In this document: positions 1-64,000 of the stretch, piece by piece
How positions within the stretch are numbered: position 1 is the stretch's first letter
How the letters are laid out: each line of letters opens with the position of its first letter
NCBI GenBank assembly: GCA_963555825.3
Contig: CAUVXB020000002.1
Span: 1,920,001-1,984,000 of the forward strand
DNA from: Alphaproteobacteria bacterium
Lineage (GTDB): Bacteria; Pseudomonadota; Alphaproteobacteria; JAAXGF01
DNA: 64,000 nucleotides
Direction: 5' to 3'
Translations under genes and position numbers: made by a program
Notes under the pieces: model-generated
Seen by the model: the letters and a program-made list of their open reading frames with translations, nothing else
Told to the model about the DNA's origin: nothing
Database searches by the model: none

Positions 1-560
1 AGGTCGCGGCGCTGTTCGACGCCATCGCCGACAGCCACGGCCTGCCCGATCTCCTGGTCAACAACGCCGGCGGCCAGTTCGCCGCCGACGCGCTCGACAT
101 CTCGGCCAACGGCTTCCGCGCCGTCGTCGACCTCAACCTCAACGGCACCTGGCATATGAGCTCGGCCTTCGCGCGGCGCGCCGTCGAGGCCGGCCGGGCC
201 GGGCGCATCGTCAATATCGTGCTGGTCACCGCCGGTCCCAAGCCGGGCAACGCGCATGGCGCCGCGGCACGCGCCGGCATCATCCACCTGACCAAGACGC
301 TGGCCTTCGAATGGGCGCGCCACGGCATTCTGGTCAACGCCATCGCACCGGGTACGATCGAGACCGAGGGGCTCGACCAGTACAACCCGGCAGACATCGA
401 CGCCGCGATCCGGCGCCTGCCGATCAAGCGTTTCGGCCGGCCGCGCGAGGTCGCGCTGATGGTCGCGTACCTGGCCTCGCCGGCCGGTGATTTCATCACC
501 GGCGCAATGTTCGACGTCGACGGCGGCGCACACCTTGTCGGTCCGGCGCGCGAGGCATGA
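1..560 (+). CDS. SDR family oxidoreductase (trans-2-enoyl-CoA reductase/AtuB-like), 5' end outside window
   Basis: Frame is open from base 3. Motifs LVNNAGGQF, VNAIAPG, P..RFG.P.EVA and FITG..F.VDGG. Confidence 0.85.
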   Translation, partial: VAALFDAIADSHGLPDLLVNNAGGQFAADALDISANGFRAVVDLNLNGTWHMSSAFARRAVEAGRAGRIVNIVLVTAGPKPGNAHGAAARAGIIHLTKTLAFEWARHGILVNAIAPGTIETEGLDQYNPADIDAAIRRLPIKRFGRPREVALMVAYLASPAGDFITGAMFDVDGGAHLVGPAREA

Positions 561-1261
561 GCGTAGCGATCGAGGCCGTGCTGTTCGACAAGGACGGCAC
601 GCTGGTCGATTTCGAGAAGACCTGGACGCCGGCCTATCGGGCGGCCGCCGAGGAACTGGCGAGCGCGGCCGGCGCGCCCGGCCTCGGCGATCGCCTGCTG
701 GCGCGCGCCGGTTACGACGGCGACACGCTCGATCCCGATTCGCTGCTCGTCTCGGGCACCAACGCGGAAATCGCGGCGCTGTGGTCGACCGAGCCCGAGC
801 TCGCCGGCGTGGCCGGCGTCGCGGCACGCATCGACCGCGTCTTCAACGAACACGCGGCGCGCGCGCCGGCGGCGATCGACGACTTGGGCGGATTGCTGGC
901 GCGCTTGCGCGGCCGCGGCCTCAAGCTCGGCATCGCGACCAACGATTCGACCGCCGCGGTGAGCGCATGGGTCGCAGCAGCTGGTTTCGGGTCAACGTTC
1001 GATTTCGTCACCGGCGCCGACGCCGGCTACGGCGGCAAGCCCGAACCGGGCATGGTGCACGCGTTCTGCTACGCGGTCGGCGTCGCGCCGGGCGCGGTGG
1101 CGCTGGTCGGCGATTCGGTGCACGACATGCGGACCGCGCGCGCCGCCGGCTGCGGCCTCGCAGTCGCCGTGCTGACCGGCGTCGCGGGGCACGATTGGCT
1201 GGCGCCCCACGCCGACGTCGTCATCGCCTCGATCGCCGAGCTCGAGGAGGTACTCGGCTGA
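557..1261 (+). CDS. HAD family hydrolase (phosphoglycolate phosphatase-like)
   Basis: Motifs LFDKDGTL, IATND, GKPEP and VGDSVHD. ATGA overlap with the SDR gene. Confidence 0.9.
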   Translation: MSVAIEAVLFDKDGTLVDFEKTWTPAYRAAAEELASAAGAPGLGDRLLARAGYDGDTLDPDSLLVSGTNAEIAALWSTEPELAGVAGVAARIDRVFNEHAARAPAAIDDLGGLLARLRGRGLKLGIATNDSTAAVSAWVAAAGFGSTFDFVTGADAGYGGKPEPGMVHAFCYAVGVAPGAVALVGDSVHDMRTARAAGCGLAVAVLTGVAGHDWLAPHADVVIASIAELEEVLG

Positions 1262-1282
1262 TCCATGGTATGACGCCCCACG

Positions 1283-1329
1283 CGACCTCCATGTCCAGCC
1301 CGCGATCGACATCCATGTCCAGCCCGCGA
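1283..1329. repeat. Two-copy tandem repeat, period 24 bp
   Basis: cgac(c/a)tccatgtccagcccgcga at 1283-1305 and 1307-1329. Confidence 0.8.
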
Positions 1330-1358
1330 CGATGACACCGGCGTCGATGCGGTATAAA

Positions 1359-1378
1359 TTTAGTAAATTTTTACTAAA
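1359..1378. promoter_or_regulatory. AT-rich palindrome, possible operator or binding site
   Basis: TTTAGTAAA-tt-TTTACTAAA inside a short AT-rich patch. Confidence 0.4.
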
Positions 1379-1494
1379 AATATTGAAAAATGAGAATCAA
1401 ACGACTCCGGGGATCAGACGTCTCCGTCGAAGGGTCCGTGGTTGTTTTGCTGGCGGCCTGGAATGGGCGCCGGGATCGGGCGCGAGCGCGTGGC

Positions 1495-1920
1495 CTAGAA
1501 GACGCCGAGGCTCCAGGCGGCAGCCTCGAGGCCGCCGGCGAACAGCGCGGTGGCGCCGACCGCGGCGAGGCCGTATTGGCACCAGATGTCGAGGTCGTCC
1601 CACAGCCGCATCGGGCCATAGCCCTTGACCAGCGGCCGTCTCGGCGCCGGCGGCGCGCCGTAGCGCGTCGTCGTGACGGCGATGCCGCGGGCGTGCGCGC
1701 GGCGCCAGGCGGCGTTCATCAGCGCCGGCTGGTCGTCCCTGAACTTACGCTGCAGGCGGCGGACGACGCTGGGGTCGGGGCCCGCGACGCGCCGGATCGC
1801 GGCGGTCTTGCTCGATTTCTCGCCCGAGACGAGCAGATCGGCGATGCGCGCGAGCGTCGCCGCATCGTCGAGGCAACTGCCCACGGGCCGGCCGCGCGGT
1901 CGTTTGTCTTGCTCTACCAT
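1495..1920 (-). CDS. Hypothetical protein with N-terminal AT-hook-like RPRGRP, possible HTH and C-terminal hydrophobic segment
   Basis: SD-like GGGGAG upstream of the ATG. Protein-like composition. Confidence 0.55.
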   Translation of the reverse strand: MVEQDKRPRGRPVGSCLDDAATLARIADLLVSGEKSSKTAAIRRVAGPDPSVVRRLQRKFRDDQPALMNAAWRRAHARGIAVTTTRYGAPPAPRRPLVKGYGPMRLWDDLDIWCQYGLAAVGATALFAGGLEAAAWSLGVF

Positions 1921-2066
1921 GTACCGTACTCCCCTTGATGAGCGCGAGGTTACGTTACGGATGGCATGAAGATACGCCGCCGCAAGCGGAAGTGAAGCGA
2001 TTTAAAATCGCCGCCGGTTTCGCTCCGGCGACAATAATCCGCGGGCGGCCGCCTCGCCGCTACCGG

Positions 2067-2321
2067 TCACTGGATGCCGAGCATCTCCTTGGCCTTGGCC
2101 AGCGTCTTGACCGATTTGCTGTGCTTGCCCGATTTGTGCTGCTTCTCACCCTTTTCGCGCAGCGCCGCGACCTCGTCCTTCTTGTCCTGGCTGAGCGTCA
2201 TGTCGGCGCCGCTGGCGAGCGCGACGTCGATACTCTTCATGTCGACCGGGCACTGCCCGGCGAGTGCCGGCGCGGCGAACAGCATCAGCGCGGCGGCGGC
2301 GGTCAGCGTCGTGAGTCTCAT
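2067..2321 (-). CDS. Small secreted helical protein (CPxxM...HxxGxH)
   Basis: Signal peptide ending PALA. GGAGG SD. Confidence 0.8.
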   Translation of the reverse strand: MRLTTLTAAAALMLFAAPALAGQCPVDMKSIDVALASGADMTLSQDKKDEVAALREKGEKQHKSGKHSKSVKTLAKAKEMLGIQ

Positions 2322-2372
2322 AGTCTTTTCCTCCCGAAGATTGTCAGCGATACAGCATAGGCCGCCGCGACC

Positions 2373-3008
2373 TCAAAGCAAATAGCGGCGGATCGTTGCC
2401 GCCATGGTCGCGGCGTCCAGGATCGGCGGCAGCAGCGTCAGGAACGCGCCGCCGGGGCCCATCAGGTAGACGTAAGTGCCGTGGCTCATGATGATGCGGC
2501 CGTCGGCGGCGCGCGCGATCGGCTGCGCCCGGACGCGGTAGGCCTTGGCCACGCGGTCGAGCTGATCGATGCTGCCGGTCAGCCCGATCAGCCGCGGATG
2601 GACCGCCGCGACGTAGGTCGCAATCGCCGCCGGCGTATCGTTCTCGGGATCGACGGTGATGAACAGCGGCTGTACCCGCGCGCCCGCCGCGCCGAGCCGG
2701 TCGAGCGCCTCGGCCATGCGCTGGAGCCCGACCGGACAAATGCCGTCGCACGACGTATAGCCGAAGAAGACCAGCATATAGCCGTCGCCGAAGTCGGCGT
2801 CTGTGCGCGGCGTTCCGGTGTGATCGACGAGCGCGAACGGGCCGCCGATCTCGAAGGGAAACGGCGTGTCGTCCTCGGTCGTCGTCGGCGCCACGGTCGC
2901 GCCTTGGCGTTCGGCGCCATGCGCCCAGACGCCGCCGGCGAACCCGAGAGCGAGCGCGGTCGTCAGCGCGGCGCGCGCGGTCAGTCGAAGGCGGCGCAAC
3001 GCGCGCAT
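2373..3008 (-). CDS. SCO1/SenC family copper chaperone
   Basis: FFGYTSCDGICP (CxxxC), ITVDPEND and a conserved His. Start ATG at 3008 overlaps the upstream stop. Confidence 0.9.
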   Translation of the reverse strand: MRALRRLRLTARAALTTALALGFAGGVWAHGAERQGATVAPTTTEDDTPFPFEIGGPFALVDHTGTPRTDADFGDGYMLVFFGYTSCDGICPVGLQRMAEALDRLGAAGARVQPLFITVDPENDTPAAIATYVAAVHPRLIGLTGSIDQLDRVAKAYRVRAQPIARAADGRIIMSHGTYVYLMGPGGAFLTLLPPILDAATMAATIRRYLL

Positions 3009-3550
3009 CACTCCGCGAGGAACTTCTTGTCGGCCTCGAGGCCGAGGCCCAGGATGCCGTCGCGCGCGAGCCGCGCCTTGACCTCGGGGTCGTTGCGGAA
3101 CCACTGCTTGGCCTGTTTGCTGTCCGCCGCGACGCCGTTGGCCTCGGCCCATTTGGGCGTGAAGCGGTTGGCGCGGCGCCACTTGCCGTCGGGCGCCTCG
3201 CGGACGAACTGCAGCGCGAAGATGGTCAGCCCGCGGTTGGTCGTGAGCAGCCCGTCGGCGGTAACGCGCTTGCCGCAGAAATCGGCCAGCTCGGCGGTCG
3301 CGCCGGCGAAGGCGACGAAGTTCTTGAAGACGGGCAAGAGCTTGCCGTCGTCGGTCACCAGGCCAAGCTGGCGCGCACCGCCGCCGCAGTCGGCCGGGCA
3401 ATCGCCGGTCAGTTCGCACAACAGGTCGACGACCGTGGCGTCGAAGCGCGTCGTCTGCTCTTCGATCAGGCCCCATGACTCGGCCGCCAGCGCCAGGGCC
3501 GGCGCCAGCAGCAACGATGCCGCGAGGGCGGCGCGGACGATGCGTTTCAT
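3008..3550 (-). CDS. Secreted Cys-containing hypothetical protein
   Basis: Signal peptide. VVDLLCELTGDCPADCG motif. Confidence 0.75.
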   Translation of the reverse strand: MKRIVRAALAASLLLAPALALAAESWGLIEEQTTRFDATVVDLLCELTGDCPADCGGGARQLGLVTDDGKLLPVFKNFVAFAGATAELADFCGKRVTADGLLTTNRGLTIFALQFVREAPDGKWRRANRFTPKWAEANGVAADSKQAKQWFRNDPEVKARLARDGILGLGLEADKKFLAE

Positions 3551-3554
3551 GGCG

Positions 3555-3992
3555 CTACTTCCCGAACGGCTGGATGCCGTAGTCTTCATGGGTCTGGTTG
3601 ACGATGCCCTCGTCGGTGATGACGCGGTCGACGAGCAGGTATCTCATGCCGTCGCGCAGATAGAGATCGCCGTCGACGCGGACCCTATGCGACTGGATAT
3701 CGAGCACCTTCGGATTGGCCACGCTGGTCGTGTCGTCGCCCAACTTGAGCACCAGGTAGACCTCGCCGTCGTCGCCCAGGATGCCGACCGGGATGCCGCC
3801 GGCCGCGCACCACAGCGCGCATTGGTGATGCGCCGTCCCCTCGGGGTACATGATCTCGGAGATGTAGCACCAGGAATCGATGACCTCGCCGGTCACCTCG
3901 ACGCGTTGCGGCGCCGCAGCCTGGGCCACCGTCGTCCACAGGGCCGCGGCCGCCGCGACCATCGTGGCCGTCGCCCACGCGTGTCTCTTCAT
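3555..3992 (-). CDS. Secreted Cys/His-rich hypothetical protein
   Basis: Signal peptide. GEVIDSWCY...HHQCALWCAAGGIPVGIL. GGAGG SD. Confidence 0.75.
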   Translation of the reverse strand: MKRHAWATATMVAAAAALWTTVAQAAAPQRVEVTGEVIDSWCYISEIMYPEGTAHHQCALWCAAGGIPVGILGDDGEVYLVLKLGDDTTSVANPKVLDIQSHRVRVDGDLYLRDGMRYLLVDRVITDEGIVNQTHEDYGIQPFGK

Positions 3993-4195
3993 GAACCGTC
4001 CTCCCACAGATGCACCCCGATTCGGATGCGAACGCTTCTCGATGGGCCCGAGTCATACCACCATTCGCGGCGGCTCTTGAAGTGGCTCGCGCAAACGTGA
4101 CATCGCGGCGCCAAATGTGAAATCGCGGTTGCAATCGTCGGAGCCGCTTGGGAACATGCCCGCCTTATCGCGCCGTCAGTCAGGGAGGGACTACC

Positions 4196-5308
4196 ATGGA
4201 CGTTCGCGCCGCCGTCGCGCACAAGGCCGGAGAGCCGCTCAGCATCGAAACCGTCCAGCTCGACGGGCCGAAGGCCGGCGAGGTGCTGGTCGAGGTCAAG
4301 GCCACCGGCATCTGCCACACCGACGCGTTCACACTGTCGGGCGGCGACCCGGAAGGCCTGTTCCCTTCGATCCTGGGCCACGAGGGCGCCGGCGTCGTCG
4401 TCGAAATCGGGCCCGAGGTGTCGAGCGTCAAGCCGGGCGATCACGTCATTCCGCTCTATACGCCCGAGTGCCGGCAGTGCGAATACTGCGTGTCGGGCCG
4501 GACCAACCTGTGCCAGGCGATCCGCGTCACGCAGGGCCAGGGCGTCATGCCCGACGGCACCAGCCGCTTCTCGCTCGGCGGCGAAAAGCTATACCACTAC
4601 ATGGGCACCTCGACTTTCGCCAACTACACGGTGCTGCCCGAGATCGCGCTCGCCAAGATCCGCGAGGACGCGCCGTTCGACAAGGTCTGCTACATCGGCT
4701 GTGGCGTGACCACCGGCCTCGGCGCGGTGATCAACACGGCCAAGGTCGCGCCTGGCGACAATGTCGTGATCTTCGGCCTCGGCGGTATCGGCCTGAACGT
4801 CGTCCAGGGCGCGCGGCTGGTTGGCGCCGACATGATCGTCGGCGTCGATCTCAATCCCAAGCGCCAGGCGTTGGCCGAGACGTTCGGCATGACCCACTTC
4901 GTCAACCCGACCGAGGTCGAGGACGATCTGGTGGCTCATCTGGTCGAGCTGACGGGCGGCGGCGCCGACCATTCCTTCGAGTGCATCGGCAACGTCGACG
5001 TCATGCGTCAGGCGCTCGAATGTTGCCACAAGGGCTGGGGCGAGAGCACCATCATCGGCGTCGCCGGCGCCGGCCAGGAGATCGCGACCAGGCCCTTCCA
5101 GCTGGTCACCGGCCGGGTCTGGCGCGGCACCGCGTTCGGCGGCGCCAAGGGACGCACCGACGTGCCGCGCATCGTCGATTGGTACATGGACGGCAAGATC
5201 AACATCGACGACCTGATCACCCACACCATGCCCTTGGACGACATAAACGACGCCTTCGACCTGATGCACGCCGGCGAATCGATCAGGAGCGTGGTATTGT
5301 ACGACTGA
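4196..5308 (+). CDS. frmA: S-(hydroxymethyl)glutathione dehydrogenase / class III alcohol dehydrogenase
   Basis: Motifs GICHTD, GHEGAG, CRQCEYC...NLC and [26 protein letters not shown]. Confidence 0.97.
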
Positions 5309-5900
5309 ACCTTGACGGTTAATTTGATCCAATGAACTAGCGAGGAGGAGGGGATGGCTCATAAGTACGCTGGAGGATGCGACCACATACACACCCACTC
5401 GGACAACGATCCGATCGACAATCACACCTGCCACTGCTCTGTCTGTAAGCGTGTCACCGGTCAGGATACGACCCACGTCGTATTCTTCAATCACGGCGAT
5501 TTGGTGGTCGATAACGCTGACAGCTTGAACCGCCAACCCTTCAACGATCAAAACCCGAATGGGCCATTGGAGCTGTGCACTTGTGCAAGCTGCGGCACGC
5601 CAATCATGCTCGATGACAAAGAGGGGCGAATTCGGGCGATCGTGCCAAACCTTATGGGTTACGACCCAAACAGCCTGCCGGCGACCTATCATGCCTTTTA
5701 TGATCCGGCCAGTGGTGCCCCGGCGCCGAATGACGGCCGTCCTGTCCATGAAGGGTTGCGACCTGAATTTGTCTGGCCAGAGTCAGCATAAAGAGCGCTT
5801 CTCTGATGGAAACACTCCAACCGCCCCGCACCGGCATACTGGTGTGGGACGGTTTCTTCGCCTGGACCTATCACGCTGGCGAATCGATCAGGAGCGTGGT
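5267..5900 (+). repeat. 29-bp direct repeat of the frmA 3' end flanking the GFA-like gene
   Basis: cacgc(c/t)ggcgaatcgatcaggagcgtggt at 5267-5295 and 5872-5900. Confidence 0.9.
5354..5791 (+). CDS. GFA/CENP-V family Zn protein (glutathione-dependent formaldehyde-activating enzyme-like)
   Basis: CHCSVCKR and CASCGTP motifs. Strong GAGGAGG SD. Lower GC than neighbours. Confidence 0.8.
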   Translation: MAHKYAGGCDHIHTHSDNDPIDNHTCHCSVCKRVTGQDTTHVVFFNHGDLVVDNADSLNRQPFNDQNPNGPLELCTCASCGTPIMLDDKEGRIRAIVPNLMGYDPNSLPATYHAFYDPASGAPAPNDGRPVHEGLRPEFVWPESA

Positions 5901-5921
5901 GATCTACTAACCCAGGGCGCC

Positions 5922-6620
5922 GTGGACCTCGAACTCGTCAGCTTCAAGCTCTGCCCGTTCGTCCAGCGCTCGGTCATCACGCTGAAGCGCAAGGCCGCGC
6001 CGTATTCGATCCGCTACGTCGACCTGGCCGACCCGCCCGACTGGTTCCTCGCCCTGTCGCCGGCCAGGAAGGTGCCGCTGCTCGTCGTCGACGGCACGGA
6101 CGTGGTGTTCGAGTCCGCCGTCATCAACGAGTTCGTCGACGAGGTGACGCCGGGTTGACTGCATCCCGAGGACCCGCTCGCCCGCGCGCTGAACCGAAGC
6201 TGGATCGAGTTCGGCGCGGGCGCGCTCACCGAGACGCTCCACATGACCACGGCCGAGGACGCCAACGGCTTCGCCGCGGTGGTTGCGCGCTTTAACGCCA
6301 CGCTGGCCGCGGTCGAGACGGCGTTCGGCGACGGCCCGTTCTTCAACGGCGCGGATTTCTCGCTGGTCGACGCGGCCTATGCGCCGATCTTCATGCGCGC
6401 GCACTACATCGGCCGCCACGCGTCCGTGCTCGACGCCGCCGCGCTGCCCAAGCTCGCCGCCTGGGGCGCGCGTCTGCTCGCGCTCGACGCGGTGGCGCGA
6501 TCGGTGGTGCCCGACTTCGCCGTGCTCTACGACGACCTCATCCGCCGCCGCCATGGCTACCTGGCGACACTACTGCCCGGCCGCGACGCGCTCGATCCCG
6601 CCGGGATGAGCCGCTATTGA
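5922..6620 (+). pseudogene. Glutathione S-transferase with an in-frame TGA at 6156-6158
   Basis: SFKLCPFVQR, KVPLL and VFESAVINE, then PG*LHPEDP continuing in frame to FSLVDAAYAP. Confidence 0.85.
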
Positions 6621-7106
6621 CCCTTTTGCGCGGCCAGCCGGTCGGCGATCAGCGAGAGCTGTTCGTGCATGATCACCATGCCGTTGAGCGAGGTGATGTT
6701 GTTCGGGTTGTCCTTGGTCGGCACGATGCACACGACGTCGCCGCCGATCACCTCGAGGCCGCGCAGCCCGTCGAGGATGGCGAGCACTTCTTCCATGATG
6801 AAGCCGGTGCCGTCGGGCTGGATGTTGGCCGCCGCCGGCGCCACGGTCGGGTCGAGGGCGTCCATGTCGAAGGTGATGTAGACCGGCGCGTCGCCGACCT
6901 GCTCGCGGATTATCTCGATCGTCCGCTCGACGCCGAGGGTCCGGTATTCCTGCATCTCGATGACGCGGTAGCCGATGTCATAGCTGGCGTCGCGGTAATC
7001 GAGCGAGGCGGTATTGCCGCGGATGCCGATCTGCACGCTGCGCGTCGGTAAGCGTTCGTTCAGGCCGTGGAATCAGCGCGGGCGTTTCCATTCGCCCCGG
7101 CCGATT

Positions 7107-7988
7107 TTAGCGATTGAGGGTGCGTTTCCAATCCCGTCGCAGGGGCCGGAGCCAGACATCCTTTTTAGGCTTGTCGGACTGCCTGTCCCGGTCGTAGCGC
7201 CCGCGCCCCTGGGTGGTCCCGACGCGGGTCCAGCCGGAGGCCCTGTAAACGGCGCCGGTGTAGCGCGGGGTCTCGACGAAGGTCTCGATGAGCACGGGCG
7301 TGGTGTTGTAGCGCTCGGTCCAGTCATCGGGCAGGCGCCGGCGGATGATGGCCAGGATGTGCGAACCCAGGTTGGGGATATTGATCCAGGGCAGGATCAG
7401 GAATCTCGGGTTGTCGACCACGAAGGGAAGGTTCTTCTCGCGCAGTTGCCGTGTCCATCCGATGAAGTTGTCGCGCGGGGCGAGCTTCCACGCGGCGGTG
7501 GAGAAGCCGAGCATGGCGAGCGGCCAGCCGTCGCGGTCGTGGACGGCGTAGCGCATCTGGGCGCCGACCAGGGTCTTGTATCCGAGATAGTGGTAGCGGG
7601 CGACGAACTCGTTCCAGAGCTTGCTCTCCCGGGTGCCGCGCACGACGGGGCGCAGGTCGAGCGGACGGACCTCGTCGAGGGTCGTCGGGGCCGGGAACAG
7701 CGGCGCTTCGGTGTCCGGCCCGAAGACGATCGGCCCGGGCCGGTTCTGCCGTCCCTGCGGCGCCGGCAGGGCGATCAGGCCGTCCCTGTGCATGGCCAGC
7801 ATGGCGACCCTGGCCATCATGTCCTTGAGGCCGCCGTCGGGCTTGAACCAGCCGATGCGCCGGCAGAACTCCTTCGACAGCATATGGCGGTTCAACGGCG
7901 GCGGCCCGGCGATCAGCGCGCGCAGCAGCGCCATTTCCCCGGCGGTGAAGTCGCGGCCGTAATAACGGCACTCGATCGCGCCGGTCAC
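7107..7988 (-). CDS. DUF4338 / DruA-like domain protein (293 aa)
   Basis: Motifs LWNEFVARYHYLGY, RDNFIGW, RFLILPW, PVLIETFVE and GAVYRASGWTRVGTTQGRGRYD. GTGA overlap with the tnpC stop. Confidence 0.85.
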   Translation of the reverse strand: MTGAIECRYYGRDFTAGEMALLRALIAGPPPLNRHMLSKEFCRRIGWFKPDGGLKDMMARVAMLAMHRDGLIALPAPQGRQNRPGPIVFGPDTEAPLFPAPTTLDEVRPLDLRPVVRGTRESKLWNEFVARYHYLGYKTLVGAQMRYAVHDRDGWPLAMLGFSTAAWKLAPRDNFIGWTRQLREKNLPFVVDNPRFLILPWINIPNLGSHILAIIRRRLPDDWTERYNTTPVLIETFVETPRYTGAVYRASGWTRVGTTQGRGRYDRDRQSDKPKKDVWLRPLRRDWKRTLNR

Positions 7989-10624
7989 GCCGGCGCCATG
8001 AGTTCGCGCCTGCGCTCCTCGCTCATCGACCATGGCAGCCACGGCGACAGGTCGTCCGGCGGTTTGCGATCGTTCTCCGCGCACGCTGCGAGCCACGTGT
8101 CCAGCCAGCTCAGGATGTCGATGCCATTCATCGAGAGCGTGCCCACCACCGAGTACATGATCGCCGTGAACCTGGCGCCGTCCTCGCTGTCGGAACCGAA
8201 CGACAGCCGTCGCCCTATGGCCGGACCTCGTAACAATCTTTCGGCGCGATTGTTATCCAGAGGCACCTGCGGGCGGTCGACGAACACGCTCAGCCCTTCG
8301 CGATGGTTCAGCAGCGAGCGCAGCGCCCTGCCCTGGCGCGCCTGGTCCGGCAGGCCGGCCAACTCCCGGGCGGCCTCCGCGAACAGGCCGTCGAGCGCCG
8401 CCTTCAACGCGCCCTGCGCCGCGTCGAACGCCGGCGTCTGGCGCTTGATCACGGGGTCGTAATGAGCCAACCTCGCCTCGTTCAGGCGGTAGACCGACGC
8501 GATCCGCTCGATCCATCCCTGGCACCAGTCCGTCAGTCTCACCTGGCCGGCCGCGCACTCGACAAAATCGCGGCGCATATGGGACCAACAGAATGCAAGG
8601 GTCACTTTGCCCTCGCGAAGGCGAGCGAGTCGCTTGTAGGCGCTATAGCGATCGCAGACGATGACCGTGTCGAGGAGAGCGTCGCCGAACAGCTTCTGCG
8701 CCGCCTCGGCGCTGCGCGAGGGGTCGATATGGAAAGAGACCGCGTCATTGCTGACCGAGACCCACAGCCAGGCGCGGCTCGAGCGGTCTTCCCCGCGAAG
8801 TTCCTGGACGCGCCAGCTGGTCTCGTCGGCATGGCGCAGCGCCGCCTTGTTCTGGTGCGCAAGGATCGCCTCGGCCAGCGGCTCGAGCAGCGGCACGAAC
8901 CGCTTCAGGCTGTCGGCCAGCGTCCCCGGCGAGACCGTCAGCCCTTGGGCGGACATCCACGCGGCAACGCGGTGCACGGGGCGGAAGCAGGCACAGTGCT
9001 CGAACAGGAAGCGTGCCCAGAAGCTGGTCCCGTAGAGCGTCCTGGGGAACAGCCGCGGCACCGGGGGCGCCGACACTTCCATGGGCGACGACGCGCACTC
9101 GCAGGTCCGGCGCCAGCGCGGACGGCGGATCACGCGCTTGTAGGCCTTGACCTCGATCTCGACGAGGGTGGATTCCTCGGCGCCGTTCGGCGCATAGGGC
9201 TGCCCGCACCGGCCGCAGACGCACGCATCCGGCGGCGGGTTGTGCTCTTCGGTGCGCTCATCGAGCCCGGGCCGCTGGGTGCGGCCGTGGCCGGGCGCGC
9301 CGCGCTGCTGGCCGCGCTTGTGTTCCGAGCCCGGCTTGTCCTGCTGCTCGCTCTTGCGGCCGTAGAGCGCCCTCGACAGCACCGCCCCGGTCGCACGAAG
9401 CCTCTCAAGCTGGACTTCCAGCGTCTCGATCCGGTTCCGCGACGTCTTCGCGCCCTTGCGCAGGCGGGCGTTCTCCCGGGACAGCGACTTGATCGTAGCC
9501 TTCTGGCGCCGCGACCTTCGCAGAGCCCTGCGGAGATCGGCGTCTGCAACGGACAGCGACTTCGACAACGTCTTCCTGACCGCTCGAAGCCCGGCAAGCT
9601 CGGCCTCGAGTGCCTTCCTGATCGCGCGAAGCTTGGCAGGCTGAACCTCCAGCGCCGCTTTCCGGGTCTCCAACTTCCGCATGGTCCTGCGCAGACGGCC
9701 GTTGTCCTTGCGCAGCGCCTCGATCGTCGTCTTCTGGCGCCGCGATCGCCTCAACGCCGCGCGCAGTTGAGCAGCCTCGTCGGACGGCAGCTTCGACAGC
9801 GTCGCCCCGGCCGCCCGAAGCTTGGCGAGCCGGGCCTTCAACTTCTCCTTACCGGCTTTGGACACCTCCAGGGCATGGCGCAGCCAGAAAACCTCGTCGG
9901 ACAGCGACCGGGCGCGGGCCTCGGCGTCGCCCAGTATCCTCACCTCCCGGTGGAGCCGAAGGGACTCGCTGGACAGCTTCTTCGCGGTCTCCCTGATGCG
10001 CTCCGTCCTCTCCTTCTCCTGGTCGAGGCGCGTGTTCAGCCGGGCGTTCTCCTTGTCCCGCCGGACCACCTCCTTGTCGAGCCGGCGGAGTTCCGTGCGA
10101 AGCGACCTGACGGTCTCCTTCTGGTCCGGGGAAGGCTCCAGGACGGTGCGCCGCCGGGGCGGAGCGGGCCACGGCCCGGTCGCGCCCTCACGGGCCTTCG
10201 ATGCCGCCAGGGCCTTGCGCAGCCGGGCGTTCTCCTTGCGCAGCGCCCCGGCCGTATCGAAGGCCGACGCGATGCCGGCTTCAGAAAGGAGCGTCTCCAG
10301 GCGCGCCACTTCCGCCTGCAAGGACGGCACGTCCCTTGCCGTGCGGCGGGCTTCCTTCGTCTCTTCGACGGCCTCACTCAGCCTGCGCCGGCAGGCCTTG
10401 AACCGAGACTTCCACGAACCGCCATCGCTGCGGGCGGCCACTTCCGCCCAGCGCAGCTCTTCCGCCCGCGCTTCGGCCGCGTCCGCCCGCGCCCGTTCCC
10501 GCTCACACTGTGACCGCCAGTCGCGCGGCGCGTGCTCCGGCACCGACACGGGGGACAACCGGACCCCGCCATTACCCTCGACCAGCGTCAGGTTGGTGCC
10601 AAAATCCTCGTCCAGAACCACCAT
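7985..10624 (-). CDS. IS66 family transposase TnpC with ~430-aa coiled-coil N-terminal extension (start uncertain)
   Basis: LYGRKSEQ, GAPGHGR, CxCxxCG, HADETSW, CWSHMRRDF and DNNRAERLLR. Confidence 0.9.
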   Translation of the reverse strand: MVVLDEDFGTNLTLVEGNGGVRLSPVSVPEHAPRDWRSQCERERARADAAEARAEELRWAEVAARSDGGSWKSRFKACRRRLSEAVEETKEARRTARDVPSLQAEVARLETLLSEAGIASAFDTAGALRKENARLRKALAASKAREGATGPWPAPPRRRTVLEPSPDQKETVRSLRTELRRLDKEVVRRDKENARLNTRLDQEKERTERIRETAKKLSSESLRLHREVRILGDAEARARSLSDEVFWLRHALEVSKAGKEKLKARLAKLRAAGATLSKLPSDEAAQLRAALRRSRRQKTTIEALRKDNGRLRRTMRKLETRKAALEVQPAKLRAIRKALEAELAGLRAVRKTLSKSLSVADADLRRALRRSRRQKATIKSLSRENARLRKGAKTSRNRIETLEVQLERLRATGAVLSRALYGRKSEQQDKPGSEHKRGQQRGAPGHGRTQRPGLDERTEEHNPPPDACVCGRCGQPYAPNGAEESTLVEIEVKAYKRVIRRPRWRRTCECASSPMEVSAPPVPRLFPRTLYGTSFWARFLFEHCACFRPVHRVAAWMSAQGLTVSPGTLADSLKRFVPLLEPLAEAILAHQNKAALRHADETSWRVQELRGEDRSSRAWLWVSVSNDAVSFHIDPSRSAEAAQKLFGDALLDTVIVCDRYSAYKRLARLREGKVTLAFCWSHMRRDFVECAAGQVRLTDWCQGWIERIASVYRLNEARLAHYDPVIKRQTPAFDAAQGALKAALDGLFAEAARELAGLPDQARQGRALRSLLNHREGLSVFVDRPQVPLDNNRAERLLRGPAIGRRLSFGSDSEDGARFTAIMYSVVGTLSMNGIDILSWLDTWLAACAENDRKPPDDLSPWLPWSMSEERRRELMAPA

Positions 10625-11427
10625 GCGCACGACGATAGCGCATGGCAAATCGCGTTACCAGCAGAAAGACAGCACCTTGTGGGGCCTCGCCTCAACGTGG
10701 GAGATGCGCTTGACGGGACCCATTCCACGGCCTGAACGAACGCTTACGCGCGTCGCGTCGACGTTGCCCTCGCGCGCCAGATAGGCGGCCCAGTGCGCCG
10801 CCGAGCGGACCGAGCCGAGCCAATGCGGCATCTGCTCGTAAGCATCGGTATGGGCGTCGAAATGGACCAGCGCGGCGGGCCGGCCGCCGGTGATGTTGGC
10901 GTTCGGGCCGGCGATCGCCTTGAGGATCGGGCCGGTGATCGAATGGTCGCCGCCGATCGAGACGGGTAGCGTGCCGGCGGTGTCGAGCCGTTTGTAGAAC
11001 GCCTCGATATGCTCGACCGAGATGTCGTTGACCATCGCCTCGGGCAGCGGCACGTCGCCCATGTCGTTGATCCGGCAAACGTCCCAGGGCACGACCCGGA
11101 AGTTGTTGTGGGCGCGCCGGTAGAAACCCGAGACGTGGCGCATGGCGCGCGGCGCCAGGTGCTGGTCGCGCTCGGTCGAGCCGTTGCCGGAGCTGTGCGG
11201 CACGCCGACCAGCGCGATGTCGCAGTTGGCCGGGTCCTCGTCATGCGGGCAGCGGAACAGGGTCGGCACGCCCCACCAATACCAACTGCCGACCGATTTC
11301 CGCGCCTTCGCGAACCATTCGTCGTCGTAACGGTCTTCTGTCAACATCTTCGCCTCCCTGGGTTTGGGCATTGCATCGAAGCCTAGAGCGGGCGGCGCGC
11401 CGAGTCATCGGCGTTTGTGCTGCGGCG

Positions 11428-12954
11428 TCAGTGACCGCCCGATCCGGGTCTTGTCGGTCGGAAGAAGAACACCGTCGGTATCAGCGCCGCAGTGGCGATG
11501 GCGAGCAGCACGAACGAGTTGTTGTAGGCGATCATCGCCGCCTGGCGGGTGACCTCGTGATCGAGCGCGGCCAGCGCGCCGGCCTCGGCGAGGTCCCAGA
11601 TTTCGGCAACCGATGGGTATTGGAACAGCTCGTTGAACGGATTGACGTGCTCGACGAGCATCTCATGGGTTGCCTGGGTCTGGCGCGTGTGGATCGCGAT
11701 GACGCCGGCGACGCCGACCGCGCTGCCGATGTCGAATTGCAGATAGAAGATCGCGTAGCCCTCGGCCTGGAGGCGTTTGTCGAGCGTACCGAGCGCCAGC
11801 GCGCTGACCGGCACCCACATCATGCCCGACGCGATGCCCTGGATGAGGTTGGGCCAAATGACTTCCCACGGGCGCACATCGACGTTCCAGTGCGCCATCT
11901 CCCAGCCGGTAAAGACGGTCGCCACGAGCGTCCAAAAGATCACCGTGCGCGGGTCGACCCGATGCTCGATCTGGCCGATAAGCAGCAGCCCGACGATGAC
12001 GCCGATGCCGCGCGGGATCAGCATGAAGCCAGCCTGGGTCGCCGGATAGCCGGCGAGCTGCTCGAGCAACAGCGGCAACAGGATGTTGGGCAGGATGATG
12101 ATCGCGCCGAATATCAGCAGGAAGAACAGGCTGAGCACGTAGTTGAAGTTGCGAAACAGCGCGCGGTCGATGAACGGCCGCTCGGCGGTTATCGTGTTGA
12201 CGGCAAACAGGTAGAAGGCGATGCCGGCGATCAGGGCCTCGGCGATCACCTCGGGCGATTCGAACCAGTCGAGCCGCTGGCCGCGGCCGAGCGCAAGCTG
12301 GGCCGCGGCGATGCCGATCATCAGCGTCGCGAAACCGAACCAGTCGAGCCGGCGCTTCGGGTCGTTGGGAATCTCGGGGATGAAGATCCAGGCGGCGATG
12401 AACGAGACGATGCCGACCGGGATGGTGATATAGAACATCCACGGCCAGCCGTATTGCTCGATCAGCCAGCCGCCGGCGACCGGGCCGAACGCGCCGCCGG
12501 CGACGATCGCGATCGCCCAGATCGAGGTCGCCTTGCCGTGCCGTTCGGGCGGGAAGGCGTCGACCGTGATCGCCTGGCCGAGCGGGATCAGCGGCGCGCC
12601 GAGGACGCCCTGGATGAAACGCCAGAAGACCATCTCTTCGAGCGAGGTCGCCATGCCGCAACCCAGCAGCGTCAGGGTGTAGCCGGCCAGGGAGAGCATG
12701 AACACCCGCTTGCGGCCGAGGCGCGCGGTGACCCAGCCGACGCTGCCCATCATCATCGCCGAGCCGATCATGAAGGCGGTCATCACCCAGGCGATCTGGT
12801 CGGGCGTCGCCGAGAAGGTGCCCTGCATGTGCGGCAGGCCGACGCCGACGACGGTCCAGGTGAAGTCGTAGGCCGCGGTGCCGATGGTCGCCGCGACGAC
12901 CAGCACCGCCCGGTTGAGACCGGTCGGCAACGCTTGCGCAGTCGCGTCGGTCAT
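11428..12954 (-). CDS. DHA2 family MFS efflux permease (EmrB-like)
   Basis: Multiple TM segments. Motifs WVMTAF, RFIQG..GA and LDWFGF. Confidence 0.92.
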   Translation of the reverse strand: MTDATAQALPTGLNRAVLVVAATIGTAAYDFTWTVVGVGLPHMQGTFSATPDQIAWVMTAFMIGSAMMMGSVGWVTARLGRKRVFMLSLAGYTLTLLGCGMATSLEEMVFWRFIQGVLGAPLIPLGQAITVDAFPPERHGKATSIWAIAIVAGGAFGPVAGGWLIEQYGWPWMFYITIPVGIVSFIAAWIFIPEIPNDPKRRLDWFGFATLMIGIAAAQLALGRGQRLDWFESPEVIAEALIAGIAFYLFAVNTITAERPFIDRALFRNFNYVLSLFFLLIFGAIIILPNILLPLLLEQLAGYPATQAGFMLIPRGIGVIVGLLLIGQIEHRVDPRTVIFWTLVATVFTGWEMAHWNVDVRPWEVIWPNLIQGIASGMMWVPVSALALGTLDKRLQAEGYAIFYLQFDIGSAVGVAGVIAIHTRQTQATHEMLVEHVNPFNELFQYPSVAEIWDLAEAGALAALDHEVTRQAAMIAYNNSFVLLAIATAALIPTVFFFRPTRPGSGGH

Positions 12955-14102
12955 AGCGCGTCGAGGGCGTCCGCCAGCGCGTTCTTGATCATCGCCTTGA
13001 TGTCGCGCTCACGCTCGGTGTCGATCGAGACGGTCACGGTCATGCCGGCCCTGAGCCGCGCGGTATCGTGGCGCGCGTCGAGCTTGAGGCGCACCGGCAC
13101 GCGCTGCACCACCTTGACCCAGTTGCCGGTCGCATTCTGCGGCGGCAACAGCGAGAACACGGCGCCGGTCGCCGGGCTGATGCTGTCGACCGTCGCGTCG
13201 AACACCTCGTCCGGGTAGGCGTCGACCACAGCGGTCGCCTTTTGGCCGACCTCGATGTGGGTGAGGTGGACCTCCTTGAGGTTGACCTCGATCCACGGGT
13301 CGCCGGTCGCGATCAGCGCGAACACCAGGTCGCCGGCCTCGACGTATTCGCCGGTCTCGAGCCCGACCGCGCTCAACACGCCGGCGACCGGCGCATAGGC
13401 CGCGGTGTGCGCCAGATCGAGCGCCGCGCGGTCGCGCCGCGCCTTGGCCTGCAAATACAGCGGGTGGCGCTCGATCGGCGCGTCGAGTTTGCCGCCCAGC
13501 TCGGCGAGCACCATGCGGTTCTGCTCGCGCAGCACCTCGATCTGTTGGCGCGACATTTCGAGATCGTGCAGCGCCGCGTCGAACTTGGCGCGCGAGCCGG
13601 TTCCCTTGGACTGGAGTTGCTCCTGGCGTTCGTACTCGACGACGAGGTAGCGCGTGCGCTCGCCGGCGGCGGCGATCTCGCGTTGGCCTTGGCGGTATTG
13701 CGCGCGCATCGACGTGATGCGCTGGCGCACGATGGTCAGCTCGGCGTCGGCCGCGGCGAGCGAAATCTCGTAGGGCTCGGTGTCGAGCTGAAACAAGAGC
13801 TGGCCTTCCTCGACCTGCTGGTTGTCGGCGACCAGCACCCGGACGACGCGGCCGTCGATGTCGGGGCTGATGTTGACGATGCCGGCCTTCACATAGGCGT
13901 TCTCGGCAGTCACGTAACGCCCGCCGGTGGCGTAGAAATAACCGGCCGCCGCGATCGTCGCGACCGGCACGGCGAGCAGGAAGAAGCCGCGGAGGACGAA
14001 TCGCCCGAAGCCGCCCCGCTTGCGCGTCGGCTCGCTCGGCGCCGGCTCGGGCGTCTCCGGCGCCTCGACCGGCGAGGCCCCCGGAAGGTCAACGATGGTC
14101 AC
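12951..14102 (-). CDS. HlyD/EmrA family membrane fusion protein
   Basis: SISPATGAVFSLLPPQNATGNWVKVVQRVPVR. Confidence 0.93.
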   Translation of the reverse strand: MTIVDLPGASPVEAPETPEPAPSEPTRKRGGFGRFVLRGFFLLAVPVATIAAAGYFYATGGRYVTAENAYVKAGIVNISPDIDGRVVRVLVADNQQVEEGQLLFQLDTEPYEISLAAADAELTIVRQRITSMRAQYRQGQREIAAAGERTRYLVVEYERQEQLQSKGTGSRAKFDAALHDLEMSRQQIEVLREQNRMVLAELGGKLDAPIERHPLYLQAKARRDRAALDLAHTAAYAPVAGVLSAVGLETGEYVEAGDLVFALIATGDPWIEVNLKEVHLTHIEVGQKATAVVDAYPDEVFDATVDSISPATGAVFSLLPPQNATGNWVKVVQRVPVRLKLDARHDTARLRAGMTVTVSIDTERERDIKAMIKNALADALDAL

Positions 14103-14214
14103 GGGGAACCATCAAACGAAATTCATCCATCCTCGACCAATAAGACCATTTCCGGCGTTTGACAAACGATCAAGATTCATGGGATAGATTAGTTGAATTC
14201 ATGCATAGGCGGTC

Positions 14215-15135
14215 ATGACCGGAACCCTGCCTTCGCCCATCGCGCTGCGCGCCTTCGAGGCCGCCGCCAGGCATCTGAGCTTCACCCGCGCGGCCGCCGA
14301 GCTCAACGTCACCCAGGCGGCGATCAGCCACCAGATCAAGGCGCTCGAAACCGAGCTTGGCGTCCGCCTGTTCCTGCGCCTGACGCGTCGGCTCGCGCTG
14401 ACCGAGGACGGCACGGCGCTGGCCGCCGCGGTCGGCGACGCCTTCGAGCGCATCACGGCGGCCGCCGGGCGGCTGCGCGCCGAGGGCGGAACGGGCCGGC
14501 TGACGGTCAGCGTCGGCCCCTATTTCTCGGCCGCCTGGCTGTCGCTCCGTATCGGCCGCTTCTGGCGGCGCTATCCCAACATCCAGCTTCACCTGCACCA
14601 CACCATGGAGTCGGCCGATTTTCGCAAGTCCGAGATCGATCTGGCGGTCGATTGGGGCTGGGGCGCGGTCGATTGGCCCGGGCTCGATGCCGAGCTGTTC
14701 ATGCGCCTGCACGTGACACCGGTGTGCAGCCTGGCGCTGCTCGACGGCCCCCATCCCCTGCGCGAACCGCGCGACCTCGGCCGTCACACGCTGTTGCACG
14801 AGGCCGATCATCAGGGCTGGGCGCTGTGGCTCGCGGCGGCCGGCGCGACCGGCGTCGACGCCGAGGCCGGCCCGGTAATCGACGACCACAACGTCTTGGT
14901 GCATGCCGCCATGGAGGGCCAGGGCGTCGCGCTCGCCGAGGCGAGCTTCATCGGCGACGACGTCGCCGCCGGCCGCCTGGCGCGGCCCTTCGGCCTCGCC
15001 GTCGATATCGACGCCGCCTACTACATCGTCTGCCCGCCGGGCGCCCTCGAGCGTCCCAAGGTGCGCGCCTTCCGGGACTGGCTGTTCGAGGAAGCCGCCG
15101 TCCACCGCGCCGCCGCCGCCGCCGACGCGGCGTGA
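14215..15135 (+). CDS. LysR family regulator (GcvA-like), divergent from the efflux operon
   Basis: LRAFEAAARHLSFTRAAAELNVTQAAISHQIKALE. Confidence 0.93.
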   Translation: MTGTLPSPIALRAFEAAARHLSFTRAAAELNVTQAAISHQIKALETELGVRLFLRLTRRLALTEDGTALAAAVGDAFERITAAAGRLRAEGGTGRLTVSVGPYFSAAWLSLRIGRFWRRYPNIQLHLHHTMESADFRKSEIDLAVDWGWGAVDWPGLDAELFMRLHVTPVCSLALLDGPHPLREPRDLGRHTLLHEADHQGWALWLAAAGATGVDAEAGPVIDDHNVLVHAAMEGQGVALAEASFIGDDVAAGRLARPFGLAVDIDAAYYIVCPPGALERPKVRAFRDWLFEEAAVHRAAAAADAA

Positions 15136-15136
15136 C

Positions 15137-15167
15137 CTTGACGCGAGGCCGTGTTTTTCCCATATAT
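15137..15167 (+). promoter_or_regulatory. RpoH (sigma32)-type promoter
   Basis: CTTGAC at 15137 and CCCATAT at 15159, upstream of a small heat-shock gene. Confidence 0.65.
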
Positions 15168-15169
15168 GG

Positions 15170-15261
15170 CGGGCCGGCGCCCTGAACGGGCCGGCGCAGA
15201 TTGGGGCGCCCCTCGGGGGCCCGCATCGTCGCTCGCTCAGCCATGAGGAGGATACGACGTG
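15170..15261 (+). promoter_or_regulatory. ROSE-type RNA thermometer
   Basis: GC-rich upstream hairpins. CUCGCUC pairs with SD GAGGAG with a bulged G, closed by GUCG/CGAC next to the GTG start. Confidence 0.65.
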
Positions 15262-15723
15262 ACGCGACTCTCGCTCTTCGACTCGCCACTTCTGCTCGGC
15301 TTCGAGCGCTTCGAGCGCATTATCGACCTCGCCTCGAAGGCGTCGGCCGAGGGCTACCCGCCCTACAACATCGAGCAGATCGGCGACGACCGTCTGCGCA
15401 TTACCGTCGCGCTCGCCGGCTTCACCGCCGACGATCTCGCCATCACGGTCGAGGACAACCAGCTGGTGATCCGCGGCAAGCAGACCGACGACGCCGAGCG
15501 CAGCTACCTGCACCGCGGCATCGCGGCGCGCCAGTTCCAGCGCAGCTTCGTGCTCGCCGAGGGCATCGAGGTGGCCGGCGCCGCGCTCGACAACGGCCTG
15601 CTGCACATCGACCTGGCGCGCCCCGAGCCCGAGACCAGGGTGCGCCGGATCGAGATCGAGACGATGGGCGCCGGCAGCCGCGCGCTGCCGACCGGCGGCG
15701 GCAAGGCCGCCGCGGGCGAATAG
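15259..15723 (+). CDS. Small heat shock protein Hsp20/IbpA family
   Basis: YPPYNIEQ, YLHRGIAARQFQRSFVLA and NGLLHIDL. Confidence 0.95.
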   Translation: MTRLSLFDSPLLLGFERFERIIDLASKASAEGYPPYNIEQIGDDRLRITVALAGFTADDLAITVEDNQLVIRGKQTDDAERSYLHRGIAARQFQRSFVLAEGIEVAGAALDNGLLHIDLARPEPETRVRRIEIETMGAGSRALPTGGGKAAAGE

Positions 15724-15763
15724 CCGGAACCAGCCAGAAACGAGAACCAGGAGGACCATAACC

Positions 15764-15985
15764 ATGGACGACCACACGCCCATCGCCGACGGTGCATCCG
15801 CGATCGACTCATGGTTCGACTTCGATCTGCCGAACCGCGCCTATATCGGCCGCGTCGAGATCGACGGCGAGGCCGGCTACGCGATCCGCGACGCCGAGGG
15901 CACCGTGCTCGCGGTGCTCGCCGAACGCGACATCGCCTTCGCCGTGGCGCGCCAGCACGACCTCGACCCGGTCAGCATGCACTGA
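15764..15985 (+). CDS. DUF1150-like small protein
   Basis: AFAVARQHDLDPVSMH C-terminus. Typical position after ibpA. AGGAGG SD. Confidence 0.75.
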   Translation: MDDHTPIADGASAIDSWFDFDLPNRAYIGRVEIDGEAGYAIRDAEGTVLAVLAERDIAFAVARQHDLDPVSMH

Positions 15986-16025
15986 CGTTCATCGGCGGCC
16001 CGGTCGCGCCGCCACGTTCAACGCC

Positions 16026-16244
16026 CTAGCCCGGAATTCTGACCATGGACGGTCGCGGCACGGCGGATATCGGATGACGGGCTAGGAAAGCTGCGCGGAT
16101 AATCAAGGGGACGTGATACTTAATTCAAACCGATTAAGTATACTGTCACCATATAATTAGGTATCACGTCCCCTTAATTTCTTAATTGCTTAATTGGATC
16201 CGTCGCTCTTTGCGCGGCTGATCATGGTGAGAAGTTCGGGCTAG
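16026..16244. repeat. CTAG-bounded MITE-like repeat, copy A
   Basis: Left end CTAGCCCGGAATTCTGACCATGGA, right end CATGGTGAGAAGTTCGGGCTAG. First ~65 bp are similar to 40980-41045. Confidence 0.75.
16105..16175. repeat. AT-rich REP/REPIN-like inverted repeat
   Basis: AAGGGGACGTGATACTTAATT ... AATTAGGTATCACGTCCCCTT (20/21 complementary). Confidence 0.75.
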
Positions 16245-17914
16245 ACCGGCAGCCGAACGACGAATCGAGCGCCTGCGGTCTGTCCGCCGTCATCGCCGCG
16301 GTTCTCGGCGAAGATCACGCCGTCATGCGCTTCGACGATCCGCTTCGAGATGCTCAGGCCCAGGCCCGAATGGATGCCGAAGGTCTCGCCCGGCGGCCGT
16401 TCGGTATAGAAGCGCTCGAAGATCGCCTCGAGCTGGCCTTCGGGGAGGCCGGGGCCGTCGTCCTCGACGGTGACCTCGACGACGGCGGTTCCGCCGACCT
16501 CGTGACGCCGCGCGGCGAGGCGAATGACGCCGCCCGGCGGGCTGAACGAGCGTGCGTTGCTGATCAGGTTCTCGAACAGTTGCGCGATGCGCCGCTCGTC
16601 GCCCTCGACGATCAGCGCGCCGTCGTCGCCTGGTGCGAGTTCGACGGCCGGATCGCCCGGCTTGGCGGTTTCGCGATGGACCTCGACCAGGGCGGCCATC
16701 ATGTGGCCGATGTCGACCGGCGCGATCTCGGCACGCGCCAGCTCGGCATCGAGGCGCGAGGCGTCCGAGATGTCGCTGATCAGCCGGTCGAGCCGGCGGA
16801 CGTCATCGCGCATGATCGCCAGCAGCTTCTGCCGTCGCTCGGGGTCCTCGAGGCGCGCCAGCGATTCGAGCGCGCTGGTCATCGAGGTCAGCGGGTTCTT
16901 GATCTCATGGGCGACGTCGGCGGCGAAGCGCTCGATCTCGACGAGGCGGTCGGACAGCTCGCGCGTCATGTCGGCCAGCGAGCGCGACAGATCGCCGATC
17001 TCGTCGCCGCGCGCCGAGAAGTCGGGGATTCTGTCGGCGCCGCCGTGGCCGTGGCGCACCGCCTCGGCGGCCTCGGCCAGGCGGTGAATCGGGCGCGCGA
17101 TGGTGCCGGCGAGATAAAGCGACAGGAGAACGGTGATGCCCAGGCCGACCGCGAACAGCTCGAGGATCGCGATGCGCACCTCGCGCAGGCTTTCCTCGAC
17201 GTCGGCGATCGCCGTCGACAGCAACAGCGCGCCCTGGACCAGCTTGAAGCGCTGCACCGGCACGGCGACGATGAGCTGCACGCCGAGCTCGCCGCCGTCG
17301 CGCAGTGACCAGGCGCCGTCGCCGGCCAGCGCCTGGCGGACCTCGCGATAGTCGTCGGCGCTCTGGTTCTCGGCCTCGACATAGCGCTCGAGCGCCTCGC
17401 GCGGCGGCAACCGCTCGAAGATCCATTCGTAGACCGCCTCGATGCGGCGCAGCGTCGGGCCGTCGTCGGGCGGCGGCAGCGCTTCGGCCTGCACCTCGCC
17501 GCCGGTGACCGTCAACTGCCGGCTATCGGCGACCAAGCGGCCGTTGGCCGCGAACAGCCGGGCGCGCCGGCCGGTCGGCAGGACGAGGCGGATGAGCAAC
17601 TGGCGCGCCGCGTCGACGTCGATGACGTAGACACCCTCGGCGTCGCCGACGACGACGGTCTCGCCGAGCGCCGCGGCGATGATCTTGCCCTGGGTGGCGA
17701 GCGCGGCGGCCTTGGCGTCGATCAGACCCTGGCGGTAGTCGTCGAGATAAAGCAAGCCGACGACGACGATGCCGAGCGCCGCCACGTTGATCGCGAGGAT
17801 GCGCCGGGTCAGCGACGAGAATGGCCCGCGGCGCACCCGCCGCGGCGGCCGATGGGCGTCACGCCGGGCGCCGTCCCGGCCCGTCTGTGCGCCACGCGCC
17901 GGCGACCTGTTCAT
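16241..17914 (-). CDS. chvG: Sensor histidine kinase ChvG/ExoS
   Basis: [35 protein letters not shown] and [15 protein letters not shown]. Coupled to chvI. Confidence 0.92.
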
Positions 17915-18609
17915 GTGTCCTTGTAGCGGTACCCGACCCCGTACAGCGTCTCGATCTGGGCGAAATTCTCGTCGATGGCCCTGAACTTCTTGCGTAGGCG
18001 CTTGATGTGGCTGTCGATCGTGCGGTCGTCGACATAGACGTTGTCGTCGTAGGTCGCGTCCATCAGCTGATCGCGGCTGCGCACGTGGCCGGGCCGCGAG
18101 GCCAGCGACTTTAGGATCAGGAACTCGGTCACGGTCAGCGTGACCGGTTGGTCGCACCAGGTACACAGGTGGCGCGATGGTTCGAGCACCAGGTCGCCGC
18201 GCACCATGGTTGCCTCGCGGTCGCGGTCGTCGTCGGCTCGGCTCGTGTCGGCGCGACGAAGCACGGCGCGGATGCGCTCGACCAGGAGGCGCTGGGAGAA
18301 CGGTTTGCGGATGTAGTCGTCGGCGCCCATCTTGAAGCCGACCACCTCGTCGATGTCCTCGTCCTTCGAGGTCAGGAAGATGACCGGCACGTCGGATTGC
18401 CGGCGCAGGCGGCCCAACAGCTCGATGCCGTCCATGCGCGGCATCTTGATATCGAGCACGACGAGGTCGACCGGGCGCTGCGCGAGGCCGCGCAGCGCGC
18501 CTTCGCTGTCGGCATAGGTCTTGACGCGGAAGCCTTCGGCCTCGAGCGCCATGGCGACCGTGGTGAGGATGTTCTGGTCGTCGTCGACCAAGGCGATGGT
18601 ATAGCTCAC
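17911..18609 (-). CDS. chvI: Response regulator ChvI
   Basis: [21 protein letters not shown] and [18 protein letters not shown]. Confidence 0.95.
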
Positions 18610-18722
18610 GGCGCCAATACTACCTGTGCGGCGGGCGATTTTCCATCGCGCCGCGCAATGTTGACGCCCGCCACGACGCGCTCGTAGAGTGGCCCGTTCC
18701 GAACCGCCGAGAGCCCCGCGCC

Positions 18723-19460
18723 GTGACCCGCGATTTCACCGCCGCCGACGCCCGCGCGCTGATGCGCGTTGCCGACACAGCGACACTCGCGACCGCCGGG
18801 CGCGACCCGGCCGGCTGGCCCTATGCGTCGCTGGTGTTGGTCGCGCTCGACCACGATGCGTCACCGATCCTGCTGCTCTCCGACCTCGCCGAGCACAGCA
18901 AGAACGCGGCCGGCGACGATCGCGTCTCGCTGTTGTTCGATGGCACCGCCGGCCTCGCCGAGCGGCTGACCGGACCGCGCCTCAGTGTCCAGGGGCGCCT
19001 CGCGAAGACCGCCGAGCCGCGCCACCGCGCGCGCTTCCTGGCGCGTCACGCGTCGGCCGCGCAATACGCCGATTTCGCTGATTTCCACGTCTACCGCGTC
19101 GCGCTCGAGGGCGCGCATGTGGTCGCCGGCTTCGGGCGCATCCACGCGATCGCCGCCGACGATCTGCGCTATGACGCGCCCGCCGCGCTCGCCGCGGCCG
19201 AGGCCGACATCGTCGCGCATATGAACGGCGACCACGCCGACGCGGTGGCGCTCTATGCGCGCGAGCTCTGCGGCCTCGCGGGCGACGGCGCGGCGCTCGT
19301 CGGCGTCGACCCCGAGGGCTGCGACCTGCGCGTCGGCGCGCGTCTCGCGCGCCTCGCCTTCGAGGCGCCTGTCGCCGACGCTCAAGACGCGCGTCAGGCG
19401 CTGATCGCGCTCGTCCAACGCGCGCGGCAGCGGGCCGCCGCGCAGTCCGCCCGACAGTGA
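18723..19460 (+). CDS. HugZ/pyridoxamine 5'-phosphate oxidase-like protein with DUF2470 domain
   Basis: [26 protein letters not shown] and IVAHMNGDH. Confidence 0.85.
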
Positions 19461-19596
19461 CGGCGAAAATCTGCGCGTCCGGGCGCGATCAGGCCAGACC
19501 ATCCTTGCGTCACCTTTTGAAATTTGGTGAACTGGCGAGCAATCGCGCGGGCGCCGGGGGCGGTCGGACTTGGGCGTCGAAGAGAACGGAATTTCA

Positions 19597-19617
19597 GGGG
19601 GGGGGGGGGGGGGGGGG
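19597..19617 (+). repeat. G21 homopolymer immediately upstream of pckA
   Basis: 21 consecutive G, then CCG and the ATG at 19621. Confidence 0.9.
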
Positions 19618-19620
19618 CCG

Positions 19621-21225
19621 ATGCGAACGCCCGGACCGATTATCGGTAGTTACGGATTAGAGAACCACGGCCTGCGCAACCTGGCGGCGGCGCATTGGAA
19701 CTACACCACCGCGGGCCTCTACGAGGAAGCGATCCGGCGCAACGAGGGGCAGATGGCCCACGGCGGCGCGCTGGTCGTACTGACCGGCAAACACACCGGC
19801 CGCTCGGCCAACGACAAATTCATCGTCGAGGAGCCATCGAGCGCCGACAATATCTGGTGGGGCGCGGTCAACAAGCCGCTCTCGATGGAGCGCTACGCCG
19901 CGCTCAAGCAGCGCATGGTGGCCTATCTGCAGGGTCGCGAGGTGTTCGTCCAGGACTGCTTCGCCGGCGCCGATACGCGCCATCGCCTGGCTGTGCGCGT
20001 GGTTACCGAGCACGCCTGGCACAACCTGTTCGCGCGCAACATGTTCATCATCCCCGAGCGCGCCGACTTGCTCGAGTTCGAGCCCGGCCTGACGGTAATC
20101 CAGGCGCCCGACTTCCTGGCCGACCCGGGGCGCGACGGCACCAACAGCCCGGTCTTCGTCATCGTCAACTTCGCCGAGCGCGAGGTGCTGATCGGCGGCA
20201 CGTCGTATGCCGGCGAGATCAAGAAGTCGGTCTTCTCGGTACTCAACTACCTGTTGCCCGCCGCCTCGGTGCTGCCGACGCACTCGTCGGTCAACGTCGG
20301 TCCAGAGGGCGACTCGGCAATCTTCTTCGGCCTCTCGGGTACCGGCAAGACGACGCTGTCGGCCGACCCGAAACGCACGCTAGTCGGCGACGACGAGCAC
20401 GGCTGGGGCGACGACGGCGTGTTCAACTTCGAAGGCGGCTGCTACGCAAAGGTGATCCGGCTGAGCGCCGAAGACGAGCCCGAAATCTACGCCACCACCC
20501 AGCGCTTCGGCACGATCCTCGAGAACGTCGTCATCGACGACAACCGCCAGCTCGACCTCGACGACGCGAGCTACACCGAGAACACCCGGGCGTCGTATCC
20601 GCTCGACTACATTCCCAACGCGTCCGCGACCGGCTGCGCGGGCCAGCCGAAGAACGTCGTCATGCTGACCGCCGACGCGTTCGGCGTGCTGCCGCCGATC
20701 GCCAAGCTCAGCCCCGAGCAGGCGATGTACCACTTCCTGTCGGGCTACACCGCCAAGGTGGCGGGCACCGAGAAGGGCCTCGGCAACGAGCCGCAGGCGA
20801 CATTTTCGACCTGCTTCGGCGCGCCCTTCATGCCGCGCCATCCGTCGGTCTACGCCGAGATGCTCGGCAAACGGATCGAGAGCCACGAGACCAATTGCTG
20901 GCTGGTCAACACCGGTTGGAGCGGCGGCGCCTACGGCGTCGGCAGCCGGATGAAGATCCAATACACCCGCGCGCTGTTGCATGCCGCGCTCGACGGCAGG
21001 CTGGCGACGGCGCCGATGAGCGTCGACCCGAGCTTCGGCCTGACCGTGCCCGACGCCTGCCCCGACGTGCCGAGCGAGGTGCTGCGGCCACGCGACACCT
21101 GGGCCGACAAGCAGGCCTACGACGACACGGCGCGCGACCTGGTCGGCCGTTTCCACGCCAACTTCGACGATTTTGCGCCCTATGTCGACGACGAGGTGAA
21201 GGCCGCGGCGCCGCGCGCGGCTTAG
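19621..21225 (+). CDS. pckA: Phosphoenolpyruvate carboxykinase (ATP)
   Basis: [36 protein letters not shown] and FSTCFGAPF. Confidence 0.97.
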
Positions 21226-21229
21226 CCAA

Positions 21230-21253
21230 TCCATGGTGAGAAATCCGGGCTAG
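21230..21253. repeat. Solo end of the CTAG-bounded repeat family, copy B
   Basis: TCCATGGTGAGAAATCCGGGCTAG fills the pckA-marC gap. Confidence 0.7.
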
Positions 21254-21255
21254 CC

Positions 21256-21885
21256 ATGAGCGAGACGATCATCGCCACGTTCGTCACCTTCGTCGTCGTC
21301 GTCGACCCGATCAGCACTACGCCGCTCTTTGCCGCCCTGACCGCCGAGGCCTCGGCGTCCGAGCGGCGCCGCATCGCGCTGCGCGGCGTGGCCATCGCGA
21401 CCGGCGTATTGATCGCCTTCGCGTTGGGCGGCGAATGGTTGCTGACTGCACTGGGCATCGGCCTGCCCGCCTTCCGCATCGCTGGCGGCATCCTGCTGCT
21501 GCTGCTCGCCATCGACATGGTGATGGCGCGGCAATCGGGCTTGCGCGCGATGACACCCGGCGAGGAGGCGGAAAGCAACCAACGCGCCGACGTCTCGGTA
21601 TTCCCGCTGGCGATCCCGCTGATCGCCGGGCCCGGCGCGCTGACCATGGTGGTGCTGCTGATGGGCGCGGCGGCGGGCGACCTCAGGACTCAGGCGGTGA
21701 TCATCGCCGTGCTCGTCGCCGTGCTGGTCGTCACGCTCGCCTGTCTGCTGCTGGTGAACGGGATCATGCGGCTCTTGGGCGTCACCGGCATCAACGTGGT
21801 GACGCGTGTCTTCGGCATCATCACCGCCGCGCTGGCCGTGTAGTTCATCGTCGACGGCCTGCTCGCGGTGTGGCCGGCGGCCTAG
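21256..21885 (+). pseudogene. marC: MarC family protein with premature TAG at 21841-21843 (may still be a slightly truncated product)
   Basis: VDPI, AFRIAGGILL and VFPLAIPLIAGPGA. ALAV*FIVDGL continues in frame to the TAG at 21885. Confidence 0.8.
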
Positions 21886-22418
21886 CCGACGGATGGCGAA
21901 TCCGGCAAAAAACGCGACGACCAGTTGGCTGGTCCCCGCGCTGTATCGATAGCAGGCGTAGTCGTAACCTGGGCCTATCACAGCACGGAACATCGGGCTC
22001 GGCCTATCCAGATCGCACGCACGATGCTATGCTATGCGTCAATTCAGGTCTATCTGGGTTGTGTCGAGTAAATAGTCGGAACCCTTTCCCGGACGATCGT
22101 GTGAATGAGCCTGTGAACCAACAGATATCGATACCGCTCGAGGAAAGCTCGAGTGGGGATACCGAACGCGGTGGAAACAATGACGCCGCCGCGGTGAGCG
22201 AGGGCGGGAGCACCAAAGCTGAACGCCAGGAGTTCTTTTTGCCGGTCTCGAACTTTGTTTGGTTCTATCCGGAGGAAGTGAAAATAATCAACCATCCGGC
22301 CTTTCAAAGGCTTGGACGCATTAATCAGCTCGGCCAATCGTATTTGGTCTTCAGAGGAGCAACTCACAAGAGAATTGAACACTCTATGGGCACAGTCGAC
22401 ATATTGCAACGTATGATC

Positions 22419-23523
22419 CTTGCCTATCCGGTTAACGCCCATGACCGCTACATGTAGGGTGCCGCCACTCTCCCGAGTAAAGCTCGGCATAGGTTGGAGC
22501 AGAGGTGTCGCCCGCGATGCCGAGCAATGAGCGGAAGGCGTTGAACGGGTAGAACCGCCTGTTGAAGCGGAAGGTGAACTCGTTGAGGTAGGCTTGTAGG
22601 TGCTGGTGGCTAACGCCGTGGTGGATACCGATCAGCCACGTCTTCAGGTTGGCGAAAACCAGATGGATGATCGGCAGGTATTGCTCGGCAACCTCTGGAT
22701 CACCACACTCGGCAACAGCGAAGTGCTCATAGCCGCGCTTACCGAGGCCAGCATAGCCGCTCCAATCGTCAGTAACGATCAGCGATCCCGGCGCGACGGT
22801 GCTCTCGACGAACCCACAGAGCGACTCGGCGCTACGGTCGAGCACGACGGCGAGCCGAACGCGTCCGGCATAGCGTCCGTCTTTCCGGTTGTCGAGCTTG
22901 GTGCCCGGCTTTCGATGACGCACCTCGATGGCACAGGAGACGAGAACCTTGTGGTGAACACCACGGCCTTCCCCACGCGTTCGCCCGCCAACCCAGGTTT
23001 CGTCCACCTCAACATGGTTCTTGGGCTGTCCACCGATCCTGTCTTGGTTGGGCCGCACCATGCCCGAGCGGAGCTTGTGGAGAATTTGAAAGGCCGTCTC
23101 GTAGCGCGAAAGACCAAGTTGCCGCTGAAACTGCACGGCGGACATGCCGGGCGTCTGACTGGCGACCAGATAAGCGGCCCAGAACCAGACGTTCAGCGGA
23201 GTGTGGCTACGCTCCATCACTGTTCCCACCGTCAGCCCGGTGTTCTGGCGGCACTTGCGGCAGCGCAGGACGCCAGGGCGGTTTTCAAAGTGGAACGGCT
23301 CTCCCGCCGTGCCGCAGTGCGGGCAGGCAAAGCCGTCTCCCCAGCGGGCTTTCTCCAGGTAGGCGGCGCAGGCCGCATCATCGGGGAAAAGTCGCTGGAA
23401 CTCGGGTAGCGAATGCGGGAATGGGAGATCGGCGCGGTCGAGAACATCCATGGCGCGCTCCCCTATATCCGGTTTGCGCCCATTCTAGCCCTAGTGGGTG
23501 TGGGTGTAAACCGGATAGGCAAG
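22419..23523 (-). mobile_element. IS1595-family element
   Basis: TIR CTTGCCTATCCGGTT(a/t)AC(g/a)CCC. 8-bp TSD GTATGATC at 22411-22418 and 23524-23531. Confidence 0.95.
22432..23451 (-). CDS. IS1595 family transposase
   Basis: Zn ribbon CPHCG...CRKC, VEVDET, VTDDWSGY and YLNEFTFRFNRR. Confidence 0.95.
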   Translation of the reverse strand: MDVLDRADLPFPHSLPEFQRLFPDDAACAAYLEKARWGDGFACPHCGTAGEPFHFENRPGVLRCRKCRQNTGLTVGTVMERSHTPLNVWFWAAYLVASQTPGMSAVQFQRQLGLSRYETAFQILHKLRSGMVRPNQDRIGGQPKNHVEVDETWVGGRTRGEGRGVHHKVLVSCAIEVRHRKPGTKLDNRKDGRYAGRVRLAVVLDRSAESLCGFVESTVAPGSLIVTDDWSGYAGLGKRGYEHFAVAECGDPEVAEQYLPIIHLVFANLKTWLIGIHHGVSHQHLQAYLNEFTFRFNRRFYPFNAFRSLLGIAGDTSAPTYAELYSGEWRHPTCSGHGR

Positions 23524-24732
23524 GTATGATCGACGCTATACAGCACAACAGCAAGAAGAAGCGGCACCCGAAATGCGCAAAACCGCTTAGCAGGGCCGAA
23601 GAGCGCTTCACACGACTAGGTGCCCTGCTCCACGACATCGGTCACTTGGCCGCAGGCCACACCCTGGAAGACGAGCTCGGCCTGGTCGGCCATCATGACG
23701 CCGACGGACGGCTCGATCACATGTTCGAGTCCGACGATTTCAAGAACGTTGAGGACAATACGCTTGCCGAGCTGATCGACAAGGACTACGAGACATACGT
23801 TCCGAATGACCTCAAGAAACAAGGGATTGCCCCCTCTATCCTGGTGCGATTGCTGATTCGCAAGCCGCCGAAAAACCCGGACGAGGATAAACTGAAAGAA
23901 CAACAGGAGGTTCTGGACAAATCCAGGGATCCGCGACTCAACGTCTGCTCCAAAATGATCGCCGACACAGTCTGCGCCGATCTGCTCGATTATCTCCATA
24001 GGGACTGGTTTCATATTGGAAAACCGAGACCTTTCGACGAGCGAATTTTGCAGTACATGGAGATCCGCAATGTCGAAGAGTCTGCGACCGGCAACGAGAT
24101 GTTGCCGAGTGACGAGTTTGTTATCTCCTTGGGCCAGAGCCCGAAAATCAGGACCGACGGCGTTTCGGCCATTCTTGAGCTTCTCGAGTGGCGCTACCAG
24201 CTTGCCGAGACAGTGTTGTTTCACCGCACGAAACTTTCAGCCGCGGCAATGCTCGACCGTGCTTTGTACGAACTTTGGGGCGGCGATAAGGAGGTGAACA
24301 TCGAGAAGATCGTCCTTCCGCTCAGCGATGAGCAGTTAATCGACGTCTGTGCCGATATCGCGAAGTTCAAATTAAAGAACATAAGAAAGCCTGAATCAGC
24401 AAATTCAAAAGAAAGGATTTCCCAGCTGGAAGCTGCCCACAAACTCCTAACGGCCATTAAGCGAAGAGAATTATTTGCGGACTTGAGGACCTATTCCTAC
24501 GGCCAACTAAATTTGGAGGTCCGTAAGGAAGTGAAGAGACTTTATGGCATTGATGGTGATAAAGAGCCCGACAAAGAGAGCCCAAAGAGCCGCACAAGGG
24601 CTCTGCGCCTTATGGAGGATGATTTCGGGCTTCGAGCTATAACCGAATCTTGTGTACGGCGTTGAAATGAAGGCGGCGTATCCTGGTGATTGTTGATGTC
24701 ACCACTTGAGCTAAGCCAAGGAAGGATACGCC

Positions 24733-25977
24733 ATGAAAGAGAATACCGTTGTTGCTTTTCAAAACCCATCTGATTTTCAGAAAGATCCGTTGACGGAAGT
24801 CCTACAAGCTGGAGCTCGCGAGTTGTTGGCCCAAGCCGTTGAGGCCGAGGTCTCCGTGTTTTTGGGTAGCCATGCGGCGCTTGTTGACGCCGCCGGCCGC
24901 CGCCGGGTTGTCCGCAATGGATATCTGCCGGAACGCTTCATCCAGACCGGGATCGGCCCGGTGAGCGTGCGCCAACCCCGTGTGCGGGACCGGGGGGACG
25001 GCGCCATCCGCTTCACGTCGGCGATCCTGCCGCGCTATCTGCGCCGCGCCAAGAGCCTGGAAGACCTTTTGCCATGGCTGTATCTGAAGGGCATTTCCAC
25101 CGGCGACTTCGGGGAAGCCTTGGCGGCGCTCCTGGGGAGCTCCGCGCCGGGGCTTTCGGCCTCCACGATCACCCGGCTGAAAGAGGTCTGGGGGGTTGAG
25201 GCGGAGCGCTGGCAACGGCGCGACCTCACGGCCAAGCGCTACGTCTATTTCTGGGTGGACGGCATCTATTTCAGCGCCCGCATGGAGGAAGAGAAGCAGT
25301 GCATCCTGGTGATCGTCGGGGCCACGGACAAGGGACAGAAGGAACTGATCGCCATCGCCGACGGCTATCGCGAAAGTGAGCAGTCCTGGCTCGAAGTTCT
25401 GCTCGATCTCAAGCGGCGCGGCCTTGAAATGGGTCCGCAACTGGCGCTCGGCGACGGCGCGCTCGGCTTCTGGAAGGCGCTCCGCCAAGTCTACCCAGGC
25501 GCCCGCGAGCAACGCTGCTGGGTTCACAAGACGGGCAACGTCTTGAACAAGCTGCCCAAGGGTCTGCAAAAGAAAGCCAAGGGGCGCCTGCAAGACATCT
25601 GGATGGCCGAAACCAGGAAGGATGCCGAGAGCGCCTTCGACTTCTTCCTGGAAGCCTACGGGCCGAAGTACGACAAGGCCGCGGCCTGCCTGGCCAAGGA
25701 CCGCGACGTCCTGCTGACGTTCTACGACTTCCCCGCCGAGCACTGGAAGCATGTACGCACGACCAACCCCATCGAGAGCACGTTCGCCACGGTTCGTCTG
25801 CGCACCTACCGGACCAAGGGCTGCCTGTCGCGCAAGACGGCGATGGCCATGGTCTTCAAACTATGCCAGTGCGCTCAGAGAAAATGGAGAAAACTCGATG
25901 GATCGAACCATCTCGCCGAGATCATTCGCGGCGTCAAATTCGTAGATGGAGAACGCCAGGATCGCGCCGCCGCATGA
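24733..25977 (+). CDS. IS256 family transposase
   Basis: RNGYLPER, LYLKGISTGD, WVDGIY, GDGALGF, QRCWVHK and RTTNPIES. Confidence 0.96.
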   Translation: MKENTVVAFQNPSDFQKDPLTEVLQAGARELLAQAVEAEVSVFLGSHAALVDAAGRRRVVRNGYLPERFIQTGIGPVSVRQPRVRDRGDGAIRFTSAILPRYLRRAKSLEDLLPWLYLKGISTGDFGEALAALLGSSAPGLSASTITRLKEVWGVEAERWQRRDLTAKRYVYFWVDGIYFSARMEEEKQCILVIVGATDKGQKELIAIADGYRESEQSWLEVLLDLKRRGLEMGPQLALGDGALGFWKALRQVYPGAREQRCWVHKTGNVLNKLPKGLQKKAKGRLQDIWMAETRKDAESAFDFFLEAYGPKYDKAAACLAKDRDVLLTFYDFPAEHWKHVRTTNPIESTFATVRLRTYRTKGCLSRKTAMAMVFKLCQCAQRKWRKLDGSNHLAEIIRGVKFVDGERQDRAAA

Positions 25978-25997
25978 TCAGCCCATACACAACTTTT

Positions 25998-27798
25998 GAC
26001 GGGGCGGTAAAAAGTTGTTGGCCGATGGCGTGCTTGTACAGGTCTTTGCGGTTCGGTGAAGAATATTTGCCTGTCTCCGCGTTGCTGGTGGATAAAACCT
26101 GATATTACCTACCCTTGGCTTCTCCTTGGCTTCGTTTTTTATGGTGCGATTGCCGCGCAGCGTCGGATATTGAGGCCGAGGGCACGCAGATTGACCACGT
26201 AGCGCATGGCCGGCATGCCGCGAATGCGTAGGTGAGCCAGGTTCATCTGGTACTTTAATCGCGACATGGTCGCTTCTATGCCGGCCCGCCATCTGTAGAC
26301 GTTGCGGAAGGCATCGCTTTGTTCATAAAGCCGGCGCTTTTGGTTGGCAGCCCTGGCCGGGGTATATTGAAAGCGGGAAAATTGGCCGTCACGCTTGGCC
26401 GCCTGCACGGGACATCGCAGTATATCGGGACATTTTTGGCAGATGGAGAGGTCGAAACGGGCCTGCAGCTTGGCTTTGGCGAGCGAGGCTGAAACCGGTT
26501 CGACGTTATTGGGACAGCGCAAGACCAAGCCTTCTTCGTTGAGAGTGAAATCCTCCAACGTCAACCGTCCCGAGACGGCGCCTTTCGGCGGTCGTGCGGG
26601 CGCCACGAGATTGATGTTCTGTTCGCGCGTCAGAGCCATGTTGTCACTGGAACCGTAATGTGAATCACCCAGCATCACCGCCGGCGTCAGCGCGCGCTCG
26701 CTCAGATCATCCAGCGCATCGGCTAAGCGATGGCCGTCATGCACCGTCATCTTGTGGACCTCCACGTGGGTGATGAGGTCCGGTGTCGCGGCAACCGCCT
26801 CGTTACTGACATCTTCACAATAGGTTTCGACGATCTGCGCCATGTATCCTTGACCCTTGTGCGCGTTGTAGCTCGCGTCCGGGTCGGCCGGATTGCCGAC
26901 GGTATCGCACGGCACATCCTTTGGATCTCGAATCGCGGCGCGCGTTGCGTCACGATCGCCATACTCATCATCAACGATCTCGAACTGATCGCGCAGAACC
27001 CTCTCCAGGATCGCAAAACTGGAAAGCTTTGCCGCCGCCGTGTCACGGAATTGCAGCACCAGGGCTAGGAGATACTGACCCGCTTCGCCGAGGCGCCGTT
27101 TTGAAACACTCGGCGCCGTATTCGCGAACGCGCCATTACCCTCGCGATCGACATAGCGGCGGATCACCTCCTTGCTGATCTGCTCGTGCAGACCGGGATG
27201 ATATCGCTCAAGCTCACGGGCAAACTTCGAGATGCTCTCAACAACGATACCAAGTCGTGTCAGCGCCCGCATTGCCGAACGAAGGGCCGTCGAATCCATG
27301 CGTTGGTGGCTGGTATCGACAGAGAACCCCTGCACCAGCCGATCCGTCAAACACCGGAACAGCAATTCATCGAGACCTTGTTCGATAAACAGACGGCGAT
27401 AGTTGCGCAGGGTTTTCTCACAGAAATAGCTGTCCGCTTCGCTGCGCACGTCCAAGGCATAGTGCCACGCCATATTGAAGGCCAGGGCCTCGACGGTCTC
27501 TGCATCGCTCAGATCGTGCAGCTGCTGCAAAAGCAAGACCCCGATGACAACGTGTAGATCCTTCGATGGTCGGCCCATGCGTTCATCAAGGTGACGGCAA
27601 AGATCGTCAACCGGAAGTTCGACAAGCAGATGGTTCCGAAAAACCCCGGCCCAGGATTGCTCCATCAGGCGCCGACGTTTGTCCCCGAAATCGGACCAGC
27701 GATCAAACAATTCCCCAGTCCGTCGGTCGCGTAAAGTAAACATGCACAATTATAATCCAGCCGACTCTCATGAGGAATCGACTTTTTACCGCCCCGTC
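25998..27798 (-). mobile_element. IS1182/IS5-like element nested in the IS256 right TIR
   Basis: TIR (TT)GACGGGGCGGTAAAAAGT at both ends. The duplication reads as AACTTTT (7 bp) or CTT (3 bp), depending on where the ends are placed. Confidence 0.88.
26139..27749 (-). CDS. Transposase, IS1182/IS5-like DDE with C-terminal Cys cluster
   Basis: GRPSK...LLLQQLHDLSD, RMDST, LGDSHYGS and YRWRAGIEATMSRLK. Confidence 0.88.
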   Translation of the reverse strand: MCMFTLRDRRTGELFDRWSDFGDKRRRLMEQSWAGVFRNHLLVELPVDDLCRHLDERMGRPSKDLHVVIGVLLLQQLHDLSDAETVEALAFNMAWHYALDVRSEADSYFCEKTLRNYRRLFIEQGLDELLFRCLTDRLVQGFSVDTSHQRMDSTALRSAMRALTRLGIVVESISKFARELERYHPGLHEQISKEVIRRYVDREGNGAFANTAPSVSKRRLGEAGQYLLALVLQFRDTAAAKLSSFAILERVLRDQFEIVDDEYGDRDATRAAIRDPKDVPCDTVGNPADPDASYNAHKGQGYMAQIVETYCEDVSNEAVAATPDLITHVEVHKMTVHDGHRLADALDDLSERALTPAVMLGDSHYGSSDNMALTREQNINLVAPARPPKGAVSGRLTLEDFTLNEEGLVLRCPNNVEPVSASLAKAKLQARFDLSICQKCPDILRCPVQAAKRDGQFSRFQYTPARAANQKRRLYEQSDAFRNVYRWRAGIEATMSRLKYQMNLAHLRIRGMPAMRYVVNLRALGLNIRRCAAIAP

Positions 27799-28795
27799 AA
27801 CTTTTGACAATAGCTCTCGGGCTTCCGCGCGGAAGCATTGCCATGTATTGCGCCGAGATGAATCCGAAACTTGCCGAGGTCTCCATTGCAGTAGGCGACG
27901 AAGTTGCGCACTTCCACCAATATGAACTGAACAACAACAATGTGCTTTCAGGAGGTCACCTGGGGGCCCAGATTCGCCGGTTCGAGTATCTTTGGCGCGT
28001 CCACTTCTTCGTCGACCGAAAGACAAAGCTCTTCCTGGACGAGAACAATCTGTCGATCACCTTGAACCGCGCGATACGATCGCACGTCTTGGGCGATCTC
28101 CGTGACGAAGACCGCGAGCAGGTCGTCTGGGAACTCGCCAAAACGCTGGCGAACCACAAGACTTCCAAATGGCATGGGAGAGCAGTGAGGGGCCCTTCGT
28201 TGGAAACGGCGGCCAAAGCCGACAAGAGTGTCGCGGAAATTTATCCGACTGGATTGCCGCGCATTCAGTCCTACTTCGAAGACTCCGATCGGAGCAAATG
28301 AAGAGCGAGACCATACAGCGCTACCGCTGTGCCCTTGCGGCCAATGCATCCAGCCTATTCGATCACTCCCCGAATTTGCCGGTGTGTTTTGAGCGAATTT
28401 GTGCCTTTCTGAAGGCCGAGGTCGTTTACAGTGACAAAGTGGCCAGAAACCAGGCGTATCTGCGCAAAGAAATTAAGCGAGGCGAGTTCGTGAAAATTCT
28501 GTTGTCGCCAAGTGGACTCGGATCGCCGTATGAGCGATTTTACATTGCTCACGAACTCGCGCACCTCTTGCTGTGGCGAATTTACAAGGCAGTCCCACAC
28601 GGATCGAGCGAATACTGGCAATTCGAAGACATCTGCGACGAGTTCGCCAGGACCTTGTTGATGCCGGAGGTTGAGGTGCGGCACCGGCTTGCGGCGGAAC
28701 CACGCCACGCTACGACTATGCTAAAGGCGAGTTATCGGCTCGCAAACCTTGCCAAGGCACCTTGGGCGCAGTCAGCCTACCGCATATCGGAATTA

Positions 28796-29970
28796 TACCA
28801 GTGAGCGCCTGAATTGACTCTCGGGATATTCATTGATGGCGGATGATGGCGGATTGTGATTCTATGGTCTCCCACCAGATGTGGGGGATGTCATGGGATC
28901 AGCACTCAAGATACGGGATGATTTGACGCCTTTGGAGCTTCGGCGCTGGGCTCGCGTGGAATCGTACGGTCGAGCGGCGGCGCGGGCCTATGGGATCGCG
29001 AATGCTTTGGAGGAGATGCCCCGGGCTGATGCCGCGCGGCTTGCGGGGATGGATCGCCAAACGCTTCGCGACGCGGTTGTTCGTTACAATGCAAAGGGAT
29101 TGGAGGGGCTTCACGACCGTCCAAAGGGCTACTCGCCGCGGCGGCTGACGGCAGACGAGGAAGCGGCGCTGGCGGCGGTCATCATCGCCGGGCCGGAGCC
29201 TGAGCGCGACGGGGTTTGCGCCTGGACCCGGGCCGATCTGTGCCGCTGGCTGGAGGAGCGCTTCGCCAAGACCTACCACCCCTCGAGCATGACCCGGGTT
29301 CTACGGCGGATGGGATTTTCCCGCCAGAAGGCGCGCCCGAGCCACCCGCGAAGGGACGCCGAAGCGCAGGAGCGCTTCAAAAAAGGGGGCTTCGCGACAT
29401 CCTGAAGGCGACCGCCGCGGCGCATCCCGACAAGCGCCTACAGCTGTGGTTTCAGGATGAAGCGCGCGTCGGCAACAAGGGCCGGGTGTGTCACCGGTGG
29501 TGGCGCAGGGGCGAGCGTGCCCCCGGGACGCGTCAAATCGGCTACCAGTGGGCCTACATCTTCTCCGCCGTGCGCCCGGACACCGGCGACGACGTCACCC
29601 TGGTGATGCCGAGCGTCAACGCCAAGGTCATGGACCTGTTTCTCGCACACTTCGCCGATACCCTGGACCAGGATGCGCACGCCGTCATGATGTGCGACGG
29701 CGCCGGTTGGCACGACGAGCGCGCCCTCACCGTCCCCGACAACGTCACCTTGGCGCTGTTGCCGCCTTACAGTCCCGAACTCAACCCCGTCGAGCGGGTT
29801 TGGCTCTACCTACGCGAACGCTTCCTATCGCTCCGCGTCCTCGACGACACCGAGGCCATCATCGACGCCTGTTGCCAAGCATGGATCGACCTCATCGCAG
29901 AACCGGATCGTATGCGAACCCTCTGCGCCTATCCATGGATCATGAAGGTGATTTCATAGGCTCACTGGTA
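28796..29970 (+). mobile_element. IS630-family element 1
   Basis: Ends TACCAGTGAGC...GCTCACTGGTA. Flanking TTA is duplicated at 28793-28795 and 29971-29973. Confidence 0.92.
28893..29959 (+). CDS. IS630 transposase, two ORFs joined by a probable -1 frameshift at A6G5 (29379-29389)
   Basis: HTH ORF, then WFQDEARVG, DGAGWH and LPPYSPELNPVE in the -1 frame. Confidence 0.9.
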
Positions 29971-30090
29971 TTAGAGCACCGAGCGAGCTTTTTTCGCATA
30001 AAGCCGCAGGGCGATGGCCGATTGAAGATTCTGGTTTCCACGTTACCGAGACACAAGGAATCAGGCCGCTTCATCTCTCTCGGCACCTCA

Positions 30091-31264
30091 TACCGACTCC
30101 GCCTGAATGATTCGGTTGCGACGGATTCCCGTTGGAATCGGAAAGGGTTAGGATCCGTAGTCATGATTCGCGGAGGGGCGGGACATGGCGCATGTCGAGG
30201 AACATTTGCAGCTTTCTGAGTTGGAGGGACGGTATCGCTCGGCGTCGGAGGCGACGGAGGCGCGGCACTTCCAGGTGATCTGGCTTTTGGCCAAAGGCCA
30301 TACGGTTCGCGAAGTGTCGGAGATGACGAGTTTCGGCCAACGCTGGCTCGAACAATTGCTTTCTCGCTACAACAAGCTCGGCCCGTCGTCGCTGGGCGAT
30401 CGTCGACGCTCGAACGGCTCCGAGGCGACGATCCTGAAGCCGGAAGTCCTGGCGGTGTTGAAAGAGCGCCTGAAAAAGCCGCCGGCGGACGGCGGCTTGT
30501 GGTCTGGGCCGAAGGTGGCGGCTTGGATGGCGGGCGAACTGGGCTTGGAGACGGTGGCGCCGCAACGGGGCTGGGAGGCGCTGAAGGCAGTCGAGTGGAG
30601 TTTGCAGGTGCCCAGGCCGAACAACCCCGGGGCGGCGAGCGAGGAAGAACGCCAGGCGTTTAAAAAAAACTTCACCGCCTGGTCGCGGAAGAAGCCGAGC
30701 GCCACCCCGGCACGCCGATCGAAGTCTTCGCCAGCGACGAACACCGGCTCGGTCTGAAGCCATTGGCCCGGCGCTGCTGGGCGCCGCGCGGGATGCGCCC
30801 GGTGGCGCTCGGCCACCACCGCTTCAAATGGCTCTACGTCACCGCCCTCGTCTCGCCGACCAGCGGAGAGACCTTTTGGTACATCTCCAATTGTGTCTCC
30901 AAGCCATTCTTCGAGAAGCTGCTCGCCCTCTTCGCCCGCGAGGCCGGCGCTGGGCAGAGCCGCATCATCATCCTGGTGATCGACGGCGCCGGGTGGCACA
31001 CGGCGCCGAACCTCACGGTGCCGGAAGGCCTCCACCTCGTCTACTTGCCGCCCTATACGCCCCAGCTGCAACCGGCCGAATGTCTCTGGCCCGTACTCGA
31101 CGAGCCGGTCGCAAACAGACACTTCGAGACCATCGAGGAACTCGACGCCGTCGTCGCCCGGCGCTGCCTCACTCTCGATGCCAATCCCGAACTCTTCAAG
31201 GGGCGTATCGACTTCCACTGGTGGCCCAAAACCATCTATCCGAACTGATCAGCCGGATGCAGTA
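30091..31264 (+). mobile_element. IS630-family element 2
   Basis: Imperfect TIR TACCGACTCCGCCTGA / TCAGCCGGATGCAGTA. TCA is duplicated at 30088-30090 and 31265-31267. Confidence 0.9.
30185..31248 (+). CDS. IS630 transposase with probable -1 frameshift at TTTAAAAAAAAC (~30659-30670)
   Basis: HTH ORF, then DEHRLG, DGAGWH and LPPYTPQLQPAE in the -1 frame. Confidence 0.88.
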
Positions 31265-31495
31265 TCACTTCATGAGGCAATGGTTGCCCTGCTACGGGAA
31301 CCTCCTGCTAGGCTCACTAAAGAAAACATGCACGCCATCAGTCCCGATATTATGGCAAGTTCAAACGTCCCCTCCTTCACAAACTGCCGCGAATGTGTAG
31401 CCGTAAAGGGACCGCACGGGGACATTCGCCTGACGATAACTACGGGCTAGGACAGCTTTAGCATGGTGTCCGCGACGGGATACTGAAAACTCTCT

Positions 31496-31533
31496 ATTTA
31501 AACGGCCAATCGACATTTAAACGGCCAATCGAC
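31496..31533. repeat. Perfect 19-bp tandem duplication near the right border of the island
   Basis: ATTTAAACGGCCAATCGAC twice. Confidence 0.9.
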
Positions 31534-31577
31534 GTGCGTTTGCCTGTACGAGTTCAAGTTGTCGCCCTAGTCGGACT

Positions 31578-31751
31578 CTAGCAGTTGTGCGCCTTGAGGC
31601 TGCCGATAATGCGCGCGCCGATCTCGGCGATCGCCTGGCCACACTCAACGGCCGTCAGACCCTCGGGCAGGCCGGCGATGGCGGCGCAGCGCTCGTCCTC
31701 GGCGAGATACGAATACAGGACGACCGCCTTCGAGATGCTGGCCTGCGCCAT
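31578..31751 (-). CDS. Small hypothetical protein (57 aa), below the ORF-track cutoff
   Basis: GAGGAGG SD. MAQASISKAVVLYSYLAEDERCAAIAGLPEGLTAVECGQAIAEIGARIIGSLKAHNC. GC-rich third codon positions. Confidence 0.6.
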   Translation of the reverse strand: MAQASISKAVVLYSYLAEDERCAAIAGLPEGLTAVECGQAIAEIGARIIGSLKAHNC

Positions 31752-31928
31752 CGCCGCGACTGCCTCCTCGGCGCTGCCAGCAGCTTGAGCGCGTTACATC
31801 AGCCCGCGCCAGTCTTATTGGGACAAGAGCGGCCGGTCGCGACGAGAGGGCCGGACCGCCCGGCGATTCGCCCTGTCGGGTGCCGACAGTGTAGCGCGTC
31901 ACGCGCCCGCGTCCGGCGGCGCGTATCG

Positions 31929-32336
31929 TTACGCCGGCGTGTCGCTCGCCGCGTGCTGCGGCAGGCCGTCGGTGATCTCGTAGTAGTCGCCCTTGTCGGC
32001 GACGAAGATATGCCGGGCCAGCTTGAGACCGGTCGGCGCATCGAGGCTGCCGGCCAGGATCGCCACGCGGTCCTTGGTGGCCGGCTGCCACAAGACGATC
32101 GAGCCGCATTCGCCGCAGAAACCGCGCCGCGCCGTCGCCGACGCACGGTACCATTTCAGCCCGCGGTCCTCGGTCAGTGTGAAGCGCTCGGCGGTGATGC
32201 TCGTCGTCGCGTAGAGGTGGCCGCTCTGGCGCCGGCACTGGCCGCAATGACAGGCGGTGATATCGGCCAAAGGCCCGCGCGCCTCGTAGCGCACCGCCCC
32301 GCACAGGCAGCCGCCGGTATGTGTCTCGTCGGTCAT
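31929..32336 (-). CDS. GFA/CENP-V family protein
   Basis: GGCLCGAVRY, CHCGQCRR and RGFCGECGS. Confidence 0.92.
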   Translation of the reverse strand: MTDETHTGGCLCGAVRYEARGPLADITACHCGQCRRQSGHLYATTSITAERFTLTEDRGLKWYRASATARRGFCGECGSIVLWQPATKDRVAILAGSLDAPTGLKLARHIFVADKGDYYEITDGLPQHAASDTPA

Positions 32337-32346
32337 GGGGCTCTCC

Positions 32347-32649
32347 TTAGGTCGTAATATCGCTGTCGGTCACCGCGAGCATCAGCAGCTTCCCGATGAT
32401 CGAGATTTCGCTCTGGTCGAGCATCATGCCGCCCTCGATGTTGCGCGGCTTGTGCTTGAGAAAACGGCCGAACGCGGCGGCGAGCAACAGGGCTTCGTCG
32501 CGGGTGAAGAACTTGGGCGCCTTGGGGACCTCGAGCTTTTCGCTGACCGCTGGGGCGTCGCGCCCCTCCCAGTAGAGTTTCCACGCCTCGGCGAGGACGC
32601 GAAGTTCGTCGATCGAAAACTGCAGCATCGCGGAGCTTGGACGCACCAT
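32347..32649 (-). CDS. Hypothetical protein downstream of polA
   Basis: Abuts the polA stop. Host-like codon usage. Confidence 0.6.
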   Translation of the reverse strand: MVRPSSAMLQFSIDELRVLAEAWKLYWEGRDAPAVSEKLEVPKAPKFFTRDEALLLAAAFGRFLKHKPRNIEGGMMLDQSEISIIGKLLMLAVTDSDITT

Positions 32650-35418
32650 TCAATGCGCGTCGGCCCAGGTCGCGCCGGCGCCGGTGTCGACGACCAGCGG
32701 CACCGAGAGATGGGCGGCGCCTTCCATGACGCGCTTGGCCACTTGGGCGGTCGCCTCGAGTTCGCTTTCGGGCGTCTCGAAGATCAGCTCGTCGTGGACC
32801 TGGAGCAACATCCGGCCCGTTAGCCCGGCTTCGGCCAGCGCCGCCGGCATGCGGATCATGGCGCGCTTGATGATGTCGGCGGCCGAGCCCTGCAAGGGCG
32901 CGTTGATCGCCGCGCGCTCCATGAAGCCGCGCCGCGCCGGGTTCTTGTCGTTGATGCCCGGCATGTGGCAGCGCCGGCCGAACAGCGTGGTGACGAAGCC
33001 GTGCTTGCGGCAGAACGACTTGGTGCGCTCCATATATTCGAGGATGCCCGGATAGCGCTCGAAATAGGCGTCGATATAGGCCCGCGCGTCGCGCTGGTCG
33101 ATGCCCAGCTGGCGCGCCAGACCGAACGGACTGATGCCGTAAATGATGCCGAAGTTGATCGCCTTGGCGCGCCGCCGCACCATCGCGTCCATGCCCTCGA
33201 TCGGCACGCCGAAGACCTGGCTCGCGGTCATCGCGTGAATGTCGAGGCCGTCGCGGAAGGCTTGCTTGAGCGGCTCGATGTCGGCGACATGCGCCGCCAG
33301 GCGCAGCTCGATCTGGGAATAATCGGCCGACAACAGCGTGCAGCCCGTGGCCGCGACGAAGGCGTGGCGGATCTTGCGGCCCTCCTCGGTGCGCACCGGA
33401 ATGTTCTGCAGGTTGGGGTCGGTCGAGGCGAGCCGGCCGGTCGACGCCGCGGCCATCGCGTAAGACGTGTGGACGCGCCCGGTGTCGGGGTTGATCTGTT
33501 CGATCAGCGCGTCGGTGTAGGTGCTCTTGAGCTTGGCGAGCTGGCGCCAGTCGAGCACTCGGGCGGGCAGTTCATGGCCCTGGGCGGCGAGCCCTTCAAG
33601 CACGTCGGCGCCGGTCGCGTACGCCCCCGACTTGCCCTTCTTGCCGCCGTCGATGCCCATTTCGTCGAACAGCACCTCGCCGAGCTGTTTGGGCGAGCCG
33701 ATCGTGAAAGCGTGGCCCGCGAGTTTGTGGATCTCGCCCGCCAGCACGTCGATGCGCCCGGCGAAGTCGGCGGACAGGTCGGCGAGCAACTCGCGGTCGA
33801 CCCCGATGCCTGCGCGCTCCATGGCGACCAGCACCGGGATCAGCGGCCGCTCGATCGTTTCGTAGACCGTCACCATGCGCTCGGCGAGCAGACGGGGCTT
33901 GAGCGTCTGATACAGCCGGCCGGTGATGTCGGCGTCCTCGGCGGCATAGTCGAGCGCCGCCTCCAGCGGCACCAGATCGAAGGTGATCTGCTGCTTGCCG
34001 GTGCCGGCGACCGCCTTGAAGGGGATCGGATCGATGCCGAGGTGAAGCCGCGACAGCTCGTCCATGCCGTGGCCGTGCTGGCCGCCTTCGAGCACGTAGG
34101 AGATCAGCATGGTGTCGTCGCATGGCGCGATCTCGATGCCGTAGCGCAATAGCACCGCAGTGTCGTATTTGATGTTGTGGCCGACCTTGAGCACCGCCGG
34201 GTCCTCGAGCATCGGCTTCAGCAACGCGAGCGCTTCGTCGAACGCGATCTGGGTCGGCCGGCCGCCGGTCTCGAGCCCCAGGTCGTCGCCCTCGGGCGGG
34301 CGGTGGCCGAGCGGCACGTAACATGCCTTGCCGGGCACGACCGAGAGCGAGACGCCGACCAGCTCGGCGCGCATCGAATCGAGTGAGGTCGTCTCGGTGT
34401 CGACGGTGACGACGCCGGCGTCGCCCGCTTGCGCGATCCAGCGCTCGAGCGCGGCCGAGTCCTGGACCATCTCGTAGGATGTTTCAGCGGGCGCCTCGTC
34501 GGGCGCGCCGACCGCGCCGTCGCCGCCACCGTCGATGCCGAGCCAGCGCTCGGCGCGGGTTACGATGCCGCGGAAGTCCTGGGCCTTGAGGAAATCGGTC
34601 AGCACCTGGGGGTCGGGCGCGCGTATCACGAAATCGTCGATGCCGTCGTCGAGCGGCACGTCGTCGCGCAGATAGACCAGCCGGCGCGACAGCCGCGCCA
34701 TCTCGGCGTGCTCGACCAGGTTTTGACGGCGTTTCGGCTGGGTGATCTCCTCGGCGCGCTCGAGCACCGTCTCCAGATCGCCGAACCGGTTGATCAGCTC
34801 GGCCGCGATCTTGACGCCGATGCCCGGCACACCCGGCACGTTGTCGGTCGCGTCGCCGGCCAGCGCCTGGACGTCGACGACGCGCTCGGGCCCGACGCCG
34901 AACTTCTCGCGTACCTCCTCGATGCCGATGCGTCGTCCCTTGAGGCCGTCGTACATGGTGACGGTCTCGCCGACCAACTGCATCAGGTCCTTGTCGGACG
35001 AGACGATGGTGACCTCGGCGCCGGCCTCGCGCGCGAGCCGCGCATAGGTCGCGATGATGTCGTCGGCCTCGAAGCCCTCGCGCTCGATGCACGGCAGATT
35101 GAAGGCGCGCGTCACGTCGCGGATCAGCGCGAACTGCGGCACCAGGTCCTCGGGCGCCGGTGGCCGGTGCGCCTTGTACTGATCGTAAATCTCGTTGCGG
35201 AAGCTCTTGCCCGAATAATCGAAGATGACGGCGATGCGGTCGGCCTCGATCTCGTCGAGCAGCCGCATCAGCATGTTGGCGAAGCCGTAGACGGCGTTGA
35301 CCGGCGTGCCGTCGGCGCGCGTCATCGGCGGCAATGCATGGAAGGCGCGGAAGATGAAACCCGAGCCGTCGATCAACACGACGTGCCCGGCCTTGCTGAC
35401 CGGCGCCGCGTCGCTCAT
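32650..35418 (-). CDS. polA: DNA polymerase I
   Basis: LIDGSGFIFRAFHA, DTETTS, ADYSQIELR, AKAINFGIIYG and LLQVHDEL. Confidence 0.98.
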   Translation of the reverse strand: MSDAAPVSKAGHVVLIDGSGFIFRAFHALPPMTRADGTPVNAVYGFANMLMRLLDEIEADRIAVIFDYSGKSFRNEIYDQYKAHRPPAPEDLVPQFALIRDVTRAFNLPCIEREGFEADDIIATYARLAREAGAEVTIVSSDKDLMQLVGETVTMYDGLKGRRIGIEEVREKFGVGPERVVDVQALAGDATDNVPGVPGIGVKIAAELINRFGDLETVLERAEEITQPKRRQNLVEHAEMARLSRRLVYLRDDVPLDDGIDDFVIRAPDPQVLTDFLKAQDFRGIVTRAERWLGIDGGGDGAVGAPDEAPAETSYEMVQDSAALERWIAQAGDAGVVTVDTETTSLDSMRAELVGVSLSVVPGKACYVPLGHRPPEGDDLGLETGGRPTQIAFDEALALLKPMLEDPAVLKVGHNIKYDTAVLLRYGIEIAPCDDTMLISYVLEGGQHGHGMDELSRLHLGIDPIPFKAVAGTGKQQITFDLVPLEAALDYAAEDADITGRLYQTLKPRLLAERMVTVYETIERPLIPVLVAMERAGIGVDRELLADLSADFAGRIDVLAGEIHKLAGHAFTIGSPKQLGEVLFDEMGIDGGKKGKSGAYATGADVLEGLAAQGHELPARVLDWRQLAKLKSTYTDALIEQINPDTGRVHTSYAMAAASTGRLASTDPNLQNIPVRTEEGRKIRHAFVAATGCTLLSADYSQIELRLAAHVADIEPLKQAFRDGLDIHAMTASQVFGVPIEGMDAMVRRRAKAINFGIIYGISPFGLARQLGIDQRDARAYIDAYFERYPGILEYMERTKSFCRKHGFVTTLFGRRCHMPGINDKNPARRGFMERAAINAPLQGSAADIIKRAMIRMPAALAEAGLTGRMLLQVHDELIFETPESELEATAQVAKRVMEGAAHLSVPLVVDTGAGATWADAH

Positions 35419-35443
35419 GGCGCTCCGCGGGGGCAGCGCGGCA

Positions 35444-35626
35444 TCAGTGGGCGGCTTCGGCGCCGGCGCCCTCGGCGAGCACGAAACGGCGGTCGCAGTA
35501 GCCGCATTCGACCCAGCCTTTTGGGCCGATCTTTAGATAGACCACGGGGTGGCCGAGCGCGTCGTCACCGCCGTCGCAGCTCACCTCGCGGCTGGTCGTC
35601 TCGATGGTTTCCGGCGCATCCATCAT
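35444..35626 (-). CDS. zf-CHCC zinc-finger protein
   Basis: CDGG...LGHPVVYL...CGYCDRRF. Confidence 0.9.
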
Positions 35627-35756
35627 GGCACTCGTTGTGGCTGTCCTGCCCCGCCTTGATCCGTCTTCGAGGTCGTTGACCCGGGGCTAGCCGGATGATA
35701 CCCATTGCCCGGCGACAATCAACCGCCACATCGCAATCACCACCGAACTAGCCCCG

Positions 35757-36722
35757 ATGTCGAGTGCGCGCACCAACGGCGGCGCTCCCGCCAATGCCCT
35801 GACTATCACCGGCCTCCGCAAGACCTATGGCCAGGGCGCCCGCGCCGTCGAGGCGCTGCGCGGCATCGATCTGGTGGTGCCGCGCGGTGCGTTCTTCGGC
35901 CTGTTGGGCCCCAATGGGGCAGGCAAGTCGACCTTGATCAACATCCTCGCCGGGCTGGTCGTCAAGACGGCTGGCGAGGCGTCGATATGGGGCTACGACG
36001 TCGACGCCCAACCGCGCGCCGCGCGCTCGGCGATCGGCGTCGTGCCGCAGGAGCTCAACCTCGACCCGTTCTTCACGCCGCGCGAGGTCTTGGAGCTGCA
36101 GGCCGGGCTCTACGGCCTGCGCAAGCGCCAGCGCCACACCGATGAGATCCTCGCCGCGGTCGGCCTGAGCGAGGTCGCCGAATCCTCCGCCCGTCAACTA
36201 TCGGGCGGCATGCGGCGCCGGCTTCTGGTCGCCAAGGCGATGGTGCATGCGCCGCCGGTGCTGGTGCTCGATGAGCCGACCGCCGGCGTCGACATCGAGC
36301 TGCGCCAGCAGTTCTGGTCCTACGTCGGCGCGCTCAACGCCGACGGCACGACGATCCTGTTGACCACGCACTACCTGGAAGAGGCCGAGCGCGTCTGCGA
36401 TTCGATCGCCATCATCCACGATGGTGAACTGGTCGCCAACGAGACGACCAAGACGCTGATCCGCCGGCTCGACCGCAAGACGGTCACCATCGCCATCACC
36501 GAAGATCTCGACGTGGTGCCCGAGGCGCTCGCCCGCTTCGACGCCGAGCTGTTGCCGGTGCGCCGCCTGGCGATCCACTACCGCCCGAGCCACACCGAGA
36601 TCGGCGAAGTGCTCGCCGCGGTCAATGGCGCCGGGCTGACGATCGCCGACCTGACGACCGAGGAAAGCGATCTCGAAGACATCTTCCTGGCGCTGACCAG
36701 CCGCCGCGGCCGCGAGGCATAG
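35757..36722 (+). CDS. ABC-2 type transporter ATP-binding protein
   Basis: GPNGAGKST, LSGGMRRR, VLDEPTAGVD and TTHYLEEA. Confidence 0.94.
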   Translation: MSSARTNGGAPANALTITGLRKTYGQGARAVEALRGIDLVVPRGAFFGLLGPNGAGKSTLINILAGLVVKTAGEASIWGYDVDAQPRAARSAIGVVPQELNLDPFFTPREVLELQAGLYGLRKRQRHTDEILAAVGLSEVAESSARQLSGGMRRRLLVAKAMVHAPPVLVLDEPTAGVDIELRQQFWSYVGALNADGTTILLTTHYLEEAERVCDSIAIIHDGELVANETTKTLIRRLDRKTVTIAITEDLDVVPEALARFDAELLPVRRLAIHYRPSHTEIGEVLAAVNGAGLTIADLTTEESDLEDIFLALTSRRGREA

Positions 36723-36786
36723 CCGGTCTGCCCGGCACGGGGGGTGCGGTGGTCGGCCGGTGGCCAGGGCGCCGGCCGCGGCGCCG

Positions 36787-38826
36787 TTACGCATCGGCGC
36801 AAAAGCGACGCCACATCTCGCGGTAGGCGCCCTCGATCTCGCGCGCGAAGGCGCCCTGCCGGCAGAGCGGCGACTGCCGAACGCGATCGCGCAATTCGCT
36901 GCGCAGCAACGCAAGCTTTTCGAGGTCGCCGGCGAGCCGCACCGCTTGCGCGACATACGCGACCTCGGTCTCGGCAACGAATTCCGGGTGACCGATGCGC
37001 GCCAGCAGACTCGCACCCACCCGGCCAGCGTGACGGTCGCCCGCCAGCGTGACCACGGGTACGCCCATCCACAGCGCCTCGCAGGTCGTCGTCGTGCCGT
37101 TGTAGGGAAACGTATCGAGGCCGATGTCGACCCGGTGATACGCGCCCAGATGGCCGGCATTCGAGGCGATCCAGGGGAGCAACTCGATGCGTCCGGGGTC
37201 GATCCCGCGCGCGCCGAACAACTGCAGATAGCGCTGTCGCGTCGCCTTATCGGCCAAGGTCCGGTTCTTGATCAACATCCGCGAATTCGCCACGGCGTCG
37301 AGGACCTCGGCCCAGGTGCCGACCACCTCGGGGGTGACCTTGGCGAGCTTGTTGAACGAACCGAAGGTCACATGGCCGGCCGCCTGGGCCGGCGATCGGC
37401 CGACGTCCGGGGCGTTTGCCGACGGCGCGTAGCAGAGGAATCCGTTCGCAAGGCGCACCATCGTCTCGCTATGGAGCGAGTCGTCCGTCGCCACCGGGTC
37501 GGCGATCGCATCGGTCAGCCGGTAATCGATCGCCGCGACCCCCGTCGTGTTGGGGTAGCCGAGCCAGGTGACTTGCACCGGTGCGGGCCGCACAGCGAAC
37601 ATGAGGAGCCGGTTATTTGCGGTGTGTCCGGCGACGTCGACGAGGATGTCGATGCCGTCCACGCGGATGATGTCAGCGACCGCCGAATCCGGCAGGCCGA
37701 CAATCGATCGCCACGCGTCCGCCCGGCCGCGAAACCACGTCGTCATTTGGTCCGGGTTGGCGACCTGGGCGTAGCACACTGCCTCGAACGCGCGGCGGTC
37801 GTGCGCGGCGATCAGCGGCGCCAGAAAGTGACCGACGGAATGTTCGCAGAAGTCGGGCGAGACATAGCCAACGCGCAGCCGGCGGTCGGGATTTGGGTCG
37901 TTGGCGTGGCTTCGGTCCGACCCGTCGAAGGGCGCCGCGTGGACCGCGTTCCAGGCCAGTGTCTCGGCCCAAATGTCGGCTTGCGTCGGCGTCCCGTCGT
38001 AGTTCATACAGAAGATCAGATTGCTGTGCACCGCCGCCATGCCGGGCTTGATCTCGAGCGCCTTGCGGAACGCGGCCACCGCTTCGCCGAGCCGGCCCTG
38101 ATCTTCGAACGTGTAACCCAGGTTGTTGTGTGCTTCGGCGAAGTCGGGGTCGAGCGCCAGGGCCTTCCGATAGGCGGCGACCGCATCGCTCAGCCGGCCC
38201 TGGGCCTTGAGTGCGTTGCCCAGGTTGTTGTACGGCCCGGCGACATCGGGATTCAACGCCACCAACTTGCGCAGAATCGCCACCGCCTCAGCCGGCTTTC
38301 GCTGCGCGCTGAGCGCGTTGCCCAGATTGTTCAGCGCCTCGGCATAATCGGGCTTCAATTCCAGTGCCGTGCGGTATTCGGCCACCGTATCGTCCAGCTT
38401 GCCCTGGTTTTTGAGCGCATTGCCCAGGTTGTTCCGCGCCCGGGCAAAGTCGGGCTTGAGCGCCAAGGCGCGGCGGTGGGCCGCCACCGCTGCCTCGAGT
38501 TCGCCTTGCGCTTTGAGCGCCACGCCCATGTTGTCGTGCGCCTCGGCATAGTCGGGCCGCAAGGCAATCGCCTTGCCGATCAACTCGGCCGCCCGGCGAG
38601 GGTCGCCCCGTCGGATATGGATTACGCCATAGTGGCGCAGCGCGACAACATGCTCGGCGTCGCCGGCCAGGATGTCGACATAGATCGGCTCGGCTTCCGC
38701 CAGTCGCCCGGCTTGGAGGTGCGCCACCGCCTCGCGAAGCCGGGCATCCGCGGCCCGCGATCCGCCCGCCGCCGGCGCGCCACGTCTCCGGACCTTGGCG
38801 ACGGCGCGCCTTCGCTTTCGGTTCAT
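36787..38826 (-). CDS. TPR-repeat O-GlcNAc/SPINDLY-like glycosyltransferase (GT41)
   Basis: About 8 TPRs (PDYAEAxNNLG), RLRVGYVSPDF..HSV, APVQVTWLGYP and DTFPYNGTTTTCEALWMGVPV. Start MNRKRRR. Confidence 0.92.
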   Translation of the reverse strand: MNRKRRRAVAKVRRRGAPAAGGSRAADARLREAVAHLQAGRLAEAEPIYVDILAGDAEHVVALRHYGVIHIRRGDPRRAAELIGKAIALRPDYAEAHDNMGVALKAQGELEAAVAAHRRALALKPDFARARNNLGNALKNQGKLDDTVAEYRTALELKPDYAEALNNLGNALSAQRKPAEAVAILRKLVALNPDVAGPYNNLGNALKAQGRLSDAVAAYRKALALDPDFAEAHNNLGYTFEDQGRLGEAVAAFRKALEIKPGMAAVHSNLIFCMNYDGTPTQADIWAETLAWNAVHAAPFDGSDRSHANDPNPDRRLRVGYVSPDFCEHSVGHFLAPLIAAHDRRAFEAVCYAQVANPDQMTTWFRGRADAWRSIVGLPDSAVADIIRVDGIDILVDVAGHTANNRLLMFAVRPAPVQVTWLGYPNTTGVAAIDYRLTDAIADPVATDDSLHSETMVRLANGFLCYAPSANAPDVGRSPAQAAGHVTFGSFNKLAKVTPEVVGTWAEVLDAVANSRMLIKNRTLADKATRQRYLQLFGARGIDPGRIELLPWIASNAGHLGAYHRVDIGLDTFPYNGTTTTCEALWMGVPVVTLAGDRHAGRVGASLLARIGHPEFVAETEVAYVAQAVRLAGDLEKLALLRSELRDRVRQSPLCRQGAFAREIEGAYREMWRRFCADA

Positions 38827-38954
38827 GCGATTCCGTCCCGACCACCCGTCCCATGCACGTCGACCGTCATGATACCGATCTCGATCGAGGCAAGATACGC
38901 CCGCTTCGGGACGGCGCCGCGGCCGGCGCAGCTGGCCTTGGTGAGAACGCCGGG

Positions 38955-39848
38955 CTAACTGCCTTCGTCGCCGGCGCCGCGGCCGCTGTCGAGCAACTCG
39001 TCGAGCGTGCGGTCGGTGAGTTGGGCGAGCGACCAGGCGGCGAACCAGCGGACGTCGGCGTCGCGGTCGCGCAGCAGCGCCTCGAGCGGCGTCACGGCGC
39101 TCTTGGCGCCGATCTTGCCGAGCGACCAGGCGGCCTCGCGCCTGACGTCCGCGTTCCGGTCGCCCAGAACGGCAATCAGGGCGCCGGCGGTGGGGCCGTC
39201 GCCCAGCGCACCGAGATCGCCAAGCGCGCGCGCCGCGTTGGGACGCACCACGCGGCTGCCGTCGTCGAGCGCGGCGATCAGCGGTTCGGGCCCGTAGACC
39301 TCGCCGATCGCTTCGAGGAAGCGCGGTACGAACGATCCCGCCCACGAAAAAATCTCGCCGAACGGCGCGTTTTCCGGTCGCTCGAAATTGAGGTTGAGAT
39401 TGAGTTCGAGCGGTGGCTGCTTGCGCGTGACGAAGGGCTTGGTCCAGACCGCGCCGCCGCCCGCCTCGAAGACGATGTCGCCCTCGAGCGAGGCGCCGAC
39501 GAAGAGATACTGCATGTCGGTGAAGCCGAACAGCCGACCGATCGCGGTGCCGCGCGCCGTGATCGTCAGCGTCGCGCCGTACCGGGTGGCGTCGGCGTCG
39601 ACGACGCGCACGCCGGCGTATTCCATGACCTCCTCGACGACCGCCTCGAAGGGAAGGCGATAACCGGGGATCGGCGCGATTTCGATGCCGTTGCGCGGCC
39701 GGTAGCCGAACGCCTGGTCGACGACCAGACGGACGGTGTCGGCCGAGGCGATGCGCGTACGTGTCGCCGCGTCGGGCTGGTCGGCCCGCACCGGGCCAAC
39801 GCCGATCACGCCGACGGTGAGCAACAGGGCGGCCAGCAGACGTTTCAT
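38955..39848 (-). CDS. Secreted protein with C-terminal HEAT (PBS-lyase-like) repeats
   Basis: Signal peptide. Repeats of LxDxxxxVRxxAAxxLG. Confidence 0.85.
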   Translation of the reverse strand: MKRLLAALLLTVGVIGVGPVRADQPDAATRTRIASADTVRLVVDQAFGYRPRNGIEIAPIPGYRLPFEAVVEEVMEYAGVRVVDADATRYGATLTITARGTAIGRLFGFTDMQYLFVGASLEGDIVFEAGGGAVWTKPFVTRKQPPLELNLNLNFERPENAPFGEIFSWAGSFVPRFLEAIGEVYGPEPLIAALDDGSRVVRPNAARALGDLGALGDGPTAGALIAVLGDRNADVRREAAWSLGKIGAKSAVTPLEALLRDRDADVRWFAAWSLAQLTDRTLDELLDSGRGAGDEGS

Positions 39849-39981
39849 CGCAGTCCAAGCCTAACAGCCGGACCCGGGCGGCGGTAGTGACAACCCCGTG
39901 AGGCCCGCGCTCTTGCGCGCCGCGGCGTTTCGGCCGATGCTGCGCCCCATTAACCTACGGCGAGCGGACATACGGCAAGCC

Positions 39982-40983
39982 ATGGCGAGCCACACCTTTT
40001 TCTGCGTCGACGCGCATACTTGCGGCAATCCGGTGCGGGTGGTGGCCGGCGGCGCGCCGCCGCTCGAAGGCGCGACGGCCAGCGAACGGCGTCGGGATTT
40101 CATGGCGCGCTACGACTGGATCCGCACCGGCCTGATGTACGAGCCGCGCGGCCATGCCATGATGTCGGGCTCGATCCTCTATCCGCCGACGCGCCCCGAT
40201 TGCGACGTCGGCATCATCTTCATCGAGACCTCGGGCGCGCTGCCGATGTGCGGCCACGGCGCCATCGGCACGGTGACCGTGGCGATCGAGCGCGGGCTGG
40301 CGACGCCCGCCGAGCCCGGCGTCCTGCGCCTCGACACGCCGGCCGGCGTCGTCGTCGCGGAATATGAACTCATCGGCGAGCATGTCGCGTCGGTGCGCCT
40401 GACCAACGTCGCCTCGTTCCTCCATGCGACCGGTATCGAGGTCGAATGCCCGGACATCGGAACGATTACTGTCGACGTTGCCTATGGCGGCAATTTCTAC
40501 GCCATCGTCGAGGCCCAGGCGAACTACCGCGACCTCGCCGACATCGCGCCCGCCGACGTGCTGCGCTGGAGCCCGGTGGTGCGCCAACGCCTCAATCAGG
40601 CGCATGAATTCGTCCATCCCGAGGACGACACCGTCCGGGGACTGAGCCACGTCATGTGGACCGGCGCGGCGAAACATCCGGACGCCGACGCGCGCAACGC
40701 GGTGTTCTACGGCGACGGCGCGATCGACCGCTCGCCCTGCGGCACCGGCACCTCGGCGCGCATGGCGCAGCTCGCCGCCCGGGGCGAACTGGCGCCCGGC
40801 GACGGCTTCGTCCACGAGAGCATCATCGGCAGCCTGTTCCACGGCCGCATCGAGGCGACCGCGACGGTCGGCAACCGCGACGCCATCATCCCGAGCGTCG
40901 AGGGCTGGGCGCACATCACCGGACTCAACACCATCTTCATCGACGACCGCGACCCCTTCGCCCACGGCTTCCAGGTGGTTTAG
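39982..40983 (+). CDS. 4-hydroxyproline 2-epimerase / proline racemase family
   Basis: DAHTCGNPVR, EPRGH, MCGH and DRSPCGTGTSA. Confidence 0.93.
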   Translation: MASHTFFCVDAHTCGNPVRVVAGGAPPLEGATASERRRDFMARYDWIRTGLMYEPRGHAMMSGSILYPPTRPDCDVGIIFIETSGALPMCGHGAIGTVTVAIERGLATPAEPGVLRLDTPAGVVVAEYELIGEHVASVRLTNVASFLHATGIEVECPDIGTITVDVAYGGNFYAIVEAQANYRDLADIAPADVLRWSPVVRQRLNQAHEFVHPEDDTVRGLSHVMWTGAAKHPDADARNAVFYGDGAIDRSPCGTGTSARMAQLAARGELAPGDGFVHESIIGSLFHGRIEATATVGNRDAIIPSVEGWAHITGLNTIFIDDRDPFAHGFQVV

Positions 40984-41522
40984 CCCGGCTTTCTCACTAA
41001 GGATAGGTGCGGCACGGCGGATATCGGACGACAGGCTAGGAAAAGCGTGCGGGCCACGATGCCAGTACTCCCTTGCACGATTCCACGGCACGTAGGATCG
41101 CGTTTCCCGTTTCCGCGGCAGTCGGGGGCGTGACGGCGATGCCTTGGCATCGCAGAGCGTTCCCGACGCCCCGAGGGGACGGGAAACGCGACCCGCAGGG
41201 CGACCTTGCGCGGCCGCCGGCGGCGTTGCCCGGCGCTTGTGATGCGCCCAGCATCACGGCGCGCCGGGCGCCTTGCCGGACGACCACGCAAGGCCGTCCT
41301 ACGTACCGTGGCATCGTGCAAGTGAGTACTCGCGCATCGGGCAAGCGCTTTGACGCGGCCTGTCGTCCGAGATCCGCCGCCATTCGGGTCGCGCCGGGCG
41401 GGGCGTGCGCGGCGTCGAGGGCCTTGCGCGTAGCCCAGGCTACGCTCCGCGGCCTTTTTCTGGCGGATCGGCGACCGCCCGACGCGATGACGCGCATGTC
41501 CATGGTGAGAAATTCGGGCTAG
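40980..41522. mobile_element. 543-bp non-coding, extensively self-complementary MITE-like element, copy C
   Basis: Family terminal repeats at both ends. Nested stems 41016-41036/41358-41378, 41064-41097/41297-41330 and 41098-41110/41179-41191. Confidence 0.7.
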
Positions 41523-41607
41523 TGGATAGAATCCACGAGGCGAGAGCAGTCCCGACCGACGATACGCGGCCCCGCCAGGGCGCATCGATGTCCACGCCCG
41601 CCGCTGC

Positions 41608-42828
41608 CTAATCCACGCGGGTGAAGACTTCCTGCGGCTCGGCGACGCCAGCGAGGACGTGGCGGCCGAGCGAACGCAGCGGGGCCGAGACATGGGCCGC
41701 GAACTCAGCCGACGTGAGCAGCCGACGGTCGAGACTCTTGGTCAGCTTCTCGAGCCGCGCCGTGCGGTTGACGGCGGCGCCGATGACCGTGAAGTCGAGC
41801 CGCGCGGCGGCGCCGACGTTGCCGTAGATCACGGCGCCTTGGTGCAGACCGACGCCGAAGCGGATCGGCGGCTCGCCGGACCGGCGGCGACGGTGGTTGA
41901 CCGTATCCAGGCTGTCGATCAGGTCGATGGCGGCGTCGAGCGCGGCGTCGCATGCGGCGTCGAGCGAAACTTCGGCGGAGGTCGGGAAGATAGTCAGCAC
42001 GGCGTCGCCCATGAACTTCAGGATCTCGCCGCCACGCGCCGTGACCGCGGCGCCGACGACCTCGAAGTAGGCGTTGAGGAGGGCGAGCAGCGCGTCGGGC
42101 GGCAGGGTTTCGGAGAGCACCGTGAAATCGCGCAGGTCGCAGATCGAGATCGCCGCCTCGATGGTGTCGGCATCGCCGCGGCGGATCTGGCCGCTCAGCA
42201 CCCGAGCGCCGGTGCGATGCCCGACATAGGTGTCGAGCAGCGTGCGGGCGACGGTCTCGAGCGCGGTGACCCGCAGGATCGGCGTCACGATGTCGGCCAG
42301 CAGCTCGAGCTTCACCAGATTGTCGTCGCCGAAGCCCGCCGGGTCGTCGACGACGATGCCGATCGCGCCGATCACCCGACTGGCGGAGCGCAGCGGCAGC
42401 GCGCAGTAATCGGTGCCGCCGAGCGCCTTGACCTCGTGCAGCAACGCATGGTCGCGGTCCTCATCGAGGTCGTCGAGTCGGCGGCGGTAGACCGTGCCGG
42501 TCGAGAAGACGTGCTCCCAGGGGCTGCCCAGGTAGGACGGCGTTTCCTCCATGCCGTGGTGGACGCGCCCGGTATTGACGCCGCCGCCGCGCGCCCAGGT
42601 GTAGCTGAAGTCGCGCACCTCGGGGTGCAAGGTCATCAGCGTGATGCGAACGCGCAGCAGCGCGGCACCCGCCCCGGCCAGGTGATCGCAGAACGCGCCG
42701 ACGAAGCGGCCGGTGTCCTCGATCTGGCGGCCCTCGGTGACCAGCCAGGCGAGCACACCGGAAAGCGGCCAGCCCGGTTGCTCCTGTTCGATGAAGCGCC
42801 GCATGGCGGCGAGGCGCGGTGACGTCAT
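41608..42828 (-). CDS. Adenylate/guanylate cyclase (class III) with GAF-like N-terminus
   Basis: CDLRDFT, EILKFMGDAVL and GNVG..RLDFTVIG.AVN..ARLE. Confidence 0.92.
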   Translation of the reverse strand: MTSPRLAAMRRFIEQEQPGWPLSGVLAWLVTEGRQIEDTGRFVGAFCDHLAGAGAALLRVRITLMTLHPEVRDFSYTWARGGGVNTGRVHHGMEETPSYLGSPWEHVFSTGTVYRRRLDDLDEDRDHALLHEVKALGGTDYCALPLRSASRVIGAIGIVVDDPAGFGDDNLVKLELLADIVTPILRVTALETVARTLLDTYVGHRTGARVLSGQIRRGDADTIEAAISICDLRDFTVLSETLPPDALLALLNAYFEVVGAAVTARGGEILKFMGDAVLTIFPTSAEVSLDAACDAALDAAIDLIDSLDTVNHRRRRSGEPPIRFGVGLHQGAVIYGNVGAAARLDFTVIGAAVNRTARLEKLTKSLDRRLLTSAEFAAHVSAPLRSLGRHVLAGVAEPQEVFTRVD

Positions 42829-42848
42829 CGAATGACCCCGCCCGGGGA

Positions 42849-43220
42849 TCAGTCCTGCTTTTCGAGGAAGTCCGTGATCGCCGCTTCGAGGATGCTCTGG
42901 TAGGTGCGATCCGCGTTGTCGGCCAGGTCCCGAATCCGCTCGTACTTCGTGCGGCCGAGGCGGACGGTCAGTTTCTTGCGCTTGCGGCGCTTCGGCGGCG
43001 GCGTGGTCTCGGCGACCTCGGGATCATCGCCCGATCCCGCCGACGACAAGTGCTTCGTGACGTCGATCCGATGGCGCGCCTCGGCCGGCCGCGCGTAGTG
43101 TTGCGGCACGGCGGGTACCGGCCGGGGCGACGGCGCGCCGGCAATGCCGTGGCGCGAGATCAGCGCCGAAAGCGGCGACGCCGGCGTGCCCGCGCCGCCC
43201 GCCGGCGGTGGCGCGGGCGG
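42849..43220 (-). pseudogene. 3' remnant of a Pro-rich protein ending in a ribbon-helix-helix-like domain
   Basis: Frame APPAPPPAGG...KKLTVRLGRTKYERIRDLADNADRTYQSILEAAITDFL is open up to the ~43220 junction, with no good start. Confidence 0.55.
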
Positions 43221-43503
43221 TGCGCCGATCGGGCTCGAGATACTGGGAATAGCCGATCAGGCTGTAGCGCCGCTCGGGCGTGATCGCCGTGTAGACGACG
43301 GTGCCGTAGCCGTCGTCGTCGAGCTCGAAGCGCGTCGGAACGATGCGCCAGCGCTCGCGGTTCATGCGCCGGATCAGCGAGCGCATGAAGCTCAACCGCG
43401 TCGGGAAGCCGGCGCCCATGCGCGCCAGCCGCATCACCGTGTCGGGCGAGCGCAGCGCCACGCCGGGCGTTGCGATTTCCTGCTCTGTGGGACCGGATTG
43501 CAC
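43221..43503 (-). pseudogene. 5' remnant of a conserved hypothetical protein usually found after membrane dipeptidase genes
   Basis: LRSPDTVMRLARMG..PTRLSFMRSL...GYGTVVY...YSLIGYS breaks off at EPDRRT. Confidence 0.6.
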
Positions 43504-43515
43504 AGAAGTTTCCCG

Positions 43516-44502
43516 TCACGCGGCGGTGAACGACCGCTGGTAGAAGTCGAGCCAGTTGCGGCCCATGATACCCGCCGTCTCGTCATCGGAGAAACCGATC
43601 GCGCGCAGGCCGTCGGCTATCTTGCCGAAGTCGCGGTTGCCCTGAAACCAGGACGGCTGCGGCGGAAAACCAGCCTGCGCCTTGGAACCTTCGCCGTAGT
43701 CGACGTCCTTGCTCCAGCGCCCGACGCGCATCCATTCGACCACGCTGTCGGGCTGATCCTGACAGAGGTCCGAGCCGATGCCGAGGTGCTCGGGCCCGAT
43801 CAGCTCGGCGGTCCTGGCGATCATCGCGCAGAAATCGGCGAGCGCACAGTCGGTGCCGCCCTTGAGGTGGTGCGGATAGGCCGAGAAGCCGAGCATGCCG
43901 CCGCTGGCGCCGAGCGCGCTGAGCACGTCGTCCGACTTGTTGCGCAGCGCCGGGTGCCACGACGCCGGGTTGGCGTGGGTGATGGCGATCGGGCGCTCGG
44001 AAATCTCGATCGCCTCGAGCGTCGAGCGTTCCGCCGAATGCGACATGTCGACGATCAGGCCGACGCGGTTCATTTCGGCGATCACCTGGCGGCCCATGCG
44101 GGTGATGCCGGGGTCCTCGGCCTCGTAGCAGCCGGTCGCGAGCAGCGACTGGTTGTTGTAGCTGAGCTGCATGAAGCGCGCGCCGAGCGCATGGACGATC
44201 TCGACCAGGCCGATGTCGTCCTCGATCGGCGAGCAGTTCTGGAAGCCGAAGACGATCGCGGTGCGGCCCTCGGCGTGGGCGCGGCGTATGTCGTCGGCCG
44301 TCTTGCCGTGGCAGATCAGCTCGGCAAAGCGCTCGAACCAGCGGTTCCACGCCTCGATATTGGCGACCGTCTCGCGGAAGTTCTCGTGATAGCAGATCGT
44401 CGCGTGGACGGCCGAAACGCCGCCGGCCTGCATCTCGCGGAAGATTTTTTCCGACCAGTTGCAATACTGCAGACCGTCGATGACCAGAGGCCGCTCGGCC
44501 AT
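43516..44502 (-). CDS. Membrane dipeptidase (peptidase M19)
   Basis: IDGLQYCNWS, QLSYNNQS, VDMSHS, ITHANP and GIGSDL. Confidence 0.92.
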   Translation of the reverse strand: MAERPLVIDGLQYCNWSEKIFREMQAGGVSAVHATICYHENFRETVANIEAWNRWFERFAELICHGKTADDIRRAHAEGRTAIVFGFQNCSPIEDDIGLVEIVHALGARFMQLSYNNQSLLATGCYEAEDPGITRMGRQVIAEMNRVGLIVDMSHSAERSTLEAIEISERPIAITHANPASWHPALRNKSDDVLSALGASGGMLGFSAYPHHLKGGTDCALADFCAMIARTAELIGPEHLGIGSDLCQDQPDSVVEWMRVGRWSKDVDYGEGSKAQAGFPPQPSWFQGNRDFGKIADGLRAIGFSDDETAGIMGRNWLDFYQRSFTAA

Positions 44503-44604
44503 GGCGTTCACTCCCCAACGTCGCCGGGCGGGCCGCCGCCGTCCGGTTCGGCCTAGTCTACAGGCTGTCCCGCGCGGTGCGCGCAGAATCGATATTCCGA
44601 GAAA

Positions 44605-44656
44605 ATTCATATTTCATTTGTTATATTAACAATTTATTTAGGTGTCAGACACCTTA
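44605..44656. repeat. AT-rich patch with REP-like palindrome AGGTGTC-A-GACACCT
   Basis: Palindrome at 44640-44654, next to an AT-rich stretch upstream of the dipeptidase. Confidence 0.45.
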
Positions 44657-44678
44657 AAGAACTTCGATACGCCGGTGT

Positions 44679-45800
44679 TTAGTCGAGCGCGGCGAGGACG
44701 CGCGCCATGAAGCCTTCGGCCGCCGCGTCGTCGAGCCAGCGCATGACCACGGTGAGGCCGAGCGCGGGGTCGACCCAGATCAGGTTGCCGCCGGCGCCGA
44801 CCGCGAAGACGCTCGCCTCGGGCGCACTCGGGTACAGGGTTCCGCCGGTGTTGAGCCACCAGAGGAAGCCGTAATCGGGCGCAATCGGGCAGGGCGCCAG
44901 CATCTCGTCGAGATAGGCCTCGGGCAGGATCCGCCGGCCGTCCCACAGGCCGCGGCGGCGCACCAGCTCGCCGAGCAGCGCCTGGTCATGGGCCGCGATG
45001 CGCAAGCCACCGCCCCAGTGGGTGCCGCCCGGCACCGAAGGCAGCCGTTCGCCATCGATCTCGAACCAGGCGTTGCGATAGGCGTGCCACGCCCAGTCGT
45101 CCGAGCCGCCGAGCGGCACCATGATCTCGTCACGCAGCACCGCGTCGAGCGGCCGGCGGAAGACCTGCGTGAGCGACAGGCTCAAGCGGTTGACGCGGAC
45201 GTCGTTGTATTCCCAGTAGGTTCCTGGCGCCTGCAGATCGCGCGGCTGGCCCTTGCGCGTGTTGTCGGCTTCGCCGCCGACCTCGCGGTTGCGGTCGACC
45301 AGGTCGGGCTTGTCCCACAGCGTGCCCTGCCATTCGCTGGTCTGCTGCAGCAGGTGGCGCCAGGTGATGGCGCGGTTCTGCGGCGCCTCGAAACCGTCGT
45401 CGAGCGCGGTCTCGCGCAGCGGCGCGTCGACGCTCGCGATCAGGCCGTCGCGCAGCGCGACGCCGGCGAGCACCGCGAGGACGCCGGCGAGCACCGCGAG
45501 GTAGCTCTTGGCGACCGAGAATGTCAGGTCGGCGCGGCGCGGATCGCCCCATTCGGCGGCCAGTCGTCCGTCGCGCAGAACGACGCCGGCCGGCCCGCCG
45601 CGCGGAAAGACGGGGCCCAACACCTCGTTCCACGGCGGCGGCTCGAACTCGCCCCGGCCGAGCTGCTCGGATAGATCGCGCGACCAGGGCATCTCGTTGG
45701 CCTCGGCAAAAGCGACCGCCTGGGCGAGGGCGGCGGGATCGAAACCGGACTCCGCGGGCGCGTCGTAACTGTCAGAACGGTGCATTCTTTTTTCCGTCAC
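44679..45800 (-). CDS. Serine hydrolase, beta-lactamase class C-like (NylB-like), with an in-frame 7-aa duplication
   Basis: SVAKS, LLQQTS, WEYND and YGFLWW. Confidence 0.88.
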   Translation of the reverse strand: MTEKRMHRSDSYDAPAESGFDPAALAQAVAFAEANEMPWSRDLSEQLGRGEFEPPPWNEVLGPVFPRGGPAGVVLRDGRLAAEWGDPRRADLTFSVAKSYLAVLAGVLAVLAGVALRDGLIASVDAPLRETALDDGFEAPQNRAITWRHLLQQTSEWQGTLWDKPDLVDRNREVGGEADNTRKGQPRDLQAPGTYWEYNDVRVNRLSLSLTQVFRRPLDAVLRDEIMVPLGGSDDWAWHAYRNAWFEIDGERLPSVPGGTHWGGGLRIAAHDQALLGELVRRRGLWDGRRILPEAYLDEMLAPCPIAPDYGFLWWLNTGGTLYPSAPEASVFAVGAGGNLIWVDPALGLTVVMRWLDDAAAEGFMARVLAALD

Positions 45801-45897
45801 AACCCGCGACTGCGGGCCGCCGACCGTTCGGCCAGTCTTGATCCCATAAGATTGGCATGCGCGGCGATTGAGCGCAGCAAAGCGTTAGCTTTGCGAA

Positions 45898-46884
45898 CTA
45901 CGTATAGATATCGACGACACGGTCGGGCGGCACGTGGCCGTCGACGAAGGTCTTGATGTTGATGACGACCTTCTCGCCCATGTCGATGCGGCCCTCGATG
46001 GTCGCCGAGCTCATATGCGGCAGCAGCACGACGCTGTCGAGCTCGAGCAGCTTGGGGTTGACCGCCGGCTCGTGCTCGAAGACATCGAGCCCGGCGCCGG
46101 CGATCTCGCCGGCGCGCAGCATGCGGGTCAGCGTGTTCTCGTCGATCACCTCGCCGCGCGAGGTGTTGACGACATAGGCGTGCGGCTGCAGCAGCTTGAG
46201 CCGGCGCGCCGACAGCAGGTGATAGGTCGCCGGCGTATGCGGGCAGTTGACCGAGATGATGTCCATGCGCGCGAGCATCTGGTCGAGGCTCTCCCAGTAG
46301 GTCGCCTCGAGTTCGTTCGCGGTCTCCTCGGTAACCGGGTGGCGGTTGTGGTAGTGGATCGACAGCCCGAAGCCACGCGCGCGCCGCGCCACCGCGGTGC
46401 CGATGCGGCCCATGCCGATGATGCCGAGACGCTTGCCCCAGATGCGCTTGCCGAGCATCGTCGTCGGTCCCCAGCCGGTCCACTCGCCCCCGCGCATCAG
46501 GCGCTCGCCCTCGGCGAGGCGGCGCGGTACGGCGAGGATCAGCGCCATGGTCATGTCGGCGGTGTCCTCGGTCAGCACGCCGGGCGTCGAGGTCACCGTG
46601 ATGCCGCGCTCGCGCGCCGACGCCAAATCGATGTTGTCGACGCCGGTGCCGAAGTTGGCGATCAGGCGCAACTCGGGATGGGCGTTGGCGAGCACCGAGG
46701 CGTTGATCCGGTCGGTCACCGTCGGCACCAGCACCTCGGCGGTCTTGACGGCGTCGATCAGGTCGGCCTGCGACATCGGCCGATCGTCCTCGTTAAGGCG
46801 CGTGTCGAACAGCTCCATCATCCGGGTCTCGATGACCTCGGGCAGCTTGCGCGTGACGATGACGAGGGGCTTCTTGGTGGCCAT
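45898..46884 (-). CDS. D-glycerate dehydrogenase / glyoxylate reductase
   Basis: TPGVLTEDTAD, GMGRIG, VNTSRGEVIDE and GLDVFEHEP. Confidence 0.93.
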   Translation of the reverse strand: MATKKPLVIVTRKLPEVIETRMMELFDTRLNEDDRPMSQADLIDAVKTAEVLVPTVTDRINASVLANAHPELRLIANFGTGVDNIDLASARERGITVTSTPGVLTEDTADMTMALILAVPRRLAEGERLMRGGEWTGWGPTTMLGKRIWGKRLGIIGMGRIGTAVARRARGFGLSIHYHNRHPVTEETANELEATYWESLDQMLARMDIISVNCPHTPATYHLLSARRLKLLQPHAYVVNTSRGEVIDENTLTRMLRAGEIAGAGLDVFEHEPAVNPKLLELDSVVLLPHMSSATIEGRIDMGEKVVINIKTFVDGHVPPDRVVDIYT

Positions 46885-47078
46885 GCGTGTCTCCAACGGG
46901 ATGGCGCGGCGAGGCACGATCGCGCGCCGACCGCCAAGCATTAGCAAATGCGCGGGGTCGTTACAATGAAGCCGCGCAAGGGTGGCGCGAAACGCGCATT
47001 GGCCGCTGCGCCCGCGGCGCGCTTGCGATATACTCGGACGCGCCGTTTGTCTGTATTTTTCCGAGACCCGCGCCCGCC

Positions 47079-47552
47079 TTGTCCCGTCTCGCCGCGCTGA
47101 TCCTGGTTACCGTTTTCGCCGCCGCCGCGGCGGCGCAGGACGTCGCGCCGGTGCCGCGCTTCGCGTCGCTGCGCTCGGACGAGGTCAACCTGCGCGCCGG
47201 CCCCGGCAAGCAATACCCGGTCGACTGGGTGTTCACGCGCCGCGCGCTGCCGGTCGAGATCACCGCCGATTACGGTCAATGGCGCAAGATCCGCGATGTC
47301 GACGGCAGCGAGGGCTGGGCCCACCAGAGCCTCTTGTCAGCGCGCCGCTGGGTGATGGTCACCGGCGAGATTAGAACGCTCAAGCGCGCGCCCGAGCCCG
47401 GCGCGGCGCCGGTCGCGCGCGCCGAGCCCGGCGTCATCGCCCGGCTGCTCGCCTGTCGCGGCGCTTGGTGCCGCGTCGAGATCGAGCGCTACACGGGCTG
47501 GCTCGAGCGCGGCCATATCTGGGGCGTCTACGCGGACGAGGTGATCGAGTAG
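47079..47552 (+). CDS. Bacterial SH3 domain protein (start uncertain)
   Basis: VPRFASL..EVNLRAGPG.QYPVDW, WRKIRD.DGSEGW and GWL.R..IWGV. Confidence 0.88.
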   Translation: MSRLAALILVTVFAAAAAAQDVAPVPRFASLRSDEVNLRAGPGKQYPVDWVFTRRALPVEITADYGQWRKIRDVDGSEGWAHQSLLSARRWVMVTGEIRTLKRAPEPGAAPVARAEPGVIARLLACRGAWCRVEIERYTGWLERGHIWGVYADEVIE

Positions 47553-47731
47553 ACGGCCTGGGAGACGGCGTCCGTCGTATCTTCTGAAAATGGTGCCGGC
47601 GTCGAAAAAATTCGCATCGTGCCGCGTCGGCGCCCCGAGGCCGCCCTCTCTCTCATGATCGTCCCGGCGCGGCGCGGCGAGGACGGCGGAACCGCGCCCG
47701 GCCCATTGTTCCCGCCCGATCGAACGACCGC

Positions 47732-48151
47732 TTAGTCGAGCGTGTCGAGCGCCTTCTGGAAGCGCCCGGCGTGCGACTTCTCCGCCTTCGCCAGGGCCTC
47801 GAACCAGTCGGCGATCTCGTCGAACCCCTCGTCGCGTGCGGTGCGCGCCATGCCAGGGTACATGTCGGTGCAATCATACGTCTCACTGGCGATCGCCGCC
47901 TTAAGGTTGTCGGCGGTAGTGCCTATCGCCTTGCCGGTCACCGGGTCACCGACCTCGGCGAGGAAGTCGAGATGGCCGTGCGCATGCCCGGTCTCGCCCA
48001 CGACGGTCGACCGGAACACGGCGGAGACGTCGTTGTAGCCTTCGACGTCGGCCTTTTGCGCGAAGTAGAGGTAGCGCAGGTGCGCTTCGGCGGACTTGGC
48101 GAATGCCTCCTTCAGGTTCTTTCCTGTCTTCGTGCCAACTAACGACGGCAT
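47732..48151 (-). CDS. Short rubrerythrin (erythrin-type)
   Basis: [29 protein letters not shown] and [15 protein letters not shown]. Confidence 0.9.
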
Positions 48152-48287
48152 GATGCCCTCCTTGTCAGCCTGCGATGGCGGAGCTAGCCCTTTTGGGTCC
48201 ATCGCCGTCGCAAAGACGACAATTCTGATTGCCCGATGCCCAGTCGCGGCTGCGCTCTAAAAGCCCTCGAAGACCTTTCCGCTGAGA

Positions 48288-50926
<2,639 letters not shown>

Positions 50927-51039
50927 GACTGGAATATGGTCGCTCCCGAGGAAAAATTAAAGAGGAATTTCCGCTCCCTACGCCCGATATTGGATCGATT
51001 TCAAGGCGCCGGGCGGGATCGCGGCCCGGCCGTCGACGA

Positions 51040-52257
51040 TCAGTCCTCGTAGCGCTTGAACACCAGAGAGGCATTGGTGCCGCCGAAACCGAAGCTGTTC
51101 GACATCACCTGGTCGAGGCGAACACCGTCGCGGCGCTCGGTCACGATCGGCACGCCTTCCGCCTCGGGATCGAGAGTCTCGATATTGGCCGAGGCGCTGA
51201 TGAAACCGTGCTTCATCATCAACAGCGAATAGATCGCCTCATGCACCCCGGTGGCGCCCTGGCTATGGCCGGTCAGCGACTTGGTCGAGCTAATCGGCGG
51301 GGTGTCGTCGCCGAAGACACCCTTGATCGCTTCCAGCTCGCGGGTGTCGCCCACTGGCGTCGAGGTGCCGTGGGCGTTGATATAGTCGATCTGTCCGTCG
51401 GTCGTGGCCATGGCCATGCGCATGCAGCGCACGGCGCCTTCGCCCGAAGGCTGCACCATGTCGAAGCCATCCGAGGTGGCGCCGTAGCCGGCTAGTTCAG
51501 CGTAGATTTTCGCGCCACGCGCAAGCGCGTGTTCGAGCTCCTCGAGCACCAGCACGCCGCCGCCGCCGGCGATGACGAAGCCGTCGCGGTTGGCGTCATA
51601 GGGCCGCGAGGCACGCTCCGGCGTGTCGTTGTAGTTCGACGAAAGGGCCGGCATGGCGTCGAAAAGCAGGGTCAGGGTCCAGTGCAGCTCCTCGCCGCCG
51701 CCGGCGAACATGACGTCCTGCTTGCCCCATTGAATGAGTTCGCCGGCGTTGCCGATGCAATGGGCGCTGGTCGAACAGGCCGAGCTGATGGAATAGCTCG
51801 ACCCCTTGATCTTGAACGGCGTCGCCAGGGTCGCCGAGTTGGTGCTCGACATCACCTTGGGCACCATGAACGGCCCGACCCGCTTGGCGTTCTTTTCGCG
51901 CAAGGTGTCGGTCGACAACAACAGGTTCTTGGTCGAGGTGCCGCCCGAGCCCATGACCATGCCGGTGCGCTCGTTGGAAACCTGATCGTCGGTCAGGCCT
52001 GCGTCCTCGATGGCCTGTTTCATGGCGAGGTAGTTATAGGCCGCGCCGTCACCCATGAAACGCCGGAGCTTGCGGTCGATGGCGTCATCGAGATCGACTT
52101 TGAGCGAGCCGTGGACCTGGCTGCGGAAGCCGTGATCCTTGTATTCCTGGCAGAATTCGATGCCCGAGCGCCCCTCGCGCAGCGACGCGGCCACTTCGTC
52201 GAGGTCGTTTCCGATCGGGCTGATCACGCCCATTCCCGTTATGACGACCCGTCTCAC
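51040..52257 (-). CDS. fabB: Beta-ketoacyl-ACP synthase I
   Basis: [33 protein letters not shown] and [12 protein letters not shown] overlap with the upstream gene. Confidence 0.95.
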
Positions 52258-53933
52258 GTCGTTTCTCCCTTCGCATCGTCGGCTGCGGCAAACAGCCCGA
52301 CCCTGAGGTCGCGGGCTTCGTAAATCGGCCGGCCGTCGACTTCCATCATAGCGTCGGCAATACCAAGAACCAATTTTCGCTGTATGACGCGTTTCAGATC
52401 GACATGGTAGCGGATCGTGGTCGCCGTCGGCAGTACCTGTCCGGTCAGCTTGACCTCGCCGACGCCGAGCGCGCGACCGCGGCCCGGGCTGCCGCGCCAG
52501 CCGAGATAGAATCCGAGCAGCTGCCACAGCGCGTCGAGACCGAGGCAACCCGGCATCACCGGGTCGCTCTCGAAGTGGCATTCGAAGAACCACAGGTCGG
52601 GCCGCACGTCGAGTTCGGCGACGATGTCGCCCTTGCCGTGGCTGCCGCCGTCCTCGGTGATCCTGGCGATGCGGTCGAACATCAGCATCGGCGGCAAGGG
52701 CAGGCGCGCGTTGCCGGGGCCGAACAGATCGCCATGCGCGCATTCGAGCAGCTCGTCATACGTGTAGCTGCCCTTCTTCTTTGCCACGTTGATGGTCGCC
52801 GGCGTCACCGGCTCGGTGACCACCTCGTTGATCCGCTCGATCATCGCCTCGCCGCTCTCACGCGCCTGAGCGACGGTCCGCTCGAGCGCCTTTGCGATGC
52901 GTTCGATCGCGTGTTCGCCGCTCTCGCGCGCCTGCTGCATGGCGCCGTCGAGCGCCGTGGCGATGCGCGGCAGATCGGCCTCGATCACGGTGCGCAGCGC
53001 CGCCACGCCGGTCTCCTTGGTTGGCGATCCGTCGGCCGGCGGGTCGGCCTCGACCGCAGGCGCGGCTTCGGCCGGCGGCGCGGCCTCGACCGGCGATGCG
53101 GTCGCGTCATCAAACTGCGTCGGCTTGCCGTCGATCGCCTTCATGCCGACGATGTTGTAGCCGCAATCGACGTGGTGGGTCTCTCCGGTCACCGCCCCCG
53201 AAAGGCCGCTCAACAGATAGACCGCCGAGTTGCCGACCTCGTCGAGTTCGACGCTGCGCCGGAGCGGCGCATTGTCCTGGCTCCATTTGTAGATGTAGCG
53301 CGCGCTCGAGATGCCCGATCCGGCCAGTGTGCGCATCGGGCCCGCCGACAGCGCGTTGACCCGGATGCCGTCGCGCCCGAGGTCGGCGGCGAGATAGCGC
53401 ACACTGGCCTCGAGCGCCGCCTTGGCGACGCCCATCACGTTGTATTGGGGCATGACGCGCTCGGCGCCGGCGTAGGTCAGGGTAAGCACGCTGCCGCCGT
53501 GGTTGATCATCGGCGCGGCGCGCTTGACGACGGCGGTGAACGAGAAGCAGGAGATGTCCATCGTCTGCTTGAAGTTTTCGGGCGTCGTGTTGAGGTATTG
53601 GCCCTTGAGCTCTTCCTTGTCTGAATAGGCGATGGCGTGAACGACGAAATCGAAGCTGCCCCAGGCCTCGCCCAAAGCGGCGAAGACGTCGTCGACGCTC
53701 TGCTTGTCGGCGACGTCGCAGGGCAGCACGATGGTCGAGCCGACCTGCTCGGCGAGCGGCGCGACGCGCTTCAGGAAGGTCTCGTTCTGATAGGTGAAGG
53801 CGAGTTCGGCGCCTTCGCGGCCGAGGCACCGGGCGATGCCCCAGGCGATCGAACGATCGTTCGCGACGCCCATGATCAGGCCCCGCTTGCCGGCCATCAA
53901 CCCTGTCGCACCGCTCACTGCCTGGTCGCTCAT
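52254..53933 (-). CDS. FabI (enoyl-ACP reductase)-linker-FabA (dehydratase/isomerase) fusion protein, 559 aa
   Basis: [11 protein letters not shown]...[12 protein letters not shown]...HHVDCG, a ~125-aa linker, then [12 protein letters not shown]...[18 protein letters not shown], all in one frame. Confidence 0.9.
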
Positions 53934-54015
53934 CGAATAATTGCCCGGTTTCCCCATGCGGCCGTTGCGCCGTCGAGGCTATAACGTTCGGCCGGCGAAA
54001 GGAAGCGCCGGCAGA

Positions 54016-54804
54016 TCACGTGCCGAGGCCCGCCGCTGGGTCCGATGCGTCATCGGCGTCGCCGTGGCCATGGGCGCGCGCCGCGGCGAGCACGGCGCCG
54101 GGATCGTCACTGACGATCGAGGCGACGCCCCAGTCCAACAACTCGACCGCGCGCCACGGCTCGTTCACCGTGAACGCCATGACCGTGACGCCGGCCTCGC
54201 CGAGCGTGGCGACGTTGCGGCGCGTCAGTTGGCGGTGCAGGCACACGAAGACGTGGCAGTCGAGCGCCTCGAGCCGGGCGCGCCAGTCGCCCGGCAGGGT
54301 GCGGCTGAGCAGGCCGATCGGAAAGGCCGGCGCGACGGCGCGCGCGGCGATCAGGCTTTCCGGCGAGAAGCTGGTGATCAACGGCGTTGCGCGATCGGTC
54401 GGCCAGCGCGCCGCGAGCGCCGCCCCGACCGCGCGCCCGGTCTCGGATTCGCGGCCCGGGCAGGCCTTGATCTCTATGTCGGCGGCGAGGTCGAGCGCGA
54501 ACAGCGTATCGAGCGCCGCATCGAGGCTGGGCACGCGCTCGCCAGTGAAGCGCGTATCGAACCACGCGCCGGCGTCGAGCCGGGCGATGGCGTCGAAACG
54601 CGTCGCCGCGATCCGGCCGCGGCCGTCGGTGGTGCGCTCCAGCGTCTCATCGTGAAAGACGATGCAGCGACCGTCGGCGCTCAGCTTGGTGTCGAACTCG
54701 ACGCAACGGGCGCCGAGCTCGGCAGCCAAGCGCAGGCCGGCGAGCGTATTCTCGGGCGCCAGCGCCGCGGCGCCCCGGTGGCCGATGACCTTCGGTAACC
54801 GCAT
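54016..54804 (-). CDS. Glycerophosphodiester phosphodiesterase (UgpQ-like)
   Basis: IGHRGA...PENTL, VEFD, HDETLERTT and IEIK. Confidence 0.92.
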   Translation of the reverse strand: MRLPKVIGHRGAAALAPENTLAGLRLAAELGARCVEFDTKLSADGRCIVFHDETLERTTDGRGRIAATRFDAIARLDAGAWFDTRFTGERVPSLDAALDTLFALDLAADIEIKACPGRESETGRAVGAALAARWPTDRATPLITSFSPESLIAARAVAPAFPIGLLSRTLPGDWRARLEALDCHVFVCLHRQLTRRNVATLGEAGVTVMAFTVNEPWRAVELLDWGVASIVSDDPGAVLAAARAHGHGDADDASDPAAGLGT

Positions 54805-54854
54805 CGCGCGGCGCGCCGTCGTGGCGCGTCCCGACCGCCGGCCTGGCGTGACCG

Positions 54855-56996
54855 CTAGCCGGCAGTCTGTTCGGCCTTCGCTTCGCGCGGCTCGGGCGCG
54901 ATTTCCAGGCCGGTCTCCTGGTCGACCGATTTCAGGCTGAGACGCACCTTGCCGCGGTCGTCGATGGCCAACACCTTGACCTTGACCATGTCGCCCTCGT
55001 TGACGACGTCGGTCACCGTGTTGACGCGGCGCGGCGCGAGCTCCGAGATGTGGACCAGGCCGTCGCGGTTGCCGATGAAGTTCACGAAGGCGCCGAAATC
55101 GACGACCTTGACCACCTTGCCCGAGTAGATGACGCCGATCTCGGGCTCGGCGACGATGTCGTGGATCTTGTCGATCGCCGCCTGCACCGCCGCCGCATCG
55201 GACGCCGCCACCTTGACGGTGCCGTCGTCTTCGATGTCGATCTTGGTGCCGGTCGTCTCGCACAGCTCGCGGATCACCTTGCCGCCGGTCCCGATGACCT
55301 CGCGGATCTTGTCCTTCGGGATGTGAATCGTGGTGATGCGCGGGGCGTGCTCGCTGACCACGTCGCGCGCCGTCGACAGGCCCTTCTGCATCTCGCCCAG
55401 GATGTGCATGCGGCCGTCACGCGCCTGATCGAGCGCGATACGCATGATTTCCTCGGTGATCGAGGTGATCTTGATGTCCATCTGCAGCGAGGTGATGCCC
55501 TGATCGGTGCCGGCCACCTTGAAGTCCATGTCGCCGAGGTGGTCCTCGTCGCCCAGGATGTCGGACAGAACGGCGAACTTGTCGCCCTCCTTGATCAGCC
55601 CCATGGCGATGCCGGCGACCGAGCGCGGCAGCGGCACGCCCGAGTCCATCAGCGCGAGCGACGAGCCGCACACCGAGGCCATCGACGACGAGCCATTCGA
55701 TTCGGTGATCTCGGAGATGATCCGGATGGTGTAGGGGAAATCCTCCTTGCTGGGCATCAATGGGCGCAACGCGCGCCACGCCAGCTTGCCGTGACCGATT
55801 TCGCGCCGGCCCGGCGGCCGCATGAACGAGGCCTCGCCGACCGAATAGGGCGGGAAGTTGTAGTGCAGCATGAAATGCTCGCGGTACTCGCCCTCGAGGA
55901 CGTCCATGATCTGCTCGTCCTGGCCGGTGCCCAGTGTCGCGCTGACCAGCGCCTGGGTCTCGCCGCGCGTGAACAGCGCGCTACCGTGGGTGCGCGGCAG
56001 GACGCCGACCTCGACCGAGATCGGCCGCACGGTCTTCAGGTCGCGGCCGTCGATACGCTGGCCGGTCTCGAGCACGCTGCCGCGCACGATGTCCTTCTCG
56101 AGCGACTTGAACAGGCCGCCGAGGAGTGCCGCATCGAAGCCCTCGCTCTCCATCGTCCCGGCGACGTCCCGCTTGACGGCGGCGAGCTTCTCGACGCGCG
56201 CCTGCTTGACGACTTCGCCATAGGCATCGCGCAGGCCCGCCTCGGCGAGCTCGGCGAGACGCGCCGCCGCGGGCGCCTTGGCCTCGTCCTCGCCCGGCAC
56301 GGCCCAAGGCTCCTTGGCGCATTTCTCGGCGAGCAGGATGATGCCGTCGATGACCACCTGCATCTCGCGGTGGCCAAAGGTCACGGCGCCGAGCATGATG
56401 TCCTCGGACAATTCTCTGGCCTCCGATTCGACCATCAGCACGCCGTCCTGGGTGCCCGCGACGACGAGGTCGAGGACGCTGTCGACGCGCTGGTCGGCAG
56501 TCGGGTTAAGCACGTACTGACCGTCGATGTAGCCGACGCGTGCGCCGCCGATGGGGCCGAGGAACGGCAGGCCCGAGAGCGTCAGCGCGGCCGACGCGCC
56601 GACCATCGCGACCATGTCGGGGTCGTTCTCGAGGTCGTGCGACAGCACCGTGCAGACGACCTGGGTCTCGTTCTTGAAGCCCTTGGCGAAGAGCGGCCGG
56701 ATGGGCCGGTCGATGAGGCGCGAGACGAGCGTTTCCTTCTCGCCCGGGCGCCCCTCGCGCTTGAAGAAGCCGCCCGGGATCTTGCCCGCGGCCGAGGCCT
56801 TCTCCTGGTAGTTGATGGTGAGCGGGAAAAAGTCGAGGCCGACCCGTGGCTCGCGCTGCGCGACCGCGGTGCACAGCACCACCGTCTCGCCATAGCTCGC
56901 CAGGACGGCGCCGTCGGCCTGGCGCGCGATGCGCCCGGTCTCGAGCGTCAGCGTCCGCCCGCCCCATGAAATTTCCTGTTTGTAGACGTCAAACAT
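54855..56996 (-). CDS. pnp: Polyribonucleotide nucleotidyltransferase
   Basis: [33 protein letters not shown], plus KH and S1 domains. Confidence 0.98.
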
Positions 56997-57182
56997 GTTC
57001 TATCCCTTCCTTCCGTCGGCGCGGACCACCTATGGCCCCGCCGCTATCTGCAAAAGTTGTGCGCCGACGCACGCGCCGAACGGCGTGCCGGTCCCATGAC
57101 CGAGCGATCTACCGTCTCGACGGCGCGTAGCTGTGGCGCGAAAAATGCGGCAGGGACGCGACAGTGCGCCCCCGTCCGGTTG

Positions 57183-57452
57183 TCATCGGCGCAGACCCAA
57201 GCGTTGAATCAAAGTCTTGTACCGCTCGTGGTCCTTGCGATCGACGTAGTCCAAAAGCCGGCGGCGCCGGCTCACCAGCATCAGCAACCCGCGGCGCGAA
57301 TGCTTGTCCTTGTGGTGGGACTTGAAGTGGCCAGTCAGATTAGCGATACGCTCGCTCAAGATCGCGACTTGCACTTCGGGCGAGCCTGTATCGCCATCCT
57401 TGATGGCGTATTCCGAAATGAGCGCAGCCTTGCGCTCGGACGTAATCGACAT
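57183..57452 (-). CDS. rpsO: 30S ribosomal protein S15
   Basis: [10 protein letters not shown] and [10 protein letters not shown]. Confidence 0.98.
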
Positions 57453-57466
57453 CGTTCCTATCCATC

Positions 57467-58363
57467 CTAGATGTTGAAAACACGAACCGGGTGCACGTTC
57501 TCACCCCTGACCTCGGCCAACGCCACCAATCGATCTCCGACGGCGACGCGGACCAATCCGGGGGGGCTTTGGGGCACGTGCACGGCCTGTCCGCTTTTCA
57601 AGCGTTCGGCCTGATTTTCGGTTACGGCCAGCGCCGGGATGTCGGCCAGCGCGGTCTCTACCGGATGCACATGTTCGAACGGCGCGGCACTATGCCCCAG
57701 CGCCGCCAGTTTATCTAGCGAAATCGCATCCGCCTCGTCGAATTTTCCGACCGCCGTTCGGCGCAGTTTCACGACGTGACCGACAGTGCCGAGACGGCGC
57801 GCAAGGTCGCGCGCAAGGGCGCGCACATAGGTCCCCTTGCCGCAGCGCATTTCGAAGTCGGCGTGATCGCGATCGACAACCGCTGTCAACTCGAGGCGGT
57901 CGACGAACACCGGCCGCGCCGCGAGCGCTGCGGGCGTGCCCCGGCGCGCCAGATCATAGGCCCGTTTGCCGTCGACCTTGATCGCCGCATAGGACGGCGG
58001 CACCTGCGCGATCTCGCCGGTGAAACCGGCCAGCGCGGTGCGGATCGCCGCCGCGTCGGGCCGCGTGTCGCTGGTTTCGGTGATCGCGCCCTCGGCGTCG
58101 TCGGTGTCGCGCGCCTCGCCCCAGCGCACGGTGAAGCGATAGGTTTTCAGGCTGTCCATGGCATAGGCGACGGTCTTGGTCGCCTCGCCCAGCGCCATCG
58201 GCAGGACGCCGGTCGCCATCGGGTCGAGGGTACCGGCGTGGCCGACCTTGGCGGCGTCGGTGATGCGCCGAACCCGGGCGACGGCCGCCGCCGACGTCAT
58301 GCCGGCCGGCTTGTCGATGACCAACCAGCCGTTAATCGGCGTGCCGCGCCGCTTACGCGCCAT
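57467..58363 (-). CDS. truB: tRNA pseudouridine(55) synthase
   Basis: [16 protein letters not shown] and [13 protein letters not shown]. Confidence 0.97.
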
Positions 58364-58754
58364 CGTCGTCGCCCGTCGTGCCGCGCGCGTCGCCGGTGCC
58401 GCGCAGCAGGGTCTCGATGCGGATGGCGCGGTCGAAACTGGTATCGACTTCGAAGCCGAATTGCGGCGCGAACTTGAGGTGCACCATGCGGGCCACCTGG
58501 GAGCGGATATGGGGTGCCGCGCGGCGCAGGCCGCCGAGCACCGTCGCCGGGTCGCCGCCGCCGAGTGGCACGATATACGCCGTCGCGTTGCGCAGGTTGG
58601 GGCTGACGCGCACCTCGGTCACAGTCACCGGCGCGCCCTGCACGTCGGGGTCGTGCAGCGCGCCGCTCGAGAATAGTTCGGCGAGCGCGTGGCGCAGCGC
58701 CTCGCCAACCCGTAACTGGCGCTGGCTGGGTTCCCTGCCGGTTGACCTGGGCAT
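58353..58754 (-). CDS. rbfA: Ribosome-binding factor A
   Basis: SQRQLRVGE, VTVTEVRVSP.LR.A and DTSFD. Confidence 0.95.
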   Translation of the reverse strand: MPRSTGREPSQRQLRVGEALRHALAELFSSGALHDPDVQGAPVTVTEVRVSPNLRNATAYIVPLGGGDPATVLGGLRRAAPHIRSQVARMVHLKFAPQFGFEVDTSFDRAIRIETLLRGTGDARGTTGDDDGA

Positions 58755-58769
58755 ATCGACCCCTCGCTT

Positions 58770-58875
58770 CTAGCCCGGCGTTCTCGCCATGGACAGGCGC
58801 GTCATCGCGTCGGGCGACCCGCCCGGCGCGGCCCACGGGGCGGCGGATTCGTCCATGGCGAGAATTCCGGTCTGG
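58770..58875. repeat. Short copy D of the CTAG-bounded repeat family, between infB and rbfA
   Basis: CTAGCCCGGCGTTCTCGCCATGGA...TCCATGGCGAGAATTCCGG. Interior matches the reverse complement of 41476-41522. Confidence 0.75.
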
Positions 58876-58888
58876 GTCCGTCAGCGGG

Positions 58889-61495
58889 CTATAACGTGCG
58901 CGCGATCTCCTCGATCTCGACCGCCTCGATGATGTCGCCGACGCGGAGGTCCTGGTAGTTCTCGAACGACATACCGCATTCGAGCCCTTCCTTGACCTCG
59001 CGGGCGTCGTCCTTGAAGCGCTTGAGCGTCGACAGCTTGCCCTCGTGGATCACCGTGTCGTCGCGCAGCAGACGCACCTTGGCGGCACGCCGGATGATGC
59101 CGTCGGTAACCCGGCAGCCGGCGATCTTGCCGACCTTGGTGATGTCGAACACCTCGAGCACCTGGGCGTTGCCGACGATGCTCTCGCGCAGCGTCGGCGC
59201 CAGCATGCCCGAGAGCGCCGCCTTGATGTCGTTGATGATGTCGTAGATGACCGAGTAGTAGCGAATCTCGATGCCATCGCGGCGCGCGTGCTCGCGCGCC
59301 TGGGCGTTGGCGCGCACGTTGAAGCCGATGATCAGCGCCTTCGACGCCATGGCCAGCGTGATGTCGGATTCGTTGATGCCGCCGACGCCGAGATGCAGCA
59401 CGCGCGCGGCGACCTCGTCGGTGGCGAGCTTCTCGAGACTGGCGTTGATCGCCTCGGCCGAGCCCTGGACGTCGGCCTTGATCACGACCGGCAGCTCGTT
59501 GGCCTCGCCGGCGGCGATGTCGGCGAACATCTGCTCGAGGCTGCCGCGCACGCCGGCCGCGTTGCGCAGATCGCGCAGCTGGTCCTGACGGTAGTCGACG
59601 ACCTCGCGGGCACGCTGTTCGTTGTCGACCGCGTTGACCTCGTCGCCTGCCAGCGGCACGCCGCTCAGACCCAGAATCTCAACCGGCGCCGACGGTCCGG
59701 CCACCTCGACGCTGTGGCCCCGTTCGTCGACCATTGCGCGGACGCGCGCCCATTCGCTGCCCGCGACGACGATGTCGCCGATGTTGAGCGTGCCGCGCTG
59801 TACCAGGACGGTCGCCACCGGGCCGCGACCGCGATCGAGCTTGGCCTCGATGACGATGCCCTCGGCCGGCCGATCGGGATTGGCGCCCAAATCGAGGATC
59901 TCGGCCTGCAGCAGGATGGCCTCCACGAGCTTGTCGAGGTTAAGTTTTTCGAGCGCCGAGACCTCGACCGACAGCACGTCGCCGCCCAATTCCTCGACGA
60001 ACACCTCGTGTTGCAACAGATCGTTGCGCACGGTGTCGGGCGCCGCATCGGGCCGGTCGATCTTGTTGATCGCGACGATGATCGGCGCCTTGGCCGCCTT
60101 GGCGTGGTTGATCGCCTCGATGGTCTGCGGCATGACGCCGTCGTCGGCCGCGACGACCAGGACGACGATGTCGGTCACGCCGGCGCCGCGCGCGCGCATG
60201 GCGGAGAACGCCGCGTGACCGGGCGTATCGATGAAGGTGACGCGCGCACCCGAGGCGAGTTCGACCTGATAGGCGCCGATGTGCTGGGTGATGCCGCCGG
60301 CCTCGCCGCTTACCACGTCGGTTGAGCGCAGCGCGTCCAAGAGCGACGTCTTGCCGTGATCGACATGGCCCATCACGGTGACCACCGGCGGGCGCGACAC
60401 GATCGTTTCCTCGCTGTCGGCCTCGCCCTTGAGGCCGAGTTCAACGTCAGCCGCGCTGACCCGCTTGATCTTATGGCCGAACTCCTCGACCAGCAGCTGG
60501 GCGGTATCGACGTCGATCGCCTGATTGATCGTCGACATGGTGCCCATATTCATGAGCGCCTTGACGACCTCGGCGCCGCGCACCGCCATGCGGTTGGCCA
60601 GCTCCTGCACGGTAATGGTCTCGGGTACGACGACTTCGCGCACTACCTTGACCGGCTCGCCTTGCTGGCCCGGCGGCGTGCCGCGCTTTACCTTCTCGCG
60701 CTCGCGCGCCCGGCGCACGGATGCCAGGCTTCGGACGCGATCCTCCTCGACGAGCGCCTGACTCATGGTCAGTTTGCCGGCACGCCGGCGGGGCTGCCCG
60801 CGTCGCGTCGCGAGTGACGATCGACGCGGCACATCGCCGCCCTTGCCGCGACGGCCGGGACCCTTCTTGCCGTCCTCTTCGAGCTCGAGCTTGCCGCGGG
60901 TGTGCGCGCCGGGCGACACCGAGGCCGCCGGCTTGCCCGGCGCGGCGGCCGCAGCGGCCGCCGCGGCCTTGGCGAGGTCTACCTCCTCCTCGGCCTTGCG
61001 CTGCGCCTCTTGTTCGGCTTTCTGCTGCTCCGCCTCTTCCGCGATCTTGCGCCGCGCCTCATCCTCGGCCCGACGTTCGGCTTCCTCGACGGCCCGTTCG
61101 TGCGCGACCTGGTCGACCTTGCGCGCCGTCTCGAGCGCGCGCACGCGGGTTTGCTTTTCCTCGTTGGTCAGCGTCTTCAGGATGGCGGGACGCTGCTCTT
61201 CGTCGGCCGCTTCCTCGACAACGGGCGCCTCGTCGACGGCCCCGGCGGGCAGCGCCGCCGCCGCCTCGACCTCGGCCGGTGTCGGCGCCTTGACCTCGGC
61301 CATGCGACCGCTCTTGCCAGGCGCGAAGGTCCGCTTGCGGCGCACCTCGACGGTGACCACTTTGGAGCGGCCATGCGAAAAGCTCTGGCGGACCTGCCCG
61401 GTCTCGACTGTCTTATGCAGCTCGAGCCGACCGGGTCGCTGGATGCTCAGCTGGACCTTTTCGCTCTTGCCGTCTTTTTCGTTGGTTTCGGACAT
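58889..61495 (-). CDS. infB: Translation initiation factor IF-2
   Basis: [20 protein letters not shown] and NKID. Confidence 0.98.
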
Positions 61496-61501
61496 AACCC
61501 T

Positions 61502-62146
61502 CTAACCGCAATTCACGATATGCTCGTCGCCGCTCGCGCGGCGAAATCCGGCGAGCCGCGCCGTCTCTATGACGAACCGCTTCGCCACGCCGCTCTTCTT
61601 CAGGGCCGCGTAAACCACCCTCTCGCGACCCAGCGCGCCGGCCAACTCATCCGCCGTAAACAGCGTCACGAGCGGAACGTCGCGACCGACCGCGATCAAC
61701 TTCCGCCGTCCGTCGTCGGCGCCGTCCGCGGCCGCGACCAGAACCGCGGCCGCGCCGGACTGCAAGAGCGCGCGAACCCTCTCGAAACCGGCGGTCGCCG
61801 CGCCACCGCGGCGCGCCAGACCGAGAAAATCGAGGCAGCGGCGCGCGAGCAACCGCTCCACCTGGTCGGCCAGATCGGGCGCGTCCACGGCCGTGATCCG
61901 CAATCCCCTGGCAATCAGGTTCTTCGACGACGCCGTATTTACCACATCCCGCTCGGCACTCAACCACAAACCCCGACCAGGCAACGTGCCGGCCACGTCA
62001 GGCACGACAGCGCCGTCTGGTCCGGCGACGAAGCGCAACAGCGTCGCGCGATCGGCATCGCGCCGGGTGACGAAGCACCGGCGGGTGCGCGCAGCGGTCC
62101 CTACGGGGCTGTTTTCGACGACGATCTCAGTTGCTTGCGCGACCAT
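61502..62146 (-). CDS. YlxR/DUF448-L7Ae RNA-binding protein
   Basis: RRCFVTR, LLRFV.GPDG and LPGRGLW. Located between nusA and infB. Confidence 0.9.
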   Translation of the reverse strand: MVAQATEIVVENSPVGTAARTRRCFVTRRDADRATLLRFVAGPDGAVVPDVAGTLPGRGLWLSAERDVVNTASSKNLIARGLRITAVDAPDLADQVERLLARRCLDFLGLARRGGAATAGFERVRALLQSGAAAVLVAAADGADDGRRKLIAVGRDVPLVTLFTADELAGALGRERVVYAALKKSGVAKRFVIETARLAGFRRASGDEHIVNCG

Positions 62147-62168
62147 GGCAGAGGGCTCCCATCGTCAC

Positions 62169-63791
<1,623 letters not shown>

Positions 63792-63797
63792 CTTGAT

Positions 63798-64000
63798 CTA
63801 TTCGCTTCCTTGTTGTGTGCTCGCCGCGATCAGCTCGTCGGTCAACACAAGCTTCGCGGCGGCGACGTCGTCGAGCGCAATCTCAGCCTCGCCATCACCG
63901 ACGGCGATCACTACCGCGCCGTCACGGACCCCGAGCAGCCGGCCGCGATACCGCTTGCGGCCGTCGACTGCTTGGCGCAACTCGATCTTCACCTCGTGGC
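63798..64000 (-). CDS. rimP: Ribosome maturation factor RimP, 5' end outside window
   Basis: DGRKRYRGRL...AKLVLTDELI. Upstream of nusA. Confidence 0.92.
   Translation of the reverse strand, partial: HEVKIELRQAVDGRKRYRGRLLGVRDGAVVIAVGDGEAEIALDDVAAAKLVLTDELIAASTQQGSE

Follow-up and report, generated by a model that had tools for sequence, protein, structure and literature searches.

The region at positions 22101 to 31450 of the window, the 64,000-nucleotide stretch of alphaproteobacterial DNA analysed here, holds a single low-GC operon of two genes, acquired horizontally and destroyed by insertion sequences (IS). Its first gene (ORF1) encodes a putative HD phosphohydrolase of the SAMHD1/EF1143 type and its second (ORF2) a predicted zinc metallopeptidase of the IrrE/PprI/CapP type. 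Together they have the look of a defence or stress module not described before, and it is plausible that the protease gates dNTP depletion. In the reading preferred here, to which a probability of roughly 0.4 is attached, the peptidase in intact carriers of this acquired pair would sense a damage cue and cleave the HD protein, which would then hydrolyse dNTPs. Each partner belongs to a family with an established part in immunity or stress, SAMHD1/dGTPase-type dNTP depletion for the one and IrrE/CapP-type ssDNA sensing for the other.

A two-gene operon destroyed by insertion sequences

The frames were rebuilt in a script that excised each IS together with one copy of its target-site duplication (TSD) and joined the remaining pieces by coordinate. 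IS boundaries were set by the many near-identical copies within the same genome (full copies: IS1, 9; IS2, 35; IS3, 31; IS4, 67; IS5, 14). The joined frames, both on the plus strand, have 632 codons (ORF1) and 266 codons (ORF2), with a terminal stop only in each; these are the lengths given in the original prediction, and the joins correspond exactly to an IS plus one TSD copy. ORF1 consists of 22101-22418 (codons 1-106, with a disordered N-terminus and the motifs FQRLGRINQLG and RGATHKRIEHS), 23532-24633 (367 codons and one nucleotide, with LLHDIGH, CADLLDYLHRD and the remaining HD core) and 27826-28301 (the last 158 codons and the stop, covering the C-terminal lobe and tail). The frame itself stands as predicted, but its GTG start at 22101 is uncertain, as the GTG at 22113 may be used instead, as in the related protein P0008. 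ORF2 consists of 28298-28795 (codons 1-166, the zinc-peptidase domain with HELAH and E110 and the helical linker), 29974-30090 (codons 167-205, the first strands of a GAF-like domain) and 31268-31450 (codons 206-265 and the stop, the remainder of that domain). At 28298-28301 the two genes share the predicted ATGA, in which the ORF1 stop TGA overlaps the ORF2 ATG.

Uninterrupted relatives read straight through these junctions. P0008 (628 aa, 81% identical to ORF1) is continuous across both ORF1 junctions (DILQRMI joined to DAI, and DDFGL-P-RGSIAMYC), and P0270 (265 aa, 98% identical to ORF2 over the 166-aa first piece) across both in ORF2 (RISEL to EHRASF, and SLGTS to LHEAM). At three of the four insertion sites, contigs from other public runs close the gap at the predicted bases, joining 24624 to 27817 (3192 nt skipped), 28791 to 29970 (1178 nt) and 30087 to 31265 (1177 nt). 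The GC content is 0.530 for ORF1 and 0.543 for ORF2, compared with 0.653 for the genome and 0.67-0.69 for the flanking genes, which are MarC and GFA; both the lower GC and the identity of these neighbours had been noted from the sequence. As had also been expected, ordinary annotation of the locus reports just fragments.

Five IS copies interrupt the unit. IS1, of the IS1595 family, occupies 22419-23524 on the minus strand (transposase 22432-23451, minus); with the second copy of its TSD, TATGATC (23525-23531), it extends to 23531. IS2, of the IS256/Mutator family, lies at 24634-26000 and 27801-27816 (transposase 24733-25977, plus) and carries IS3 (25996-27800; DDE_Tnp_1_6/DUF772 transposase 26139-27749, minus) nested in its right end. 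With the second copy of a 9-nt TSD (27817-27825) this contig-bridged block spans 24634-27825. The last two copies are IS630-family elements on the plus strand, also bridged by contigs: IS4 at 28796-29970 (HTH and DDE_3 frames 28881-29405 and 29216-29959; 28796-29973 with the second copy of its TSD, TTA) and IS5 at 30091-31264 (frames 30185-30757 and 30763-31248; 30091-31267 with the second copy of its TSD, TCA). IS1 came first and split the HD catalytic domain; IS2/IS3, IS4 and IS5 followed. The locus in the source genome is a decaying pseudogene and the module is dead; it illustrates the stepwise IS decay of an accessory module.

The insertion of IS1 inside the HD catalytic domain is common to a related population as well, as seen in contigs of other public runs. 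None of the joints listed from those contigs crosses IS1; as absence cannot be read from contigs, an allele without IS1 may exist. In an empty-site comparison, none of 12 other genomes of the family gave a MarC match at E<=1e-20. There were no Rfam matches in 21000-32500 and no tRNA genes in 15000-40000, and promoter and terminator scans of the locus gave nothing useful. In one RNA run (X18) the native gene parts are partly without cover, an observation that carries no weight either way.

The HD protein and the peptidase

ORF1 (about 630 aa) appears from its motifs and from fold comparison to be an HD phosphohydrolase with all four metal ligands, in agreement with the SAMHD1/COG1078-like assignment first made, which profile searches also bear out. 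The ligands (H90, H137, D138 and D253 in P0008 numbering) do not vary across 90 sequences, nor do many of the residues around them, and the H..HD..D set with its QRL..QLG, HxRxEHS, LLHDxGH and DxxDYxxRD motifs is present in full in the window pieces. Aligned with ordinary COG1078 proteins by hhalign, the family gives a probability of 99.85 (E 1e-30, residues 36-429), and a PDB profile search returns EF1143 at E 2.8e-15 and SAMHD1 at about 1e-13. Pfam HD and HD_assoc_2 scores of the HD proteins are mostly under cut-off; ESM Atlas labels name only the HD and M78 families. The fold model was that of P0008 (pLDDT 91.1; Foldseek E about 1e-15). It aligns with EF1143 (2o6i_B) at Z 25.3 and rmsd 4.2 over 402 of 430 residues, and with SAMHD1 (4bzc_D) at Z 24.3 and rmsd 4.4 over 413 of 470 (model residues 33-568).

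The catalytic core, C-terminal lobe, metal ligands and flanking motifs are features common to ORF1, SAMHD1 and EF1143. The long C-terminal extension of the original prediction did not hold up: as far as about residue 570 of 628 the chain follows the C-terminal lobe of SAMHD1 and EF1143 in superposition, and only the last 55 or so and the disordered first 30 or so are family-specific. A profile of the C-terminal 157 residues matched no PDB sequence at E<=10; this is the region that superposes on the SAMHD1 lobe in the fold search. The ORF1 family is about 150-190 residues longer than bacterial COG1078 homologues because of insertions (at about 165-240 and 376-405), the disordered N-terminal tail and the C-terminal tail.

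HD domains are chemically diverse. The protein could instead be a nuclease, an NTPase or a hydrolase of signalling nucleotides, and the pair would then act by some other chemistry. The large insertions, the additional residues invariant in the family (E149, E151 and H158) and the low identity to SAMHD1 and EF1143 (16-21%) would fit this. However, the model matches two characterised dNTPases at Z 24-25 over its entire catalytic core and C-terminal lobe, and the metal-site motifs are conserved in alignment with EF1143. A chemistry other than dNTP hydrolysis is quite improbable.

ORF2 (265 aa) is assigned, from conserved residues and a predicted fold, as a peptidase followed by a helical linker and a GAF-like domain. 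That it is ImmA/IrrE-like and without an HTH had been proposed at the outset, and Pfam M78, hhalign and the fold all agree. R80, H85, E86, H89 and E110, which include an HExxH and downstream Glu zinc site, are invariant in 20 sequences. Pfam Peptidase_M78 is matched by all 20 members at E<=0.01 (best 2.6e-9); the window piece scores 25.1 bits (cut-off 22) and P0270 alone 20.5 bits, below cut-off. The model, that of P0270 (pLDDT 93.7), contains the three-domain architecture complete in one chain and matches PprI (8slm) at Z 18.7 (232 of 248 aligned, model 3-265), IrrE at Z 17.9 and CapP (7t5t) at Z 16.4 (219 of 278 aligned, model 11-265). Against true CapP the family gives an hhalign probability of 99.1 (E 7e-19). 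Local hhalign of the two C-terminal regions finds no similarity (probability 0.07); the fold is shared all the same. In PprI and CapP, the helical linker and GAF-like domain form an ssDNA-binding groove. A complex prediction for a cognate intact pair (P0010 and P0273, with alignments) scored 0.00, which has no bearing either way on binding.

Linkage, distribution and neighbours

Across many phyla the two genes move as a self-contained unit and diverge in step. Linkage outside the source genome had been proposed as a check; in 17 of 20 genome loci the gene immediately after the HD gene encodes a peptidase, and the same arrangement is seen in four further metagenome loci. Adjacent pairs occur in at least eight phyla; in most linked loci start and stop overlap or no more than 30 nt separate the genes. 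One locus of the 20 (L006) has a fragmented HD gene and gives no peptidase match in the 740 nt left to the contig end. No third conserved gene was found in the 20 loci among ORFs of at least 70 aa. Pairwise distances of the two proteins correlate (r 0.84; none of 2000 permutations as high), and mean identity is 24% for the peptidase vs 42% for the HD protein, so the peptidase evolves faster.

This faster evolution, together with the translationally coupled two-gene operon, would also suit a toxin-antitoxin-like arrangement. The HD protein would then be a constitutively toxic dNTPase that the peptidase neutralises by binding or continuous degradation, and toxicity would be freed when the supply stops. 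The first inactivation at the source locus, that of the HD gene, is as such an arrangement would have it, and the peptidase domain resembles the RosmerTA antitoxin RmrA as well. On the other hand, the peptidase gene comes after that of the putative toxin, its product lacks a DNA-binding domain with which to autoregulate, and the whole IrrE/CapP sensor architecture is kept, which a plain antitoxin would not need. Such an arrangement is distinctly unlikely. ORF2 is not itself an RmrA: that protein is a fused N-terminal HTH and peptidase of about 360-400 aa, only model positions 190-290 or so match, and ORF2 has 265 aa and no HTH. A published listing of S. aureus toxin-antitoxin systems has HD and M78 as separate groups, and has no bearing on the pair.

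The distribution of the pair is very patchy. Searches of 60 relatives and of 400 other genomes of the class did not turn it up. Limited searches gave no relative in PLSDB plasmids or GenBank phages (tblastn with a 367-aa piece) or in IMG/VR (pattern scan), a result that counts against the preferred reading. Some neighbours are defence genes, among them type I and II restriction-modification (R-M), pAgo with SIR2-APAZ, and AbiEi, in a rough sample that has no baseline. Counting against a defence role, housekeeping genes make up the greater part of the 136 neighbouring ORFs (with no background rate), and seven of ten large neighbours scanned singly have no PADLOC match. A class II ribonucleotide reductase gene adjoins the HD gene in two loci (L019 and L021) and lies nearby in a third (L015), so ordinary dNTP homeostasis fits as well as defence; L019 and L021 are both Terriglobia, so the adjacency may reflect one event.

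These neighbours, both housekeeping and reductase genes, would fit an alternative in which the IrrE-like sensor adjusts the SAMHD1-like dNTPase under stress or DNA damage for the cell's own repair and replication, and not against viruses. IrrE/PprI is described as a DNA-damage regulator in 10.1101/2022.04.27.489752, and the top structural match of ORF2 is PprI/IrrE, not CapP. Set against such self-directed control are the absence from the 400 class genomes searched yet presence in at least eight phyla, the low-GC island, the R-M, pAgo or AbiE genes beside some loci and the possible single origin of the reductase adjacency. It is considered unlikely.

Known systems and the proposed mechanism

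The pair had been thought to match no named system, and PADLOC v2 indeed has no system model for it. No description of an HD and M78 pair was found in the papers searched; the supplementary candidate tables of PMC12642450 or PMC13069673 may hold one. Gene identities, linkage and absence from PADLOC v2 are the parts of the initial interpretation that find support, and the long C-terminal extension is the part that does not. The anti-phage dGTPase (PADLOC dGTPase, NCBIfam NF041026) is also an HD enzyme, with weak local similarity to ORF1 at the first motifs (E 1e-4 to 0.03), and its dNTP depletion is the effect that ORF1 would have. It was rejected as an identity for ORF1: NF041026 and NF003701 give 12-20 bits over about 80-100 residues vs cut-offs of 383-400, which indicates a different HD family and counts against the preferred reading. 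It is also a single-gene system without a protease. The ORF1 family is typically paired with a peptidase gene, unlike SAMHD1 and EF1143.

For ORF2, PprI/IrrE of Deinococcus, which acts with DdrO, is the best structural match over all three domains and has the same HExxH and E site, at a sequence identity of 15-18%. CapP is the best PADLOC match for ten of ten peptidases (E 1e-7 to 4e-17). The partner of IrrE/DdrO and ImmA/ImmR is an HTH repressor, whereas ORF2 has no conserved HTH gene beside it and its partner is an enzyme. A CapP+CapH pair was likewise rejected, since no CapH-type HTH gene occurs among the 20 loci (ORFs of at least 70 aa) or in the window between MarC and GFA. The cysteine-switch loop, with a Cys invariant in nine CapP sequences, has no counterpart in the ORF2 family, where the alignment shows a gap. 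IrrE also lacks this switch (10.64898/2026.05.16.725639), and some CapP are reported to lack the loop too (10.1101/2022.04.27.489752). The ORF2 gene also differs from CapP in its placement, downstream of its partner and overlapping it.

ORF2 is a clear CapP homologue, and CapP+CapH-like regulators are described with many kinds of defence operon (10.1101/2022.04.27.489752; 10.64898/2026.05.16.725639). The peptidase might accordingly cleave an unlinked or overlooked small repressor, with the HD gene as regulated cargo. Such transcriptional control is improbable: among ORFs of at least 70 aa the HD and peptidase genes are the sole ones shared by the 20 loci, and the peptidase gene is downstream and translationally coupled to the HD gene, with no separate regulator cassette.

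In the preferred reading, protease gating of the HD enzyme, the peptidase would be the sensor in intact carriers. By analogy with IrrE and CapP, ssDNA or a cue resembling DNA damage, arising when phage or other foreign DNA replicates, would activate it. It would act on the HD protein itself and not on a repressor; the cut would most plausibly fall in the disordered tail at the N-terminus or in the family-specific one at the C-terminus, and would turn on the hydrolysis of dNTPs, so that DNA replication is starved. Precedent exists in ssDNA-activated IrrE/CapP and in protease-activated effectors (10.64898/2026.05.16.725639; 10.1101/2022.04.27.489752). Similar logic is described for protease-effector (zymogen) modules, in which a linked protease frees a latent effector by site-specific cleavage (PMC12642450); the main text of that paper contains no mention of ImmA, M78, IrrE, "HD domain", metallopeptidase or phosphohydrolase.

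If the protease does act on the enzyme, ImmA/IrrE/CapP sensors would also control an effector post-translationally and would not be purely transcriptional switches, and the pair would exemplify regulated nucleotide depletion of the SAMHD1 type in bacteria. That CapP-related systems of this sort exist is explicitly anticipated in the 2026 CapP preprint (10.64898/2026.05.16.725639). It is possible but doubtful that the pair is an immune system of two genes that depletes dNTPs, new and widespread (at least eight phyla), in which ssDNA is sensed by an IrrE/CapP-type protease without CapH, and this protease activates a SAMHD1-like dNTPase by cleaving it directly; it would then be the first ImmA/IrrE-family sensor with an enzyme, and not a repressor, as substrate. 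Intact pairs are present in named organisms, Hoeflea marina DSM 16791 (L007) and Bradyrhizobium stylosanthis (P0097), so the idea is open to direct test.

Linkage of the HD and peptidase genes

The SAMHD1-type HD enzyme (ORF1, gene 1) and the IrrE/CapP-type sensor peptidase (ORF2, gene 2) are shown by their homologues to be inherited as a tight pair without a repressor. The linkage set consisted of 20 public loci from a pattern scan, with one genome per species. In 17 of these the HD gene is followed immediately downstream by an ORF2 homologue, so the two-gene arrangement of the original prediction is found outside the window as well. Intact pairs include the one of Hoeflea marina DSM 16791 (L007:5845-8651) and a metagenomic one in which P0010 and P0273 are cognate. 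The HD stop and the peptidase start overlap or are at most 30 nt apart in most loci. In L010 and L021 the contig ends at or just past the HD gene; in L006 the HD gene is fragmented and truncated, and the peptidase match is absent in the remaining 740 nt. Taxa named in the locus records are Acidobacteriota, Alphaproteobacteria, "delta proteobacterium", Omnitrophota, Chloroflexota, Calditrichota, Verrucomicrobiota, Actinomycetota and Armatimonadota.

The linkage was also examined in reverse, with a metagenome scan by peptidase motif that gave 22 loci. An HD gene was present upstream of the peptidase in L029, L031, L032 and L037, a count that rests on five loci, the other 17 being weaker M78 matches (E ≥ 3e-8). 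The second-best match, L030, has an upstream sequence of 404 nt only. Pairwise distances of the HD proteins and the peptidases correlate with r = 0.84 over 18 pairs (0 of 2000 permutations as high), a value to which shared descent contributes.

No relative was found in 60 related genomes. Across 400 other genomes from the class there was likewise no full-length member, and the only three matches, all weak, are to ordinary COG1078 proteins. In a quick tree, the window HD gene clusters with those of the alphaproteobacterial locus L003, Hoeflea marina (L007) and Bradyrhizobium stylosanthis (P0097), with SH-aLRT 97. The operon does form the low-GC island described earlier (GC 0.53-0.54 vs 0.653 for the genome) and sits between MarC (21256-21843) and a GFA gene (31929-32336), with PEPCK and PolA farther out.

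The two proteins

The gene 1 family is barely detected by curated libraries. For example, Pfam HD gives 17-29 bits (cut-off 22), Pfam HD_assoc_2 matches a few members, and the PADLOC dGTPase model gives E values of 1e-4 to 0.03. The NCBIfam dGTPase models reach only 13-17 bits, with cut-offs of 152-439. From homology gene 1 is a putative dNTPase; an HD protein with non-dNTPase chemistry is a rival explanation. The 367-aa middle piece of ORF1 matched 954 proteins at E ≤ 0.001 in a 5.8-billion-protein set, mostly of 600-645 aa and either labeled "HD superfamily phosphohydrolase" or nameless, and 1055 clusters in a 50% representative library. The family profile matched EF1143 (2o6i) at 2.8e-15 and SAMHD1 at about 1e-13, and hhalign of the family against three ordinary COG1078 proteins gave a probability of 99.85 and E 1e-30 over residues 36-429. 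The SAMHD1/COG1078-type motif series recognized in ORF1 is a family trait: the four metal ligands and the motifs around them do not vary across 90 sequences, and all of them occur in the window pieces.

The AlphaFold model of P0008, a homologue of ORF1, has pLDDT 91.1 and pTM 0.90 and is disordered over residues 1-27. It superposes on EF1143 with Z 25.3 (402/430 residues, model 24-556) and on human SAMHD1 with Z 24.3 (413/470, model 33-568 vs SAMHD1 113-599); Foldseek gave E about 1e-15. The original prediction had assigned the HD protein a long C-terminal extension. Because the P0008 model aligns with SAMHD1 there, this region is instead largely the SAMHD1-type C-terminal lobe. Family-specific sequence is confined to the disordered tail at the N-terminus, a pair of insertions and the final ~55 residues.

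For gene 2, the first ORF2 piece matched Pfam Peptidase_M78 at E 1.6e-5. The ImmA/IrrE signature read in ORF2 extends to the family, with Peptidase_M78 matched in 20/20 aligned members and R80, H85, E86, H89 and E110 invariant. The top PADLOC match was capP in all ten members scanned (E 1e-7 to 4e-17), with the alignment restricted to roughly positions 6-158 of the 242 in the model; with the RmrA models, members align with the peptidase part only. Nine true CapP sequences, drawn from genomes of the class via the PADLOC model, gave an hhalign probability of 99.1 and E 7e-19 over residues 16-177. In contrast to CapP, the family has a gap at the place of the cysteine-switch loop, and no sequence similarity to CapP was found in its C-terminal ~90 residues.

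The model of P0270, a homologue of ORF2 (pLDDT 93.7), can be superposed over its whole length on PprI (8slm; Z 18.7, 232/248 residues), IrrE (3dte; Z 17.9) and CapP (7t5t; Z 16.4, 219/278), with weaker matches to GAF and related sensor domains. By its predicted structure gene 2 is therefore a complete three-domain IrrE/PprI/CapP-type protein and, as had been proposed, lacks an HTH. At residue 88 P0270, a cluster representative, has HELPH where the window and other close homologues have HELAH, a possible sign of drift in an orphaned peptidase.

Possible action of the pair

The components are of known kinds, and the fixed pairing is the new part within the sources searched. The pair matches no named system among the PADLOC v2 and NCBIfam models, in line with its description as a candidate new module. 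Neither a fixed HD and peptidase pairing nor an IrrE/CapP-type protease that lacks a repressor partner was found in PADLOC v2, NCBIfam or the searched literature, whose supplementary tables may list it, or in the main text of PMC12642450, PMC13069673 or PMC7159879. PMC12642450 describes as widespread those modules in which a protease is linked to a latent effector. According to two reports (10.64898/2026.05.16.725639; 10.1101/2022.04.27.489752), IrrE and CapP are activated by ssDNA that binds between their peptidase domain and their GAF domain, and they cleave HTH repressors as substrates.

A tentative reading, with a probability of roughly 0.4, is that the HD protein itself is the target of the peptidase: an ssDNA or damage signal would set the peptidase on the HD protein, and its action there would control dNTP hydrolysis. 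Control via an unseen repressor is a rival explanation. In an all-against-all comparison of ORFs of at least 70 aa from the 20 loci, no third common gene was found. Only the HD and peptidase genes recur, and a toxin-antitoxin arrangement of these two is another rival.

A further rival to peptidase action on the HD protein is dNTP homeostasis linked to damage. In two loci from Terriglobia (L019:2427-5834 and L021:3659-5722) the gene immediately upstream of the HD gene encodes a class II ribonucleotide reductase (Ribonuc_red_lgC/TSCPD), and a Chloroflexota locus (L015:10717-11685) has one nearby; such a neighbor may point to a role in the dNTP pool. By Pfam the neighboring ORFs are chiefly housekeeping. 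PADLOC matches at E ≤ 1e-10 among 136 neighboring ORFs of 20 loci, raw counts without a background rate, include type II methyltransferases (2 proteins), one type II restriction enzyme, type I R-M subunits, pAgo with SIR2-APAZ proteins, AbiEi and PDC-S46. When ten large neighbors were scanned singly, three matched (type I restriction enzyme L020, helicase L005, AAA ATPase L013) and seven did not.

The interrupted operon

Between 22101 and 31450 there are six low-GC coding pieces with five insertion sequences (IS) between them. Ends were set by BLAST of each element against its own genome (many copies, 99-100% identity) and families were assigned from Pfam. IS1 (22419-23524, IS1595 family) has the target-site duplication (TSD) TATGATC. 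IS2 (24634-26000 and 27801-27816, IS256/Mutator family) has a 9-nt TSD, and IS3 (25996-27800), with a DDE_Tnp_1_6/DUF772 transposase, is nested in its right end. IS4 (28796-29970, TSD TTA) and IS5 (30091-31264, TSD TCA) belong to the IS630 family. Both IS630-family elements (28796-29973, 30091-31267) are flanked by these 3-bp duplications, not plain TA, and the 3-bp reading restores the frame, as the intact homologue P0270 shows.

The joins originally predicted cut out exactly each IS and one TSD copy. Joined by script, the coordinates yield two frames of 632 and 266 codons, each with a terminal stop only, that overlap at ATGA (28298-28301). P0008 (628 aa, 81% identical) and P0010 (633 aa, 65%) are unbroken through both ORF1 junctions, and the Pro codon split by IS2 is intact in their span. 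The nearly identical P0007 (527 aa) has ORF1 pieces B and C in one chain and starts at an ATG within the IS1 duplication. P0270 (265 aa, 98% identical) and P0271, P0272 and P0273 (265 aa each) are unbroken through both ORF2 junctions. The frame of ORF1 stands; its start, placed at 22101, may instead lie at 22113, a GTG that matches the start of P0008.

The genome carries 156 full copies of the five types (IS1, 9; IS2, 35; IS3, 31; IS4, 67; IS5, 14), which with 48 partial copies make up 3.9% of its 6.04 Mb. The 10-kb bin with the operon ranks among the genome's four densest for these types, and ~2.7 kb of native operon sequence was hit by four direct insertions and one nested. A tandem 18-nt unit, TTTAAACGGCCAATCGAC, occurs twice at 31497-31534 (19 nt start-to-start), ~50 nt 3' of the ORF2 stop, with no further occurrence in the genome.

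Contigs from four other public runs were compared with 22000-31600. Position 24624 is joined to 27817 (3192 nt skipped) and 28791 to 29970 (1178 nt) in runs X8 and X12, and 30087 to 31265 (1177 nt) in X2, X8 and X12. X2 retains the IS2 and IS4 borders and extends 24-25 nt into IS1 at both ends. No contig bridging IS1 was among the matches listed from the four runs, and contigs cannot prove absence. Since these contigs skip or keep the IS2-IS5 borders differently, the most economical order of insertion is IS1, then IS2/IS3 and IS4, then IS5. IS1 interrupts the HD domain after the EHS motif and ahead of the HD motif. The module in the window's genome is a pseudogene. An 861-nt metatranscriptome contig of run X18 (22000-22445) holds the first ORF1 piece and 27 nt of IS1, possibly from DNA carry-over. 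The native 970-nt stretch 27826-28795 is nearly whole in runs from several studies, some labeled sponge metagenome, and these runs differ from one another in IS content.
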